A stretch of DNA of 64,000 bases from Lepidodermella squamata (GCA_047495785.1 JBLDXI010000016.1:806001-870000); one strand, 5' to 3'; positions 1-64,000 are shown, numbered from the stretch's first letter. The notes: generated from the sequence alone by a model not told the origin. Numbers and translations are program-made.

Positions 1-3000
1 CTACGTCCTGCTGCAAGAACTGCCCGAACAGTGGAATAACACGAAGAAGATTGCGATTACTGTCAAGCAACAAGTCGCGCCGCTTCAAGCCACTGAGGTT
101 AACAATATCAGGCGTAAAACAGCTGAATTCGACGTTGCTCAGTACAACTTCCGCGAGCACTTTCGAACAATTGAATTTTTCCGTTACGACTGCAAAACTT
201 ACTACCAAACGTTGGATAGGTACAATTTGACGATTCAAGCGATGGAGCGTGAAATGGCGACGCTCATCGACTCGGCTGGCCTATTTGAGGTTCAAGTTCC
301 GGACTACAAGCAGTTGAAAAATTGTAGGAAGGAGTTGAAATTGCTCAAGACATTGTGGGATTACATTGGCATTGTTCACTCGTCGATTGAGGATTGGAAG
401 TTGACGCCGTGGAAGAAAATCAACGTCGAGCAAATGGAGTATGTTAAAAATTCAAAATTTAATTTAAATTTCAACAGTGAATATTTTTCAAAAATTTAAA
501 ATTTAATTTTTAATTTTTTTTACCTAAATGTTTAAATTTTAAAATTCTTTATTTTGAAAAATTTGAAAAATTACGTGTTTAAAAGTTCAATGAAAATTAG
601 CATTTTTCCAAGAATTTTTTAATTTTTTATTGACCAAAATTATCGCTTTATGAAGGCTGAAACTGAACAAAATTTTGAGGGCAAAATTCTTTAATTTTTT
701 TTTTCGAAATGTTTTAAACTGTTCAAATCTCTAAAAAATAAGTAATATTTAATTATTTCCAGGCAAGACTGTAAGAAATTTGCCAAGGACATTCGCGGCT
801 TCGATAAGGAAATGAAGGCCTGGGATTGTTACAGCGGCGTGAATGCGACTGTCAACAACATGCTGACGTCGCTGAAGGCCGTCACCGACCTGCAGAATCC
901 GGCCATTCGCGAGCGCCACTGGCAGCAGTTGATGCAGACAACGGGCGTCAAGTTCATGATGGACGACGATACTACGCTCGCTGATTTGCTATCGCTCAAT
1001 TTGTACAAGTACAACGATGAAGTTGCCAATATTGTCGAACGAGCAACTAAGGAAATGGGTATGTAAAAAACTTTCTATAGAAATTTCAATAAAATTTGAA
1101 ATTATTTTGAAAATTTGAAATCAATAAAATGTCATTCATTTTCAGGTTTTTTTATTTTAAATAAGTCCTTTATATTTTCAAAGATTTTTGAAAATTGAAA
1201 ATTTCAACTTTAGTTTCAATTTCAATATATTTTTAAAATTTGCTGATGATTTTTCCTAGGTATGGAGAAGGTATTGCGCGAGTTGAATTCGACTTGGGCA
1301 GCCATGGAATTCGATCATGTTAAGCACCCGCGTACCGGGGTCACCCAGTTGCAGAGCCCGGAGAACCTTACGGACACGTTGGACGAAAATCAAGTCCAAC
1401 TGCAGAACATGATGACGAGCAAATTTATTGCCTTCTTCGAAACTGAAGTCCTATCGTGGCAACGCAAGCTGTCCACCGCTGATCAGGTTTGTTTAATTTC
1501 GCCTCAAAAATTTGAGGAAAAATGAAATTTTTATAATTCGATTTTTTGCTTTTTGAAAAAATTTAAGAATTTATGAATATTGTAAAGAAAACTTCCATTA
1601 AATTTTTAATTCGATTTTTTATTTTTGAAAATTTTTGAAAATTTTCTTTCAAAATCGCTTTGAAATTGATGTTTTGTTGGTTTTGGCCAGGTAATTTCGA
1701 TTTGGTTCGAAGTCCAACGAACTTGGTCCAATCTCGAGTCGATTTTCATCGGCTCGGAGGACATCCGCAAACAACTGCCTGAGGACTCGGCCCGATTCGA
1801 CGGCATTGACCGCGACTTCAAGTCCCTCATCACCGAAGTCGAGTCGAGCAGAAACGTCCTGGAAGCAACTGGCAAGCCGAAACTCATCGAACGCCTGGAG
1901 GAGATTCAAAAACGGCTGGCTCTTTGCGAAAAGGCGTTGGCCGAGTACATGGAGACGAAACGACTCGCCTTCCCTCGATTCTACTTCGTATCAACGACGG
2001 ATTTACTGGATATTCTATCAAACGGCAATGCGCCGGAAAAAGTTGCGAGGCATTTGGCCAAAATTTTCGACTCGCTCGCCTCGTTGACCTTCGACAAAGA
2101 TTCGAAGGGTAACAACACGAAACGCGCGCATACGATGCATGCCAAGGACGGCGAGACGGTATCGATGGCGAACGGGTGTGACTGCAACGGCGAGGTTGAG
2201 GTGTGGCTCAACCGGTTGTTGGATGAACAGCGAGCGACAGTTCGGCACTACTTGACGGATGCCGTTGCGTCGTACGAAGAAAAGGCGCGTGATGTTTGGG
2301 TATTTGAAAATCCAGCCCAGGTCGCGCTCACCGGCAGTCAAATCGCTTGGACTACTGAGGTAAATTTTTTATGAAATTAACGCTGGAAAATTGTTCAAGC
2401 TACAATAAAACTTGACCATTAATCGTTGGTATCATGGAGCATTCGAGGAAAAGAAGAATTCATTCAACCTAATCCTTTAATCAATCTAATCGAAACTGGA
2501 GGCAAATTTTAAAAATCTGAATTGCTCTGCGATTAATTGGTTTTTCAAACAAATTTGAATTTCTCTCAATGCTTTTTCAATTTTTGGAGCAATTTTCAAT
2601 TAGATTTGTTATTTCTGTAACAAAGTGAATTTATTGTTGTTGGCTTGCCACAGGCGCCATGTTTTTCTTACCTAATATTATTTAACCATCTGCGAATTAT
2701 ATTTGTGTCTAAGGTATGTATCCTTATCTAGTCGATCTTGTGTCTCAGGGCGCTTACGCGAAAGCTGTGCCCGTTATAACATGAATAATGAAAATTTAGA
2801 TAACAATTTTATAAATCTCGCAAATGAAACCAATTTCGCTAATTGGAAATCGAGAATAAACTTGATCTCAAAGTGAATTCGCCACGGGTATTTTCCTTTT
2901 GTTCTGTTTCTTAATATTTTTATTTTTCTCATCCTTCACCTTATTCTCATTGTAAGATTTCTTTTTCCGGCGAATTTCCGTTGATCAGCCTCATCCGAGG

Positions 3001-6000
3001 TCTTCCTCCGGGTGCAAACTACCCGAGCGGAGGAGTCTAACTATATATTTTGTTATTTGATCCTTCTTCGTCATAATCCAATGCGAAGAATTGTAAAATT
3101 GTGTACTTGGAATTCATTCGCAAGCGAACGGGAGTTCACGCAAAGAACAACTTTCTCCTACCAAATTCAAGTTTTGGCTGATGATTTTTGATATCATAAC
3201 ATGATATCTTTTTTATCAAAATAGATATAGGAGAAGAACATAATGAATATATAGATTGATTATAATTTTTATTTTTTTATATTGCAAAGGGCACAGCTTT
3301 CGCGTAAGCGCCCTGAGACACACGTTCAGGAGGGTTGTAAGGATACATACCTTAGACACAAATATAATTCGCAGATGGTTAAAGTTTCAAAGCACACCAA
3401 AATTTGGTCCACGTGGCAAGTCAATAATAATGAACTCATTTTAAAGAAGACAAAAACAAATGATTGAATAATACTTCACAGATGTGAATAGTTCACACAT
3501 ATTATAAAATCAATCATCAAATTAAAATTACTTATTGCCAAGTGTGCCACATCCTGACGCACTTGGCGCCAAAGTGGCAAACTTTGATGGTACCACGAGT
3601 AGGGAACAGAGGCTCGTTAGTACGGTACGCCAAGAAACGGCCCGCTGATCCCAGCAAATTCGGAATTCAATTTTTCCCACACCAATATATATTTTTGACA
3701 CGGTTTATTCTCGGAATACAAAAATACTGTATGCGTACTACTTTTCGCGGCAATCTTGAATTCGCGAATCGCCCCAAAAAAGAACATTTTTTATTTTCGC
3801 GAAATACTGTATACTGTTTCCGTAATTAGGTCAACCTGGCATTTGCCCGGCTTGAAGAAGGCTACGAAAATGCGCTGAAAGACTACAACAAGAAGCAAAT
3901 CGCTCAGCTGAACCAGTTGATTGCTCACCTGTTGACGAAGCTGGAACGCCAAGGCGATCGCCAGAAAATCATGACAATTTGCACAATCGACGTGCACGCT
4001 CGTGATGTTGTGGCTAAAATGATAACGGCCAAGGTTGAAAGTTCAGCGTCCTTTATGTGGGTGTCGCAGCTGCGCCATCGCTGGGACGAGGCCAACAAGC
4101 ACTGCATGGCGAACATTTGCGACGCCCAGTTCAGGTACGACTACGAGTACCTCGGCAATACGCCGCGTTTGGTCATCACGCCGCTGACGGATCGTTGCTA
4201 CATCACGCTGACCCAGTCGCTTCATTTGGTCATGGGTGGAGCTCCAGCAGGTGAGTAGAAGCAGTAAAAAATTGAAAAAATCACAAGGGATCGAAAATTC
4301 CAAAATAGCTTATGTCATGACCCTTTAAATCAATTCGACGATAGGAATAAAAAATGGGTCCAACCGGGCAAAATACCAATAAATTCCAAACCAGTTACCA
4401 TCGGGATATTTTTGGGTTGTCTTCGGTAAATTTCGGTTTTCTCCGGTGAAGTCGCGGAAAATCGATCGCGGGAAACCGAATCCGTTTCCATCGGGTTTTT
4501 CGGGTTTTCTTCGGTAAAATCGGAGGAAAAATAGCTGAATTTCTCGCGGAAAATTAGAAAAAGTCTGCGCCGAACTTTTGACCGAAGATAATTTTAATTT
4601 TTACCGTTTTCGACAATCAGCTTGACAAATAAGTTTTTAAACTATTTTTCACAAATTTAATTTTGAAGAAAAGCATGCAGTTTCTAAATCTTTCACCGAT
4701 TTTTTTTTACATTTTATTTTTATTCGGATTTTTCTAAAGCAATTTTTCAACATTTTTCTTGGCTATTATTTTAGGTCCTGCTGGTACTGGTAAGACCGAG
4801 ACGACTAAGGATTTAGGCAAGGCCCTCGGCATGATGGTCTACGTGTTCAACTGCTCGGAGCAGATGGACTACAAATCGATAGGTAACATCTACAAAGGCT
4901 TGGCGCAGTCCGGCTCGTGGGGCTGCTTCGACGAGTTCAACCGCATCTCCGTCGAAGTGCTGTCCGTCGTAGCCGTCCAGGTCAAATCCATCACGGACGC
5001 GATTCGGCTGAAGAGGCAGCGATTCAATTTCATGGGCGAGGAAATCAAACTGACGCCCACTGTCGGTCTCTTCATCACCATGGTAAATGATTTTAAAATA
5101 AGTAACCGAATTCTAAAATGAAAAAATTTATTATTGGTCTTATTCCATTAGGAAAGGGAAATAAATTTCAAATAAATTGCAAATTGAATTTCGGAGCAAT
5201 TTTTCTAATTTGAGATTTGAAATTTAAAATTTCAATAAAATTATAATTTTTACTTATTTTTGCTAATTTTTTCTAATTTGGAAAAAGTCGAAAAGCTCAA
5301 ACTATTCATGCTAAAATTTGAACTTTGGAAACCTCGCTATTCAAAATTTGAATTTGCCTTTTTTAGAAGTTGAAATTTTTCAAGATCGAAGATTTTTGAT
5401 AAATCATGTTAAATTTGAAAATTAAAATCGATTCGAAATCGCTGATGGTTCTTGGGAAATGAACTCGAACTGGGTCCTTCACGTCCTTGCTACAACGGAA
5501 ATTGAAAACCTTGAAACTATATTTCATTTTTTTCCTAAAATTTTATGAATGATTCATCTCAGCTGATGACTATTTTTCCTTAATCTAGAATCCTGGCTAT
5601 GCCGGTCGAACTGAGTTGCCTGAAAATCTGAAGGCTCTTTTCCGCCCGTGTGCCATGGTCGTCCCCGATTTCGATCTAATCTCTGAAATCATGTTGGTTG
5701 CCGAAGGTTTCATGGACGCCAAATTGCTGTCCCGAAAGTTCATCACCCTTTACAATTTGTGCCGAGAACTGCTTTCGAAACAAGACCACTACGATTGGGG
5801 CCTGCGAGCCATCAAGTCCGTGCTTGTCGTTGCCGGGTCGCTGCGACGTGGCGATCCAGACAGGCCCGAGGACCAAGTGCTCATGCGAGCTTTGCGTGAT
5901 TTCAACGTGCCGAAAATTGTCACGGACGATTTGCCTATTTTCTTGGGTTTGATCAAAGACCTGTTCCCGGGTCTTGATGTGCCGCGTAAGAAGAATCCGG

Positions 6001-9000
6001 AGCTTGAGCGCGATGCCAAGGAAGCGGCGTTGATGCAAAAATTACAGCCTGAGGATAATTTCGTTCTCAAAGTCGTTCAACTTCAAGAACTTCTCGAGGT
6101 AAAAAATACATATAATTTTTCAAGCTAAAGGCAAAAAATTGAAAAAATTGAATTGAGACTGGTTTTTCAAATAATCATTAATCAAAAAATGAATTGAAAT
6201 TTTTATAGCCATCCCAGGTCATTTTACGGAATCATGATGATGCTCCGGACAGACTTGACTAAACGTTCAGTCTCAGTAATAACATTTCAAAAATTTCAAT
6301 TTTCAAAATTGATTGAACTGAAAAGTACCGTATTTATTCGAAGGCTATTTTTGACCTTTATTATTTTCTAAAAGAAGAAAAAAATATTTCCTCTGAATTT
6401 TGAAATCATGAGAAGGCTTAATTAATTTCAATTTTTCAATTTTGACAAAATATTTCTTTCAAAAATTTGAAAAATGCACTCGACGAAAATACTCTGTCTA
6501 AACCATATTTTTCATTCGGGAAAATTGCTAATCCATGTAACTCGAAATTTTCTTAGCATTTTTCATAATTTCGTTTTAGCCTTCTAAAACGCGATTTAAT
6601 TTTTTATTTTCAACATGGAAAAATATTTCTTAGAATTTGCGCTAACCCGTGTTATTTTTTTCTTCTATTTAGGTCCGTCACTCAGTTTTCATCCTGGGCA
6701 ACGCTGGCACCGGCAAAACATCCGTCTGGAAAACTCTCCACAAAACGTGGCAAAACCGCAAAATGAAGCCAACAGCCGTTGATCTGGACCCGAAAGCCGT
6801 CTCCAACGACGAGTTGTTCGGCGTCATCAACCCGGCGACCCGCGAGTGGAAAGACGGCCTCTTCTCCACGGTCATGCGTGACCTGGCGAACCTGCAAGGC
6901 GACGGCCATCGCTGGATCATCCTCGACGGTGACATCGACCCAATGTGGATAGAATCCCTCAACACGGTCATGGACGATAACAAAATTTTGACCCTTGCGT
7001 CGAACGAGCGCATCCCACTGACCCCGCAGATGCGATTAGTCTTCGAAATTAACCACCTTAAAACCGCAACCCCGGCCACGGTATCTCGAGCCGGTATTCT
7101 CTACCTGAACCCGACCGATTTAGGCTGGGGTCCCTTCGTCGCCTCGTGGATTGACAAGCGAGAATTAACGACTGAAAAAGCGAATTTGACGATTTTATTC
7201 GACAAATACGTCCCGCCCTGCCTGATCGCCCTCAACAATCGGTTCAAGAAAATCACGCCCGTGGCTGAAATCAGCCACATTATGATGCTCTGCAACCTTC
7301 TCGAATGCATGCTCACCCCGGAAAACATCCCGCCAGATTCTTCGAAGGAGCTGTACGAGTTGTACTTCGTGTTCTGTTGCATCTGGGCGTTCGGCGGTTG
7401 TTTGGCTCAGGATCAGTTGACCGATTTTCGGGTTGAATTTTCAAAGTGGTGGACGTCTGAGTTTAAAACGATCAAGTTCCCAGTTCAAGGGCTGGTTTTC
7501 GACTACTTTATCGATCCTGAGGCGAAGAAATTCGAGTCGTGGACCAAACGGCAGGCCAAATTTGAGCTGGACCCTGAAATTCCGCTACAATCGACCCTTG
7601 TAAGTTTTTTTTCAGAATTTGGATATTTTTTTAATTTGAAAATTTGAAAAAATCTCAATTCATTAAAAACTGAACTTATTCATTTGATATTTGTTCTGAA
7701 AAAACATCCACAATTTTTTGAATATCGATTCCAATTTTACTGAGTTTTAAAAAATTTTAATATTTTTAAAAAATTCAAATTTTCCCTTTTTCAATTTTCA
7801 TAATATTTTCTAATTTTTCAAAAATAATCTTTTTTCAGGTGTCCACAATTGAAACTACCCGAATTCGGTATTTCTTGGATCTTTTGGTCGCTAAGCACCA
7901 CCCTGTTCTACTGGTCGGCAATGCCGGTACCGGTAAGACTGTAATGATCGGTGACAAGCTGCGTCAACTCAGCGATGCGTGGATGGTCGTTAACGTACCG
8001 TTCAACTATTACACCACCTCTGAGATGTTGCAGAAAGTCTTGGAAAAGCCGCTGGAAAAGAAGGCCGGCAAGAACTTCGGCCCGCCTGGCAACAAGCGTT
8101 TGATCTATTTCATCGACGATTTGAACATGCCTATGGTTGATAAATACTTCACGGTACAGCCGCATACCATTTTGAGGCAGTACCTGGACTACCACCATTG
8201 GTACGATCGGACAAAATTGTCCCTGAAGGTTAGTTTTAAAAAAATTTCAAATTTTTAAAAATTCGTGAAAATTCTGAAATTTCTAATTTCTAAATTTTCT
8301 TTGCTTTCCAGGAAATCAGCAATGTTCAATACGTCGCGTGCATGAACCCAACGGCCGGTTCCTTCACGATTACCGCCCGTCTACAGCGCCACTTCGCCGT
8401 TTTCGCCATCTCCTTCCCCGGCCAGGAAGCTCTCCAGACCATTTACACGTCAATCCTATCGCAGCACTTGTCCTCGAAAGGATTCCAAGTTCCTGTTATC
8501 AAGTACACGACGCAGCTCGTCAACGGAGCTCTATCACTCCATGCCCGTATTGGCCAACAATTCTTGCCCACGGCTCAGAAATTCCACTACGTTTTCAACC
8601 TGCGAGATTTGTCAAACATTTTCCAGGTAAATATTATCGGTTTTTTCTAATTGATTCGGTTTCAATGATTGATTTCTAACAGTCGATAATCGAATTTTCC
8701 AATAAATATTTATTTTCGATTATTAATGATTTTAAATTTCGATATTGTTATTTATCGATTATCGATTTTCATATCGATTTCATGATTGATTTTTATCGAT
8801 AATTTCTATTTCAGGGCATGCTGTTTGCCGGAGCTGAGTGCGCCAAGGTCCCACAGGATCTTGTCAGGTTGTGGCGCCACGAGTGCGATCGCGTGTACCG
8901 CGACAAAATGGCCGACGTCGCTGATTGCGAACTGTTCGACAAAATCGTCAAAGATCAGACGAAGAAATCGTTCGAAGAACTCGACGAAGCTGTCATCTCG

Positions 9001-12000
9001 CAGAAGCCCATGATCTACTGCCACTTCACGCAGGGAATGGGCGATGCCAAATACCTGCCAATCGCCTCAATGACTGATTTGGGCCGAATTTTGAATGACG
9101 CCATGTCGCAGTACAACGACCTTAATGCTGCTATGAATCTTGTTCTCTTCGACGACGCCATGTCCCACATTTGCAGAATTAACCGCGTTCTGGAGTCGCC
9201 ACGTGGTAACGCCTTACTAGTAGGTGTTGGTGGCTCAGGAAAGCAGTCCCTTGCGAGGCTGGCCGCGTTCATTTCCAGCTTGGAAGTGTTCCAAATCACC
9301 ATTCGAAAGGGCTACGGCATCGCTGATCTCAGGACAGATTTGGCGATGTTGTACCAGAAAACTGGCCTCAAGAACATTGGCATGATGTTTTTGATGACTG
9401 ATGCGCAAGTCGCAGACGAGCGGTTCCTTGTGTTGATCAACGACATGTTGGCATCGGGCGAAATTTCTGAGCTTTTCAGCGACGATGAAATGGAAAATGT
9501 GCTGGGATCGATGCGAGTTGAGGTTAAAGGCGCTGGAATGGACGACTCGCGTGAAAACTGCTGGACCTACTTTATTAACAAGGTACGCTTCACAGAGTAA
9601 TAATCATGAATATTTGGTATTTCAGATCCAAATCGACGACGATAACAAAAAAGAACACAATTTTCGGTGCATAAAAAAAACTGTATAAAAAGTTGCATAA
9701 CGTCAAGAAAAGATAATCATTTGGTCTTTTTGCTCTGAAGTTTGCTGAAATGTCGTTGCAAATTTGTCATTTTTGAACCATTTTAACAGAAAATTACGGC
9801 TAATGCATAAACATTCAGGCCAAGAAAAGAGGCGAGCATGAGAAGAAAAACGGTCATGTCAAAAGCTCTCGCACATGTGAAGCTCAGATGAAGGGGTGCT
9901 ATATTGACGATCTTTCTCATAAGTTCCTTATTACGAGCTGTTACCGTAACCATAGCAGCTTCATATAGGGCTAGAGCGCCTGTCATGCCGCTTAAAATTA
10001 GAATGTATTCAGCCATTAGTACAGACTCGCTTGTATCGGGAAGCTCCCCATGTATCTCTGATTGCGTGACGATTAGGCTTAGAAGAAGGGTCGCTGTGAA
10101 GGCTGGTCGATCTGGGATGCTTGGCTGAAGGATGAGAGATCCGAAAACCAGCGTTGTTATGATGCAACAAGGTGCAAAGCTATTGATAAGGTAAGGCCAA
10201 CTTTTTCGCGTGAAAGTGACTGTAAAACGGGCGTAGCTCGACGTGCCATTCCGCCTGAGTAAGGAAGTCGTTAAACCTCGCCCAGAGAACGCTTTCCCTA
10301 GTTCCCAAAGCTCGCTATCGAAGGATCCATCGAATGAAAGTCTTGTCAGCTGAAACTGTAGGTACTTTTCCGATTCATCTAGTACGAAGGTGAAATCACA
10401 CTGTTGGGAATCAAAGGGAAATTTGCGAAGTTTAAGGACACATTTCGATTTGATAACGCCATATCGCATCCAGTGGAAAAATAAGGTTCGATTCGGCACT
10501 GTCGGGTAGAAAACAGCTTGAGTTTGCTCTTCGAAGCCGCTCTTCATGTAGATGTCTGTTGAAGTATTTGCGAACTGCAGGCTTGGCACCCAAACATGTT
10601 GCGGATCCACTGCGTAGACGCGATCTGCTTCGTTGACGTTCGGGGCTGTAACCTGCCACGGGCAGTTGAAAACCGCCCATTGAACGGCCAGTCGAACACC
10701 GGCTGAGATTTCGCGAGCTTTGGCGTCGATGTCGAGCAGCGCGTTGAATTCCATCGAGATGTATATTTTCATGCCGTAATCAGGGGATCTGAAAAAGAAA
10801 AGCTCAGCTTGAGCCTCAAACTAACCAAATTCAACTCGAAATTTTCCCGATTCGATATTTCGATTTTATCCATTGTTGATTGATAACCCCTGAATCTGGC
10901 AATTTAAATTTTAGCTGCCTTTGAAAAGCTTGGCTACCCCGAAAGTTGGTTAAAATGGTTTTCAAAAATCGTGAAAACTCCATTCGATACCTGGTCGGTC
11001 TTTTCGAAATTTCTGAATTGGATTTAAGAAAATTCATTGTTTGTTTCTTGGCTGCAAAGTTCTCAAAATCTCGTACTCTCAAAAATTCTGAAAGCTTCAA
11101 TAATTGATGCAATTTAAAAGCCGTTCAGTCGCGCATTTCCACCTTAATAGCCTTCCAGCTAGTGTTTACTGTTTACTGCAACATAAATTATTGAACATGC
11201 ACAATACCTGACTTTTGGGGCGATGAACTCGCATGTCGTTATGTCCTCGATCGAAAGTAAAGGCATGATATATCCATCGATTAGGTTCGGAATCGGGAAT
11301 TCCGATGGATTCATCGCGAAATCGTAGCTCTCTACTTCGCGCGTTGTTCCAACTGATGCAGATGTTGAAATCGGAATCCTAAAACTTGAAGTCTCGGTAG
11401 ATGTTAGTGGCACCCCTGATGAAGATTGAGCTGAGCTGAAATCGGTCATTTTATCAATAATGAAGGGCGTTGGCGATGTTTCCGGTGATGTTGAAGTCGT
11501 TTCAACCGCGCCGCAGTTGTTCATTTTTACGTGATACACGTCCATGGTATCTGAATAAGCCCCGCTCTTCCCGCCCAAGCCGAATACCATCGTTTGTCCG
11601 GCATAAGGGCTTGAAATTTTCACTGATGATGTTATGTTCGAAAATGGTCCGATGCAAGTTCCATTTTGCAAGCATAATCCCAGCTACAGAATGGGAATTT
11701 ATTAGCATTAAATTCAATTTAAATATTGATAAGATCGAGTAGAAATGTCTCTGAAATTATGAAATTTTGCGAGAAAATACTTGGGAAACCCGAAGTTCGT
11801 TTTTTCGGAATTTTTATTTTTGGACCGGGTTTTTTGGAATTTTCCCGCTCTCCTTTATTAATTTCATGAGTCAATTTTCTGTATTTCAAGTTCCTTCTGA
11901 TTCCGAGGTCCAGCATTCGGTCCAATTTTAGACTTTCCGAACCCTTTTTCAATCTATTCTCTTGGGTTACCTTACTTACCGAAACGTTTGTGCCATCAAC

Positions 12001-15000
12001 CACCCGCAGTTGAACGAGAATAAAGTTTTGAAACCAAGGCATAGCTGGCAGCGTTTTTCGGACAAGGTCGATGCCCGTATCATTGGCTGTCTGTACCAAA
12101 GTAGCACTCAGTTGCCTGTAGATTGGGCTGAAGCGCACGTAGAGGCCGACAAAGCGACTTAAATCCACGCCAAAGTAATAAGCTGGGTCGCGTGAACAAC
12201 AAAATTGTATTCGTTTGATTCAGGAAAATCCTATACTTACCTTTATTCAAGGGTCTTGGAATCGAAGCGTTGTTCGCAATAAAAATCATGAACCCATCAG
12301 CGGTCTGGTTGTCTCGAGAGTCGATGTTCACCAAAACTTCGATGAAATAATCATCAATATCGAATTCCTAAAAATTGAGAATTAATTTTTTTTATTTCTT
12401 TAATAAATAAACTGTCTTGTTAGGTCTTTGCTAACAAATATGGGGTCTAACTTTTTTGTTCCAAAGCCCAGTGTCGCGCCTTATGATGCCTTCGGAAGAC
12501 AAACGAGTGGTATTTCCAGGTTGCCCTGTTGTGTTGAGATTCGGCATTGTTATGTAGTCCCAATAGGCCGGCCTATCAAATTCGTGGTTGATGAGGGACA
12601 TTTCCGGGACTAAAATACCGCATTGCAACACGCCTTGACCTTTAACAAGGTTGGATTCGATCAGAATAACGAGTAGGCAAAGCTGAGGTTCGAACATTCG
12701 CGCAACAATTCTCAAATTCCTGATCCGAAGAAAAATTAGAACTGCGAATTGTTCTCATGTCCTGCGCGTGAGATTTCGAATTTGTTTATCTCATGAAAAT
12801 GTTAATAGCTAGCTCTTGCTTGGCTTTTTTCTTGTTTTTCCTTGATCATCACACGATCATCTCATGAATAAATTGGTGAATGCCCAGGTCAAGTCAGAGT
12901 CCATCATTATTTATTCATGTCATGAGTTCGTTTCGAATATCGTAATCAAGTCGAATTCATCATACTATGATGATCATAGAATTTTTAATCTTTGCCGGCA
13001 AATTTCTATCTGGCCGTAAAACCCCGATAAAACTCGAAAAATCCGAGAATTTCGGAATTTTGTCGAAATTTTATTTAATGTAATTTTATAATTTTAGGTC
13101 CGCCGACTCCTGAAAGTCGTACTTTGCTTCTCACCCGTCGGCTCCACTCTACGTGTCCGAGGGCGTAAATTCCCAGCCCTGACCAATTGCACGCAAATCG
13201 ATTGGTTCCACGAATGGCCGGAGGATGCGCTTATCTCCGTATCCCGCCGCTTCGTCGACGACATCGAGCTGCTGAACACAGAGATGAAAGACTCAGTCTC
13301 GCAGTTCATGGCCTTTGTCCACAAATCCGTCAACGAACTCAGCCAAACTTACCTGGCTAACGACAAGCGCTACAACTACACGACCCCGAAGTCTTTCCTC
13401 GAGCAAATTTCGTTGTATAGACGTCTTCTAACCAAGAAATTCAGCGAGTTACAGCAAATGAAACAGCGTTTAGAAAACGGTGTCGAACGCCTGAAATCAG
13501 CATCGGAACAGGTCGCTGATCTCAAGGATAAACTCAAGGCCCAGGAGGTTGTAGTCCGCGAGAAGAACGCCGAAGCTGAGCGTTTGATCAAAATTGTAGC
13601 AGAGGAGGCTGAAAAAGTCAACAAAGAAAAGGAAATTGCGGATGTTGAAAAGGTGAAAGTCGCTGCGATTACTGAGGAGGTATCGAAGAAGCAGCAAGAT
13701 TGCCAGGCTGATCTAGCCAAGGCCGAGCCGGCTTTGATTGCGGCTCAGGAGGCGCTGAACACCCTGGATAAGAATAACTTGACTGAATTGAAGTCTTTCG
13801 GCTCGCCGCCGGCTGCTGTTTCAAACGTAACAGCTGCTGTGATGGTGTTGCTAGCCCCGGGTGGTAAAGTCCCGAAGGATAGATCGTGGAAGCAGAGCAA
13901 AATCATGATGGGTGCGGTCGATAAGTTTTTGGAGCAGCTGAAGACCTACGACAAGGAGCACATCCATGAGAATGCTTACAAGGTGCGTTTTTTCTCGAAA
14001 AAATATCAAATCAAGATTTTGGATCTATTTAACATGGATCAAATTCTATCGTAAAAAATAACTATTTTTTGTCGAGATCAAATCAAGATCAAATGAGGTG
14101 TTTTGTTGAGATTTGATGCAAATTTGATCTTGCTGCTTTGATCCAAAACTTTCGAAAAAATCGCGAATTTTTATTTGATCTGAATTTGATTTATTGATTT
14201 ATTGAATTATATTCCTTATTTTGTATTTATAGGCTTCGATGGAATACATCAAGAACCCAGATTTCAACCCAGATTTCATCAAAGGCAAATCACTTGCCGC
14301 CGGTGGTCTATGCGCCTGGGTCGTTAATATCATCAAGTTCTACGATGTCTACTGCGAGGTCGAGCCGAAGCGTATCGCTTTGGAGAAGGCCAACGAAGAG
14401 TTGAAACAGGCCCGCGACAAATTGGCCGGTCTTCAGGCCCGTATTGCTGTTCTCGAGGAGTCGAAAGCTCGCCTACAGGCCGAGTATGAGCATGCTTCGA
14501 ATGAGAAACGCAAATGCGAGGAAGAAGCCGAGACTACTTTCAAGGTATTTTTCGTTCGCTTTTCGTTTATATTTCTTTGTTGCATAGGAACCTGGTAAAT
14601 TAAAAAATGTCGAATTTTTGACAGCCACGATTTTCAAGATTTTTCCTGAGTTTTGTTCTTTATAAAAATCCTGAAAATAACTCGGAAAATGGAATAAATA
14701 TTCTGATACAGTTTTTACTATATTTCTTTATTTTCTCTCTTTTCAAGACAATCGAGCTGGCTAATCGCTTCGTCAGCGGTCTCGCCTCAGAAAACGTTCG
14801 TTGGTCCGAGAACATCCAACGTTTCGAGGAAGAAGAAAAATTCATCCCAGGCGATGTCCTTCTCCTCACCGCCTTCATTTCCTACGTCGGCTACTTCACC
14901 AAAAACTACAGAGTCGACTTGATGAACAAATATTGGATCCCGTTCTTAACTGGCGGCGTGAAATACCCGATCCCAATAACACCAGACGCCGACCCGCTGC

Positions 15001-18000
15001 GACTCATCGTCGATGATGCGAACATTGCTGAGTGGCAGAATCAAAACCTGCCCGCTGATCGCGTTTCGATCGAAAACGCTGCTGTCTTACTGAACTGTGA
15101 TCGCTGGCCTTTGATCATCGACCCGCAGCTACAGGGCATCAAATGGATCAAAACGAGATACGGCGAGGATCTAAAAGTGATCAGATTGGGCCAGAAGGGC
15201 TATTTAGATACCCTGGAACGCGCCATTTCAGCCGGCGATGTTGTTTTCATTGAAAATATCGGCGAGTCGATTGAGCCGGTGTTGAACTCAGTCCTAGGTC
15301 GTAATACGATCAAAAAGGGCACGGCGATCAAAATCGGCGAGAAGGAGGTTGAATACAATCCGAAATTCCGGCTGATCCTTCAGACTAAACTTGCGAACCC
15401 GCATTACCAGCCTGAAATGCAGGCCCAGACTACGCTGATCAACTTCACGGTAACTCGAGACGGTCTCGAGGAGCAGCTGCTAGCCTCTGTCGTCGCTAAG
15501 GAACGGCCTGATCTCGAAAAAATGAAGTCTGAATTGACGAGAAAACAAAACGAGGATAAAATCACGCTGAAACAGCTTGAAGATGACTTGTTGAAAATGC
15601 TCTGGTCCGCTCAGGGTAATTTCCTCGGGAATTACGCATTGGTCGAGAATTTGGAGCGGACAAAGCGAACGTCGTCTGAAATTGAAGAGCGAGTGCGTGA
15701 GGGCAAAGTGACTGAGGTGAAAATTAACGAGGCGAGGGAGTTGTACCGAGTTTTGGGCGCCCAGGCGTCGCTCGTCTACTTCTGCATGAACGATCTGTGG
15801 CAGATCAATCCGATGTACCAGTTCTCGTTGAAGGCCTTCAGAACGGTTTTCGAAAAAGCTATCGACAGGTTAGTGAGGCTTCATTTAATTTATATTATTT
15901 TTGAAATAAAGAGCGCAGCTTTCGCTTTAGCGCCCTGGGTCGCCTAGAGAATTGGTGATGATACATACCTTAGACACAAATTTAAATTCGCAGATGGTTA
16001 ATTATCTTGACATCAACACTTTGAGAGCCTTCAAAAATCTTGAATGATCTAAGCCTAGCGTACAATTAACCACGCAAATTTTTAGTCAGTACTGAGAATT
16101 TAATGTATACAGAGTCAACTGATCGATTCTCGCTACGTTGATTTTGAATTACATTCCAAAATCTTTTACAAATCTTGAATTAATGAATTTTTTTAAAATG
16201 AATTCCTTATGAAGAAGTTAATTTAATATTATTCCATGCTCATTTAAATATTGCATTGTTCGGTCGCCTGACATTTGAGTCCCGCGACACTTGCGCCCCG
16301 ACAATTGAGTACCGACATTTGCGCCCAGGTTTAACTTGCGCCCGACGACATTTGCGCCCATTTATAAAAATAATAAATTTATTTCAACTTGCGCCCAAGC
16401 TGGCGACACTTGCGTCCAAAAACACTTCCGCCCCGGACTCAACTGTCGCCGAAATTAAATAAATAGATAGATAGCATAAACAACACAACGGGGTAGAGGT
16501 TAGAAATGTGGTGACCAATTTCCATTTTTGAATGCTATTTTGGGGTCCACAACCCTCTGGTTGTTTCACCGACTTCCATTTAGGGGTAACGAAAACCGTT
16601 CGTTATCGTCGTGAACAGAATTTTCTTCATCAATTTTCTCTCCCGAATCCGAAGCTGAAGTGAAAACCGCATCATAATTCCTCTTGGTTCGGAGGTATTG
16701 AAATAATGCGAGGCGAGAAATTAGGTACGGCGACAAAACAGCAACTTCGCGAAACAGCAAATGCGACGAAACAGCAAATTTTTAATTTCGCGACAAAACA
16801 GCGAAAACTTACTATGTAAAAGCTTACTATGTAAAAGATGCATCGTGTTTCTGCTGTTATGCCGCAAGTTGAAAAAGTTGCTGTTTTGTCGCGTTTGCTG
16901 TTTTGTGTATTTGCTGTTTTGACGGTCTGCCGTAATATTTGGCACAACAAAATATAACTATAACACGTAACAACGTAATATAACACGTAACACGTAACAA
17001 AATATAACTATAACAGCGAGCAAATTCGGAATAAAGCTGGGCGCAAGTGTCGCAGATGATTGGGCGGAAATGTCGCGGGCTGAACTCAAGTGTCGCCGGG
17101 CGCTTCTGTCGTGTTTGCAAATGTCGCCCCTGAATATTTTAGTTTGGGCGCAAATGTCTCGTACTCAAGTGTCGTTTTTAAAACGGGGCGCAAGTGTTTT
17201 TGGGCTCATTTGTCGGGGCGCAAGTGACGGGGCTCAAGTGTTGCGGTACTCATTTGTCGGCACACCCATTGTTCTCTATTTGATTGCCAATAAGGACATC
17301 ACATTGCACAGTGCCTGTTGTACTTGTGAGCAAAAGATTTCTAATTTGAAACCAAATTGCCTGTTTGAATACTCATAAAGATTGTCTTAGTCTTAGGTTG
17401 TCTTTCATTTGCGCAAGTAATACATGTGTGTATAAGGTATGTACGGTAGCAAATTTTCAATCATCTGAGCGCCTTAGCTTTGCGTTTTACGCGCTCTTGA
17501 ATTTCTCTAATATTTCTTACGGATTTATTTAATAACGTCAATTAATTTCTGATTTTTCGTCTTTTAGGGCTGAACCAGCTGAAGATTTGAAGGAGCGAGT
17601 CAATAATTTGCAAGACTGCATTACGTACTCGATATGGCTGTACACAACTCGAGGCCTGTTCGAGAAGGACAAGCTCATCTTCACCAGCCAGATGACCTTC
17701 CAGATCCTACTCCAACAAAAGGAAATCCTCCCCTTGGAACTAGATTTCCTCCTCCGATTCCCGATTCAAGTCAACGTTACATCACCTGTTGATTTCCTGA
17801 ATCACACGAATTGGGGCGGTATCAAGGCCCTGGCTGCAATGGAAGAGTTCAAAAATCTCGACCGCGACATTGAAGGCTCGGCGAAGCGTTGGAAGAAATT
17901 TGTCGAGTCTGAAATTCCTGAGAAGGAAAAATTCCCGCAGGAATGGAAAAACAAAACCGCTCTACAGCGGCTGTGCATGATGCGAGCGTTGAGGCCTGAT

Positions 18001-21000
18001 CGCATGATTTACGCGATTCAGAATTTCATCGAGGAAAAACTAGGCGCGAAATACGTCCAAGGATCGGGTATACCATTTGCGAAATCTTTCGAAGAGTCAG
18101 ACTCGCAGACTTCGATTGTGTTCATCCTATCGCCTGGTGTCGATCCGCTGAAGGATGTCGAAGCGCTGGGCAAGAAGTTGGGATTCATGGGCGATTTGGG
18201 CAATTTCCAGAACATTTCGCTCGGACAGGGCCAGGAAATTGTCGCCGAGAATGCGCTGGAAGTCGGCTGCAAGGAAGGCCACTGGGTCGTCCTTCAAAAT
18301 ATTCAGTAAGAAATTCGAAAAAATTCATGCTGAAATTGAATTTTTCAATTTTTTTCATTTTGAATTTACCTCGAATTTTATTTCAAATTTTCAGAAATTT
18401 TCAATTAAATCTCATGTAAAATTTTATGCGGAATTCAAAGTTTGAAACTTCAAAAATGTTTATGGACAAAATAAAAAATTCAAATTTTTCGGACAACTTC
18501 GCGAATGTTTTAATTATATTTCACTGTAATTTAGCTTGGTCGCTAAATGGCTGCCTACTCTTGACCGGAAGCTCGAAGAATCCCAATTGGCCGCTAACGA
18601 GAACTTCCGCGTATTCCTCAGTGCCGACCCGCCACCAGACGGCTTCCCTGAGGCTCACGTCATTCCGCAGGGTATTCTCGAATCAGCCATCAAAATCACG
18701 AACGAAGCGCCAACTGGCATGATGGCAAACTTGCACAAGGCGCTGGACAACTTCACGCAAGAAACGCTTGAAATGTGCTCACGCGAGTCTGAGTTCAAGG
18801 TCATCCTTTTCTCGCTGTGCTACTTTCACGCTACAGTTTGCGAGCGCAGGAAATTCGGTCCTCAGGTGAGCAAATTTTGAAATTTTCTAACATTTTAATT
18901 TTTGTTTCGAAATTTTGAAAATTTGAAATTTCTTTTAAAACTCATCATAAAAATATGAGTAATTTTGAAAAAAAGAAAACCTGAAAAACCCGATCGGAAC
19001 AGTTTTGGTAATGTTCGGTAATTTTCTGGTTTTTTCCCATATACCGGCTGTTTTCTATACTTTCGTTTAATTTTTGTGCTTTTTCAGGGCTGGAATCGAT
19101 CGTACCCTTACAACGTGGGTGATCTGACCATCTCAGTCTCGGTGTTGTACAACTACCTGGAAGCCAACTCTAAAGTGCCATGGGAAGATTTGCGCTACCT
19201 CTTTGGTGAAATCATGTACGGCGGCCATATAACCGACGAATGGGATCGAAAACTGTGCCGAACCTACCTCGAAGAGTACATGAACCCGTCGATGCTGGAC
19301 GGCGAGCTGAACCTAGCACCCGGGTTCCCGTCCCCGCCCAACTCGGACTACAAGGGCTACCACGCTTACATCGACGAAACCCTGCCGCCCGAGTCACCCT
19401 ATCTCTACGGCCTGCACCCGAACGCTGAAATCGGGTTTTTGACGCAACGAGCTGATACGCTGTTCCGCATTGTCTTCGAGATGCAGCCGCGTGATACGGG
19501 CGCGTCGGGTGAGCGCGGCCAGACTAAGGAGGAGAAGATTCGCCAGGTGTTGGACGACATCTATCAGCGCTTGCCGGATGAGTTCAATATGGTTGAACTT
19601 ATGGCGAAGGTTCCGCCGGAGGAGAGAACGCCTTATGTTGTCGTGGCATTCCAGGAGGCTGAGCGTATGAACATGCTGACGGGTGAAATTAGACGGTCAC
19701 TGAAGGAACTCGACCTTGGTCTCAAAGGTAAGAAAAAAAATTCGTTAAATCCAATTGGTTTTCCCTGAACTCTCAATTTTAACAGCAAAGTCTCATACAT
19801 AAATTTTAAAATTTTAAAATATTCCAGAACGAACATTTTGAAATGTTGAATTTATCGGAAAATTTTATTGGATTTCAAATTTCAAATGAATTCTGAGAAC
19901 TCATTCTTCATTTTTTAATTTAATTTAAATTGAATTAAATTTTAATTGTATTCCCATCGTTAACCTGAACTTTTTCTATTTCAGGCGAGCTGACCATTAG
20001 CTCCGACATGGAAGAGCTGAGCAACGCCCTGTTCCTGGACAGTGTCCCGCCAGCCTGGTCACGCCGAGCCTTCCCGTCGCTCTACGGCCTCGCCCAGTGG
20101 TACAACGACCTGTTGATGCGCGTGAAAGAACTTGAAACGTGGACATCCGACTTCCAACTGCCGGCTGCCGTATGGCTGGGTGGCCTCTTCAACCCGCAGT
20201 CTTTCCTAACAGCTATCATGCAGCAAATGGCGCGCAAAAACGAGTGGCCGCTCGACCGCATGTGCCTGCAGGTTGAAGTCACGAAGAAACAACGCGAAGA
20301 CATGGGTGGTCCGCCTCGAGAGGGTGCCTACGTTTGCGGCCTCAACATGGAGGTAAGAAGATGCGAAAAGATGAAGCACATTTGATCGATGAAACTATTG
20401 AAATTTTGTGAGATCAAAGATTTATCAGCTTTTTGATCAAATTCCACGAGCTTCTGTTTTTGAGATCAATTTTGGATCTAATGCGGATCAGCATATAAGA
20501 CATTTGATTCCAATTTGACCTTGTTATTTATTATTTATTATTATTTATTATTTAAATTGGATCAAAATCATATCAAATTTTTGACAAACGAATCATGAGA
20601 AGCTATTCACGATTTTTGCTGTTCTCTTTTCATTCAGGGTGCTCGATGGGACATGCAGACTGGTATGATTGCGGAGGCTCGTCTGAAAGAACTGACGCCT
20701 GCCATGCCTGTCGCCTTCATTAAAGGTGAGTCAGACTTCCGAATTAGTTTAAGGGAAATTAGGATCACGAGATGGGGCTAGCCGCTTCCGCGTGTACCGC
20801 CCTGGAAAGTGAACTTGCCCTCAGTAGAGACGACACAAAATATGATGTCACCGTAATAAGCAATTTTTTGACATTTTTCAGCCATACCTGTCGACCGGCA
20901 AGACCTGCGTAATATGTACGAATGTCCTGTTTACAAGACAAAATCTCGCGGTCCAACTTTCGTGTGGACTTTCCCGCTCAAAACCAAGGAGAAGCCAGCG

Positions 21001-21042
21001 CGCTGGGTGCTGGCTGGTGTCGCTATTCTTCTGCAGGTCTAA
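1..21042 (+). CDS. DNAH9: Axonemal outer-arm dynein heavy chain, beta type (DNAH9/DNAH11/DNAH17 family); 5' end lies outside the window
   Basis: Twenty in-frame GT-AG exons: <1-438, 763-1058, 1260-1486, 1691-2359, 3830-4250, 4775-5082, 5589-6098, 6673-7599, 7839-8228, 8312-8626, 8815-9582, 13098-13982, 14233-14544, 14748-15868, 17568-18305, 18535-18865, 19088-19727, 19985-20352, 20638-20725, 20882-21042. P-loops [16 protein letters not shown] (x2), GVGGSGKQ; WGCFDEFNR; ITMNPGYAGR; coiled-coil stalk; C-terminus [31 protein letters not shown] typical of the beta/DNAH9-17 clade. The symbol is family-level only. Confidence 0.96.
2686..3378. mobile_element. Candidate non-autonomous element with ~90-bp imperfect terminal inverted repeats flanked by TTAA (piggyBac-like MITE), or two inverted copies of a dispersed repeat
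   Basis: TTAA(2682-2685)-CCATCTGCGAATTATATTTGTGTCTAAGGTATGTATCCTTA...TGTGTCTCAGGGCGCTTACGCGAAAGCTGTGCCC(2772); the reverse complement is at 3289-3378, followed by TTAA (3379-3382). Lies in dynein intron 2360-3829. Confidence 0.55.
9783..12697 (-). CDS. Divergent Cys-loop pentameric ligand-gated ion channel subunit with an N-terminal L-type lectin-like domain and Ser/Thr-rich linker (685 aa), nested antisense in a dynein intron
   Basis: Exons 12697-12452, 12367-12241, 12182-11980, 11683-11208, 10788-9783 join in frame at GT-AG sites (2058 nt). Signal peptide [20 protein letters not shown]; [10 protein letters not shown] loop; Cys-loop [15 protein letters not shown] (C-x13-C); four TM helices ([70 protein letters not shown]). 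The channel call is firm; the lectin call rests on motif resemblance. Confidence 0.88.
15911..16001 (-). repeat. Third copy of the ~90-nt repeat seen at 2682-2772 and 3289-3382
   Basis: Reverse complement reads TTAACCATCTGCGAATTTAAATTTGTGTCTAAGGTATGTATC...CAGGGCGCTAAAGCGAAAGCTGCGCTC. Confidence 0.85.
16262..17266. mobile_element. Foldback-type MITE with an 8-bp target-site duplication and inverted arrays of a ~15-bp motif
   Basis: CATTGTTC is duplicated at 16254-16261 and 17267-17274. Termini are GG...CC. The left arm has CGACACTTGCGCCC-like units (16262-16452) and the right arm their reverse complements GGGCGCAAGTGTCG (17038-17266). Confidence 0.8.
16724..16931. mobile_element. Small palindromic MITE nested in the 16262-17266 element
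   Basis: The left arm repeats GCGACAAAACAGCAA and the right arm TTGCTGTTTTGTCGC; GG...CC ends; no clean TSD seen. A short tandem array (AACAAAATATAACTATAACACGT) follows at 16946-17015. Confidence 0.65.
17406..17496 (+). repeat. Fourth, diverged copy of the ~90-nt repeat
   Basis: CATTTGCG...TGTGTGTATAAGGTATGTA...GAGCGC...GCGCTC keeps the same block order and a terminal stem. Confidence 0.65.
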
Positions 21043-21597
21043 AATGCACCAGAGGACGATGAAAAAACCTGACATAAATCCTTATATAATATTTTAATTT
21101 AGTCTTCCTTATGAATCTATATTTAGTTGTACCCGAACTCCGAAATTGCGGAGTTGAAGCTGATTTTTTAGTTCCGTAATTTTCAAATTTTTAATTTTCG
21201 GAGCTATTTATAAATACTCGAACAATGAGTGCCTAAAATACTGCTTTTAGTGTAAAATTTTGCATACAATATTTCCATCAATGGACCATTCCCCTTTTTG
21301 TGATAAAAATTTTATTATTTATGTACCTTATGAACGTTGTGATGTAATAAAATTACCCGAAGCGGATATTACAAAAAACGTATTCACGTGTAATTTTGCG
21401 TTTGTCGCAGCGGAAATTCCTCGTTTTTACTGGTATTATTACGAAAAGTGAGCCGAGGAACTGTTGGGCACAAAGATCAAAGCCGCTCCTCCTCATTACT
21501 GGGACAAAGTCACGTTTGCAGTATCAGTCAGCTCGTTAACGGGTGACATACACATTCTTGATCCAGACCCCTTATTCATCATAAGTCACGTTGAAGA

Positions 21598-21922
21598 CAA
21601 GGGAAGGAAGGGAAACTCAATTAAATGCAAAAAGTTTTTTAGGGTAAACTCATCACTAATTCACTTTTTCAAGACGCTGAAAACAGCCTCGGAATCAGCT
21701 CGACGAGGAGAAGACGTTAGGCTATTAAAACGCGGAGAAAAACTGATTTTCTGATTTTTAAATTTTCCAAAAATAATTATTTCTCCGCGTTTTAATAGCC
21801 TAACGTCTTCTCCTCGTCGAGCTGATTCCGAGGCTGTTTTCAGCGTCTTGAAAAAGTGAATTAGTGATGAGTTTACCCTAAAAAACTTTTTGCATTTAAT
21901 TGAGTTTCCCTTCCTTCCCTTG
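21598..21922. mobile_element. Young palindromic hAT-like MITE (325 bp, 143-bp inverted arms)
   Basis: Arms 21598-21740 and 21780-21922 are reverse complements, with CAAGGG...CCCTTG termini. The 8-bp TSD GTTGAAGA is at 21590-21597 and 21923-21930. Confidence 0.92.
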
Positions 21923-22032
21923 GTTGAAGATTCCTCTAGTCGCTGTGTGATCTCACAATTTGCTAATTCAAACATATACAATATACAATTGCATATTTGT
22001 TTGTCTTTAGGGATAGATATTTATTCACATCG

Positions 22033-22458
22033 ATGGCTTCAAAAACAGGTCAAAAGCGCTTCTACGCTCTCGCTCTAGTTTGTCTCCTTGCTTTAGGCTT
22101 CATTTGCCCAGCACGCTCTGTTCCAATCGAGAATTATCCATTAACGTCAACAAATGGCCAAGCCTTCGACCCAGTCGCTCTGCTGGCAGGCAGCAAATCT
22201 CGCCACTGCTCAGATTGGATCAAGCGAACTCTGGCGAAGAACAAAACTCTGTCATTGAAAACGCTGGCTGCGGCTCTGGTAGCCGGTGTCTCGAAATCGT
22301 TGACGGCAGACTTTTACATCAACTGCATCGCGCCGAACAGGCAAGCTATGTTAGCGAAGCAGCAGAAGCCCGTTGAAACGCCCAAGGTACAAGTTGTGGA
22401 GCAATCAGCGCGGAGATTGTCTTTCGGTCGTCTGCCTAATTCGTCAATGTTGCTGTAA
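22033..22458 (+). CDS. Small secreted protein of unknown function (141 aa as a single exon; 3' structure uncertain)
   Basis: ATG follows an acceptor-like TTTAG. Clear signal peptide (RFYALALVCLLALGFICPARS) and two Cys in the mature part. Exon-like segments downstream (22616-23100) are interrupted by stops. Confidence 0.55.
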   Translation: MASKTGQKRFYALALVCLLALGFICPARSVPIENYPLTSTNGQAFDPVALLAGSKSRHCSDWIKRTLAKNKTLSLKTLAAALVAGVSKSLTADFYINCIAPNRQAMLAKQQKPVETPKVQVVEQSARRLSFGRLPNSSMLL

Positions 22459-23584
22459 TGAAGATTTGGTCGGGGGCCAGGTATAAAGTTGCTTATTACG
22501 GCAACGAAACTACTTACTCACCCGGTGCAAAATTATTCTCACTTCTCTGTTTGAAGTTATAGAAACCAAATAAATAAGCATAATATAATAATATAATTAT
22601 ACTGCCGCTTTGCAGGTCAAAGTTCAACCATGTGATCAACAGCAGTCCTTCAGATAAATTTTGCTGAGATAGATGACGAGATCAGAAGTTCGGGTCCCAG
22701 ATCGGCGACTGTGATTGGGATGAGCAAAAGAAGTGTTCGGACTCGAGCAGAAAAGCATCGGCTCATTTTAATAAAAACTCTCAATGAAACTATTCTTGGT
22801 AAAGCTATGGACGGGGCTGTTATCGCCAGTGTCACTCTGCTCATTGAATACGTCGGCGTCGGAACAGTAGAGAGCCATTATCCTGTCAAGGAGAAAGCAT
22901 TGGCGTTAGCGAAGGCGATTGCGTATGTTCTCATAAAAATGTTGGCATGTTGAAAAATTTAGAATTAGTGTATTAATGTTGATAAAGCTCGGTTTCCAAC
23001 ATAAACTCGGTGCTCAACAGGTATTCGACATGAAGGACGATTTGGGCTTCTCCGACGTTTCGAGGAAGTCATTCTTCTCAACCCGGAAAAAAAGGGTCAA
23101 TATCTGCCGATTTGCGAAGTCAATTGTAAATTTAATCTCGCAACTAAATCATTATTTCTTTAGTCACTAATTAATTGCTTTCGCTTCGCCTTATTCCGAA
23201 CTAGACAAATCTTCGCGGAGGTCTTTGAACGATTTGGCAAAATTCCGGCATGCCAGCGGCAAGCTTTTACCCGAGCCTCGTGGTAGATGATGTGCTGGTC
23301 GGCGTGAAATCCTTCCAGAATGCCACCCATAGACGTAACTAATTCTGTCGCGTCAACTCCCCGCAAATGGGCGAAAATTGTATAATATCGAATTGGCCAA
23401 GCTACTCAACCTATATTTTTGAGAACAATTCTATATTTGTCTGATATAGCACTATATCTGAACTCTTTACGATTTACGAGTGCTGTATCAAAAAATCTTC
23501 CATGAGCACATCAATATATTGTTTATATTGTATACAGATTTTACCGTGCAATTCAATTTTTCATGTTATTACTCAGTTAACTTG

Positions 23585-23930
23585 ATTAATAAATAGAGTA
23601 TTCCCTTATTATTTTCAGTTTCCTATCAAAAAACAAACCAAGGTTATTGGTTTTCGGCCTCGCTGTGAAATATTTCATTAAATTACGCTTTATATTCAGG
23701 CTGATATATCGTCCTCCGGCTGCGCCTCGGACCGAAATATTATCCATATAAACCCTTGTCCGGATTTGAGGATTTTGACGCTGGATAACAACCATATCCA
23801 GGTGTCATCGGTGGACAGCGATGGATATTCGTCCTTCAGGCCACTATTCCGGCCTTCGGCTGCACCTCGGGCCTATATAGAGAACCTTCAGGCGAATATC
23901 CATCGTGCGATCCACCTATGTCAACCTATA
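23585..23930. repeat. Foldback interspersed repeat with CCT(T/C)CGGCTGC(G/A)CCTCGG motifs
   Basis: Two motif copies near 23713-23730 and 23853-23870. The second sits in the loop of an imperfect hairpin AGGTGTCATCGGTGGACAGCGATGGATATTCG / CGAATATCCATCGTGCGATCCACCTATGTCAACCT (about 23800-23927). Confidence 0.55.
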
Positions 23931-24011
23931 TGTTTTACTTAAAACTTGACATAAAGGTGTGTAGTGTTCTATTCTTTTATTCGTAAGACATGTAATGTCA
24001 TTTCTCACAAA

Positions 24012-25798
24012 TTACGGCATCGGCGGAACGAAGCCAGGTGGTAACGGCTGAGCTGGCGGTGCTTGTTTGATTTGATCGAACATTACCGGAAGTGTTTTAG
24101 GCAACGTATCTTCGATTGGTCGAAGACCGCGGTTTTGATTTATTTTCTGCATATTTAGCTTGACTGGTAGGAAGTTAGGTGAGCTGTTGAAGGTTGTTTG
24201 CTGAGTTGCTGGTTGGTCTTGTGGCGCTGAACTGGCTTCCTTTTTTAGATAGCTAGGTTTTGTCGCCTCTTCTTGCGGCTGATCTAGTTCATGCTCTCGT
24301 CCAACAGCCTCAATATAACCATGGAAATAGTCGGTGATATCTAACGCTCCGGCTGGCCCAACTTGAGCTCGAACGACTTCTCTAACCGCTTGCCATACTG
24401 ATACAGATTGAATGGCTGATGGTAACTGGAACACCCTGACTCTGTTATAAAAAAGGAATATGTTAGAGAAAAATAATTCAGAGGGATTAAGACTTATACT
24501 CCTGAGCTTCAAGTTGGCGCTCTTCAATCCTGCATTTACGCTCGGCAGGCCTGTCATCAATCCACTTGTCTAGGGATATTGCGAAGGTTTTCTCCGCAGC
24601 ATACACATCATTCGTGTTTGTGCCGGCTGTTCTCACCAGTGACATGTGGACTTTAAGCCTGATCTCTCGGATTATATCTTCGTCCTCATCGATGTAGCCC
24701 ATAATCTGCCGCCAAGTTGACATGCGCATGCCTAGACCAGTTTCTACAGGTAAAATCCGCAGTAATTCTCCGGCTGAGTAAAATTTATCGCAACAGCCAT
24801 TGGGAAGCTAAAAATTAAATAAATTATGAAAATAGTAAACATATTCCACAAATTCTTACCACAGCTAGTACATCTGTTGTACTTATCTCCTGGGGCTCGT
24901 AAATATTAGTCGGCGAAATGCTGGACGGGTGTATAGAGGCATCACTTGTCACAATGTAAGGATCAGGCTTTTCCCCAGATGCAGTAGAATTGCCGTCATC
25001 TTTCATTAAATAAGACTCGATGTACTTCGCAGCGTATAATCGGATTCCTTTGATCAGGGTAGGCTCATCATTGCCAGGTTGATCGATGGTTACTGAAAAT
25101 ACATGAACCCGTTCAATCGTTTCGAGAACGGCGAGGACGTATTGAAAAGCAGCTCGCGTCTTCCAACCCTCTCTTGGCTTAGATAAAATGAAAACAACCG
25201 CCTCGTAATTGAAACGCCGCCAGGAAGCTGCGGCAATGGGAAGAGCAAAAGCACAGGCACATGCTGAGTTTTGTTCACGGTTCAAAATACAATCCTTCTC
25301 AGGGTGTTTGTAAAACTCAAAGTAGCAACTAAAAACGACGAACTTCCGTTGATCTTTCAAAGAATTCTTCTTCTTGCAAGCTTCTGATTGGTCGGATTTT
25401 TCAAAAGTTGTAGTATTTATCGGAAGACTAGACACAACTTTCTTTTTGAAGAACGAGGCTTCTGTGGTGGACGTTTCCTGAGGTAGTTCCGCGGTTGTCT
25501 CTACACTAGCTGGTTTTTTCGTTCTTGCGTGGGGATGGAGCAACATTTTAGCTATACTTTTGTTCCCGCCCGTTGCGAGTTCCATGGCTTCTTCTAACGA
25601 AGCAGGAGTTACTCTATTAAGGAACACGTTGTAAACAATGATCAGGCAAACGATTGAGAATGTGCTGAGCAAAGTTATCCCAACGAAAGATGGCCGGCCG
25701 AATAATTTGACGAAACACCGCAGACAGGTGTTTCTCCCGAGATGATACGGCGGAGTCCTTCGTGAGTTTGAGCTGAACGCCCCTTGTCGATACGGCAT
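24012..25798 (-). CDS. Type II membrane protein, putative glycosyltransferase-like (uncharacterised invertebrate family)
   Basis: Three exons (about 25798-24860, 24807-24500, 24442-24012). Short cytosolic N-terminus, one TM (FVGITLLSTFSIVCLIIVY), Thr/Ser stem, then a globular domain with FALPIAAASWRR, IRLYAA, YIVTSDAS and GMRMSTWRQIMG. Confidence 0.7.
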
Positions 25799-26433
25799 TT
25801 CGGCTGTTTTTGCAAAAAAATTTATGGGGGCTGAAAACATTTTCACTACTCGCTGTGGGTTTTATCATTCACTCACTCAGATTTTTCCCTCTTTTCATAG
25901 CGATTTTATTCATGTATTCAAAAGGCTCCTTTGAGATGAGACCACCTAGATTTGAATGGCCACACTGGAAAGTGGTTAAATTACCAGCGCGTGTTGGCTG
26001 CTTATGCAGTAAATTGAAATTGTCGTTATCACGTTAAAAGTAGTATGAGATTGAGAGTAAGAATAACGAGTTATATCTACACGATAGATGATAATATTAC
26101 GTTAACTAAAAGATGGCTGACAAAAAATGACGCATACACGCGCTACAGATGTTAACAAGGCTCGCACCTCCCTCACCGCTGTGGTATATAATCAAAGTCG
26201 AAAAAGCGCTAATTGAACAACAGACTTAAATGTTACCACAACACATCATTACCAAAAGAATTAGTTGCACACATTTATATATCGTTAGTCGAGTGCCTCA
26301 AACTTCGTGAGTGCAACCCAAAAACTTGTAGGCTGGGTTAAAATAGCATCGTGTCTCACACGAGTGCAGCCAACATCGACTGCCAAAAGTTTTGTGGTGG
26401 AGGTGTATTATTCCGTCACGTTTATGGATCAGA

Positions 26434-28578
26434 ATGTTTGGACAGCTTATTCTACTTTTAATATCCGGAATATACCCCACCACAGCCCAATCTTCTTACC
26501 AACGTCCCACTCGAAACCAGGCTGGGGTTAGCTGCAGCGGGCCACCTATTGTACCCAACGCCCAGGTTTACTTCATGGTCCGCCGAATGACTGTAAGAAG
26601 TCGAACTTTCAGCCCGAATGAAAGCATTTACTACCGCTGTGTCAATGGCTACAGAATAATAGGAAATTACGTTGTTACTTGTCTGGCTAATGGCTCTTGG
26701 ACTGCGTTACCCATCTGCGACAGTTGCTCAGCTCCAACGTCCGTTGAATTCGCTAGAAGTTGCTTTGACTCATCCAGGCAATCTCAACCATGTATAGGAC
26801 CTCCTAAGGTTAATAATGCAATGGCATATGTTGACGATGATTACGAGAATCCAGCTTCAATTGTGGCTTACCGCACTCCTCTCATTTTCCAGCCATTTCA
26901 ATACGTGCGTTACAAATGTGCGTGGCTTCTGGAATTAGTAGGACAGTCCTTGGTTATCTGTCTACCTACAGGACAATGGAGCCAACTACCAAGCTGCCGA
27001 CAGACTCAAGATACGCTCAATCAATACTGTTCAAGCCCACCTATAGTTGAAAATGCGATAACCTACATGGCCTTGTCCGAGAAGGACCCCCTAATTCAGG
27101 TCAATCCCTGCAGCGCCTTGGGTGGAACTTTTCATAATGGCGAGTCGGTGATCTATTCGTGCAGGGAAGGCTTTGAATTAGGAGGGAGTCCGATTGTTAG
27201 ATGCCAAAATAACAACACCTGGACGGCTCGACCTACTTGCCGACCGACAATAAGTCGAACATTTGGAGGAAGCATTTGCCCTACTCCTCCGAATCCAAGT
27301 TACCAAAGCTATCCAATTATAACTGTTGAATCCGTTACGTCGGACTCTGAGGCGATTAGTCTTCGTAATGCTGACAACTGCCCCTTTGCAGAAGCTCCTT
27401 TCACCATAGGCGATACTCTAATGTTCCAAAGAGGATGTAGTATTACGTGCGAGGATGATGGAAGATGGTTGACGAATCCTGGCTGCAGAGAAAAACCTAT
27501 ACAGCCACCCCCGGTGAGACGTTGCCTTGATCCGCCTCCTTACGTGAGAAATGCTCGAGCTTATATGATGGAAAGCTATAACACAACTACAGAGCTTTAC
27601 GGAGAAAATTTGATTAACTCACCAATTTTTGAGGAGGGTGAAACTGTAACCTACGTCTGCAATCGCAACTACGTCCTCGTCGACCCTAATCGTAATTCAG
27701 TATCATGTCTATCCCTTGGAATGTGGAGCGCACCTGTCCCGTTTTGCCGCCGGTTTACGCCAGTAAATTCAACTCCTAAGATCGATAGATTGGTTTGCAA
27801 TGACACGACTCTTCCAGATGTCTCTAATGCTGAGCCGTTTTGGAAAAAAGGCGACGAGCTATCGTCCCCTCGCATTATAACGTCGAGAGAGTACTTCAAA
27901 ATCAATCAAAACGTGAACTATACCTGTTCATGTGGCTTTCGCATGGTTGGGAAGCCTTACGTGTCATGTCAATCAGATGGATCGTGGACAAGACCGATTT
28001 TCGTGTGTGAGATAGAATTCCCTTCAATTTATCTGCCGCCGAAAAGGTGTTCAGAACCTCCTCAAGTCAGCGGAGCCCAACTATATGTAAAAACTAGGAA
28101 AGGCGAGACAATCCTCGTCACCCAATGGACTTATGAATTTACCTGGTCGATTCTATGTGGGGATATTGTTGAAGCTAGATACGTCTGCGAGAAGGGTTTT
28201 ATCCTGAGAGGTAATCCTGTCTCTAGATGTCAACCGGATGGGGGCTGGAGCGTTACTCCGAAGTGTGAATTGATGCCTCGGCGGCCTCGTTATCGCTGTA
28301 CAAATCCTCCGCTAATCGACAATTCAGACGGATTTTATAGATGGAACAGTCGCGGTTTGACATTCATTCCTGTGGATCCTTTAAACATCACCCTGCAATT
28401 ATTCGAGTTATACGAAACAGTGAGCTACTCATGTAAAAGCCCAGGATACACGATGCTTGGATCTTCAATATCAGAGTGCCGATACAACAGAACTTGGAGC
28501 ACAACACCGATTTGCTGGCCAAATGCGGCTAATTATAGAAGACCACTTACCCTTTTGAATGCATCCGACAGAAAGTGA
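26434..28578 (+). CDS. Secreted Sushi/CCP (SCR) repeat protein, about 8 domains, intronless
   Basis: Signal peptide MFGQLILLLISGIYPTTAQ; repeated C-x2-PP-x-V-x-NA ... Y-x-C-x2-G(Y/F)-x-L-x-G ... C-x2-(D/N)G-x-W(S/T)-x2-P-x-C. No TM or GPI-like tail. Confidence 0.92.
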   Translation: MFGQLILLLISGIYPTTAQSSYQRPTRNQAGVSCSGPPIVPNAQVYFMVRRMTVRSRTFSPNESIYYRCVNGYRIIGNYVVTCLANGSWTALPICDSCSAPTSVEFARSCFDSSRQSQPCIGPPKVNNAMAYVDDDYENPASIVAYRTPLIFQPFQYVRYKCAWLLELVGQSLVICLPTGQWSQLPSCRQTQDTLNQYCSSPPIVENAITYMALSEKDPLIQVNPCSALGGTFHNGESVIYSCREGFELGGSPIVRCQNNNTWTARPTCRPTISRTFGGSICPTPPNPSYQSYPIITVESVTSDSEAISLRNADNCPFAEAPFTIGDTLMFQRGCSITCEDDGRWLTNPGCREKPIQPPPVRRCLDPPPYVRNARAYMMESYNTTTELYGENLINSPIFEEGETVTYVCNRNYVLVDPNRNSVSCLSLGMWSAPVPFCRRFTPVNSTPKIDRLVCNDTTLPDVSNAEPFWKKGDELSSPRIITSREYFKINQNVNYTCSCGFRMVGKPYVSCQSDGSWTRPIFVCEIEFPSIYLPPKRCSEPPQVSGAQLYVKTRKGETILVTQWTYEFTWSILCGDIVEARYVCEKGFILRGNPVSRCQPDGGWSVTPKCELMPRRPRYRCTNPPLIDNSDGFYRWNSRGLTFIPVDPLNITLQLFELYETVSYSCKSPGYTMLGSSISECRYNRTWSTTPICWPNAANYRRPLTLLNASDRK

Positions 28579-28687
28579 TAACTCATGTATATTTTGTACT
28601 TGAAACAATAAAGGCGTGGCCGAAGGTTATCTTATCGCGTTATATTTTAGTTCTAATCCAACTCTCGAACAATCCAAAAGGTTAAAG

Positions 28688-30268
28688 ATGTCGAAAAATT
28701 TGCCTGTTCTTATCCTTCTGCTGCTCGGATTGAGCATTGCCGGGGCTCAATGGTCTCCAAATTGCGCTGAAGGCCGGCGAACTATAGTCCATCTATTCGA
28801 ATGGAAATGGGATGATATCGCCAAAGAATGCGAAAACTTTCTGCAGCACAATAGGTTCTGTGGGGTTCAGGTTAGCCCGCCAAATGAGTACCTCACTCAT
28901 ATGGGTGAGGTTGAGAAAAGGCCGTGGTGGGAGAGGTATCAGCCCGTTTCTTACAAAACTTACTCGCGATCGGGAGACGAATCAGCTTTCATCGACATGG
29001 TTCGGCGTTGCAACAATGTTGGCGTGAGGATCTACGTCGATCTTTTACTCAACCACATGTGCAGCAAAGGGGCAACAAGGAGTGTTGGTATTGGGGGTTC
29101 AAGCTACGACGCAACTCAATTCGACTTCCCAGGTGTGGGCTACAACGCTTCGCACTTCAACACGAAAACCAGTTCGCCGAACCGGTGCACTTCGAACAGC
29201 GGAGATATCGAAAGTTGGAACGATCCTATCCAGGTGAGAAATTGCATGCTTGTCGGTCTCTTGGACCTCGACCAAAGCAAGCAGTTCGTTATTGACAAAG
29301 AGGTCGAATGGATGAATACATTGATTAAATTTGGCGTGGCTGGTTTCCGCCTCGACGCAGCGAAACACATGTGGCCTTCAGAGCTGAAAAAGGTCCTTGA
29401 CAGGTTGGATGATCTCCCTGTGACTTGGTTCCCGCGAGGAACTCGTCCTTTCATCTACCAAGAGGTGATTGACCACGGCGGGGAACAGATTAAATCAGCT
29501 GATTACTTCCAGTTCGGCAGGATAACTGAGTTTAACTACGGCTCTTACCTGACTGACATGTTCAAGGGCCATAATCAACTACAGTGGCTGAAAACATTCG
29601 GAGAGGGCTGGGGATACCTGATGCCAAGTGATAAGGCGCTAGTTTTCATCGATAACCACGACACCCAGCGTGGCAATCACATTCTCACGTTTCAAGACCC
29701 TCGCCGTTACAAAATGGCTGTCACTTTCATGCTAGCCTGGCCATACGGCGTCGCTAGGGTGATGAGTAGCTACAACTGGCCTCGAAATTTCGTGAATGGG
29801 AATGATGTCAACAATTGGTACGGGCCGCCTCATGACGGCAATTACAACATAAAGTCTGTTAAGGTAGAATCAGACGGTAGTTGTGGAAAATGGTGGGAGG
29901 GGGTTTCTTGGGTTTGCGAACATCGTTGGCGCCAAATTACTAATATGGCCGTATTCCGAGGCATTGTCGGTGACGAGCCTGTAACAAATTGGTGGGGTGA
30001 TTGGAATCAAATCGCCTTCTCGCGAGGCAGCCGCGGCTTCTACGCAGTAAATAACGACGGCTCCAAGAACATGGATGTCTGGGTCTCAACTGGGTTGAGA
30101 GAAGGCTGGTATTGTGACGTCATCTCTGGCAACAGAGCTGCTGACAGACGAAGCTGCACCGGCCATTCAGTTCGCGTTGAGGCCGACGGAAAGGCTCGAA
30201 TTATCATCAACGCGAAAGCTGATGACCCTATGATTGCTATTCACATTGATTCAAAGGTTGAAAATTAA
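28688..30268 (+). CDS. Amy: Animal-type secreted alpha-amylase (GH13), intronless
   Basis: Signal peptide then QWSPN; IVHLFEWKW, GVQVSPPNE, RPWWERYQPVSY; catalytic motifs GFRLDAAKH, YQEVID, FIDNHD; chloride-site Arg in RVMSSY; WVCEHRW; C-terminal MIAIH. Confidence 0.97.
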   Translation: MSKNLPVLILLLLGLSIAGAQWSPNCAEGRRTIVHLFEWKWDDIAKECENFLQHNRFCGVQVSPPNEYLTHMGEVEKRPWWERYQPVSYKTYSRSGDESAFIDMVRRCNNVGVRIYVDLLLNHMCSKGATRSVGIGGSSYDATQFDFPGVGYNASHFNTKTSSPNRCTSNSGDIESWNDPIQVRNCMLVGLLDLDQSKQFVIDKEVEWMNTLIKFGVAGFRLDAAKHMWPSELKKVLDRLDDLPVTWFPRGTRPFIYQEVIDHGGEQIKSADYFQFGRITEFNYGSYLTDMFKGHNQLQWLKTFGEGWGYLMPSDKALVFIDNHDTQRGNHILTFQDPRRYKMAVTFMLAWPYGVARVMSSYNWPRNFVNGNDVNNWYGPPHDGNYNIKSVKVESDGSCGKWWEGVSWVCEHRWRQITNMAVFRGIVGDEPVTNWWGDWNQIAFSRGSRGFYAVNNDGSKNMDVWVSTGLREGWYCDVISGNRAADRRSCTGHSVRVEADGKARIIINAKADDPMIAIHIDSKVEN

Positions 30269-30409
30269 CTTAAATCAGTTTTATTTTTTCCAAAGATTTT
30301 AACGTTGTTCGCTGTTGCTTGGGTAGTAAAGTTCCGCTTGAGACGCTTTTTGTTTTATTCTGAAATAAATCGTAATGGTAATTGGTAATGTTTATAGCGG
30401 TATACAAGC

Positions 30410-32484
30410 TTACTTTTTCTTAGTGACTAAACCAGTTTCTTCAGTTGCCGATGTGGAGTCTCGAGAAATTCTTCTGCTGAATCGAACTGAGTTCTGTCGG
30501 CGAAACTCGGCGTAGTTTGCGTACTCATTTTCCACGCGAAACAAATTCCAAATGAAGCGTCTTAGAAGCTCAAGAAAGAGAGCCGCTGTAGTGTAGCATT
30601 GGTGGACGTATTGTGGCTCACCAAAATGGATACTTGTTACCGTTATGACCCAGCAAGACCGTAGGAGAAGATTCGCAACAATCGCGCCGTAATAGTACCA
30701 GGATTTTTTGAAAACAAGATACCGGCCAAGGATTGAATGGCCAGAATGGCTCCCGAACAGTCCCCAGTTCATTCTGACATCCCATGCGAAGCCGCATAAC
30801 GCGGTGATTAACGCAATGACCAGCCAAGCGTAGAGTAACTCGTGGTTACTGTCACGGTTATCATCGGCACGCTGATTTCGAGATTTCAGCCAGTTGAAGT
30901 CGAAAATCATAGACATATTGCTGATTTGGATCGCGATTAGGGCTAAAATGTATCGCAATGAGTTGAACAGATGCGGATTCTTGCTTCCACCATCGAAGTA
31001 ACGCCTAGCTGTTTGGGCGATTCTGAACCAGAACGGGAGCCCAGAGGCGAACCAAGCCAGGCCAAACGATAGCGGGCTATGGTTGCAAGTTCGATCGACG
31101 GATTCATCAAATGCCACGTAACATGAACAAGTGATGAAAACAAGGTCCTTGAAAATCGGGACAAGACTTGTTAGCTGGTTTCCTAGCCAGAAATCGGAGA
31201 AATTCACGCTGTGAAGAGGCGCTGTGACAGTCCGGAGTAGACATTTGATCAGCCATCGTCGACTTGAATACAGGAAAATCGGAAAAGGGTTGAAAACAAA
31301 AACGATTCCTAATGGGATGAACGATAGTGCTGCATAACGGATTACTGTTACATTGATTCCGAAATGGTGAGCAATCGTGAATTGCATGAGCCAAATTGTT
31401 AAGGCGCTCAAACTTGAAGACATGAAAACCATTCCGATCTCAACCAACTGGTAAAAGTTCAAGTGATTCTCCGGGTCGAATGCGAAGATTGCGGCATGGT
31501 TTATTCCGTTCGCTGTCCAAATAAGGACATTTAATCCGAAAAACAGAACCATCAGTGAGATGGCGATGATTCCTCGGAAAAGGCGAATGGTGATCGATTT
31601 TAACAGATCCTCGCTCTCTCCTGCTGGTTTCAAAGCAAATGCGAATAGACACGAATCCAACACAGCTAGGGAAATGACAACAGAAGCCCAAAGGATGATC
31701 CTTACTACAGCAGTTTTTGTAACGGAGTTTTGTAGCTTGGAGAAGAAAATTTCGATCGAACGGCGTTTCTCGTCATCTTCCAGATAATTGCAAATGTCCT
31801 TCTCGACTATTTTCAGCAAGTTGTCCAATGTTGATGAATCAGCAAGTTTTGAGGTGGAAACAAAATGTTCCAACCAACGCTCGCCGGAATTTTTCAAAAG
31901 CAATTTATCGTGCTTTTTCATGATTTTCTGGAAGGCAACTACGTTAAGATGCTGGTAATCGCTTAATAAGTTGACATCCATGAACAAATCCGAGTACGCC
32001 CTTTCAAAGTCGGCAAACTAGTGGAAAATGTAATGGTTTTCTTCAAATTAAATCGAGAGAAGCTTACTGAGGTGTAACTGATTTTGTCGAAGGTTTCGTT
32101 GGTTTTGATCTTGGCGACACAGCTCGAAAGCTGTATCAACGTTGATTCAAACATTGAAATATTATCTGGAATGTATTTTGTGCGATTTGCGGAGCTTTGA
32201 AAAAATTGCTACCTTCAAGAAACTTCATCGTTTTCATGAGTTCATTTCGGGCGAAGTCAAAGAATTGCTCCTCGAATTTCCCGATGATTTCTTGAGCCGG
32301 CTCAGCCTCTTCGACAAAGTCGAGGCTTTGCTGGAAGGCTTTCAACATTTGCTTGGCGAGCTAAACGCAATTCATTTCGGTAATTGCGAACAAGTTTTAC
32401 TATGTTAATTCTCACCTGATAATCCAAGTATTGCGAGCTCCATTGAGGATTCTTTTGACCTTGAAATTCGTTTCCGAACTTCAT
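30410..32484 (-). CDS. XPR1: XPR1/SLC53A1 paralogue 2 (SPX + EXS), divergent
   Basis: Starts MKFGNEF...WSSQYLDY; SPX lysine cluster FQKIMKKHDK; GINHAAIFAFDP; DFWLGNQLTS; ELLRRFIWNLFRVENEY. Short introns in the SPX part (first donor at 32415). Confidence 0.9.
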
Positions 32485-32692
32485 TGCCTTGCAATAGGGA
32501 TGTATGCTTGCTTGCAGTAGCTAAACATTACAAACTCATTGCTGAAGACTGGATCTTAATCCCCAGCTGCGTTAATAAAGCAACCTGGATTACGCATTTC
32601 TATCATGAACATGTGTTTGAAAGCATCAACAGAATAGCATAATAATTTATTGAAATTAAATCATTGCGGGGATATAAAAAAGGAGAGATGAG

Positions 32693-35348
32693 CTAGCGAT
32701 TCTCAGACACAACAGTTCTTGACCTGACACGGCGCGCGAATGATTCGTAGGCCTGTCCACTGACTTCCTCAGACACAGAATAATGGTGAATAGCGCTAGC
32801 GGAACGAGCTGCGGAATGTGTGATTTCTTCGTTATTGGCTGGATATCGAAGGACTACAGGGGTGTGAATTTCATGGCTGTAATAGGCAGCGACGGGAGAA
32901 GCGCTATCTCCCTCTTCATAAAGGAAATCCTCCCCAATTGTTTCTTTGAAGAGACCACGCCACCATTTGCGTATTCTTCTCCAGATGCCTCCAGATCTGT
33001 TGAAGAAAAATGTAATAATTCTGAAGCATTCGAAGGCGCGGTCTTACCCAAACGAAGTTTTGATCAATGACGACTGGGAATTCATTTCATCCGTTTCTTC
33101 ATGGATAGGTTTCAGCGATATGTCTCGAACAGCCCTAAATTCTCCAACATTATTGACATGCTCATTCTCCAAGCGGAAGAAGTTCCAAATGAAACGCCGA
33201 AGCATTTCAACAAAAGTTAGCGACGTGATGAACAAATCATCTATGTAAGCTTTATCGCTTATCTGAATGTCAGTCACTGTTATGGTCCAAGTAGTTCGCA
33301 GCAGAAGGTCAACAGCCATAGCGGCGTAGTAGTACCATCTTTGCTTGAAGATGATAACCTCTCGAAGGAATTTGTTCTCTTTTGGAGCTTTCTTGTCAAA
33401 AAGACCCCAATCCATTTTAACGTCCCAAGTATACGTGTAAATCGTGCTGATTGTACCAGCGATAATCCAGAGGTAAAGGAAAGGATTGCTTGGGTCGATG
33501 ATGACAGGATTTGAGGCTGGAGTACTCGAACCATGCGTGTGGTAGTAATCCAAGGTAGACATGTTACTTGGGATTTCTGTGGTTGTAGTCACAGAACCTG
33601 GTCCTATCAAATCAGTGTCCCATGCGTTGTGTAAACTGCGGAACAGGACCACGAAAAATGTGGTTGAGTACTTCCCAGCATTTGTTAAATGGGGATGTTT
33701 ATGTCCTGTGTCGCGATACCTCCTCAAACACTGCAGGAATCGAAACCACGCAGGAATGCAGCCGATAACGTTGGTCAAAACGAAAAGGCTTTTATCGCAG
33801 GTTTTTTCAACGTCATGGGGTAGAAACTGCAGCGAACAGCAACAGATTATGAACACGAAATCTTGGAAAACCGGAACGAGACTAGTCAACTGATCCGCAA
33901 GCCAGAAATCAGCGAATTGCACGGGGAAGAACGGAGCAAGAATGATGCGACCGATGACTTTCAGCAGCCACATTCGGCTTGAGTACAGCGCAAATTTCAA
34001 AGGGTTTACTAGAAAGACAATGAGTATGCCGAATATTGCGAATGAAGCATATCTTATAGCCTCAGGATTTATGCCTGAGACGTAAGATATGTAAAACTGT
34101 AGTAGCCAGATTGTTAGCGAAACGGAGCAAACTCCAAGAAGTGCGATGCCAACCTCTATCAAATGGAACGAGGACAAGTGATCTCGGGGATCTAGTTCGA
34201 AAATCAGCACATGATTTATGCCAGACGCTGCCCATCCGTAGAAGTTAATCCCTAGAAGGAGGACCATTAACGACATGAGGAATATCCCTCGGTAGAGTCG
34301 GATTGTGATCTCCCAGAACTTCCCTTCACTCTCGAATAGTGGATCGGTGAAGTTGCTAGCTACGCAAGAATCTTGCCAACACCCGATCTCATGCTCATCG
34401 CAAACTGACCATGGTAGCAAGAATGCGATGATGATTGCGAAAATAACAAGAGCCCCACTCCAGATCCCGATGCGGAAAACGGTCCAGGCGCTGTGGTGGG
34501 GTTCGCCGAGTGGAGGAACCCGCAACAATCTCATCGCCTTTTTCCGATCTCCGCCTGCAATTTTTTCCGTCACCTCATTTTCGACATCGACCATTAGCTT
34601 GAAAATGGCGCGGTTCGAAACGAGGGGCGATCTATCAACGACCTCCCCGCACCACTTCAACCCTTTTTCCGTCGTAAATAGTTTGTCGTGCTTTTTCATA
34701 ATTTTCAAAAACGCGATTTGATTCAGCTCTTGGTAGTTCTGGAGAAGGGTTAAGTGAAGGTAGAATTCGCTGTAGGCCAGTTCGAAATCGCGAATGTTGA
34801 GAGAAGTATGCGGCTATAGGAAATTTTGAAAATTACGATCCACTCTAACACGAAAAATCATATGCTTACCCTTTCGTCGTAGTGACCAAACGCGCTGAAT
34901 TCGGTTCCGACCGCCCGAGAGATGGACTGGTAGCTTCTCTCGCGCTCGAGTTTGTGCTGATGGTCGAGGAATTCGTCGATTCTATGCCTTAATTCTTCGA
35001 TTTTCCGCTTCGCGTCTTGAATATTTTCCTGTAGGAAAGTGTTGATCTTTTGCAGCTCCTTCTCCGCAAATTCGAAGAACTCCTTCTCGAATTTTGAAAT
35101 CAATTGATCGATATCTACCTCGTCTGGGTCTAAAAATGGAATTTTCGAAAAATTATGAATTGAGGGGAAAACTTACTGTGAGATCGGAGATCGTTTTTAA
35201 AGGCTAGAATCATCTTCTTTCCTGTCTGATGTCCAACTAAGTTTAAGGTTGAGGTAGCTTAAAAACTTGATACTTTTACCTTGAACTGGAAATATTGCGT
35301 CTGCCATTCGTGCGTCATTTTAGACGCTAACTCTTCAGCGAATCTCAT
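32693..35348 (-). CDS. XPR1: XPR1/SLC53A1 phosphate exporter paralogue 1 (SPX + EXS)
   Basis: MRFAEELASKMTHEWQTQY; LAYSEFYLHLTLLQNYQELN..FLKIMKKHDK; GGDRKKAMRLLRVPPLG; GINHVLIFELDPR; FADFWLADQLTS; NAGKY; WDVKMDWGL; RRFIWNFFRLENEH..NVGEFRAVRD. A last exon (about 32996-32693) is inferred from a GTAAG donor near 33047. Confidence 0.95.
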
Positions 35349-36082
35349 CTTTCAGCCGATATTTTACCGCTTCAAAATATTGGTCGACATTTCTGCCTCT
35401 GGTTTATATTATGCTTTGACTCAACCCTGTCTTATCAGGCGTTATCTTATCTATGAACGTCCACGTAGTGTACCCAACATGCGAAAATAACCAAGGTTCA
35501 CGCATTAGTTATTCATCTTATCGGCAATATCTTGACCAAAGATTACAAGCCGCCTTGAAAAATTTTGCAATTTTTTATTTGATCAACACGTTCATCGCAT
35601 CATCGATTTCAGATGACAATATATTAATATAATATATATTAATAAAAGATTGTTGGCTCCTCAAATTTTCAGATGCTAAATATAAACAAAACTATTTTGC
35701 ATAATATCATAATATATAATATTCACAACACGTCGCAGACGTTGAGTTATTTCCATAAAAATCGAGGTATCAGATCGCTTCAAAAAAAACACAACAAATT
35801 ATTTGCTAAAAAAAATTAACGAAAAGATGGGCCATTTTTAGCGGCCCGGAAGTTTGTGTTAACAGCTTCGTTATTCTCAACTGCGATAGCGAAAGAAAAA
35901 AGAGAGCGAGCAAGCGAAATATCGGCGACGTTTTCTTTAGAGTTGCAGCAACTGAATTTCAAAGGCATTCGTGGTTAGATTCAAATTTTCACAGATAATT
36001 AATTACACGTTATGATTTGATTAATTTCAGTAGCAAAATTTAGATTTTAGAGCAATTCATTTCTCGTCCAGCGATTCAATTT

Positions 36083-36395
36083 TCCGGTATAAAAAAAATC
36101 GGTAAAATTGTCAAAAAAATTATTTTCGAGGACATCAGTTTTTGAATTTCTACCGATTTTTCCAAAATGGTGAAAAATATCTTGAAAAATCGATTTTTGC
36201 GAATTTTAATTTTTCAGAAATTTTACCGATTTTTACCCGAAAATTTGAGCCGGTATAAAAATCGGTAAAAATTGTCAAAAATTCTATTTTCATAAATATA
36301 CATTTTTTTATTTTTCTAAAATTCCTGGAAAATCGATTTTCATGAATTGATTTTTTTTAGAATTTTACCGATTTTTACCGGAAAATTTGAGCTGG
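36083..36395. repeat. Two tandem ~150-165-bp AT-rich units with internal inverted ATCGGTAAAA/TTTTACCGAT motifs
   Basis: CCGGTATAAAAATCGGTAAAA...TTTTACCGATTTTTACC(C/G)GAAAATTTGAGC occurs twice. Related CGGTAA/TTACCG-rich tracts are in dynein introns (4360-4610, 18980-19050). Confidence 0.7.
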
Positions 36396-36416
36396 GCTAG
36401 ATTTTTGTTAAGGCGT

Positions 36417-38634
36417 CTAATAGATGTAGTCTAGTGTTTGTTGGCTGTGATGCACCTTGTCCATGAAAGGATGCGGCGGTGGTACCGGCTTCGGTTTTTT
36501 CGCCGACGCGCTATTTATCGTCCCGCCGCCCGCCCTCGCCTTGCCATTCAACGTATTCGACGCTGAAATTATCCGCTGGATGCTGTTAACGCTAACCGGC
36601 GCCTTGGCGTAAAAGTACTCCTCAACCGGGAACGCGGTGTACGGGCCCGGGTATGAGCCGTGGAACGACCCGGGGTAGCTGGCCGGCGGTAGGCAGTACA
36701 TTTTCGGCGGGTAGTACGTGTGCGTCTCCTTGTGGCGCACGATCCAGAGCGCGGCGAGCAGGTAGACGGCGGATGACAGCGCGGCTAGGGTTGTTGCAAC
36801 CCAAGCGCATATGTAAGACCAGCCGTAGCGCAGGACGGACGACCGCCGTACTTCGTCCGGCCAGTTGCGCTGCAAATAGCGCGGATCTTCCGGCCGCACC
36901 CCGTTACGCTCGACGAATTCAGCCCCGTGCCAGAAAGCCATGCCAGCCGAGGCAAAAGCGGCTGGGAAAAATAGGGGAAAATGATGTAAAAATAACATGT
37001 TTTTAGGGGATTTTTGATACTTACTTGCTAGCAGAATGACGAGACCGGCGAATTTGGCGTAGCGACTCGCGGATTGCCAGCAACCGGCCGCGCCTACGAT
37101 TGAACCGCCGACTAGCATGACAATAGCGCAGATGAAGGAGGCAACAACAGCTCGACGAAGATCTGATTAAAAAAAATATGAGAAAAATTATTTAAAAATA
37201 GTAAACACCTTGGACACTCGATGCTTTCAAGTTCAAATTCGAAATTTCAAAACAAAGATTTTTTTCAAACCCCTTGAATTTCAACCAAATTTTGTAACTT
37301 CTTACAAAATATGCCAATTTTAGCTTTTCGAATGATTTAATAAATTTATGGCCAAGTCTGATGTCCGAGATAGCGATTAGATCTACTGCGAAATTTCTAG
37401 CAGAATCTAATCATGATCAATGGCGAATTGTAATGATCCACCATAAAATCATTGGAAATTTCGAAAAAGCCATTTTAGGCTCATCAAAACTAAAAAGCTG
37501 GTTCCGTTAAGAGAACGGCGGGTAAGGTAGATAGCCTGAAATTTCTCAGGGACCTGCGTTTTGATTCCATTTCAGCTTTTTCAATTGTTCACTTGTTAAA
37601 GACTTGGAATCATATTTTTCATCAATAAATTGGACAATTCAATTTTCAAATTTCAAAAGCTCATGAGCAAAGCATAAATCTGCTCTGCGATCTACGACCG
37701 CACGTTCGTCGGGATGAGATTAGCAGCCAGTATTTTCATAGGATTTTTTTTTTACTTTTCAGCTGGTTTAGAACTTACGAATCATGATCCAAAAGTCTTC
37801 CGAGTAATTTTCGCTGAAGGAATACGGCGGCTGAAGTTGATAGTCGATTGCGAAACAGCTGCCATCCGTTAGACTGTCTTGTAAGCTGGGGCTGAACAAT
37901 ATCCCTGAAAAATGAAATCCATATTAACTAATCATTCATATTCATTTCTATAGTATGGTCATTTAGACAATTTTTCACTATTTTCCGTATTTCAATTTTC
38001 AGATTTTGTTCTCTAGACGGCTTTATTTTTTTGCCCCTGAATAAATTTTGAAAAACGCACATTAGGGAGTCTGAATGGCCACAATACGACCCACAAAATG
38101 CGTGCTCGAACACCATTCCACTCCTCAAAACAACAAGTAATTAATTTGAAACATAAAAATACCATTAATTTTTTCAAAAATATTTTCCCATTAAAAATGT
38201 CAATTGAAATTTTTTTCAAATCAACCAGAATCTTTTCATGAGAATTCTATGCAAAGCTCTAATAATGAATAATCCTCAAAATTCTAGGAAAATATCTAAA
38301 AATAAATATCATCACGTAAAATTACGGGAGATACAAGTTTAGCATGATGAAGTTATGATAAAGGGTATGATAATTTTTTATAAAAAAAAAACTTACACGA
38401 AGTATTGATGCGGTCGACGAAGCATTCGCGCCACAGGCCAGAATGGCGCGTGTAGAAAATGCGGCCAATGTTAGGACCAGCGGCCATGACGCGACTCGCG
38501 CGGCCGGGCAGGGTGGTTAACGCGAGATCAACGCTGACTGTTAGCCAAAAATCTGTGCCGAACGCGAGGCCAAGCAGCGCGGCTGAAACTATCGCCAGCG
38601 ATATGGCGATGGAGAATATCAACACCGCCGACAT
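36417..38634 (-). CDS. Claudin/PMP22-superfamily tetraspan membrane protein
   Basis: Exons 38634-38397, 37904-37779, 37162-37025, 36961-36417 join in frame. TM1 followed by AFGTDFW, claudin signature SGLWRECF with a second Cys (GSCF), YGWSYICAW before TM4, and a Pro/Tyr-rich cytosolic tail. Confidence 0.9.
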
Positions 38635-41600
38635 GGCGCTGGCCTTCAATTTAAATATTTCTATCAATAATCGCTAAATTTGACTATAAAAAACATAGGA
38701 AAATCAATCAAAATATGAAAACCGACGAATAAAATTTGAAAAATTAACAATTAAAAAATTTCTTAGTTGAACGATGAAAAATTAAATTTTTCAAAATTCC
38801 ACAAATTCTTGAATTAAACTGCAAAATTAAAGAGTTTTTTTGAGAAATCTGGCATGAGAAATTCAAATTTCTCCGAATTTCCTCGATTTGCCATAATATA
38901 TTAAGGTGGGTTTCTTACTAGAAAAACCCCTTATGCAGAAATTCCTTCCAAGTGAGGCAAATTCTGAGAAAGACCCATAAAATATGGCCATTTCTTGGCT
39001 GTAGCGCCTTTTAAAAGGGGATAACAATGCCTAGACAAAGACTTATTTGCAGGTTTTTGTTGTAAACAATTATAAAATATTAATAATTGAGGTAAATATG
39101 CGCGATTTTTTCCGAGTGTTATATCGCAATAATTTGCCGAGACCTATAGGTTAAGAAATAACTTCACAGCGCACGTGTGTTGGTCGAGTGGGTAAAGGTT
39201 AAACACGCCTCATGAAGGGGCGACAAATTTCTAATTAGTCGCCGGTCGTCGGTCAGAGCCGGAATACAAGAATGCCTTGTTTGTTATTTAGGGCCGAAGA
39301 ATGGCCAATAGGTAATAAGCAGCAGGTTTGTGTTTGTGTAGCCTTCCATAAACATCATCACATCAAATCGCGAAATAGCGATTGTCGCGCGAAGGCCGCG
39401 CCACTCTTAGACTACAACTCGGCCATCATTACGCCAAGGTAAACTATACGTCATCATCACGGCTAAAAGAATGCATTAAATTAATAAGGTGGTTGGTTTT
39501 GTCGTATATACCTCCTCGCCCATTCACAATAACGATGATGGATGATGATAAGAAAGCAGCAGATGAGACTGTCGATTTTATTATTAGCTAGCCTTAGGTA
39601 TTATTACAGTATATTATTGTTTATTCCGCCGAATAATTTCAAGGCCACGTGGCTTTCAATGGCACGTGAGGTAATCATAATATACAGGCTAAACAAATAG
39701 TTGTTGTAAATCGGGGGGCGCGGGTCAAATTTTACGCTCCAACGGTGTTTAGTTTTTGAACAAAAATAATAATATTTCGCGGCTCATCTTTCTTTAGCAT
39801 CTAAAATTTGTCGCGGCAATTAGAGGCGGCAAGACATTTCTTATTTAATACGGCTATTATGATACCTATCTACATTTTTGTGTATCGTCTAAAAATGAAA
39901 ATAATATAAAACAATAAGCGTGTGAGCAGCCGCGAAAATTGGTTATTTGTTTAGCATCAGGACATTGATACTGTAAAAGAGCACGAGCTGTAAACAAGAC
40001 AAAGATTTTTCAGCCGCGGCGAGGGTAGCAACAAAAACAAAATGCAATTAGTAAAAGAAACGACGCGGTCGATTTTTGATACCCGTGTGAGACAGCGCAC
40101 GTGAATTTGTAATTGCATTTAGGTATAAAATTTATTGTTGTGAAACAAATGCGCGGTAATATATCATTTTTGTAGTACCGCATGTAACGTGACACGGCGA
40201 CAAATCTAACAAGAGAGCAGCTCTTCAAACACACCACCGACCGGGGAAGAGGATACCAAGCAGCAGCAACAACGAAGACGAGTGCAGCAGGATATATCAC
40301 CTTGCGTTAAGCCGGCGGGTACACATTAACAGGGCGACGTGTGCATGTGTTACTTAGGTGAGAAAACTCGTGACATTATTAGCTGAAAGATGAATGCTGC
40401 CCATATTATCTATCGTCTGCATCGATACGAATGACATGTGTTTCAGAGGCAGGCGGTGAAAAAGCGAGCGAACGCTCGTAACGGAAGCGCGAGGTAATAT
40501 GCATTTAATATATATCGGGCCAAATGTATGTGAGTGCTATACCTACTACACATGTGTATATGCGACAGCGCGCAAATATTTGTTAACGTTCATGTGCGGC
40601 GACACGTTTGCCGGTTTCCGAGTTGCAACCGTTCGTTCGTTCGCGCGCGCGCGATCAAAGACCGCACGCAAATAAACTCGAGCTATACTACTACTTACCT
40701 GGTATTATAAGTACGAACGATTTCGGCCGTCGTTTATAGTTTATATCTCCTCGTGTTTACCTGCTGCTGTCACCGCCCTCGCGCCTGTTTGAAACGTATA
40801 TACCATCATCATGTTAGTTACTTGTTGTAGTCGCGGGCGGTCAAGCACCGGCGCAAATACTATACGCATAAACAAGTCGGCAAGAGAGCGCAGCGGCTTT
40901 TCGCCGCTCAAGTATCGGTAGCAGTGTTTACGTAATTAGCGAAAAATAATCGCCAAAAAACAAGCCTCTCCTGCGGCCACTCACTCAACTTTATTACCGG
41001 CAGCACGTTGTCTGAAACAAACAAATAATACCTATTAAACAGTGGCGGCAAAGCGTGGCTTTTCACTTGCTGTTTGACTTTCAGCGTAATCTGACATGAT
41101 GATGGTGGTAATGATGATGATGGCGGTTGCGTTTGTTTTGCCGCAAAATGCGCGGCTCGAAAAACACCTGGCTGCGCCCAAATCTCGTCAAATTACGCGA
41201 AACTACGGGATAACTCGTTAAAACATGACGAAAGTTGATACCCCAGCCAAGGATTAAGATTCAGGAGCCTCAATATAAATAATCTCATAGCATTTTCTAT
41301 CGACTAGCAAAATTATTAATGACTGCCATCAAATTCGGCAAAAATACCTTGGTAAGAAAAAATTAAATACTCGCGGAATAATAAATTGAAAAAATTAAGA
41401 ATTAAAAAATAATGATAACGTTATTCCGTTTAAAAAAAATCACAGAAAATATCACAGAAAATTTCAAAATATGAATACAGAAAAATTCAATTTTGGGATT
41501 TTAAGCAAAACTATCGAATTTTTTTCAATATTCATTCAAAAATTCGAATAATTAAAAATTGTTTAATAATATATTTTTGACATTGCGCCATTCAGAAGAT

Positions 41601-41961
41601 TGAAACTGGAAAATTCGAGAAAAAAATCAATTTTTTACTAAGCTTTTACAATTTCGTTTTCAATGTGAATGTCGGGTCATAAACAGATGAAAATTCATTT
41701 CTATGAAAAATATCAAAACTTACAGAATTCGGATCTCGCGAGAATCCGTCAAATGGGAAGGTAAAACTCCGAAACTCAACGCAAACGTGATAAATTACCC
41801 TTGAAACGCAAAAATAAGGGATTTAGATGAACCATCAAGAAAGCGTGAGCTTTGATTTTCACTCGCCTTTATTAATAACCGCCTAAAAATGAAAAACATT
41901 CACAAATGGAAATGAGACCACATAGAAATCCAAAATTTTTGAAAACATTAGAAGAAATGTT

Positions 41962-43174
41962 TCACTGCATAAATATGCTCTTATTGCCCTCGTAGTCCCG
42001 TAAAACACGTAAACCACGCTGCGGCTGCCACGTTTTGCTATACTTGAGATCTGTTTTGTTACTACCGGTCGGCAAAATGCCAGGGGTTCGAATTGCCGTG
42101 GTCATATTCATAGGCCAGGGTGTTTCGAGATAAACCGGAGTTCGGTAACTAGGCGGCAATTTCCGCCGGTTATAAGCCGGCTCATTCATATTCGTCCACT
42201 TCACATCGCCACCATACTCATCGGCAATAAACGATTTTTCTTGCCCAGTTTGGGGTAACGCTCGAATTCCGTGAAATTGTGACCTAAAAAATGTATCAAA
42301 ATACTTCCAAAAAATAAAAAAAAATTGAAAACGGACTTGATTGCCTCTTCGTTATCTTCATCAATTGCCCTCCTCTGTCGCTCTTGATGGCTTTCGCCCA
42401 AATGAGCAGCGCGCACAAACGGCGGCTCAGGCGATCGAGCCCCAGGTACGACTTTCTTTCGAAGTTCTTCAACCATCTGCGGCTTACTTTCGATATAACG
42501 ATGCCAAACTTCGGTCTTCTCACGCTCGTCGAGTTTTTTCAGAATTCCTCTAATCGGACTACGAGGTGAACCGTTGTCCTCACCGTTCGATACCTTGAAA
42601 CTTCTGTGTGGCTGAATTTCTGGCGGGGGTGACGTGGCGGTTGATGCTTGTCTGGTTAATCTGATGGGCGGCAATTTAGTCGAGGCTTTCAATTCTTCCT
42701 CAGAAATTTGCGCCGATCGCGAGACTTTCCCTTCTTGCAAGAAATGGATATCAGCACTATCACTTTGAACGCCAACTTCTCTCAACATCATTGTCCCGTG
42801 ACCATTTTTGCGGTTGTTAGGTTCTGGCGCTCGAAAAGGCTCAGGCGGTTGACGGCCTCGATAAAAACTACCTAGCTCGCCATATGTCGTGTTTTGCACC
42901 TTGAACTCCCATGTTTTCTTCATGTTATTTCGGTATTCGGGTCTATCTTTGAATGAAGCAGCTACTGGCTCTGTTTGACCTCCTCCATATACGTGATTCT
43001 CACTACGGTACCACGTGGCTGGTCCATTTTTACCCCAGTCGTCGTCCTAATTTACGCTGAATAAATAAGTTAGGCGAAAGTTACGGTAAAACAGACTTGA
43101 TGATACATGATTGCTCGCATGAATTCGCGGTTCTTGTCTGCGTCTAAACTGTGACGGCCAGCCATTACTTCCAT
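41962..43174 (-). CDS. Uncharacterised ~369-aa hydrophilic protein (possible ciliary protein)
   Basis: Exons 43174-43097, 43046-42337, 42283-41962 join in frame (1110 nt). No TM or signal peptide. RFX-like half site upstream. Confidence 0.7.
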
Positions 43175-43356
43175 AACTGGTGACGATTGACCCGTGAAAC
43201 GGATCGACTACGGTTTCAAGTGCGCTATCCTACGGTTTTGGACAAAAATATTGCGATATGCCACTGGGCGGAGCTAGCTGCCGTTAGAAACGCAACGACG
43301 GGAAGGAAATCAACAATGTAGGTAGCGAAAATCGATACCTCAAGGTGGAGCCAGCC

Positions 43357-43370
43357 CAAGCCTTAGCAAC
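43357..43370 (-). promoter_or_regulatory. RFX (X-box)-like site GTTGCTAAGG upstream of the 369-aa orphan
   Basis: CCTTAGCAAC on + at 43361-43370, about 190 bp upstream of the ATG. Confidence 0.4.
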
Positions 43371-44733
43371 AACAAATAATTGATTCGGGTAGCACGTAAA
43401 CTTGTAAAGCACTGCGATTATTGACTGACTCACATACAGGTAATATAATACGCGCGGTGCTTACGGTTTAAGCCAAATCACTTATGCTGAAGTATCACGA
43501 GGTAAATTTATTGGTATCAGCTCGCCCCAGCTTTCTGCCGTGCGCAACTATCCCCAAATACCAAATAACATCGATCAATCATGGTTTCAGATAGGAAAAA
43601 GTCTTAAATCTGAATATGTCTGAAACAGCTGGGATTCAATTTAAATAATCTAGTCAACAGAGAATAAAAATGTCAGAGAATATTTTGATGAATATTTCGG
43701 CCATGTTTTACATGGGTCTTGCTAGCCATTCACCTAAGACAGGATAAAAATGGCTCATTCATTATGCATGGCGGCAAGATAGTCGATGGCAAGGACCAAG
43801 TACCATAAGTCACAATTATAGGTACTAAGAATATATGGCGATGTCGGTTAATCAATAGAAGAAGTAGAAGAGAACGCATACATGGTAACCATTAAGGAGG
43901 GAAATTGACTTCAACAATTCTTGAACTTCAATTAGTCTGGTTGATCAGTGGCGTACTGAGACCAACAGCTATTTTCCTTGATCTACGTGCCCAACTATGA
44001 AATTCTCGAATCTAATGGGTCAGCCTGAATTTTGCTCAATGCCGCACTTTGCACTTTATCATGGGAGTTTTATGGATGAGATCTAGATGTATATCTTCAT
44101 TCGGACTCCGCAAAAAGGTGACCGAAGACCGAAGAAAAGATGCGCATGCATGAGCAACCTAATCGTCATTCAACTCATCAACGCATTCAGCGAAAGTATT
44201 CACAGCATGGACGGGGTCATGGATGGGGTCTCGAAGCACATCACACTAATCGAAGTAAGTAGGTGGCTGATTCGAATACTTAAGCATAAAAAACGGCGGA
44301 GTTTGCGAGAACACGTAGCCTCACTGTTTAAAGAGCGATCCATGAGACGCTTGTACCTTCCGTGCCCAGTAGCCCAGGAAGCTATAAGCTATGATATTTG
44401 TAATTTCTAGCCAGGGCGGCATTGGGGCTTTAGGCTCATCGTGAATCTTAGTAAAACTGTGTTTCGTTTTCATTTCCTAAAAGAGATTTCAGCACTGCGC
44501 CATTTTATGCCTCGAACAATCAAGGTTCACGAGTCAGCTCTCTTCATTTTCCAGAATGTCTCGACCCTAGACATAACGCCACCAACATGGAACTACGAGG
44601 AGAACAAAAGGCAATCGCGAAGAATTTCAATTTTCAAATTTTAGCGCGCCAGAGTTTTAACATAAATTATATTTTTTATTCTGAACATTGGTTATACTTT
44701 TTTTTAATTATATTACTAATTTTCTAATTTTAT

Positions 44734-44747
44734 GCGTCCATAGCAAC
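44734..44747. promoter_or_regulatory. RFX (X-box)-like site upstream of DNAL4
   Basis: GCGTCCATAGCAAC (reverse GTTGCTATGGACGC), about 900 bp upstream of the DNAL4 ATG. Confidence 0.45.
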
Positions 44748-45652
44748 CCGGTTTCACTCACTCATGTCTCTCGACTTTCTTGATTTAGGGATTCCCGAAC
44801 AACTTGCAATATATAACACATGTCTTATTTCTTTGCCGATAGCTATGTCCTGCGTATTAACGGTAACTTTGACAATCCTTGTGTTAGGGGTTAGGTCGCA
44901 CTCGTTTTGGGTCACAAGTCATGGTGTCGATTGTGCCTGATTAAAGAAGTGTTGCTCAAAACTCCAAAACGTGATTTCAGTTTTCGCCAAATAATTTTCT
45001 CTGTTCTCTAACCAAGAGGATATGGGCGCTATGACAATGACATCAGTGTTAGCTTTCTTTATTGATATCGCCTTAATCAAGGCCAGGGTTGTTGCTGTTT
45101 ATGATCTATCTTCGATATATTGGCTTATAATTTACTGATATTCAGCTGAAGATTGAAGATTACAGGATAGGACAGCGCTAGTTATTTAAAGTGTCAATTA
45201 GCAGCAACGATTGTCTTCACTTACATCTTAGAGCCCTATATAGACCACAATAGAAATTAGTGAAATTAGCTGTAGAAGAATGCAGTCACGCTATGGTTGA
45301 TTTCAGTTATGTTTGTATACCATATACCGATGGATAAATTTTTATGTCAAATTCTCAAGTTGGCTATATTCAGCTGATATCTTACTTTGTAATCAAGCAT
45401 CCCTTCAGAGTCAACTGAACAGGCCCTGGCTCATGGGTCATCTTCCTTAAGAATCAAGAATTTACTTCAGGAGTTTCGAGTCTTCAGTGTTAGTTCATTT
45501 TGACAAAACCACTAACCTGAGTGGTCGGATGAACAAGTTCACAAAACGAACATCGTGCTCGTCAAGCAAAACTTCTTCGTTGCTATTCATTTTTATCATT
45601 TTATATCGATCATACATTATTTGATTATATAGGCTTTAACTAGTCAGTGGAA

Positions 45653-46058
45653 ATGGCGGAAGAAGGTGAGGCTAAAAAGGACGATGGAAAGAAGATTGTG
45701 CACACTTATCCGCTCGTTAAAGTAAGCTGTTTACCCACGTATAGATTTATCACAGTACAGGAATCATTTATAGTCATTTTATTAAACGAATGTTCTGTTA
45801 TTTTATCAGTTCTCCGATATGACAGAGGAGATGCGCACCGAAGCTCAAGAACTTTGCGTTACCGCTTGCGAAAAATTCTCCAGTAACAACGAAACTGCTG
45901 CGAAAATGGTGAAAGACGCAATGGACAAAAAGTTCGGTCCAGCCTGGCACGTCGTGGTGGGCGAAGGTTACGGCTTTGAGATAACACACGAAGTAAAAAA
46001 CATACTGTACATGTTCTTTGGCGGCAACATGGGCATACTGTTATGGAAATGTGCATAG
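45653..46058 (+). CDS. DNAL4: Dynein light chain 4, axonemal
   Basis: Exons 45653-45721 and 45810-46058: HTYPLVK|FSDMTEEMRTEAQELCVTACEKFSSNNETAAKMVKDAMDKKFGPAWHVVVGEGYGFEITHEVKNILYMFFGG. Confidence 0.96.
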
Positions 46059-46538
46059 TTATACTATAACATATTGCTCTCTTTGTGTACACTTCAAAAT
46101 TAGCTTATTGTCATCTAACATGGACATTATACAATATAAGTATTGTATTCCATCTCACTGATTCATGTGATAAAAAAAAGAAATGAACGATTGAACATTC
46201 AAAATATTACAGCATTTATACTGTGGATCGGCCGTCTAGTAATAAAAACTGATTGATTGACTGAAAAAACCGAGTTCCACTCAATTTGAGTCCGCGTTTG
46301 ATTGAGATTTGATAGGGTGGACGATACCACTGGCGGAAAATCTGACGAGGTTGTCGATAATTCGGAGAAGCAGTAAAAACGCGATATGGATACCAAGTCA
46401 TTGCTCAGCGGCGATCATGATTTGAACTCGTAAACCAGTATAAAAGGACGGATGGACAGCGTGAAAAAATGCAATCAGGCATATTGCTATACACACACAC
46501 ACGCACACGCACCCAGCTAATTTGAGGGATATGGGAAG

Positions 46539-47858
46539 ATGGCTAAAAACATCATTCATTACAGAAAGGGACACTGGTCTCGGCATTTTTTCCAGGTCCT
46601 CGTTTTTTCGGTACACAGATTTTTTGACAGGCTGCAATGGAACCTCTTTTAACGGTACGTGTAATTTCGAAATGAATTAATATCTGACGAATTATTTTAT
46701 AAAAATTTCAGCTTTTGCTGATGATATCATCCTCTGGACCTAGACAGCCTCAAAATGGTTAGGAGGCACCTATCAGTTTCTAGTATTTTTACTAATTCTT
46801 TGTTTGTTCAGAAAATTCGACATCTCAAATTGCAATCCAGATTCTCAACAATAACATCTCAACTGGGCCTGTAATTTTTCAAAGTGGTAGGATGGCATCT
46901 TATAAATAACCAAAAAATCATTTTTAAATCATTTTTAGCCTGTATTCCGTGCAAATCTCAGCCTTTACTGCTGCCGCCGTTTCCGCCTGTTCCGCCAATT
47001 CCTCAACAAAACACGAGCACTGACAGAATTGACATCGCTGTGCCATCTGAAACGCCCATCGAAGAGATCACGTCAACAGATGTCGCGACGTCAACTTCGA
47101 CAATGATAACACCAGAAGTAAACGGCACAACTGAAACACCTCTGATTACAGCCACTGGGTTTATTATGGATAACGAAACCTCCACGGTTACAACAACGAC
47201 GACGACGCAAGACGGAGCAAATGCTACAACTGAAACTCCTTTAATCACCTCAACAGGGTTCATTCTCGATACAGGGAATTCCACATCGACCACGACAATG
47301 GGTTGGGAAAATAATACGCAAACTACGCAAACTGGTAATTGGATTTTGAATGAAAGATGGTCAAATTTTAGCTTTTTTCAATCTAGCTGATCAATCTCTA
47401 CTTACCACTGGAAATTCTTCAACTTCTGGCTCCACAGATGCGTTGGTTTCAGAAGGTATGGCAACGTTTTGGGTGTACCAAACTGAACTTTTTGTTGAAT
47501 AGGTTCAACTACCACAGCTGGGCCAATGGCTGGGCCAACTGGGCCTACTACGGAGAATATGACTTCATCCGATAGTGTTTTTAGGTCTGATACGCCTACC
47601 AACGAAAATTTCGCTTTATGGTCTTCGATGACCAACGATCAACCCAGCCCTACGCCGGTCATCGACCCGACCGTGCCAACAGATGAACCTTTAACCAACA
47701 CCCCGGTCGCAGTGGTAATTTCGTCTACGCCGTGTCCGAATAGCGGGACGCTGAACAAGAAATCAGTGCTGGTACCAACTAACCAGCTGGTTACGATTAA
47801 AAGCCCACGCGCTACCGGCTGGTGGAATTCGTTTTCTTGGGGTCGAAACAACGCATGA
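46539..47858 (+). CDS. Secreted mucin-like Thr/Ser/Pro-rich protein
   Basis: About six short exons join to MAKNII...HFFQVLVFS|LLLMISSSG (signal peptide), a CxxC, a Pro-rich stretch, an internal repeat TTETPLIT(A/S)TGFI(M/L)D and several N-x-T sites. 5' exons are tentative. Confidence 0.65.
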
Positions 47859-47926
47859 AAAAAATCAGCTAGAATATTTCGTTTATTTTAATCGGCTTTT
47901 AGTGACACAAAATAATATGTTATCGA

Positions 47927-48899
47927 TTAAGCAGTTGGGCTGACATGGTTTTGTTCCAAGTAACGCTTCAAGCCTTGGGGAGCTAGCTCCACCGGCGTTT
48001 TTTCGTCCTAGAAAAAATGAATAAAATAAACGCATTTTTAATCTTGAATATATAACAAACCGCGTTTTTCTTATCCAGTGCGAATCCGAATTGAATGAGG
48101 GTAGTTGCGACCTCTTTGTGGTCTTCCTCACAGGCGAAATGAAGGGCCGTATTGCCGTTACAATCCGAGGCACTGGTATTCACGCGAACATTTGAGGAAG
48201 AAAGCAATAGTTTAACCATTTCCAAATGCCCACGGGAAGCAGCGCGATGCAGCGGCGTGTTGCCGTAATTGTCCGGTTCGTTGACATCGGCGTGGCCGGT
48301 TTCGAGCAAGGCTCGGGCTACGTCCAGGTGGTTTTTCGATGCGGCGTAATGCAGGGCGGTTTGACCGGACTGGTTCTTAGCACCGACGATGGGCAGGCCA
48401 TGTGCGCCTAGGGCGACTAACAAATGATCGACGATTTCGCAGCTACCCACTGAGGACGCAATCTAAAAATCAATAAAATTAAAATTTGAAAAATCGATTC
48501 AACTTTCGATTTTTTAAATTTGAACAACCCGAATTCCGGGTCCAGCACATTTTTCCGAATTTAAATTTCAAATTCAACACAATTTACCATCAAAGGAGTC
48601 CAAAGGCTGTCATCAAGAAGTTTAGGATCGGCTTTGCAGTCGTCCAGTAGGTAATTCACGATCGCGACCTGCTTATTCGAACAAGCCCAGTGCAAAGCAG
48701 TTCTTTGCGAAGTATCAGTCACGTTGACTACGCTTTCAGGGCCTTTACCCTCAGCAGCAGCTTTCTCAACCGCGGATCGAATTAGTGAGAGATTGCCTTC
48801 GTAAGCATAGCGGCTAACAGCCACGTTTGAGATGCCAGGCATTTCCATTGGCAATAAAGCTGGTCCAGTTGAGGCCGGTTGTTCGTCTTTGACGGGCAT
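47927..48899 (-). CDS. PSMD10: Ankyrin-repeat protein, gankyrin/26S proteasome assembly chaperone
   Basis: Exons 48899-48588, 48462-48061, 48007-47927. RTALHWACS, WTPLMIASSVG, GQTALHYAASKN, TPLHRAASRG, GNTALHFACEED, then KTPVELA, matching gankyrin repeat order. Confidence 0.9.
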
Positions 48900-49178
48900 T
48901 TTTTGAAAGAAAAATAAATTAAAAACGCACTAAGAAACAAATCAGTTACAGGAATTTTTCACTTCCAAATCAGCTCTCATTTGGCTTTGAAATTTTTGGA
49001 AAATTTTACCCTTCAATTCGTCCGATGAGTTTGGAATCTCGAAGAAAATTATATTGGCCGAAATTGTTCGAAATTATTTTATTATCAAAAATCAACGAAA
49101 AGATGAAATCGAAAAATTTGATTAAAAATTGAAAAACACCGAGTTCGAGATTGTTCGAGATGCCGGTAAGCCAGAGTA

Positions 49179-52100
49179 TCACGCTTTTTCTTCCTTAGCA
49201 GGGGTGACCATACTGTGAAGTAGGTTGATTTCCTTAGCCCAAATACCGCCGGGAGTCTCCAAAATCAGAGGTAAACCTATTGAAATTTAACAAAATAATC
49301 TCAAAATTCCAGCTTCGAAAAATTAAAATTACCCCTGAAAATTGGTTCGTTCATGAAAAGTTTGAACCCGGCTTTACCAATGACGCCCTTCCCAATATCT
49401 TCATGACGGTCCTTGTTATCGCCGCATGCACCCTTCGAGTCGTTAACATGAAGAGCCTTCAAATAATCAATACCAACTTGGCGAGAGAAATCGTCCATCA
49501 GTCGTTTCAGGCCGTTGGCTGTGTTGATGCCGTAGCCGTATGCAAAAGCGTGGCAAGTATCAATGCAAACACCGACGCGGCTTTTGTCCTCGACGTCCTT
49601 AATTACCATGCCCAGCTCTTTCAAATTTGAACCGACCCAATTGCCTTGACCAGCCATGTTTTCCAATACTGAAATTTTTTGAACAAATCGGAATGAAAAA
49701 TAGGAGAAATCATAACAAAACTCACGGAGGATGACGTTTTTAGTCTTTTTCAGACCCATGTTGATACTTTCAGCGATCATTTTGCAGCACTTCTCGGCCG
49801 AAATTTGATTGAGAGTCGAACCGGGGTGGATGTTGTAGTACCTAACAGATAGAATAAGATCAGTATTGGAGATAATCTCAGATGACATAAAGATACAAAT
49901 TTAGCATTTAGCCTACTTCTGCGCTCGGAAAGACGTCACTAAACCTCAGAACACTCTTTCCTGCAGCGACTGTGCAAAAGCTAAATTTATTATAACTAAT
50001 TATTTGGCCCATTGGTCTCCACATTTTCGAAACATAATACATCGAGGTTCCGTTTGAACGCAACATTTCAGCATCGACCATAAGCTGCAAGTCGTCGCCG
50101 CTGCGGACGAACGGCAAAGAGGTTGCCGCAGCAGCCAATTTTTGGGTTTTGTGGTAGCTTTGTGTTGCTTCCTAAAAAGTCGCAAAAGACTGCGAAATCT
50201 GAAAACTGGTCACGGTCGGTACAACGATGACGGGAATCAAACCTTCATAAAGATGGAGCAGATAGGCGAAGTAAAGGCCAGCTCCTAAGCTTCGCGAGAG
50301 GTTGTTGATCCTAACATTCTAACATTGATGTGAACGCTGCTCTTTCATTGCGTGTCGCCTCTACTAATCAAACCTTAGTATATGTAAAGTGCAAAGTGGA
50401 CGACAAGTAAGACAATGTTCGACTTATTCGATTTTAATGCCGCTTTAGGGTTGAGCGAACATGCCCGCGTGCCGATAAGCGTTTTTGTTTCAAGTCCAAA
50501 CTAAAACAAAATCCAAACTCAAAACCGAGAGCGCTGCGAGGCGTATGGCGGTAATACTAGAATCTCGATATGCCAATTTCAAGATTAACGCCATCTTTGC
50601 GGCGTGTTCTGCCCATGTTTTGCAATCTCTCATTTACTGATGATAATCGCAATTTTCGGCCTTTTTCATTACCGAAAGAAGCTGAGGAACTTTAACTTCA
50701 GAGACAGCGTCAGGCTTGCAATTACGGATCCTCGACATTTTTGCAATTTTTGCTAAGCGAGCCTTGACTGAAGAGAAATTGAGATACGGAAACTGCCGAT
50801 TTCCTGATCCACAAACTCTGAGACCAAACATTTCAAATTCGAATGAGTCATGCTCAACAACTGAATCGGATGTATTTAACTCAGAAACCCAGCTGTTTCT
50901 AGTATCAAGACACAAATTTGAACATTACAACTATTACAAAATTCATGTTGAAGCCCGCGAATCGGATGTATTTAACTCAGAAACCCAGCTGTTTCTAGTA
51001 TCAAGACACAAATTTGAACATTACAACTATTACAAAATTCATGTTGAAGCCCGCGATTATTGTCAGCTCTAAGACGCCCAAGACCACCAACAACAAAAAC
51101 TGACGTTGCAGATTTTCCCAACTCGTCACCAAACATGCACGACTGTCGGCTATAACATTTTGATGATTATTCACTTCTGAAGTTTCTGAATTATCCCCAG
51201 CCTAATTATCCGCTTCAACCGAATTTTCCGTCGCAACCGAATAATCCGTCTCGGCGAGATTTCCAACAAACTCGACCTACTTTTCCGTTTCAGTCTCAAC
51301 AGCAACAGTCTCAACCGCCGCAATTTCGAGGCGGAAAATCGTAATTGAAATTGAGCATTTGACATTTTTTAGAGTTCTTGAGGTAAGGAAATATCCGAAC
51401 TATAACTCAGTCATAATTTAAACTAATTTTTCCGAAGGTTTTTTTACGAACTTTCGATGGCTTTTCGATGGTTTCATCTCGTAATTTTAGTTCGCTGATA
51501 TATTTATCGTAAATTAGATTTGCCTGGGTGGGCAAGCATGTGAGCCTATTCTCCGCAGAAATAAAAATCCTAGTGAAACTTCTCCCGAAAGAAAAGAAAG
51601 AAAATGGACTCAAGGTTATGCTGTGGTAAATTTGAATATTCGTTCAGAACAGATGTGCAAAGTTGCCTAAGACCTAAACTACTCCCCAAAAGAATTAAGC
51701 GTAAAATAGAAAACAAAACGCAAATTATTTTATACATTATTTATGGTATTATTAAATATTTTCTAACAAATTAGGCTGGCTTTAGGCTTACTTTATTCCA
51801 AGCTTGTCACATCGCTGCAAATCGTCCAAAAGCACTGTACGAGATCGTTCGAGAGCTTCACCATTCGGCGAGCCGATATTCAATAGATACGGCGCATGAA
51901 CCACGATGTTATCGAGATTGAATTGCAATTTTTTCACAGTTTCTTGCCACAACGCCACAGCCTCGTCAGTCAGCGGTTTAACGGTGAAATTTTTCGGCGG
52001 CCGCAGGAAAAACGCGCAAGACGACGCGCCTAGTTGCCTCGCTTCAATCAACGCATTGTGAACGCCACCGGCTATCGACACGTGGGCACCGATTTGATGC

Positions 52101-52399
52101 GGCCGGGCGTCGATTTCTGCGAAATTCATCGATTCAGCCAACTCATCTGCCGTCATTTTCTTCGCAGGTTTCGATTTCGTGGTCGCCTTATTTTCTTCCT
52201 GCCCTTCTTCGACATCCTCCTTAACTTCGATGGGAGAACCAGGAATTTCTTCAGGCTCCTCCTTTTTCATACGCTTTCTCGGCTGTTTTGTGTCGATATC
52301 TTCCTCGACTTTATTTTTAGCAGGACTTTTCGAGAGGAAAGCCATGATTGAAGGAGGCGGTGGGGCTGATTTTGCGGCTTGTTTCTTCGAAGGTGCCAT
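49179..52399 (-). CDS. APN1: AP endonuclease of the endonuclease IV (Nfo/APN1) family with a basic disordered N-terminus
   Basis: Exons 52399-51792, 49841-49726, 49668-49333, 49276-49179. IGAHVSIAGG, VHAPYLLN, YNIHPG, LENMAGQG, GVCIDTCHAFA, LHVNDSK, DRHEDIG, LILETP: the tri-zinc ligands are present. Confidence 0.95.
49908..51365 (-). pseudogene. Decayed coding-like insertion of unknown origin in APN1 intron 1
   Basis: More GC-balanced than other introns. Minus-strand ORF pieces (51365-51171, 50915-50634, 50138-49908) are separated by stops and frameshifts. No family recognised. Confidence 0.35.
50863..51056 (+). repeat. Perfect 96-bp tandem duplication
   Basis: GAATCGGATGTATTTAAC...GTTGAAGCCCGC at 50863-50958 and 50959-51054. 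Confidence 0.95.
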
Positions 52400-52832
52400 T
52401 TTTATCAAATTTACAGGCTAAAAAATGAAGAAAAAATTAACAATTCGGCCAACAAACTCCAGTTTTTCACTTGCTAGTTTACACAAGCGCCACATTATAT
52501 CGATGTAAAAACACTGTTTCTTCTTAGATCTACAACAAAAACATTGAGCAAGATAACCAAGGCCTCATCGTCTCTTCGCACCGAGTATATAGTAAGTATT
52601 TCGATATGACAGTTGAACAAAAAGACGATAGATAGATAGATATATAGATAGATAAATTCATTGTTTTCAAGGGCGAAAAATACATAGAAGTTTTGAGAGA
52701 GATGGAGATTGAAACGCTAAGATGTCTGGCAGTGATGGTTATAGTTAAAGAACCAGCCACCTTAACAATTTCGCAAAATTGTTTAAATCAAACATTGAAA
52801 AGCAAAAGTCCGAAGAATAAGATGCAATGTAC

Positions 52833-53468
52833 TCATTTCTTCCCGGCAGAACTTCGCAAGCTTCGCGTATTTTCCTTGATTTTCCGCAAATATTCGTCGA
52901 CTTTTGACGACTTCTTTTCGGTTGGCTCTTCGTCCGCCTTAACTTTACCGCCATTATCTTTCGCCCGTTTCGGCGATTCCTCCGCCTTGACAGCCGCCGG
53001 GCGTTTTCGGTTTTGATCTGCCGATGCGGGTAGTGGCTTGGGTTTCAGCCCGTTTACAACCGGAGTTTTAACTGGTTCTTCGACAACTTTACTCGTAGAA
53101 CCTAGGCTTCTTCGAGATCGAGTTACGCTCCTTTCAGGAGATTTCGTTTCGTTGTTACTATTGACTAGGACTAAAGGCGACGCTGCGACCTCAATCGGGG
53201 CGTCGAAATCTGGCAATTCATCGTCGAAATCAACGGGTTCTGCGACTTTTTTCGGGGCGGCTATAACTGGTTTTTGTTTAGGGGCTGGCTTCGGGGCGGC
53301 TGTTTTCGATTTCGGGCCGGGTATGACGAATTTCCGCCTCCGTGGCTTTTTGCAGTCCTGAAGGAAACGTTTTTCGGCGTCCGAAAGCTGCCGCTGCATC
53401 GGCTTAATGCGCTCGAACAACGTTGGTGCATCGTCGTCTTCCGAATCAATCGGCTGTTTCGGCGCCAT
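52833..53468 (-). CDS. Uncharacterised basic, Lys/Pro-rich low-complexity protein (211 aa), probably nuclear
   Basis: Intact single-exon ORF with AAATG context, NLS-like KKPRRRK and RKRP, co-oriented in the gene cluster. Confidence 0.7.
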   Translation of the reverse strand: MAPKQPIDSEDDDAPTLFERIKPMQRQLSDAEKRFLQDCKKPRRRKFVIPGPKSKTAAPKPAPKQKPVIAAPKKVAEPVDFDDELPDFDAPIEVAASPLVLVNSNNETKSPERSVTRSRRSLGSTSKVVEEPVKTPVVNGLKPKPLPASADQNRKRPAAVKAEESPKRAKDNGGKVKADEEPTEKKSSKVDEYLRKIKENTRSLRSSAGKK

Positions 53469-53650
53469 TTAATTTCTAATTAAAACTAGACAATTCGGCG
53501 CAAAAATTCAAAATCAGTGATCAATTTATTTATCAATAAAAAATATTGCCGCGTTGATAGGAAGCACTTTTTGTCATTAAATGAGCATAATTTATCGAAT
53601 ATCGAACGATTCAGCAAGCGTATAAATTTCTATGCGTTTTATCAATTTTT

Positions 53651-56600
53651 TCAAGCTGAAAAAAGTTGTTGGGCGACATTCTGCGGGAAAATGGATCTCA
53701 GCTTGATCAATTTCTGGTTGTTCGGACCGCTCAATTCCCATAATTTATTCGCAAATCGGAGACTATTTGGGTTAGAAATATCGAAGATAGGCAATAGGCT
53801 GCTGGCGATGTGAAAAATCATTGACTGGTGTTGAGTCAGCGCTTGGTTTGATGGCTTTTTCGGTGGTAGAATATTGGCAGCCCGTTCTTCGACTTCAGCG
53901 AGTAAGGCTGCTAGCACCTCCCCAGCTAGTTCGTTCAATCGAGCCAAGAAACGGGCGTCTCCTCCGTAGAGAACATCGTTGGAATCAACTGAAATCAGAT
54001 GAAAAAGTCATAAAGAAATGATGACCACCAGTAACTATCAAACTATTTTACACATTGAGAATTTCATCTAATTTGACTAAGGCTATTCTCCCCATGAGCC
54101 TGAACCTGTCTCGCATTGGGTGTGCCAAAGGCAGATCCTAAGTTGAGCCTAAAAAATGTGAATTGGTTTTCGAGTTTTTAGTTTCCGTAGAGTGTATCTA
54201 ACTGGAGAATCTCCAATTGTGCGTATTTCTGCGCGATTAGTTCACGAGTTGAAGTTTAGCTTGCGGAGCTAAAATCGATTTTCGGTTTCGCCTGGCTATC
54301 ATGGCAAGTGGTTTGATTCCAGACACTGACGGTCGAGCGACAACAACGATGCCGAGAGGCCTGAGAACGCGTTTTCACTTATGCCCATGGAGTATTTCGC
54401 GCAAAATAAAACTCTTCGATGTTACCTCATGATATCTCATGTTATCATGTAGGAGATTCAGCAAGCGTACAAATTTCTATGTGTTTTATCAATTTTTTTC
54501 AAGCTGAAAAAAGTTGTTGGGCGACATTCTGCGGGAAAAAAAAAAAAAGATAGAAATGAATGATTGATAGCATTAATATGAAAACGTTCATAATTTGATC
54601 CATTTTTTTATCGATTATCGATTATCGATCGAATGGATAAGGTAGTAGTCGAATCGACGACTCCTCACTCTATGCCCTTCTGCTTGATGCACATACTTCT
54701 TCATTATCGAGATTTTCAAACGCTATCGATCAATCGATTTACTCCGATAAGGTAATCGAAATCAATAATGCAATAATGCGAAGTCTACGTGGCCTGAGGC
54801 CCCGAAGACAGAAGTGTTATTAACTGTTTTTGAAATGGATGAATAAAGGAAGTGACGGGGCCTCGCAGGCCCCTATTGTTCCGCTATGCAAGTTTTACGC
54901 GAAAAGGTTAAAAAGTGATTTCTCCGATAGCAGACATTCTTAGAAGCCTTTAATGACAAAATTTCTAAATACCTGATGGTACCAAGATACAAGGTAGCTG
55001 GGTATGCCTGGGGTGTAAGGCAATCAAGAGAGGAAGAAATCTAAATCGCATTGAAATCGGGAAAATTTAGTGCTCGTTTTAATTCAATTCCGTCAATTCC
55101 GACAGTTCGCAGAAGAGACGTGCACACGTCGCTGCTATTCCACAGCGAAGTGAGATGGCTATCCCGGGGCAAGGCGGTTCAGCGATCAAGGCGACTTGGA
55201 AAGACTAAGTATCGACAAAACGTTTTGGCGTGGGCTAATCGGTGACGAGCAGCATAAAGCGCCGGCAACAGCTGCCCTACTAACCTGCGTCATTCAACCG
55301 TCGACTGTAGACGTGGAACGGGCGTTTCAGCCATGAGCCTTACGAAAGTAAATTTCGCCCTTGGCTGTCAGATGGCTTGCTCAACTCTTGCCTTGTCATC
55401 GCCCGCAACGATGACAATGTGTTAAAAGAATTGGACTTCGAAGCGCGAAATATCGCAGATCTTGAGTGATTAATTGTTTCGAGTATGAAAGTGAGTATGA
55501 AGTGTAAATGAAAGTAGAAGTCAAAATGAACCGAATATGAAGGTGTCCAAGTCTCTCAATCGATAAAAGATAATTTAATTAATTCATTTTTCTTTTTAGG
55601 CAGCTTTTTATACCGATATAATGTAAATTACATGGCGTTAACTCCTTCGGCAATTTCTGACTCCGATGTCTGACTCCAAATTTTTTGAGCTTGGACCATA
55701 CTGGTATAGTGTATTGCCTTGTTATCGCCTGCAACGATGACAATGACAAGAATCGGACTTCGAAGCGCCAAGGATGGTGCAAGATATGGATGGTTAATGT
55801 GCATCCATATCGAAGAACGGAAGAAGTCGAAATCGGGAAAAATTTAGTGTTGGAACCTCAATTTTACTAGATCCTAATCCCTATCAAATTTTTGACGAAG
55901 ATACATCCTCCATTATAGACCTCCAATAAAACTACTTTTTAGTACAAAAATGACAAAAATTACCGTTATCAATGGTATAAATGTAGGTTGATTGACTCAG
56001 CGCAGCAAACGCGTGTAAAATCGCCAGCAACGCATCGATTTTCAGCGAACCAGACGTGACTAGACTCGACGACGGAGTAATAACAGGTACCGCTGCAGCC
56101 CCAGCCCAGTCAAAACGCAACGTAGCATTGACCAAACCCTGCCAGATGTACAGCGCCGCAGCTTCCGGGCTATCTGGCATCGGAATTAAGGCGGCGCATA
56201 GCTGCGAAACAGTCTCTGCAAACCGGCTATCAGTTGCATGCTGCCGGCCGTCGTAGCCCAGGGTCGAAATAGGCACCTCGGCTAGGTTAGTCACCGCTAA
56301 TTTGAACAAAGCCTCGGCCTGACCGATGCCGCCGTTAATTAAGGCGGTTTGGCCGCTCAAAATCGCCAATTTCAACCGTTTTAGTGGGTCATCAAGCGAC
56401 GGAATCGTTATATAGCAGTAGGCAATGGCGGATTTTACGAAATTTGACGTTCTTTTCGAATGTTGGCCCTTCACGATCGCTGCAACGTTCATTACGGCCC
56501 GGTTAACCATTAAAATAAGGTGGACGATCGTGTCTTCAAGATACACAAAAGTCGACCGGCATTCGACGTAAAATTGGAGTAATTTCTCAAAATCACGCCC

Positions 56601-59145
56601 GAAATCAACCCGGCTAATGAAAGAATTAACGCTCTTCGACATTTGCCGGCCAATATCGGGCGATGAATGGTAAGAAACCGCCGAATCGTGCCAAGTTTTA
56701 CAGAGAAACAAGAACGAATCAATGAAAATTTGGTCATTCACCACGCCGGCTGGTGTTTTCCGATACGCCTCAACGATTAAACGGCACGCATCGGCTTTCG
56801 CAGTGCCTTTATTGCCGAAACAGTCGAGAAATTTCATGAAATTAGGCAGTGTTAACAACCGGCTGAAATCTTTGACCTGGTGGATGAATTTCGATAGCGC
56901 GGCTTGAAGCACCGTGGTATCAACTGTCTGTTTAGTTTTCGCACACGTGTCAACTACAACGCCTAGAATCAGGTCGGAATCGGTTAAATCCAGGTATTTT
57001 CCGGAATATTCCAGCCAAATTTCGCTCGATTGAAGAATATCACGAGGTTGGGGCTGCTCACCCGGCGCCAATTGCGCCATCGAATTCGACCACGCTAGGT
57101 CGAAAATTCGCTTCCGGTCGCGGAATAACGGCTCCGAGTTCAGAAGGGCTGACCCCAATGTCCTGAACAACTGCCATTTCGGAATATCCGGTCGTTTGAT
57201 ATCATTCAGAGCCATTGCGATGTTAAAAGCTTGCTCCGAGACAAAACTAGCCGGGAAGGTCGATAGCAGACAATGAATTATCAAATCGTTATTTGGATGA
57301 CCGTCTGAGGCCTTCAAAATTTCAGAGGCTAATAAGGAGGATGCGTTTGAATTTGACGCGAAACTCGACACGCATTGGAAGAGCCATTCCATAGCCGGGA
57401 TGAAGAGACGAACGTAACTCGCCAGGGTGATGTTGTCGTCTTTCGGCAATTTATCGAAATTAAGGCGGGTTAATTGGCGGGAAATCAGCAGGAAATCGTC
57501 GATGCAATTTCGTAGATAGGTCGGTAGACAATCACCGACTGAGGAGAAAATACCCTGGTTACCAGGGGTTCTCGTCGCGCCGTTTTCATTTTCGTGTTTT
57601 GGCTTTAGGCCGAGAAGACGCTGTTGGAAGTAGATCCGAAGACCGACCCGGCACAGATAAGCAGCTGTGTACAGTGAGACCAGCGGGTTTGCTATGCCTC
57701 GGGTCATCATCATCAGCTCGCCAAGCCATTCTTCCAAGGATCTGAACAATTATGAGAAAAAAATGAAAAAGCGTCAAATAAATCGAGTATTTAAAATAAA
57801 AATGTTGAATACACCAAAATTAACCAAAAATAGTCATATTTTTATAAAAATTTGAAAAATAAAATCATGAAATTATTCGACGGAAACTGATATCTTGGAG
57901 AAAAATAAGTATGCTTATCCAAGATTTTCACGGAGGGCGGACATTCAGTTTATCAAATTAGCCCTTTTTCCTGTGGGGATGAAAGCTGTGGAGCAATTAT
58001 GCAAAATTCTCAAAATTGCCGAAATTTAGAGCCCAAATGTTAATTATTTTTCCAAAATATCCAAATTTTCGGAATTGAGGCTGATTCTTAATGCTCAAAA
58101 ATCATGGTTTCGTCCCAAGGTCGTATTTTCAAAAAAAAATTTAATTCTCATTTTTCTGTTTTTCGTGTCAAGATTATAATAAAAATTGAGCGAACTTGTC
58201 TGAAATGAATCGAAGTGACTGAAGGATGGCCACTTGCATGTAGATCCTCGGCAGTAGCTCTCGAATCGACGCAAGTTTGTAGAACCAATTCAACGTGGTC
58301 TCTTTAGCGGAATTCGGCACATCAGCCATCTTAAAATCATCCGGCAACTGGCGGCCATTCGCTTCCGCCTTCGACTTCAGCCGGTCGTAGACCAAATTAC
58401 CGAAATTATCCAAAATATCCGTGATTAGTACGAATTTACTCGGGTAAAACTCGATTACTGAGGTGTCGTTCAACATTTTAGCGCATTGAATCGCCAAACG
58501 AACCGCCTTAACACGCTGTTCGTCACGCCAAGCCGCTGTTAACATCGAATTCACATCAGCGATTTTAGCAAGGTATTCCTCAACGCTAACAGCGACACAT
58601 TCATTTTTTGACGTATCGTCGAATTCGTTTAGCTCAGCCAGTCTTTGCTCGACTCGATCGGTCGGCTTCAATTTTTCAGCTTGAATCACGACCTCTTGAA
58701 TGTTATCCTTAGCACTCAGTACAGCAGTTCTAATCGCAATTTTTTCACGAGTGGTGTACGTGCTTAAAACATGAGCCCGTTTCGCTGCCCACAATTCATC
58801 GGCTTGAGTCGTGACTTGCACCTTTTTAACCGCTGCAACCACAGGCTGGGCTGCTTTATCCGACCCTGCCCTGGGTTTCGTTATCAAAGGCGGCTCCAAA
58901 TCTCGAGACATCGAGCTCAGAGGGTCGAAATCGACCGGGGTTCCGAACTGGGCGTTTTCTTGAGCCATTCTAGACAAAGGATCAAGAGGACCTGCCGAGT
59001 TTTCAACAACCTTTTTAGCAGCAACAGGCTCTGGGGCTGCTTTTACCACACCCGCAGCCGCTTTCAGAGGGTGCTGATCAACAGCCTTGAACTCGGCGCT
59101 TTTCTCATCAGCGTAGATTCGCGACCGAACTTGCCAATTTTCCAT
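53651..59145 (-). CDS. VPS35L: VPS35 endosomal protein-sorting factor-like (C16orf62), Retriever subunit
   Basis: Exons 59145-58196, 57741-55964, 53988-53651. DPLS motifs, AIQCAKML.DTSVIEFYPSKFVLITDILDNFGNLVYDR, AKETTLNWFYKLASIRELLPRIY, RGIANPLV, VDFGRDFE..LQFYVECR, AYCYITIPS, VDSNDVLYGGD. Confidence 0.95.
54455..54539. repeat. Near-identical copy of the VPS35L stop codon/3' UTR region (53608-53691) inside the gene's last intron
   Basis: GATTCAGCAAGCGTA(C/T)AAATTTCTATG...AAGCTGAAAAAAGTTGTTGGGCGACATTCTGCGGGAAAA at both sites in the same orientation. Confidence 0.9.
55051..55445 (+). mobile_element. hAT transposase remnants (Buster/Charlie-like) in a VPS35L intron
   Basis: LLFHSEVRWLSRGKAV (about 55129-55180), plus a frameshifted C-terminal dimerisation motif IQPSTVDVERAF/SAMSLTK/SKFRPWLSDGLLNSCLVI (about 55290-55400). 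Part is duplicated at 55715-55768. Confidence 0.8.
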
Positions 59146-59279
59146 TTTTTTTATTCACACCAATTCAGATTAAAAACGGAAAACTAGAAACAAATCGTGA
59201 TTTTTTACATCATATAAGAAAAACCGGTTTTTTTGAAACAACAGTTGAGAGGTACAAAAAGTCGAGTTTAATTAATTAA

Positions 59280-60135
59280 TCACGGGTTCGCCTCTTCCGT
59301 AACTTCGTAGTCTTCCGGTTCGGCCGTGTTGGTGTTCTCGTGGAGAAGAACGTACTCCCGAGAGCTAAAACCGAATTTCAGCACGTCTTTTTCCTTCAGC
59401 TCGTAATAACGGCGAGGTTCGACCCGCTCGCCATTTAGGAAGGTACCATTGGTTGATTCAAGATCAATAACATACGGCCGGACAACGCGAACTAAAATAG
59501 CAAGCAAAACGTTAAAATTTAAAACATTAAAAGTTCCACCTTAAAAAATTTAAATTATGTATCCAATTCTTATTACCATTGGTGCCGTCTGGTTTTGTGT
59601 GAGGAATTAATCGGTATTGCAATACAGCGTGTTGCTTTGAGCAAGAAGGGTGGTCAACTGGAAAATCGGCAACTAGCCGGTCGCTTCCAATCAAATACGC
59701 CGATTGCCTGTGGACGTACATCACAGGTAAAGCTTCATCACCCTTGAACGGGTAGAAACGCCATCTCTTTCGAGGTTTCATCGCTTCAGGTGGCTCATTA
59801 TACTTGATCACCTTGCCTCGAAACATGTTAGTATCTTCCATGAGTTTTCCCGAAGTTTCAAAGTTCGGTTTTTGCTTAGGGGCTTCCCCTTCGGCTGGCT
59901 TCTCCTCTTTCACCTCCGGTTTGCCCCACTTTATATCCGCAGATTTCATCGGAAATTGAGAAGTCGTGCCTTTATCATTTCGATTCGAATTCCTCGATTC
60001 ATCTTTTACATTATTTTTTGAAGATGAAGATGAAGACTTTTGGTCCCTATCCCTGTCTCGATGAGAATGACGATGTCGCTCTCGGCTCCTATCTCTAGAG
60101 CGAGATCTGGATCTGGATCGACTTCTTCTAGGCAT
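59280..60135 (-). CDS. SNIP1: Smad nuclear-interacting protein 1 (FHA domain; RES complex Pml1 homologue)
   Basis: Exons 60135-59577 and 59491-59280. RS-rich N-terminus, KPNFETSGKL, KYNEPPEA, RQSAYLIG, DHPSCSKQHAVLQYR, PYVIDLESTNGTFLN, FGFSSREYVLL. Confidence 0.96.
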
Positions 60136-60576
60136 TTAATTTGGTCTAAAAAATGAGACAGAAATATATAAGAAACACGATTTTTTAATGAAAAAATATT
60201 AGAATCCATTAGTAAGACAGAAACTATGAGAAGGATCTGATCTATTGAAGAACGCGACAAAGACGACAATAATAATTTTCTCTGATGAAGCAAGTTAAAA
60301 CGACTGCTGAGGTGCAAATAATTACTGAAAAGCGCAAAAAGTAGTTTCACAAACGCAATGCTAACGATCTCATTTCAAGTAAAATTTGATGTTCAACCAT
60401 CGTATCGTCAATTTTTGTATCTCTTCGGCAATCCAAAACAAAACAATAGAATTTAGCACAGAATTATCAGAACGCGATAGAATATTATTCAAAGTTTTGA
60501 CGTGATAACGTAACCATCCGAGTGAAAATTGTTGAAGTATAGGTTGAAAGACCAGGAGATAAGCCCTTAATGCTAG

Positions 60577-61382
60577 TTAACCGAATACCCATTTGACAAG
60601 GTTTGATGACGCGCGGCAGAACGACCATTGGTACGGATTCAGGCGGTGGTTATCGTATAACAGTCGGTCGTCCTCCTGCAGCAGCAAATTTGGCGAACTG
60701 GAGACGATTGAAGGGCAAAGGAGGCGAGTAATTTTTGCTGACAAACACCATGGAGGTTTGCCACCGTTAACATACAGCACGTAAGTGTAGCCGTCATATT
60801 CTCGGCCTTTAATACGATAGTAAGCTGGCAACAATGCATGTAGCTGAAATTGTCGCCGTTCGTAAAATCTTATGGCTGATAAATTTGTAGTCAAAACGTG
60901 GAGAAATACTACGCGGATATCGTGATTGCCGGGCCGCGAGACAAAGTTAATAAGACTAGTCATAAGGATCGATCCGAGTCCATGCTTCTGATATTCTTTT
61001 ACAACTCCCAGCGTCATTACATAAGCAGTTCTCGAAGTCGCGACTGAGCTTCGAGGTAGTATATCAGCATCCTGTAAAATCAAGTTGCAGTTTAGTAATG
61101 GAAAGGTAGTTCAAGACTTACCTCCTTGTTGCAATCTTTAGCTGACTTGATTTCAGCAACAATAGCACCGATTATCACATCTTTATGCACAGCTGCTACC
61201 GTGAAATATCCTTTCGACTCGTTTGTGATATCTTCATACCATGAATCCGGATAATCGACAGGGAACCAATTTTGACAGAGTTTCTTTAGAGTTGTGATGT
61301 CTGATGGTATGAGAGAACGATAAGTTGTATGGTCTAGTACAAAGTCTTCGGGTAGAATTTGCGCATTTTTGACTACCACCAT
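60577..61382 (-). CDS. NAA60: N-alpha-acetyltransferase 60 (NatF)
   Basis: Exons 61382-61122 and 61071-60577. WFPVDYPDSWYEDIT, NKEDADIL, YVMTLGVVKEYQKHGLGS, FLHVLTTN..AIRFYERRQF, DGYTYVLYVNGGKPPW. Confidence 0.95.
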
Positions 61383-61544
61383 TCATCAAAGATGGTAAAT
61401 ATCTAAATTCAAGAATCGAATTAAGACTAGTCAGATAAAAAGACTGGCAATTGACTCGTAGTGTTTCTTTATTTCTTTCTCCATTCAATATACTCTCATA
61501 CTCGGGCTACAGTAAGACAAATCAAAAAGTCGCACCATCACAAC

Positions 61545-62015
61545 TTATTCGTGAGCGCCAGCCTTGTCGAACATGTAGGTAAGATGGCACTTGCCGCAGC
61601 AGTTACGATTGAAATGCTGAGCCATGAAAACACCGGCGCCGCACTCTTTGCTGGGGCACTCGCGACGCAGGCGGCTGATCTTGCCATTGTCATCGACCTT
61701 GTAGTACTTGAGGACGGCGAGCTTGACCTTCTTTTTCTTATGCTTGGTCTTCTTCGGGGTGGTGTAGTTCTTCTTTTTGCGCTTCTTACCACCGAGCAAG
61801 TCGACATTCAGATTGAGGGTCGACAGATCGCAAATGCCATACAAAGACAGTTGCTCGCTATCTTCGAGGGGACGACCACCGAAGCTAACACGCTGTGCAT
61901 CAGCAGCGATACCGACGCGCTCGCAAATCTGCTGCTTGACAACTTGGACAAGGTCCGTTGACTGAACGTTCAACGTGACCGTGCGGCCATCAATGCCCTT
62001 AACGAAGAGCTGCAT
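61545..62015 (-). CDS. RPS27A: Ribosomal protein S27a/eS31 fused to a divergent ubiquitin-like domain
   Basis: 76-aa UBL ending LLGG, then [32 protein letters not shown]...[24 protein letters not shown] (eS31 zinc finger). Confidence 0.96.
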
Positions 62016-62477
62016 CTAAACAGAATACAAGTAATTGTATTGTGCATCATCAATGCAAGCTCAAGTGAAGGCATAGCCCAAAGCGCGGCTTGTTGCATCT
62101 CAGCAAGAAGGTAGAAAATAAAAAATGCTCAAAAAGGGTCAAACTAAGCAATGTCGAGAAACGCGCATCGCCAAGATTATTGAAAATATTTCAGAAAAAC
62201 CGGCTTGAACGTATTCAATAATGAACTCTAAACAGTTGGCCGCGCTGAATAAGGGGATTCAGCACAGAAATGAAGGAATCGCACTGGCTACGTTTCCGAG
62301 CAACGTTACCGATGCCGATTCTCGCTCACGTTGCAGCCGCAAGCAAGCATGCCCGCCCAACTCCGACCTTGGGGGAAAAAAATTGGCATTTCTATCGCAC
62401 CGATTATAGCGAAGGATAACAGTTGCCGAAAAATATCATTTCTTAACAAGTATATATTTATGCTTGAAAATTAAATA

Positions 62478-62517
62478 TTTGGCGGGAATTTGGCAGCGCG
62501 AAAAATCGGTTTGGCGG
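62478..62517. promoter_or_regulatory. Cluster of E2F-like sites between RPS27A and PCNA
   Basis: TTTGGCGGGAA (62478-62488), GCGCGAAAA (62496-62504), TTTGGCGG (62510-62517). PCNA is a classic E2F target. Confidence 0.6.
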
Positions 62518-62920
62518 TTTTTTGTCGATTTGATGGCGGATCGTCATTTCCTAGTGATGGGAGCGACGCAACACGCAACGAATTTCCGTCATGTTATTTC
62601 AGAAAACAGACTTCGGGGGAGAAAATCAGTCGCGTTGAATTGTTGGATGTCCTCATTTTTATCTCAGTGGAACTAAATGAAACAACACCCGATTAGATTC
62701 GTGCATAAATGTTTTCATGTTATTTCTGGCTAAATGCAGAAGCCATGGCCGGAAAGCGTCACCAGGTATTAACACGGCTCGATGGCCATCGCATGGTGCT
62801 GTTTTCTTAAAAGTTATTTGCAGCAACGCGATTTACTGACTATTATTTCTATTATAATCAGTATTAAGCATCCGCCTGTGTTGCCTTGAGCCGTAACTTC
62901 GAATTTGTATATTTATCTAG

Positions 62921-63860
<940 letters not shown>

Positions 63861-64000
63861 ATCACGCCAATTCTCTCTTAACATTCTCCTCTACGCATTC
63901 TGATCTATGCTAATTTCATCATTGACACTACGCTTATTTCATGTGTTACTAACATCGATAATTTCTGCATGCTTAGATTTGTCTCTGCCCGGTTTTGACA

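Follow-up and report, generated by a model that had tools for sequence, protein, structure and literature searches.

The window analysed here, a 64-kb stretch of Lepidodermella squamata DNA, carries on its minus strand a five-exon gene that is likely to encode a headed Cys-loop receptor subunit: a lectin-like head of the ConA type on a mucin-like stalk, followed by a channel body with a probable cation pore, in a family whose members would swap their heads.

Few membrane proteins have been studied as thoroughly as Cys-loop receptors. To our knowledge, the eukaryotic receptors have been taken to start directly with the ligand-binding domain (LBD), and accessory N-terminal domains have been discussed for bacterial homologues only, DeCLIC being the single partly characterised case. 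Published descriptions of such N-terminal domains concern only some prokaryotic pLGICs (PMC12664993), and the N-terminal domain of DeCLIC affects gating (PMC12664993, PMC9897478). The literature searched contained no description of a lectin-like head, a stalk and a Cys-loop channel in one protein. The first-pass annotation of this DNA knew of no fusion of this kind; the layout itself is not unique, being shared by environmental eukaryotes.

Gene structure and genomic context

The annotation had read five exons as one in-frame chain of 685 residues, and the same chain was obtained when the exons (12697 to 9783, minus strand) were rebuilt from the window. The coding sequence is 2058 nt long (685 aa plus stop), the four donors are GTTAGA, GTAAGT, GTAAGT and GTATTG, the acceptors are all AG, and the phases agree. 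In the ORF list the gene appears as five separate pieces. The quoted protein motifs were also recovered in place, ADGFMIFIA being found at 12278-12307. The features of the locus are as follows.

9783..12697, minus strand: entire CDS over five exons (685 aa and a stop codon); GT-AG introns, unbroken frame
12452..12697, minus strand: exon 1, with start codon, signal peptide and first strands of the head (rebuilt model; hydrophobic stretch)
12635-12697, minus strand: signal peptide, aa 1 to about 21 (hydrophobic stretch aa 6-24)
12241..12367, minus strand: exon 2, part of the head, containing the ADG block (profile match; ConA-clan Atlas features)
12278-12307, minus strand: ADG block ADGFMIFIA, aa 103-112
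11980..12182, minus strand: exon 3, head segment with VRFSP at the position of the L-type metal strand VEFDT (profile alignments)
11208..11683, minus strand: exon 4, with the end of the head, the stalk and most of the pre-LBD segment (model, composition, alignment A4)
11510-11683, minus strand: final 57 or so residues of the head, in exon 4
11324-11509, minus strand: Ser/Thr/Pro stalk, aa 251-312, in exon 4
9783..10788, minus strand: exon 5, with the end of the pre-LBD motif, LBD, Cys-loop, M1-M4 and stop (Pfam, PDB, AF2, Foldseek)
10398-10442, minus strand: Cys-loop, aa 467-481, in exon 5
9789-10196, minus strand: M1-M4, in exon 5
9581..13095, plus strand: intron of a dynein heavy-chain gene, with the channel gene inside it in antisense (RNA joint, Pfam)

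The host intron is defined by an RNA contig that connects 9580 to 13096 (GT..AG), and Pfam identifies AAA_8 and AAA_lid_1 upstream of it and AAA_8 and MT downstream. No paralogue of the headed channel was found elsewhere in the 64-kb window. The sole RNA-labelled run, which is of low depth and covers exons and introns equally, showed no splice joints of the channel gene.

The architecture claimed for the product, namely a signal peptide, a head of about 225 aa, a Ser/Thr stalk and a full pLGIC, is borne out by the predicted protein, with homology supporting the join. The hydrophobic N-terminal stretch (aa 6-24) is consistent with a signal peptide. The head is bracketed by Cys26 and Cys249 and has eight N-x-S/T sites. 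The stalk (62 aa) is mucin-like, with 44% Ser+Thr and 8% Pro. It is separated from the LBD by a segment of about 40 aa with an invariant Cys, which marks one clade of pLGICs.

The channel body

Exon 5 certainly encodes a Cys-loop channel body. The Pfam model Neur_chan_LBD matches with 47.9 bits (cut-off 26, E 1.5e-12), while Neur_chan_memb alone gives 16 bits, below its cut-off of 28.1. The best PDB sequence match is the alpha7 nAChR (E 7.4e-15). AF2 models exon 5 as ten strands and four helices (pLDDT 83.3), the helices at exon-5 residues 197-333, where hydrophobic segments are also seen in the sequence. Foldseek against the PDB again returns the alpha7 nAChR (E 5.6e-23, TM 0.71-0.76), followed by other nAChR, Gly, GABA-A and ELIC chains.

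The Cys-loop has the form C-x13-C and includes FPFD, and its two Cys residues, Pro and Asp do not vary among 19 clade members. The 9' Leu and 0' Arg of M2 are also invariant (alpha7 alignment and clade columns). The gene product retains every clade-invariant residue; the loop-D Trp, the W-x-P of loop A and the pre-M1 Arg are kept, as is the 9' Leu. In the alpha7 alignment the residues at -1', 0' and 9' are Asp, Arg and Leu, a combination that makes a cation-selective pore probable.

The channel body thus resembles animal nicotinic-type receptors such as alpha7 in its LBD β-sandwich, in the C-x13-C loop with FPFD, in its four transmembrane helices, in the 9' Leu and in an acidic residue at -1'. 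It differs in that head and stalk add some 350 residues at the N-terminus, in that the M3-M4 loop is very short (25 aa), and in having neither the loop-B Trp nor the loop-C Cys pair in the alpha7 alignment; identity in the Foldseek structural alignment is just 18-19%. The classical acetylcholine pocket therefore appears not to be conserved, and with these loop-B and loop-C residues missing no known agonist site is recognisable.

One gene or two

It could be proposed that the model merges two separate genes, exons 1-4 coding for a secreted lectin-mucin protein and exon 5 for the channel. The RNA-labelled run, at its low depth, has no RNA joint across the 11208/10788 junction, and an in-frame Met (aa 356) lies close to the start of exon 5. 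Against this, a signal peptide is missing from exon 5 itself, whose alignment with alpha7 begins at chain residue 28 (51 in constructs containing the signal peptide). Exon 5 thus starts inside the domain, the beginning of which must be encoded upstream. The frame of exon 4 stays open as far as its donor, and the end of the head, the stalk and the pre-LBD motif are carried there in a single ORF. The clade-specific pre-LBD Cys is aa 343, encoded by exon 4, and it is invariant in the 14 members of alignment A4. Splicing 11208 to 10788 gives Cys-x8-[A/S/G]-Pro, exactly the spacing found in P0152, P0001 and P0012, in which the motif region is uninterrupted, so that the clade's motif bridges the junction. 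Single-ORF relatives also have head, stalk and channel together. We therefore consider a merger of two genes extremely improbable; homology supports the reading of the five-exon locus as encoding a single headed Cys-loop subunit, with head and channel joined.

Relatives with N-terminal heads

The nearest relatives of the channel body among 1.84 billion representatives are channel bodies of environmental eukaryotes, and some of these also carry N-terminal extensions. Among 161 relatives, 19 have more than 150 aa ahead of the channel body; at least about 100 aa precede it in 11 of the 20 best matches, many with a Ser/Thr/Pro-rich stretch. In L088, a single stop-free stretch of 661 codons (1297-3279) encodes a Lectin_C domain (E 1e-7, above the Pfam cut-off), a poly-Thr/Pro stalk of about 155 aa and Neur_chan_LBD. 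In L001 one ORF of 812 codons (637-3075) covers a pair of head domains, a run of Thr and the channel, and a signal-peptide exon lies upstream. In P0033, three Laminin_G_3 (LamG_3) domains (6.4e-16) lie ahead of the LBD, and P0152 has two heads. There are also headless members: in P0008 and P0018 the pre-LBD motif comes straight after the signal peptide.

The channel bodies of the named headed relatives are 27-33% identical to that of L. squamata. Headed environmental pLGICs (L088, P0033, P0152) share with it the pre-LBD Cys motif and the order head, Thr/Ser-rich stalk, channel. They differ in that their genes have few or no introns, and in their heads, for which no homology to the L. squamata head was detectable. 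By its pre-LBD Cys spacing, Ser/Thr stalk and N-terminal head, the L. squamata gene fits this headed clade of pLGICs, which has no name.

It is useful to compare this arrangement with the prokaryotic pLGICs that have N-terminal domains (DeCLIC; the class of Tasneem 2005). These too have an accessory extracellular domain N-terminal to the LBD, but the L. squamata subunit comes from a eukaryotic gene with introns and has a Cys-loop. Its head is unrelated in sequence to that of DeCLIC (the exon pieces have no PDB match to DeCLIC), and is linked to the LBD by a mucin-like stalk instead of being packed against it.

Nature of the head domain

The head had been annotated as an L-type lectin. The colinear order of motifs on which this was based was reproduced (p ~5e-4), but without any L-type match in Pfam or the PDB. 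Pfam scans of the head, by exon and by sub-piece and up to E = 10, matched no family; PF00139, PF03388 and PF18483 were unmatched by any single head exon or sub-piece. PDB sequence searches of the exon pieces returned zero L-type lectins. Their sole lectin match in the PDB is borderline and of jacalin type: using phmmer, the exon-4 piece matches Parkia jacalin-type lectins with a summed E of 4e-7 and per-domain values of 0.3-1.8, over 45 residues only. The Pfam Jacalin model gave no match on any head exon. In language-model features from the Atlas, the exon-4 head piece adjoins Lectin_legB and Lectin_leg-like and the exon-2 piece adjoins families of the ConA clan; the exon-3 piece, which has no database match of its own, gives noise or unrelated matches.

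A profile was built from 83 bacterial L-type lectins, six samples of which were validated as PF18483, PF00139 and PF03388; the training set was itself chosen by an ADG-type motif. Using this profile, hmmsearch scores 7.6 bits at the ADG block, a score reached in 1 of 3000 shuffles, and the local match crosses the exon 1/2 junction without a gap. Profile-global alignment of the head gives z = 4.4 with 400 shuffles and 4.5 with 4000; the score was reached by 1 of the 4000 shuffles and by two of 506 natural 228-aa segments, one of which is a LamG_3 head. Decoy profiles give z between -1.3 and 1.4, and the fit is specific against both decoy and reversed profiles. Most of the signal sits in the ADG block, in one block of 40 residues, and masking the 15 residues of the ADG block lowers z to 1.6 (64 of 1000 shuffles, p = 0.06). 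Comparison of head and profile by hhalign gives P = 0.033 and a probability of 1.5%. Traceback and hhalign agree on the motif order listed in the first-pass annotation.

In the weak profile alignment TADGF is aligned with gADGi, and the sugar-ligand Asp of the Ala-Asp-Gly loop is present. The metal loop had been claimed to be replaced, and both alignments, again weak, agree: the metal strand VEFDT is aligned with VRFSP, and its acidic Glu and Asp are thereby replaced. The Asn of the L-type metal loop is not recognisable in the head. Since the metal-binding Glu and Asp are replaced, classical sugar binding is doubtful.

Compared with L-type lectins (legume, ERGIC-53/VIP36, and bacterial PF18483/PF00139), the head is alike in domain size, motif order and the aligned Ala-Asp-Gly block, and differs in lacking a Pfam-level match and in having VRFSP for VEFDT. 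Against the 83-domain profile its colinear fit is weak but specific. The identification as an L-type lectin is thus weakly supported, and a degenerate β-sandwich of the ConA type, similar to an L-type lectin, is the most likely fold of the head.

Alternatively, the architecture may be real and the head some other β-rich or novel extracellular domain, whose C-terminal part might for instance be jacalin-like, the resemblance in the ADG block being due to chance or convergence. This would account for the lack of Pfam and PDB L-type matches, the Parkia matches of the exon-4 piece, the unrelated Atlas matches of the exon-3 piece, the concentration of the fit in the ADG block and the modest hhalign result. 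On the other hand, two separate exon pieces fall in the ConA clan by Atlas features, the colinear fit is specific against decoy and reversed profiles, and the Jacalin model matches nothing either. Moreover, a length of 225 aa suits an L-type domain and not a jacalin prism of about 140 aa, and relatives bear Pfam-significant ConA-clan heads. We therefore think it rather unlikely that the head falls outside the L-type-like fold. Single-sequence AF2 of a relative's head gave a pLDDT of 30.

Possible function

On the basis of the preferred reading, a ConA-type head on a channel subunit, we envisage a chain running from the signal peptide through an N-glycosylatable head, a mucin-like stalk and the pre-LBD Cys segment to the pLGIC body. 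The head would keep the sugar-loop Asp of Ala-Asp-Gly and have lost the metal-binding residues. In a pentamer, five heads would stand above the channel on flexible O-glycosylated stalks and would recognise a glycan or protein ligand, either macromolecular or on a surface. The gene belongs to a large family, which is probably fast-evolving, with heads swapped between lectin-type folds.

How such heads might act is less clear. They could be passive, serving as a tether to matrix or neighbouring cells or as a clustering or trafficking module, with gating by a diffusible ligand or ions at an inter-subunit site. In favour of this, the pLGIC body is complete, with the loop-D Trp, the W-x-P of loop A, the pre-M1 Arg and the 9' Leu in place; a mucin stalk of such length and flexibility transmits conformational change poorly; the head has a degenerate sugar and metal site; and the headless P0008 and P0018 have the same pre-LBD motif. 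Set against these points are the missing loop-B Trp and loop-C Cys pair, which leave no known agonist site recognisable, and the influence of the DeCLIC N-terminal domain on gating (PMC12664993). We regard a passive head as quite possible, while leaning against it.

A more tentative suggestion, to which we attach a low probability, is that these proteins are ionotropic pattern or contact receptors, in which multivalent binding of glycans or surface proteins to interchangeable lectin-type heads drives or tunes gating, in a family that would have been expanded and diversified in the manner of a chemosensory or innate-immune repertoire. Their ligands could then be food, microbes, mates or matrix, and they would represent a new eukaryotic coupling of macromolecular recognition directly to membrane current. 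The description "lectin-gated", implying that glycans gate the channel, is speculation.

A eukaryotic clade in which mucin stalks bear C-type lectin, LamG-type or L-type-lectin-like heads would extend the range of designs known in the superfamily, and would suggest sensors for macromolecular rather than small-molecule ligands. It would also provide a natural system for studying how an accessory extracellular domain communicates with the gate. The L. squamata locus contributes to this clade a member that has introns and a head of a third kind, together with homology-based support for head and channel being one gene.

Selection on the reading frame

A DNA run about 98% identical to the locus, X2, was used to examine sequence change; the counts are taken from the differences listed, beyond which there are 36 more. 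Among those listed, the head has 7 synonymous and 3 conservative non-synonymous changes, and the stalk 5 of each class. The only indel listed on the contig of X2 across the span of exons 1-4 is in intron 4.

These counts bear on the proposal that the gene looks intact but is silent or decaying, a copy from a rapidly duplicating family that came to lie in the dynein intron by accident. The stalk does appear to evolve neutrally by the differences listed, and the low-depth RNA-labelled run provides no proof of expression. Decay is, however, difficult to reconcile with 685 codons open over five exons with canonical splice sites, with the presence of all the clade-invariant residues, and with the pattern of changes in the head and the position of the sole listed indel, and we judge it very doubtful. 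The reading frame of the head, as judged from these substitutions, looks to be under selection.

Gene model and genomic setting

Between 9783 and 12715 the ORF list has five pieces on the minus strand, which splice into a single gene with the following exons.

Exons of the headed channel gene
12452-12697, minus strand, exon 1
12241-12367, minus strand, exon 2
11980-12182, minus strand, exon 3
11208-11683, minus strand, exon 4
9783-10788, minus strand, exon 5

In order, the donor sites read GTTAGA, GTAAGT, GTAAGT and GTATTG; all acceptors end in AG. The joined coding sequence of 2058 nt has an unbroken frame and encodes 685 aa, agreeing in length and motifs with the five-exon chain of the first-pass annotation. 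The N-terminus is hydrophobic (aa 6-24). It is followed by a head of approximately 225 residues, with eight N-x-S/T sites and cysteines at 26, 196, 202 and 249, and then by a stalk of 62 residues (aa 251-312), which is 44% Ser/Thr. The C-terminal third has three strongly hydrophobic segments, corresponding to M1, M3 and M4 of a Cys-loop channel; M2 is amphipathic and falls under the hydrophobicity cut-off applied.

The gene lies antisense within one 3515-nt intron (9581-13095) of a dynein heavy-chain gene. The host splice is seen in a contig from X1, a sequencing run labelled "RNA?", which joins 9580 to 13096 with GT..AG ends. The plus-strand ORFs flanking the intron match AAA_lid_1/AAA_8 on one side and AAA_8/MT on the other (Pfam), and the intron interrupts the AAA_8 (D4) module. 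No second copy of the gene was found in the window by tblastn of its product, no Rfam family in 9000-13500, and no long direct repeat in 2500-17600. On the minus strand at 12700-12740, about 25 nt before the ATG, a tract rich in pyrimidines ends in AG (TTTTTCTTCGGATCAG) and could be a trans-splice acceptor.

Evidence for a single gene

Across the gene X1 has little depth, and its coverage takes in introns as well as exons; its splice support is confined to the host dynein joint, with none for the gene's own introns. The RNA is therefore silent on whether head and channel belong together, and homology provides the basis for joining them. At 10587-13276 the short X1 contigs contain many joints marked "opposite strands", about 100 nt apart; these look like fold-back artefacts of the library or assembly rather than biology.

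A signal peptide is lacking from exon 5, whose alignment to the alpha7 nicotinic receptor begins at chain residue 28 (51 in constructs retaining the signal peptide); the N-terminal part must therefore be supplied from upstream. At its 3' end, exon 4 encodes the motif F-P-I-P ... I-P ... D-I ... C-E-F, which in the nearest relatives stands directly before the ligand-binding domain (LBD), and the Cys of this pre-LBD motif is invariant in a 14-member alignment. After the 11208/10788 splice, the Cys-x8-[A/S/G]-Pro spacing is exactly that of the related proteins P0152, P0001 and P0012, in which the sequence is uninterrupted across this region. Because exon 4 also encodes the stalk together with the final strands of the head, all three parts are linked. 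Separate genes for head and channel are made very unlikely by the spacing across the splice and by the N-terminal gap of exon 5; homology supports a single gene.

A second run, X2, is approximately 98% identical to the window over 11040-12637 and seems to be DNA from a close relative. Among the differences listed, the head codons have seven synonymous and three conservative non-synonymous changes and the stalk codons five of each, and the one indel listed on the X2 contig is within intron 4. This partial list supports the reading frame of the head, and suggests that the stalk is free to vary.

The channel body

Exon 5 matches Neur_chan_LBD (Pfam, E 1.5e-12) and solved alpha7 nAChR chains (PDB sequence search, E 7.4e-15). 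An AF2 model from a 19-sequence alignment has a pLDDT of 83.3, with ten strands and four helices. Foldseek places the model closest to alpha7 (E 5.6e-23, TM 0.71-0.76), followed by other nAChR, Gly, GABA-A and ELIC chains. The Cys-loop is C467-x13-C481, with FPFD inside it. Aligned with alpha7, the pore carries Asp (-1'), Arg (0') and Leu (9'), the pattern of cation channels, from which we infer a cation-selective pore. The position of the loop-B Trp is a gap in this alignment and loop C has no Cys pair; a pocket of the acetylcholine type is hence not conserved. M3 and M4 are joined by a loop of 25 residues.

Relatives and family architecture

In a complete HMMER search of 1.84 billion representatives, neither the protein itself nor a close orthologue was found, and the best match is 33-39% identical. 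All 20 of the relatives looked up come from environmental assemblies (19 from ENA and one from Logan). More than 150 residues precede the channel body in 19 of 161 relatives. Among the 20 best matches, 11 have an N-terminal extension of at least about 100 residues, many with a Ser/Thr/Pro-rich stretch, and several extended relatives are complete, signal peptide included. P0152 is one ORF of 812 codons (on environmental contig L001) that encodes two head domains, then a run of Thr, then the channel; a signal-peptide exon lies beyond a short intron. The ORF of P0001, the best match, extends upstream in frame (L087:1-606, plus strand) through more than 200 residues of repetitive Thr/Ser/Pro to the contig edge, which shows that the 387-residue database protein is a truncated call.

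In some relatives the head is recognisable. On L088, an environmental eukaryotic contig, 661 stop-free codons (1297-3279, plus strand) encode a Lectin_C domain (Pfam, E 1e-7, 33 bits against a cut-off of 22.6), then about 155 residues of poly-Thr/Pro, and after these the pre-LBD motif followed by Neur_chan_LBD. Three Laminin_G_3 domains (6.4e-16) precede the LBD of P0033; weak LamG_3 matches are found in P0015, P0017, P0020 and P0026, and an EGF match in P0014. By these Pfam assignments, bona fide lectin-family domains serve as heads in this family. There are also headless relatives, where the pre-LBD motif comes right after the signal peptide. Since the relatives repeat it, this arrangement of a head on a mucin stalk ahead of the channel is a family trait. 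The first-pass observation is confirmed, and the gene looks like a real member of a eukaryotic clade of Cys-loop channels with heads that has not been described.

A jackhmmer search that took in every fetched protein and 1568 ORFs found no homologues of the relatives' heads, pairwise z-scores reach at most 3.1, and searches of the relatives' heads against PDB gave only noise. A word search found no homologues of P0152 residues 1-420, and single-sequence AF2 on its residues 180-425 gave no confident fold (pLDDT 30). A metagenome scan with the channel profile returned 80 distant loci, none with a head like that of the present gene.

A full-text literature search for pLGIC or Cys-loop channels with lectin (L-type, or C-type with mucin), concanavalin, laminin G or N-terminal extension gave nothing relevant, and Jaiteh (2016) does not mention such domains. 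N-terminal domains are present in some prokaryotic pLGICs, DeCLIC being the sole partly characterised channel of that kind (PMC12664993, 2025).

Several minor observations were made on the relatives. Immediately upstream of the lectin-channel stretch, at L088 802-1293, is an ORF of 164 residues that no Pfam family matches. The environmental contig L084 has two Neur_chan_LBD genes 4.5 kb apart (6001-7761 and 12237-13346), with unannotated ORFs of 409 and 549 aa between them; the two may form a tandem array of channels with heads. P0152, P0154, P0156 and P0001 come from one common sample. P0019, P0024, P0039 and P0055 have two to four Neur_chan_LBD matches in chains of 870-1120 aa, and are either joined tandem genes or genuine multi-domain subunits.

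Identity of the head domain

The head was searched exon by exon in Pfam, Atlas and PDB, and the whole spliced head was compared by scripts. Pfam scans of each head exon and its sub-pieces, taken to E = 10, match no family, phmmer of exons 1-3 against PDB gave nothing, and the heads of the relatives have no detectable similarity to it. In language-model features (Atlas), the neighbours of the exon-4 piece are Lectin_legB and Lectin_leg-like clusters (0.88 and 0.87), those of exon 2 are TSP_C, DUF1349, DUF1961 and calreticulin, and exon 3 gives unrelated matches; all fall below the tool's 0.9 line and are leads only. The exon-2 neighbours share one clan according to the tool, which we take to be the ConA clan (CL0004). 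A C-type lectin was rejected on the basis of size and the absence of WIGL-type motifs, and a DeCLIC-like domain because there is no similarity.

The first-pass reading of the head as an L-type lectin was examined with a profile. Bacterial L-type lectin genes were fetched with a back-translated VAVEFDT[Y/F] pattern, and 88 ORFs in which an ADG-type motif was present as well were retained, 83 of which made a profile of 242 states; six samples checked by Pfam match PF18483, PF00139 and PF03388. Hmmsearch pairs profile positions 55-97 with aa 74-115, spanning the exon 1/2 junction and TADGF, at 7.6 bits, a score equalled by 1 of 3000 shuffles. Profile-global alignment gives 7.9 bits, where shuffles give -18 +/- 5.8 with 1 of 4000 as high, and the head outscores 504 of 506 natural 228-residue segments, one of the two better being a LamG_3 head. 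Against decoy profiles its z-scores are -1.3 (pLGIC domain), 0.0 (transmembrane) and 1.4 (reversed lectin); the gene's own LBD scores z -0.3 against the lectin profile. A first overlap-alignment statistic was dropped because it collapsed to end overlaps, as was hmmalign, which deleted most of the profile.

The traceback and hhalign (P = 0.033) recover the same colinear motif order that had been noted by eye: R-L-S, G-L-W-N-K, F-x-I-E-V, T-A-D-G-F, Y-F-G...V-R-F, F-G-L-G-G-K-S-G. The training set was pre-filtered for the ADG motif and the hypothesis was picked after that motif had been noticed; masking the 15 residues of the ADG block lowers z to 1.6, and 64 of 1000 shuffles then score as high. 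The L-type label is plausible: an L-type-lectin-like sandwich is slightly favoured, and a ConA-type fold of some sort is rather more probable. In these weak alignments the metal-binding strand VEFDT is VRFSP in the head, bearing out the proposed replacement of the metal loop, and the head is unlikely to keep classical sugar binding. Gating of the channel by glycans is conjecture.

The one PDB match to the exon-4 piece is borderline, to three-domain jacalin-type Parkia lectins (phmmer, summed E 4e-7, per-domain 0.3-1.8). At 11540-11683 (minus strand, aa 194-241), 45 residues with the pattern G-P-F ... S-x-P ... V-x-G-x-G-G-x-x-G-x-Y-x-D resemble, at borderline significance, the C-terminal sugar-loop region of jacalin-type lectins such as the Parkia lectins and griffithsin.
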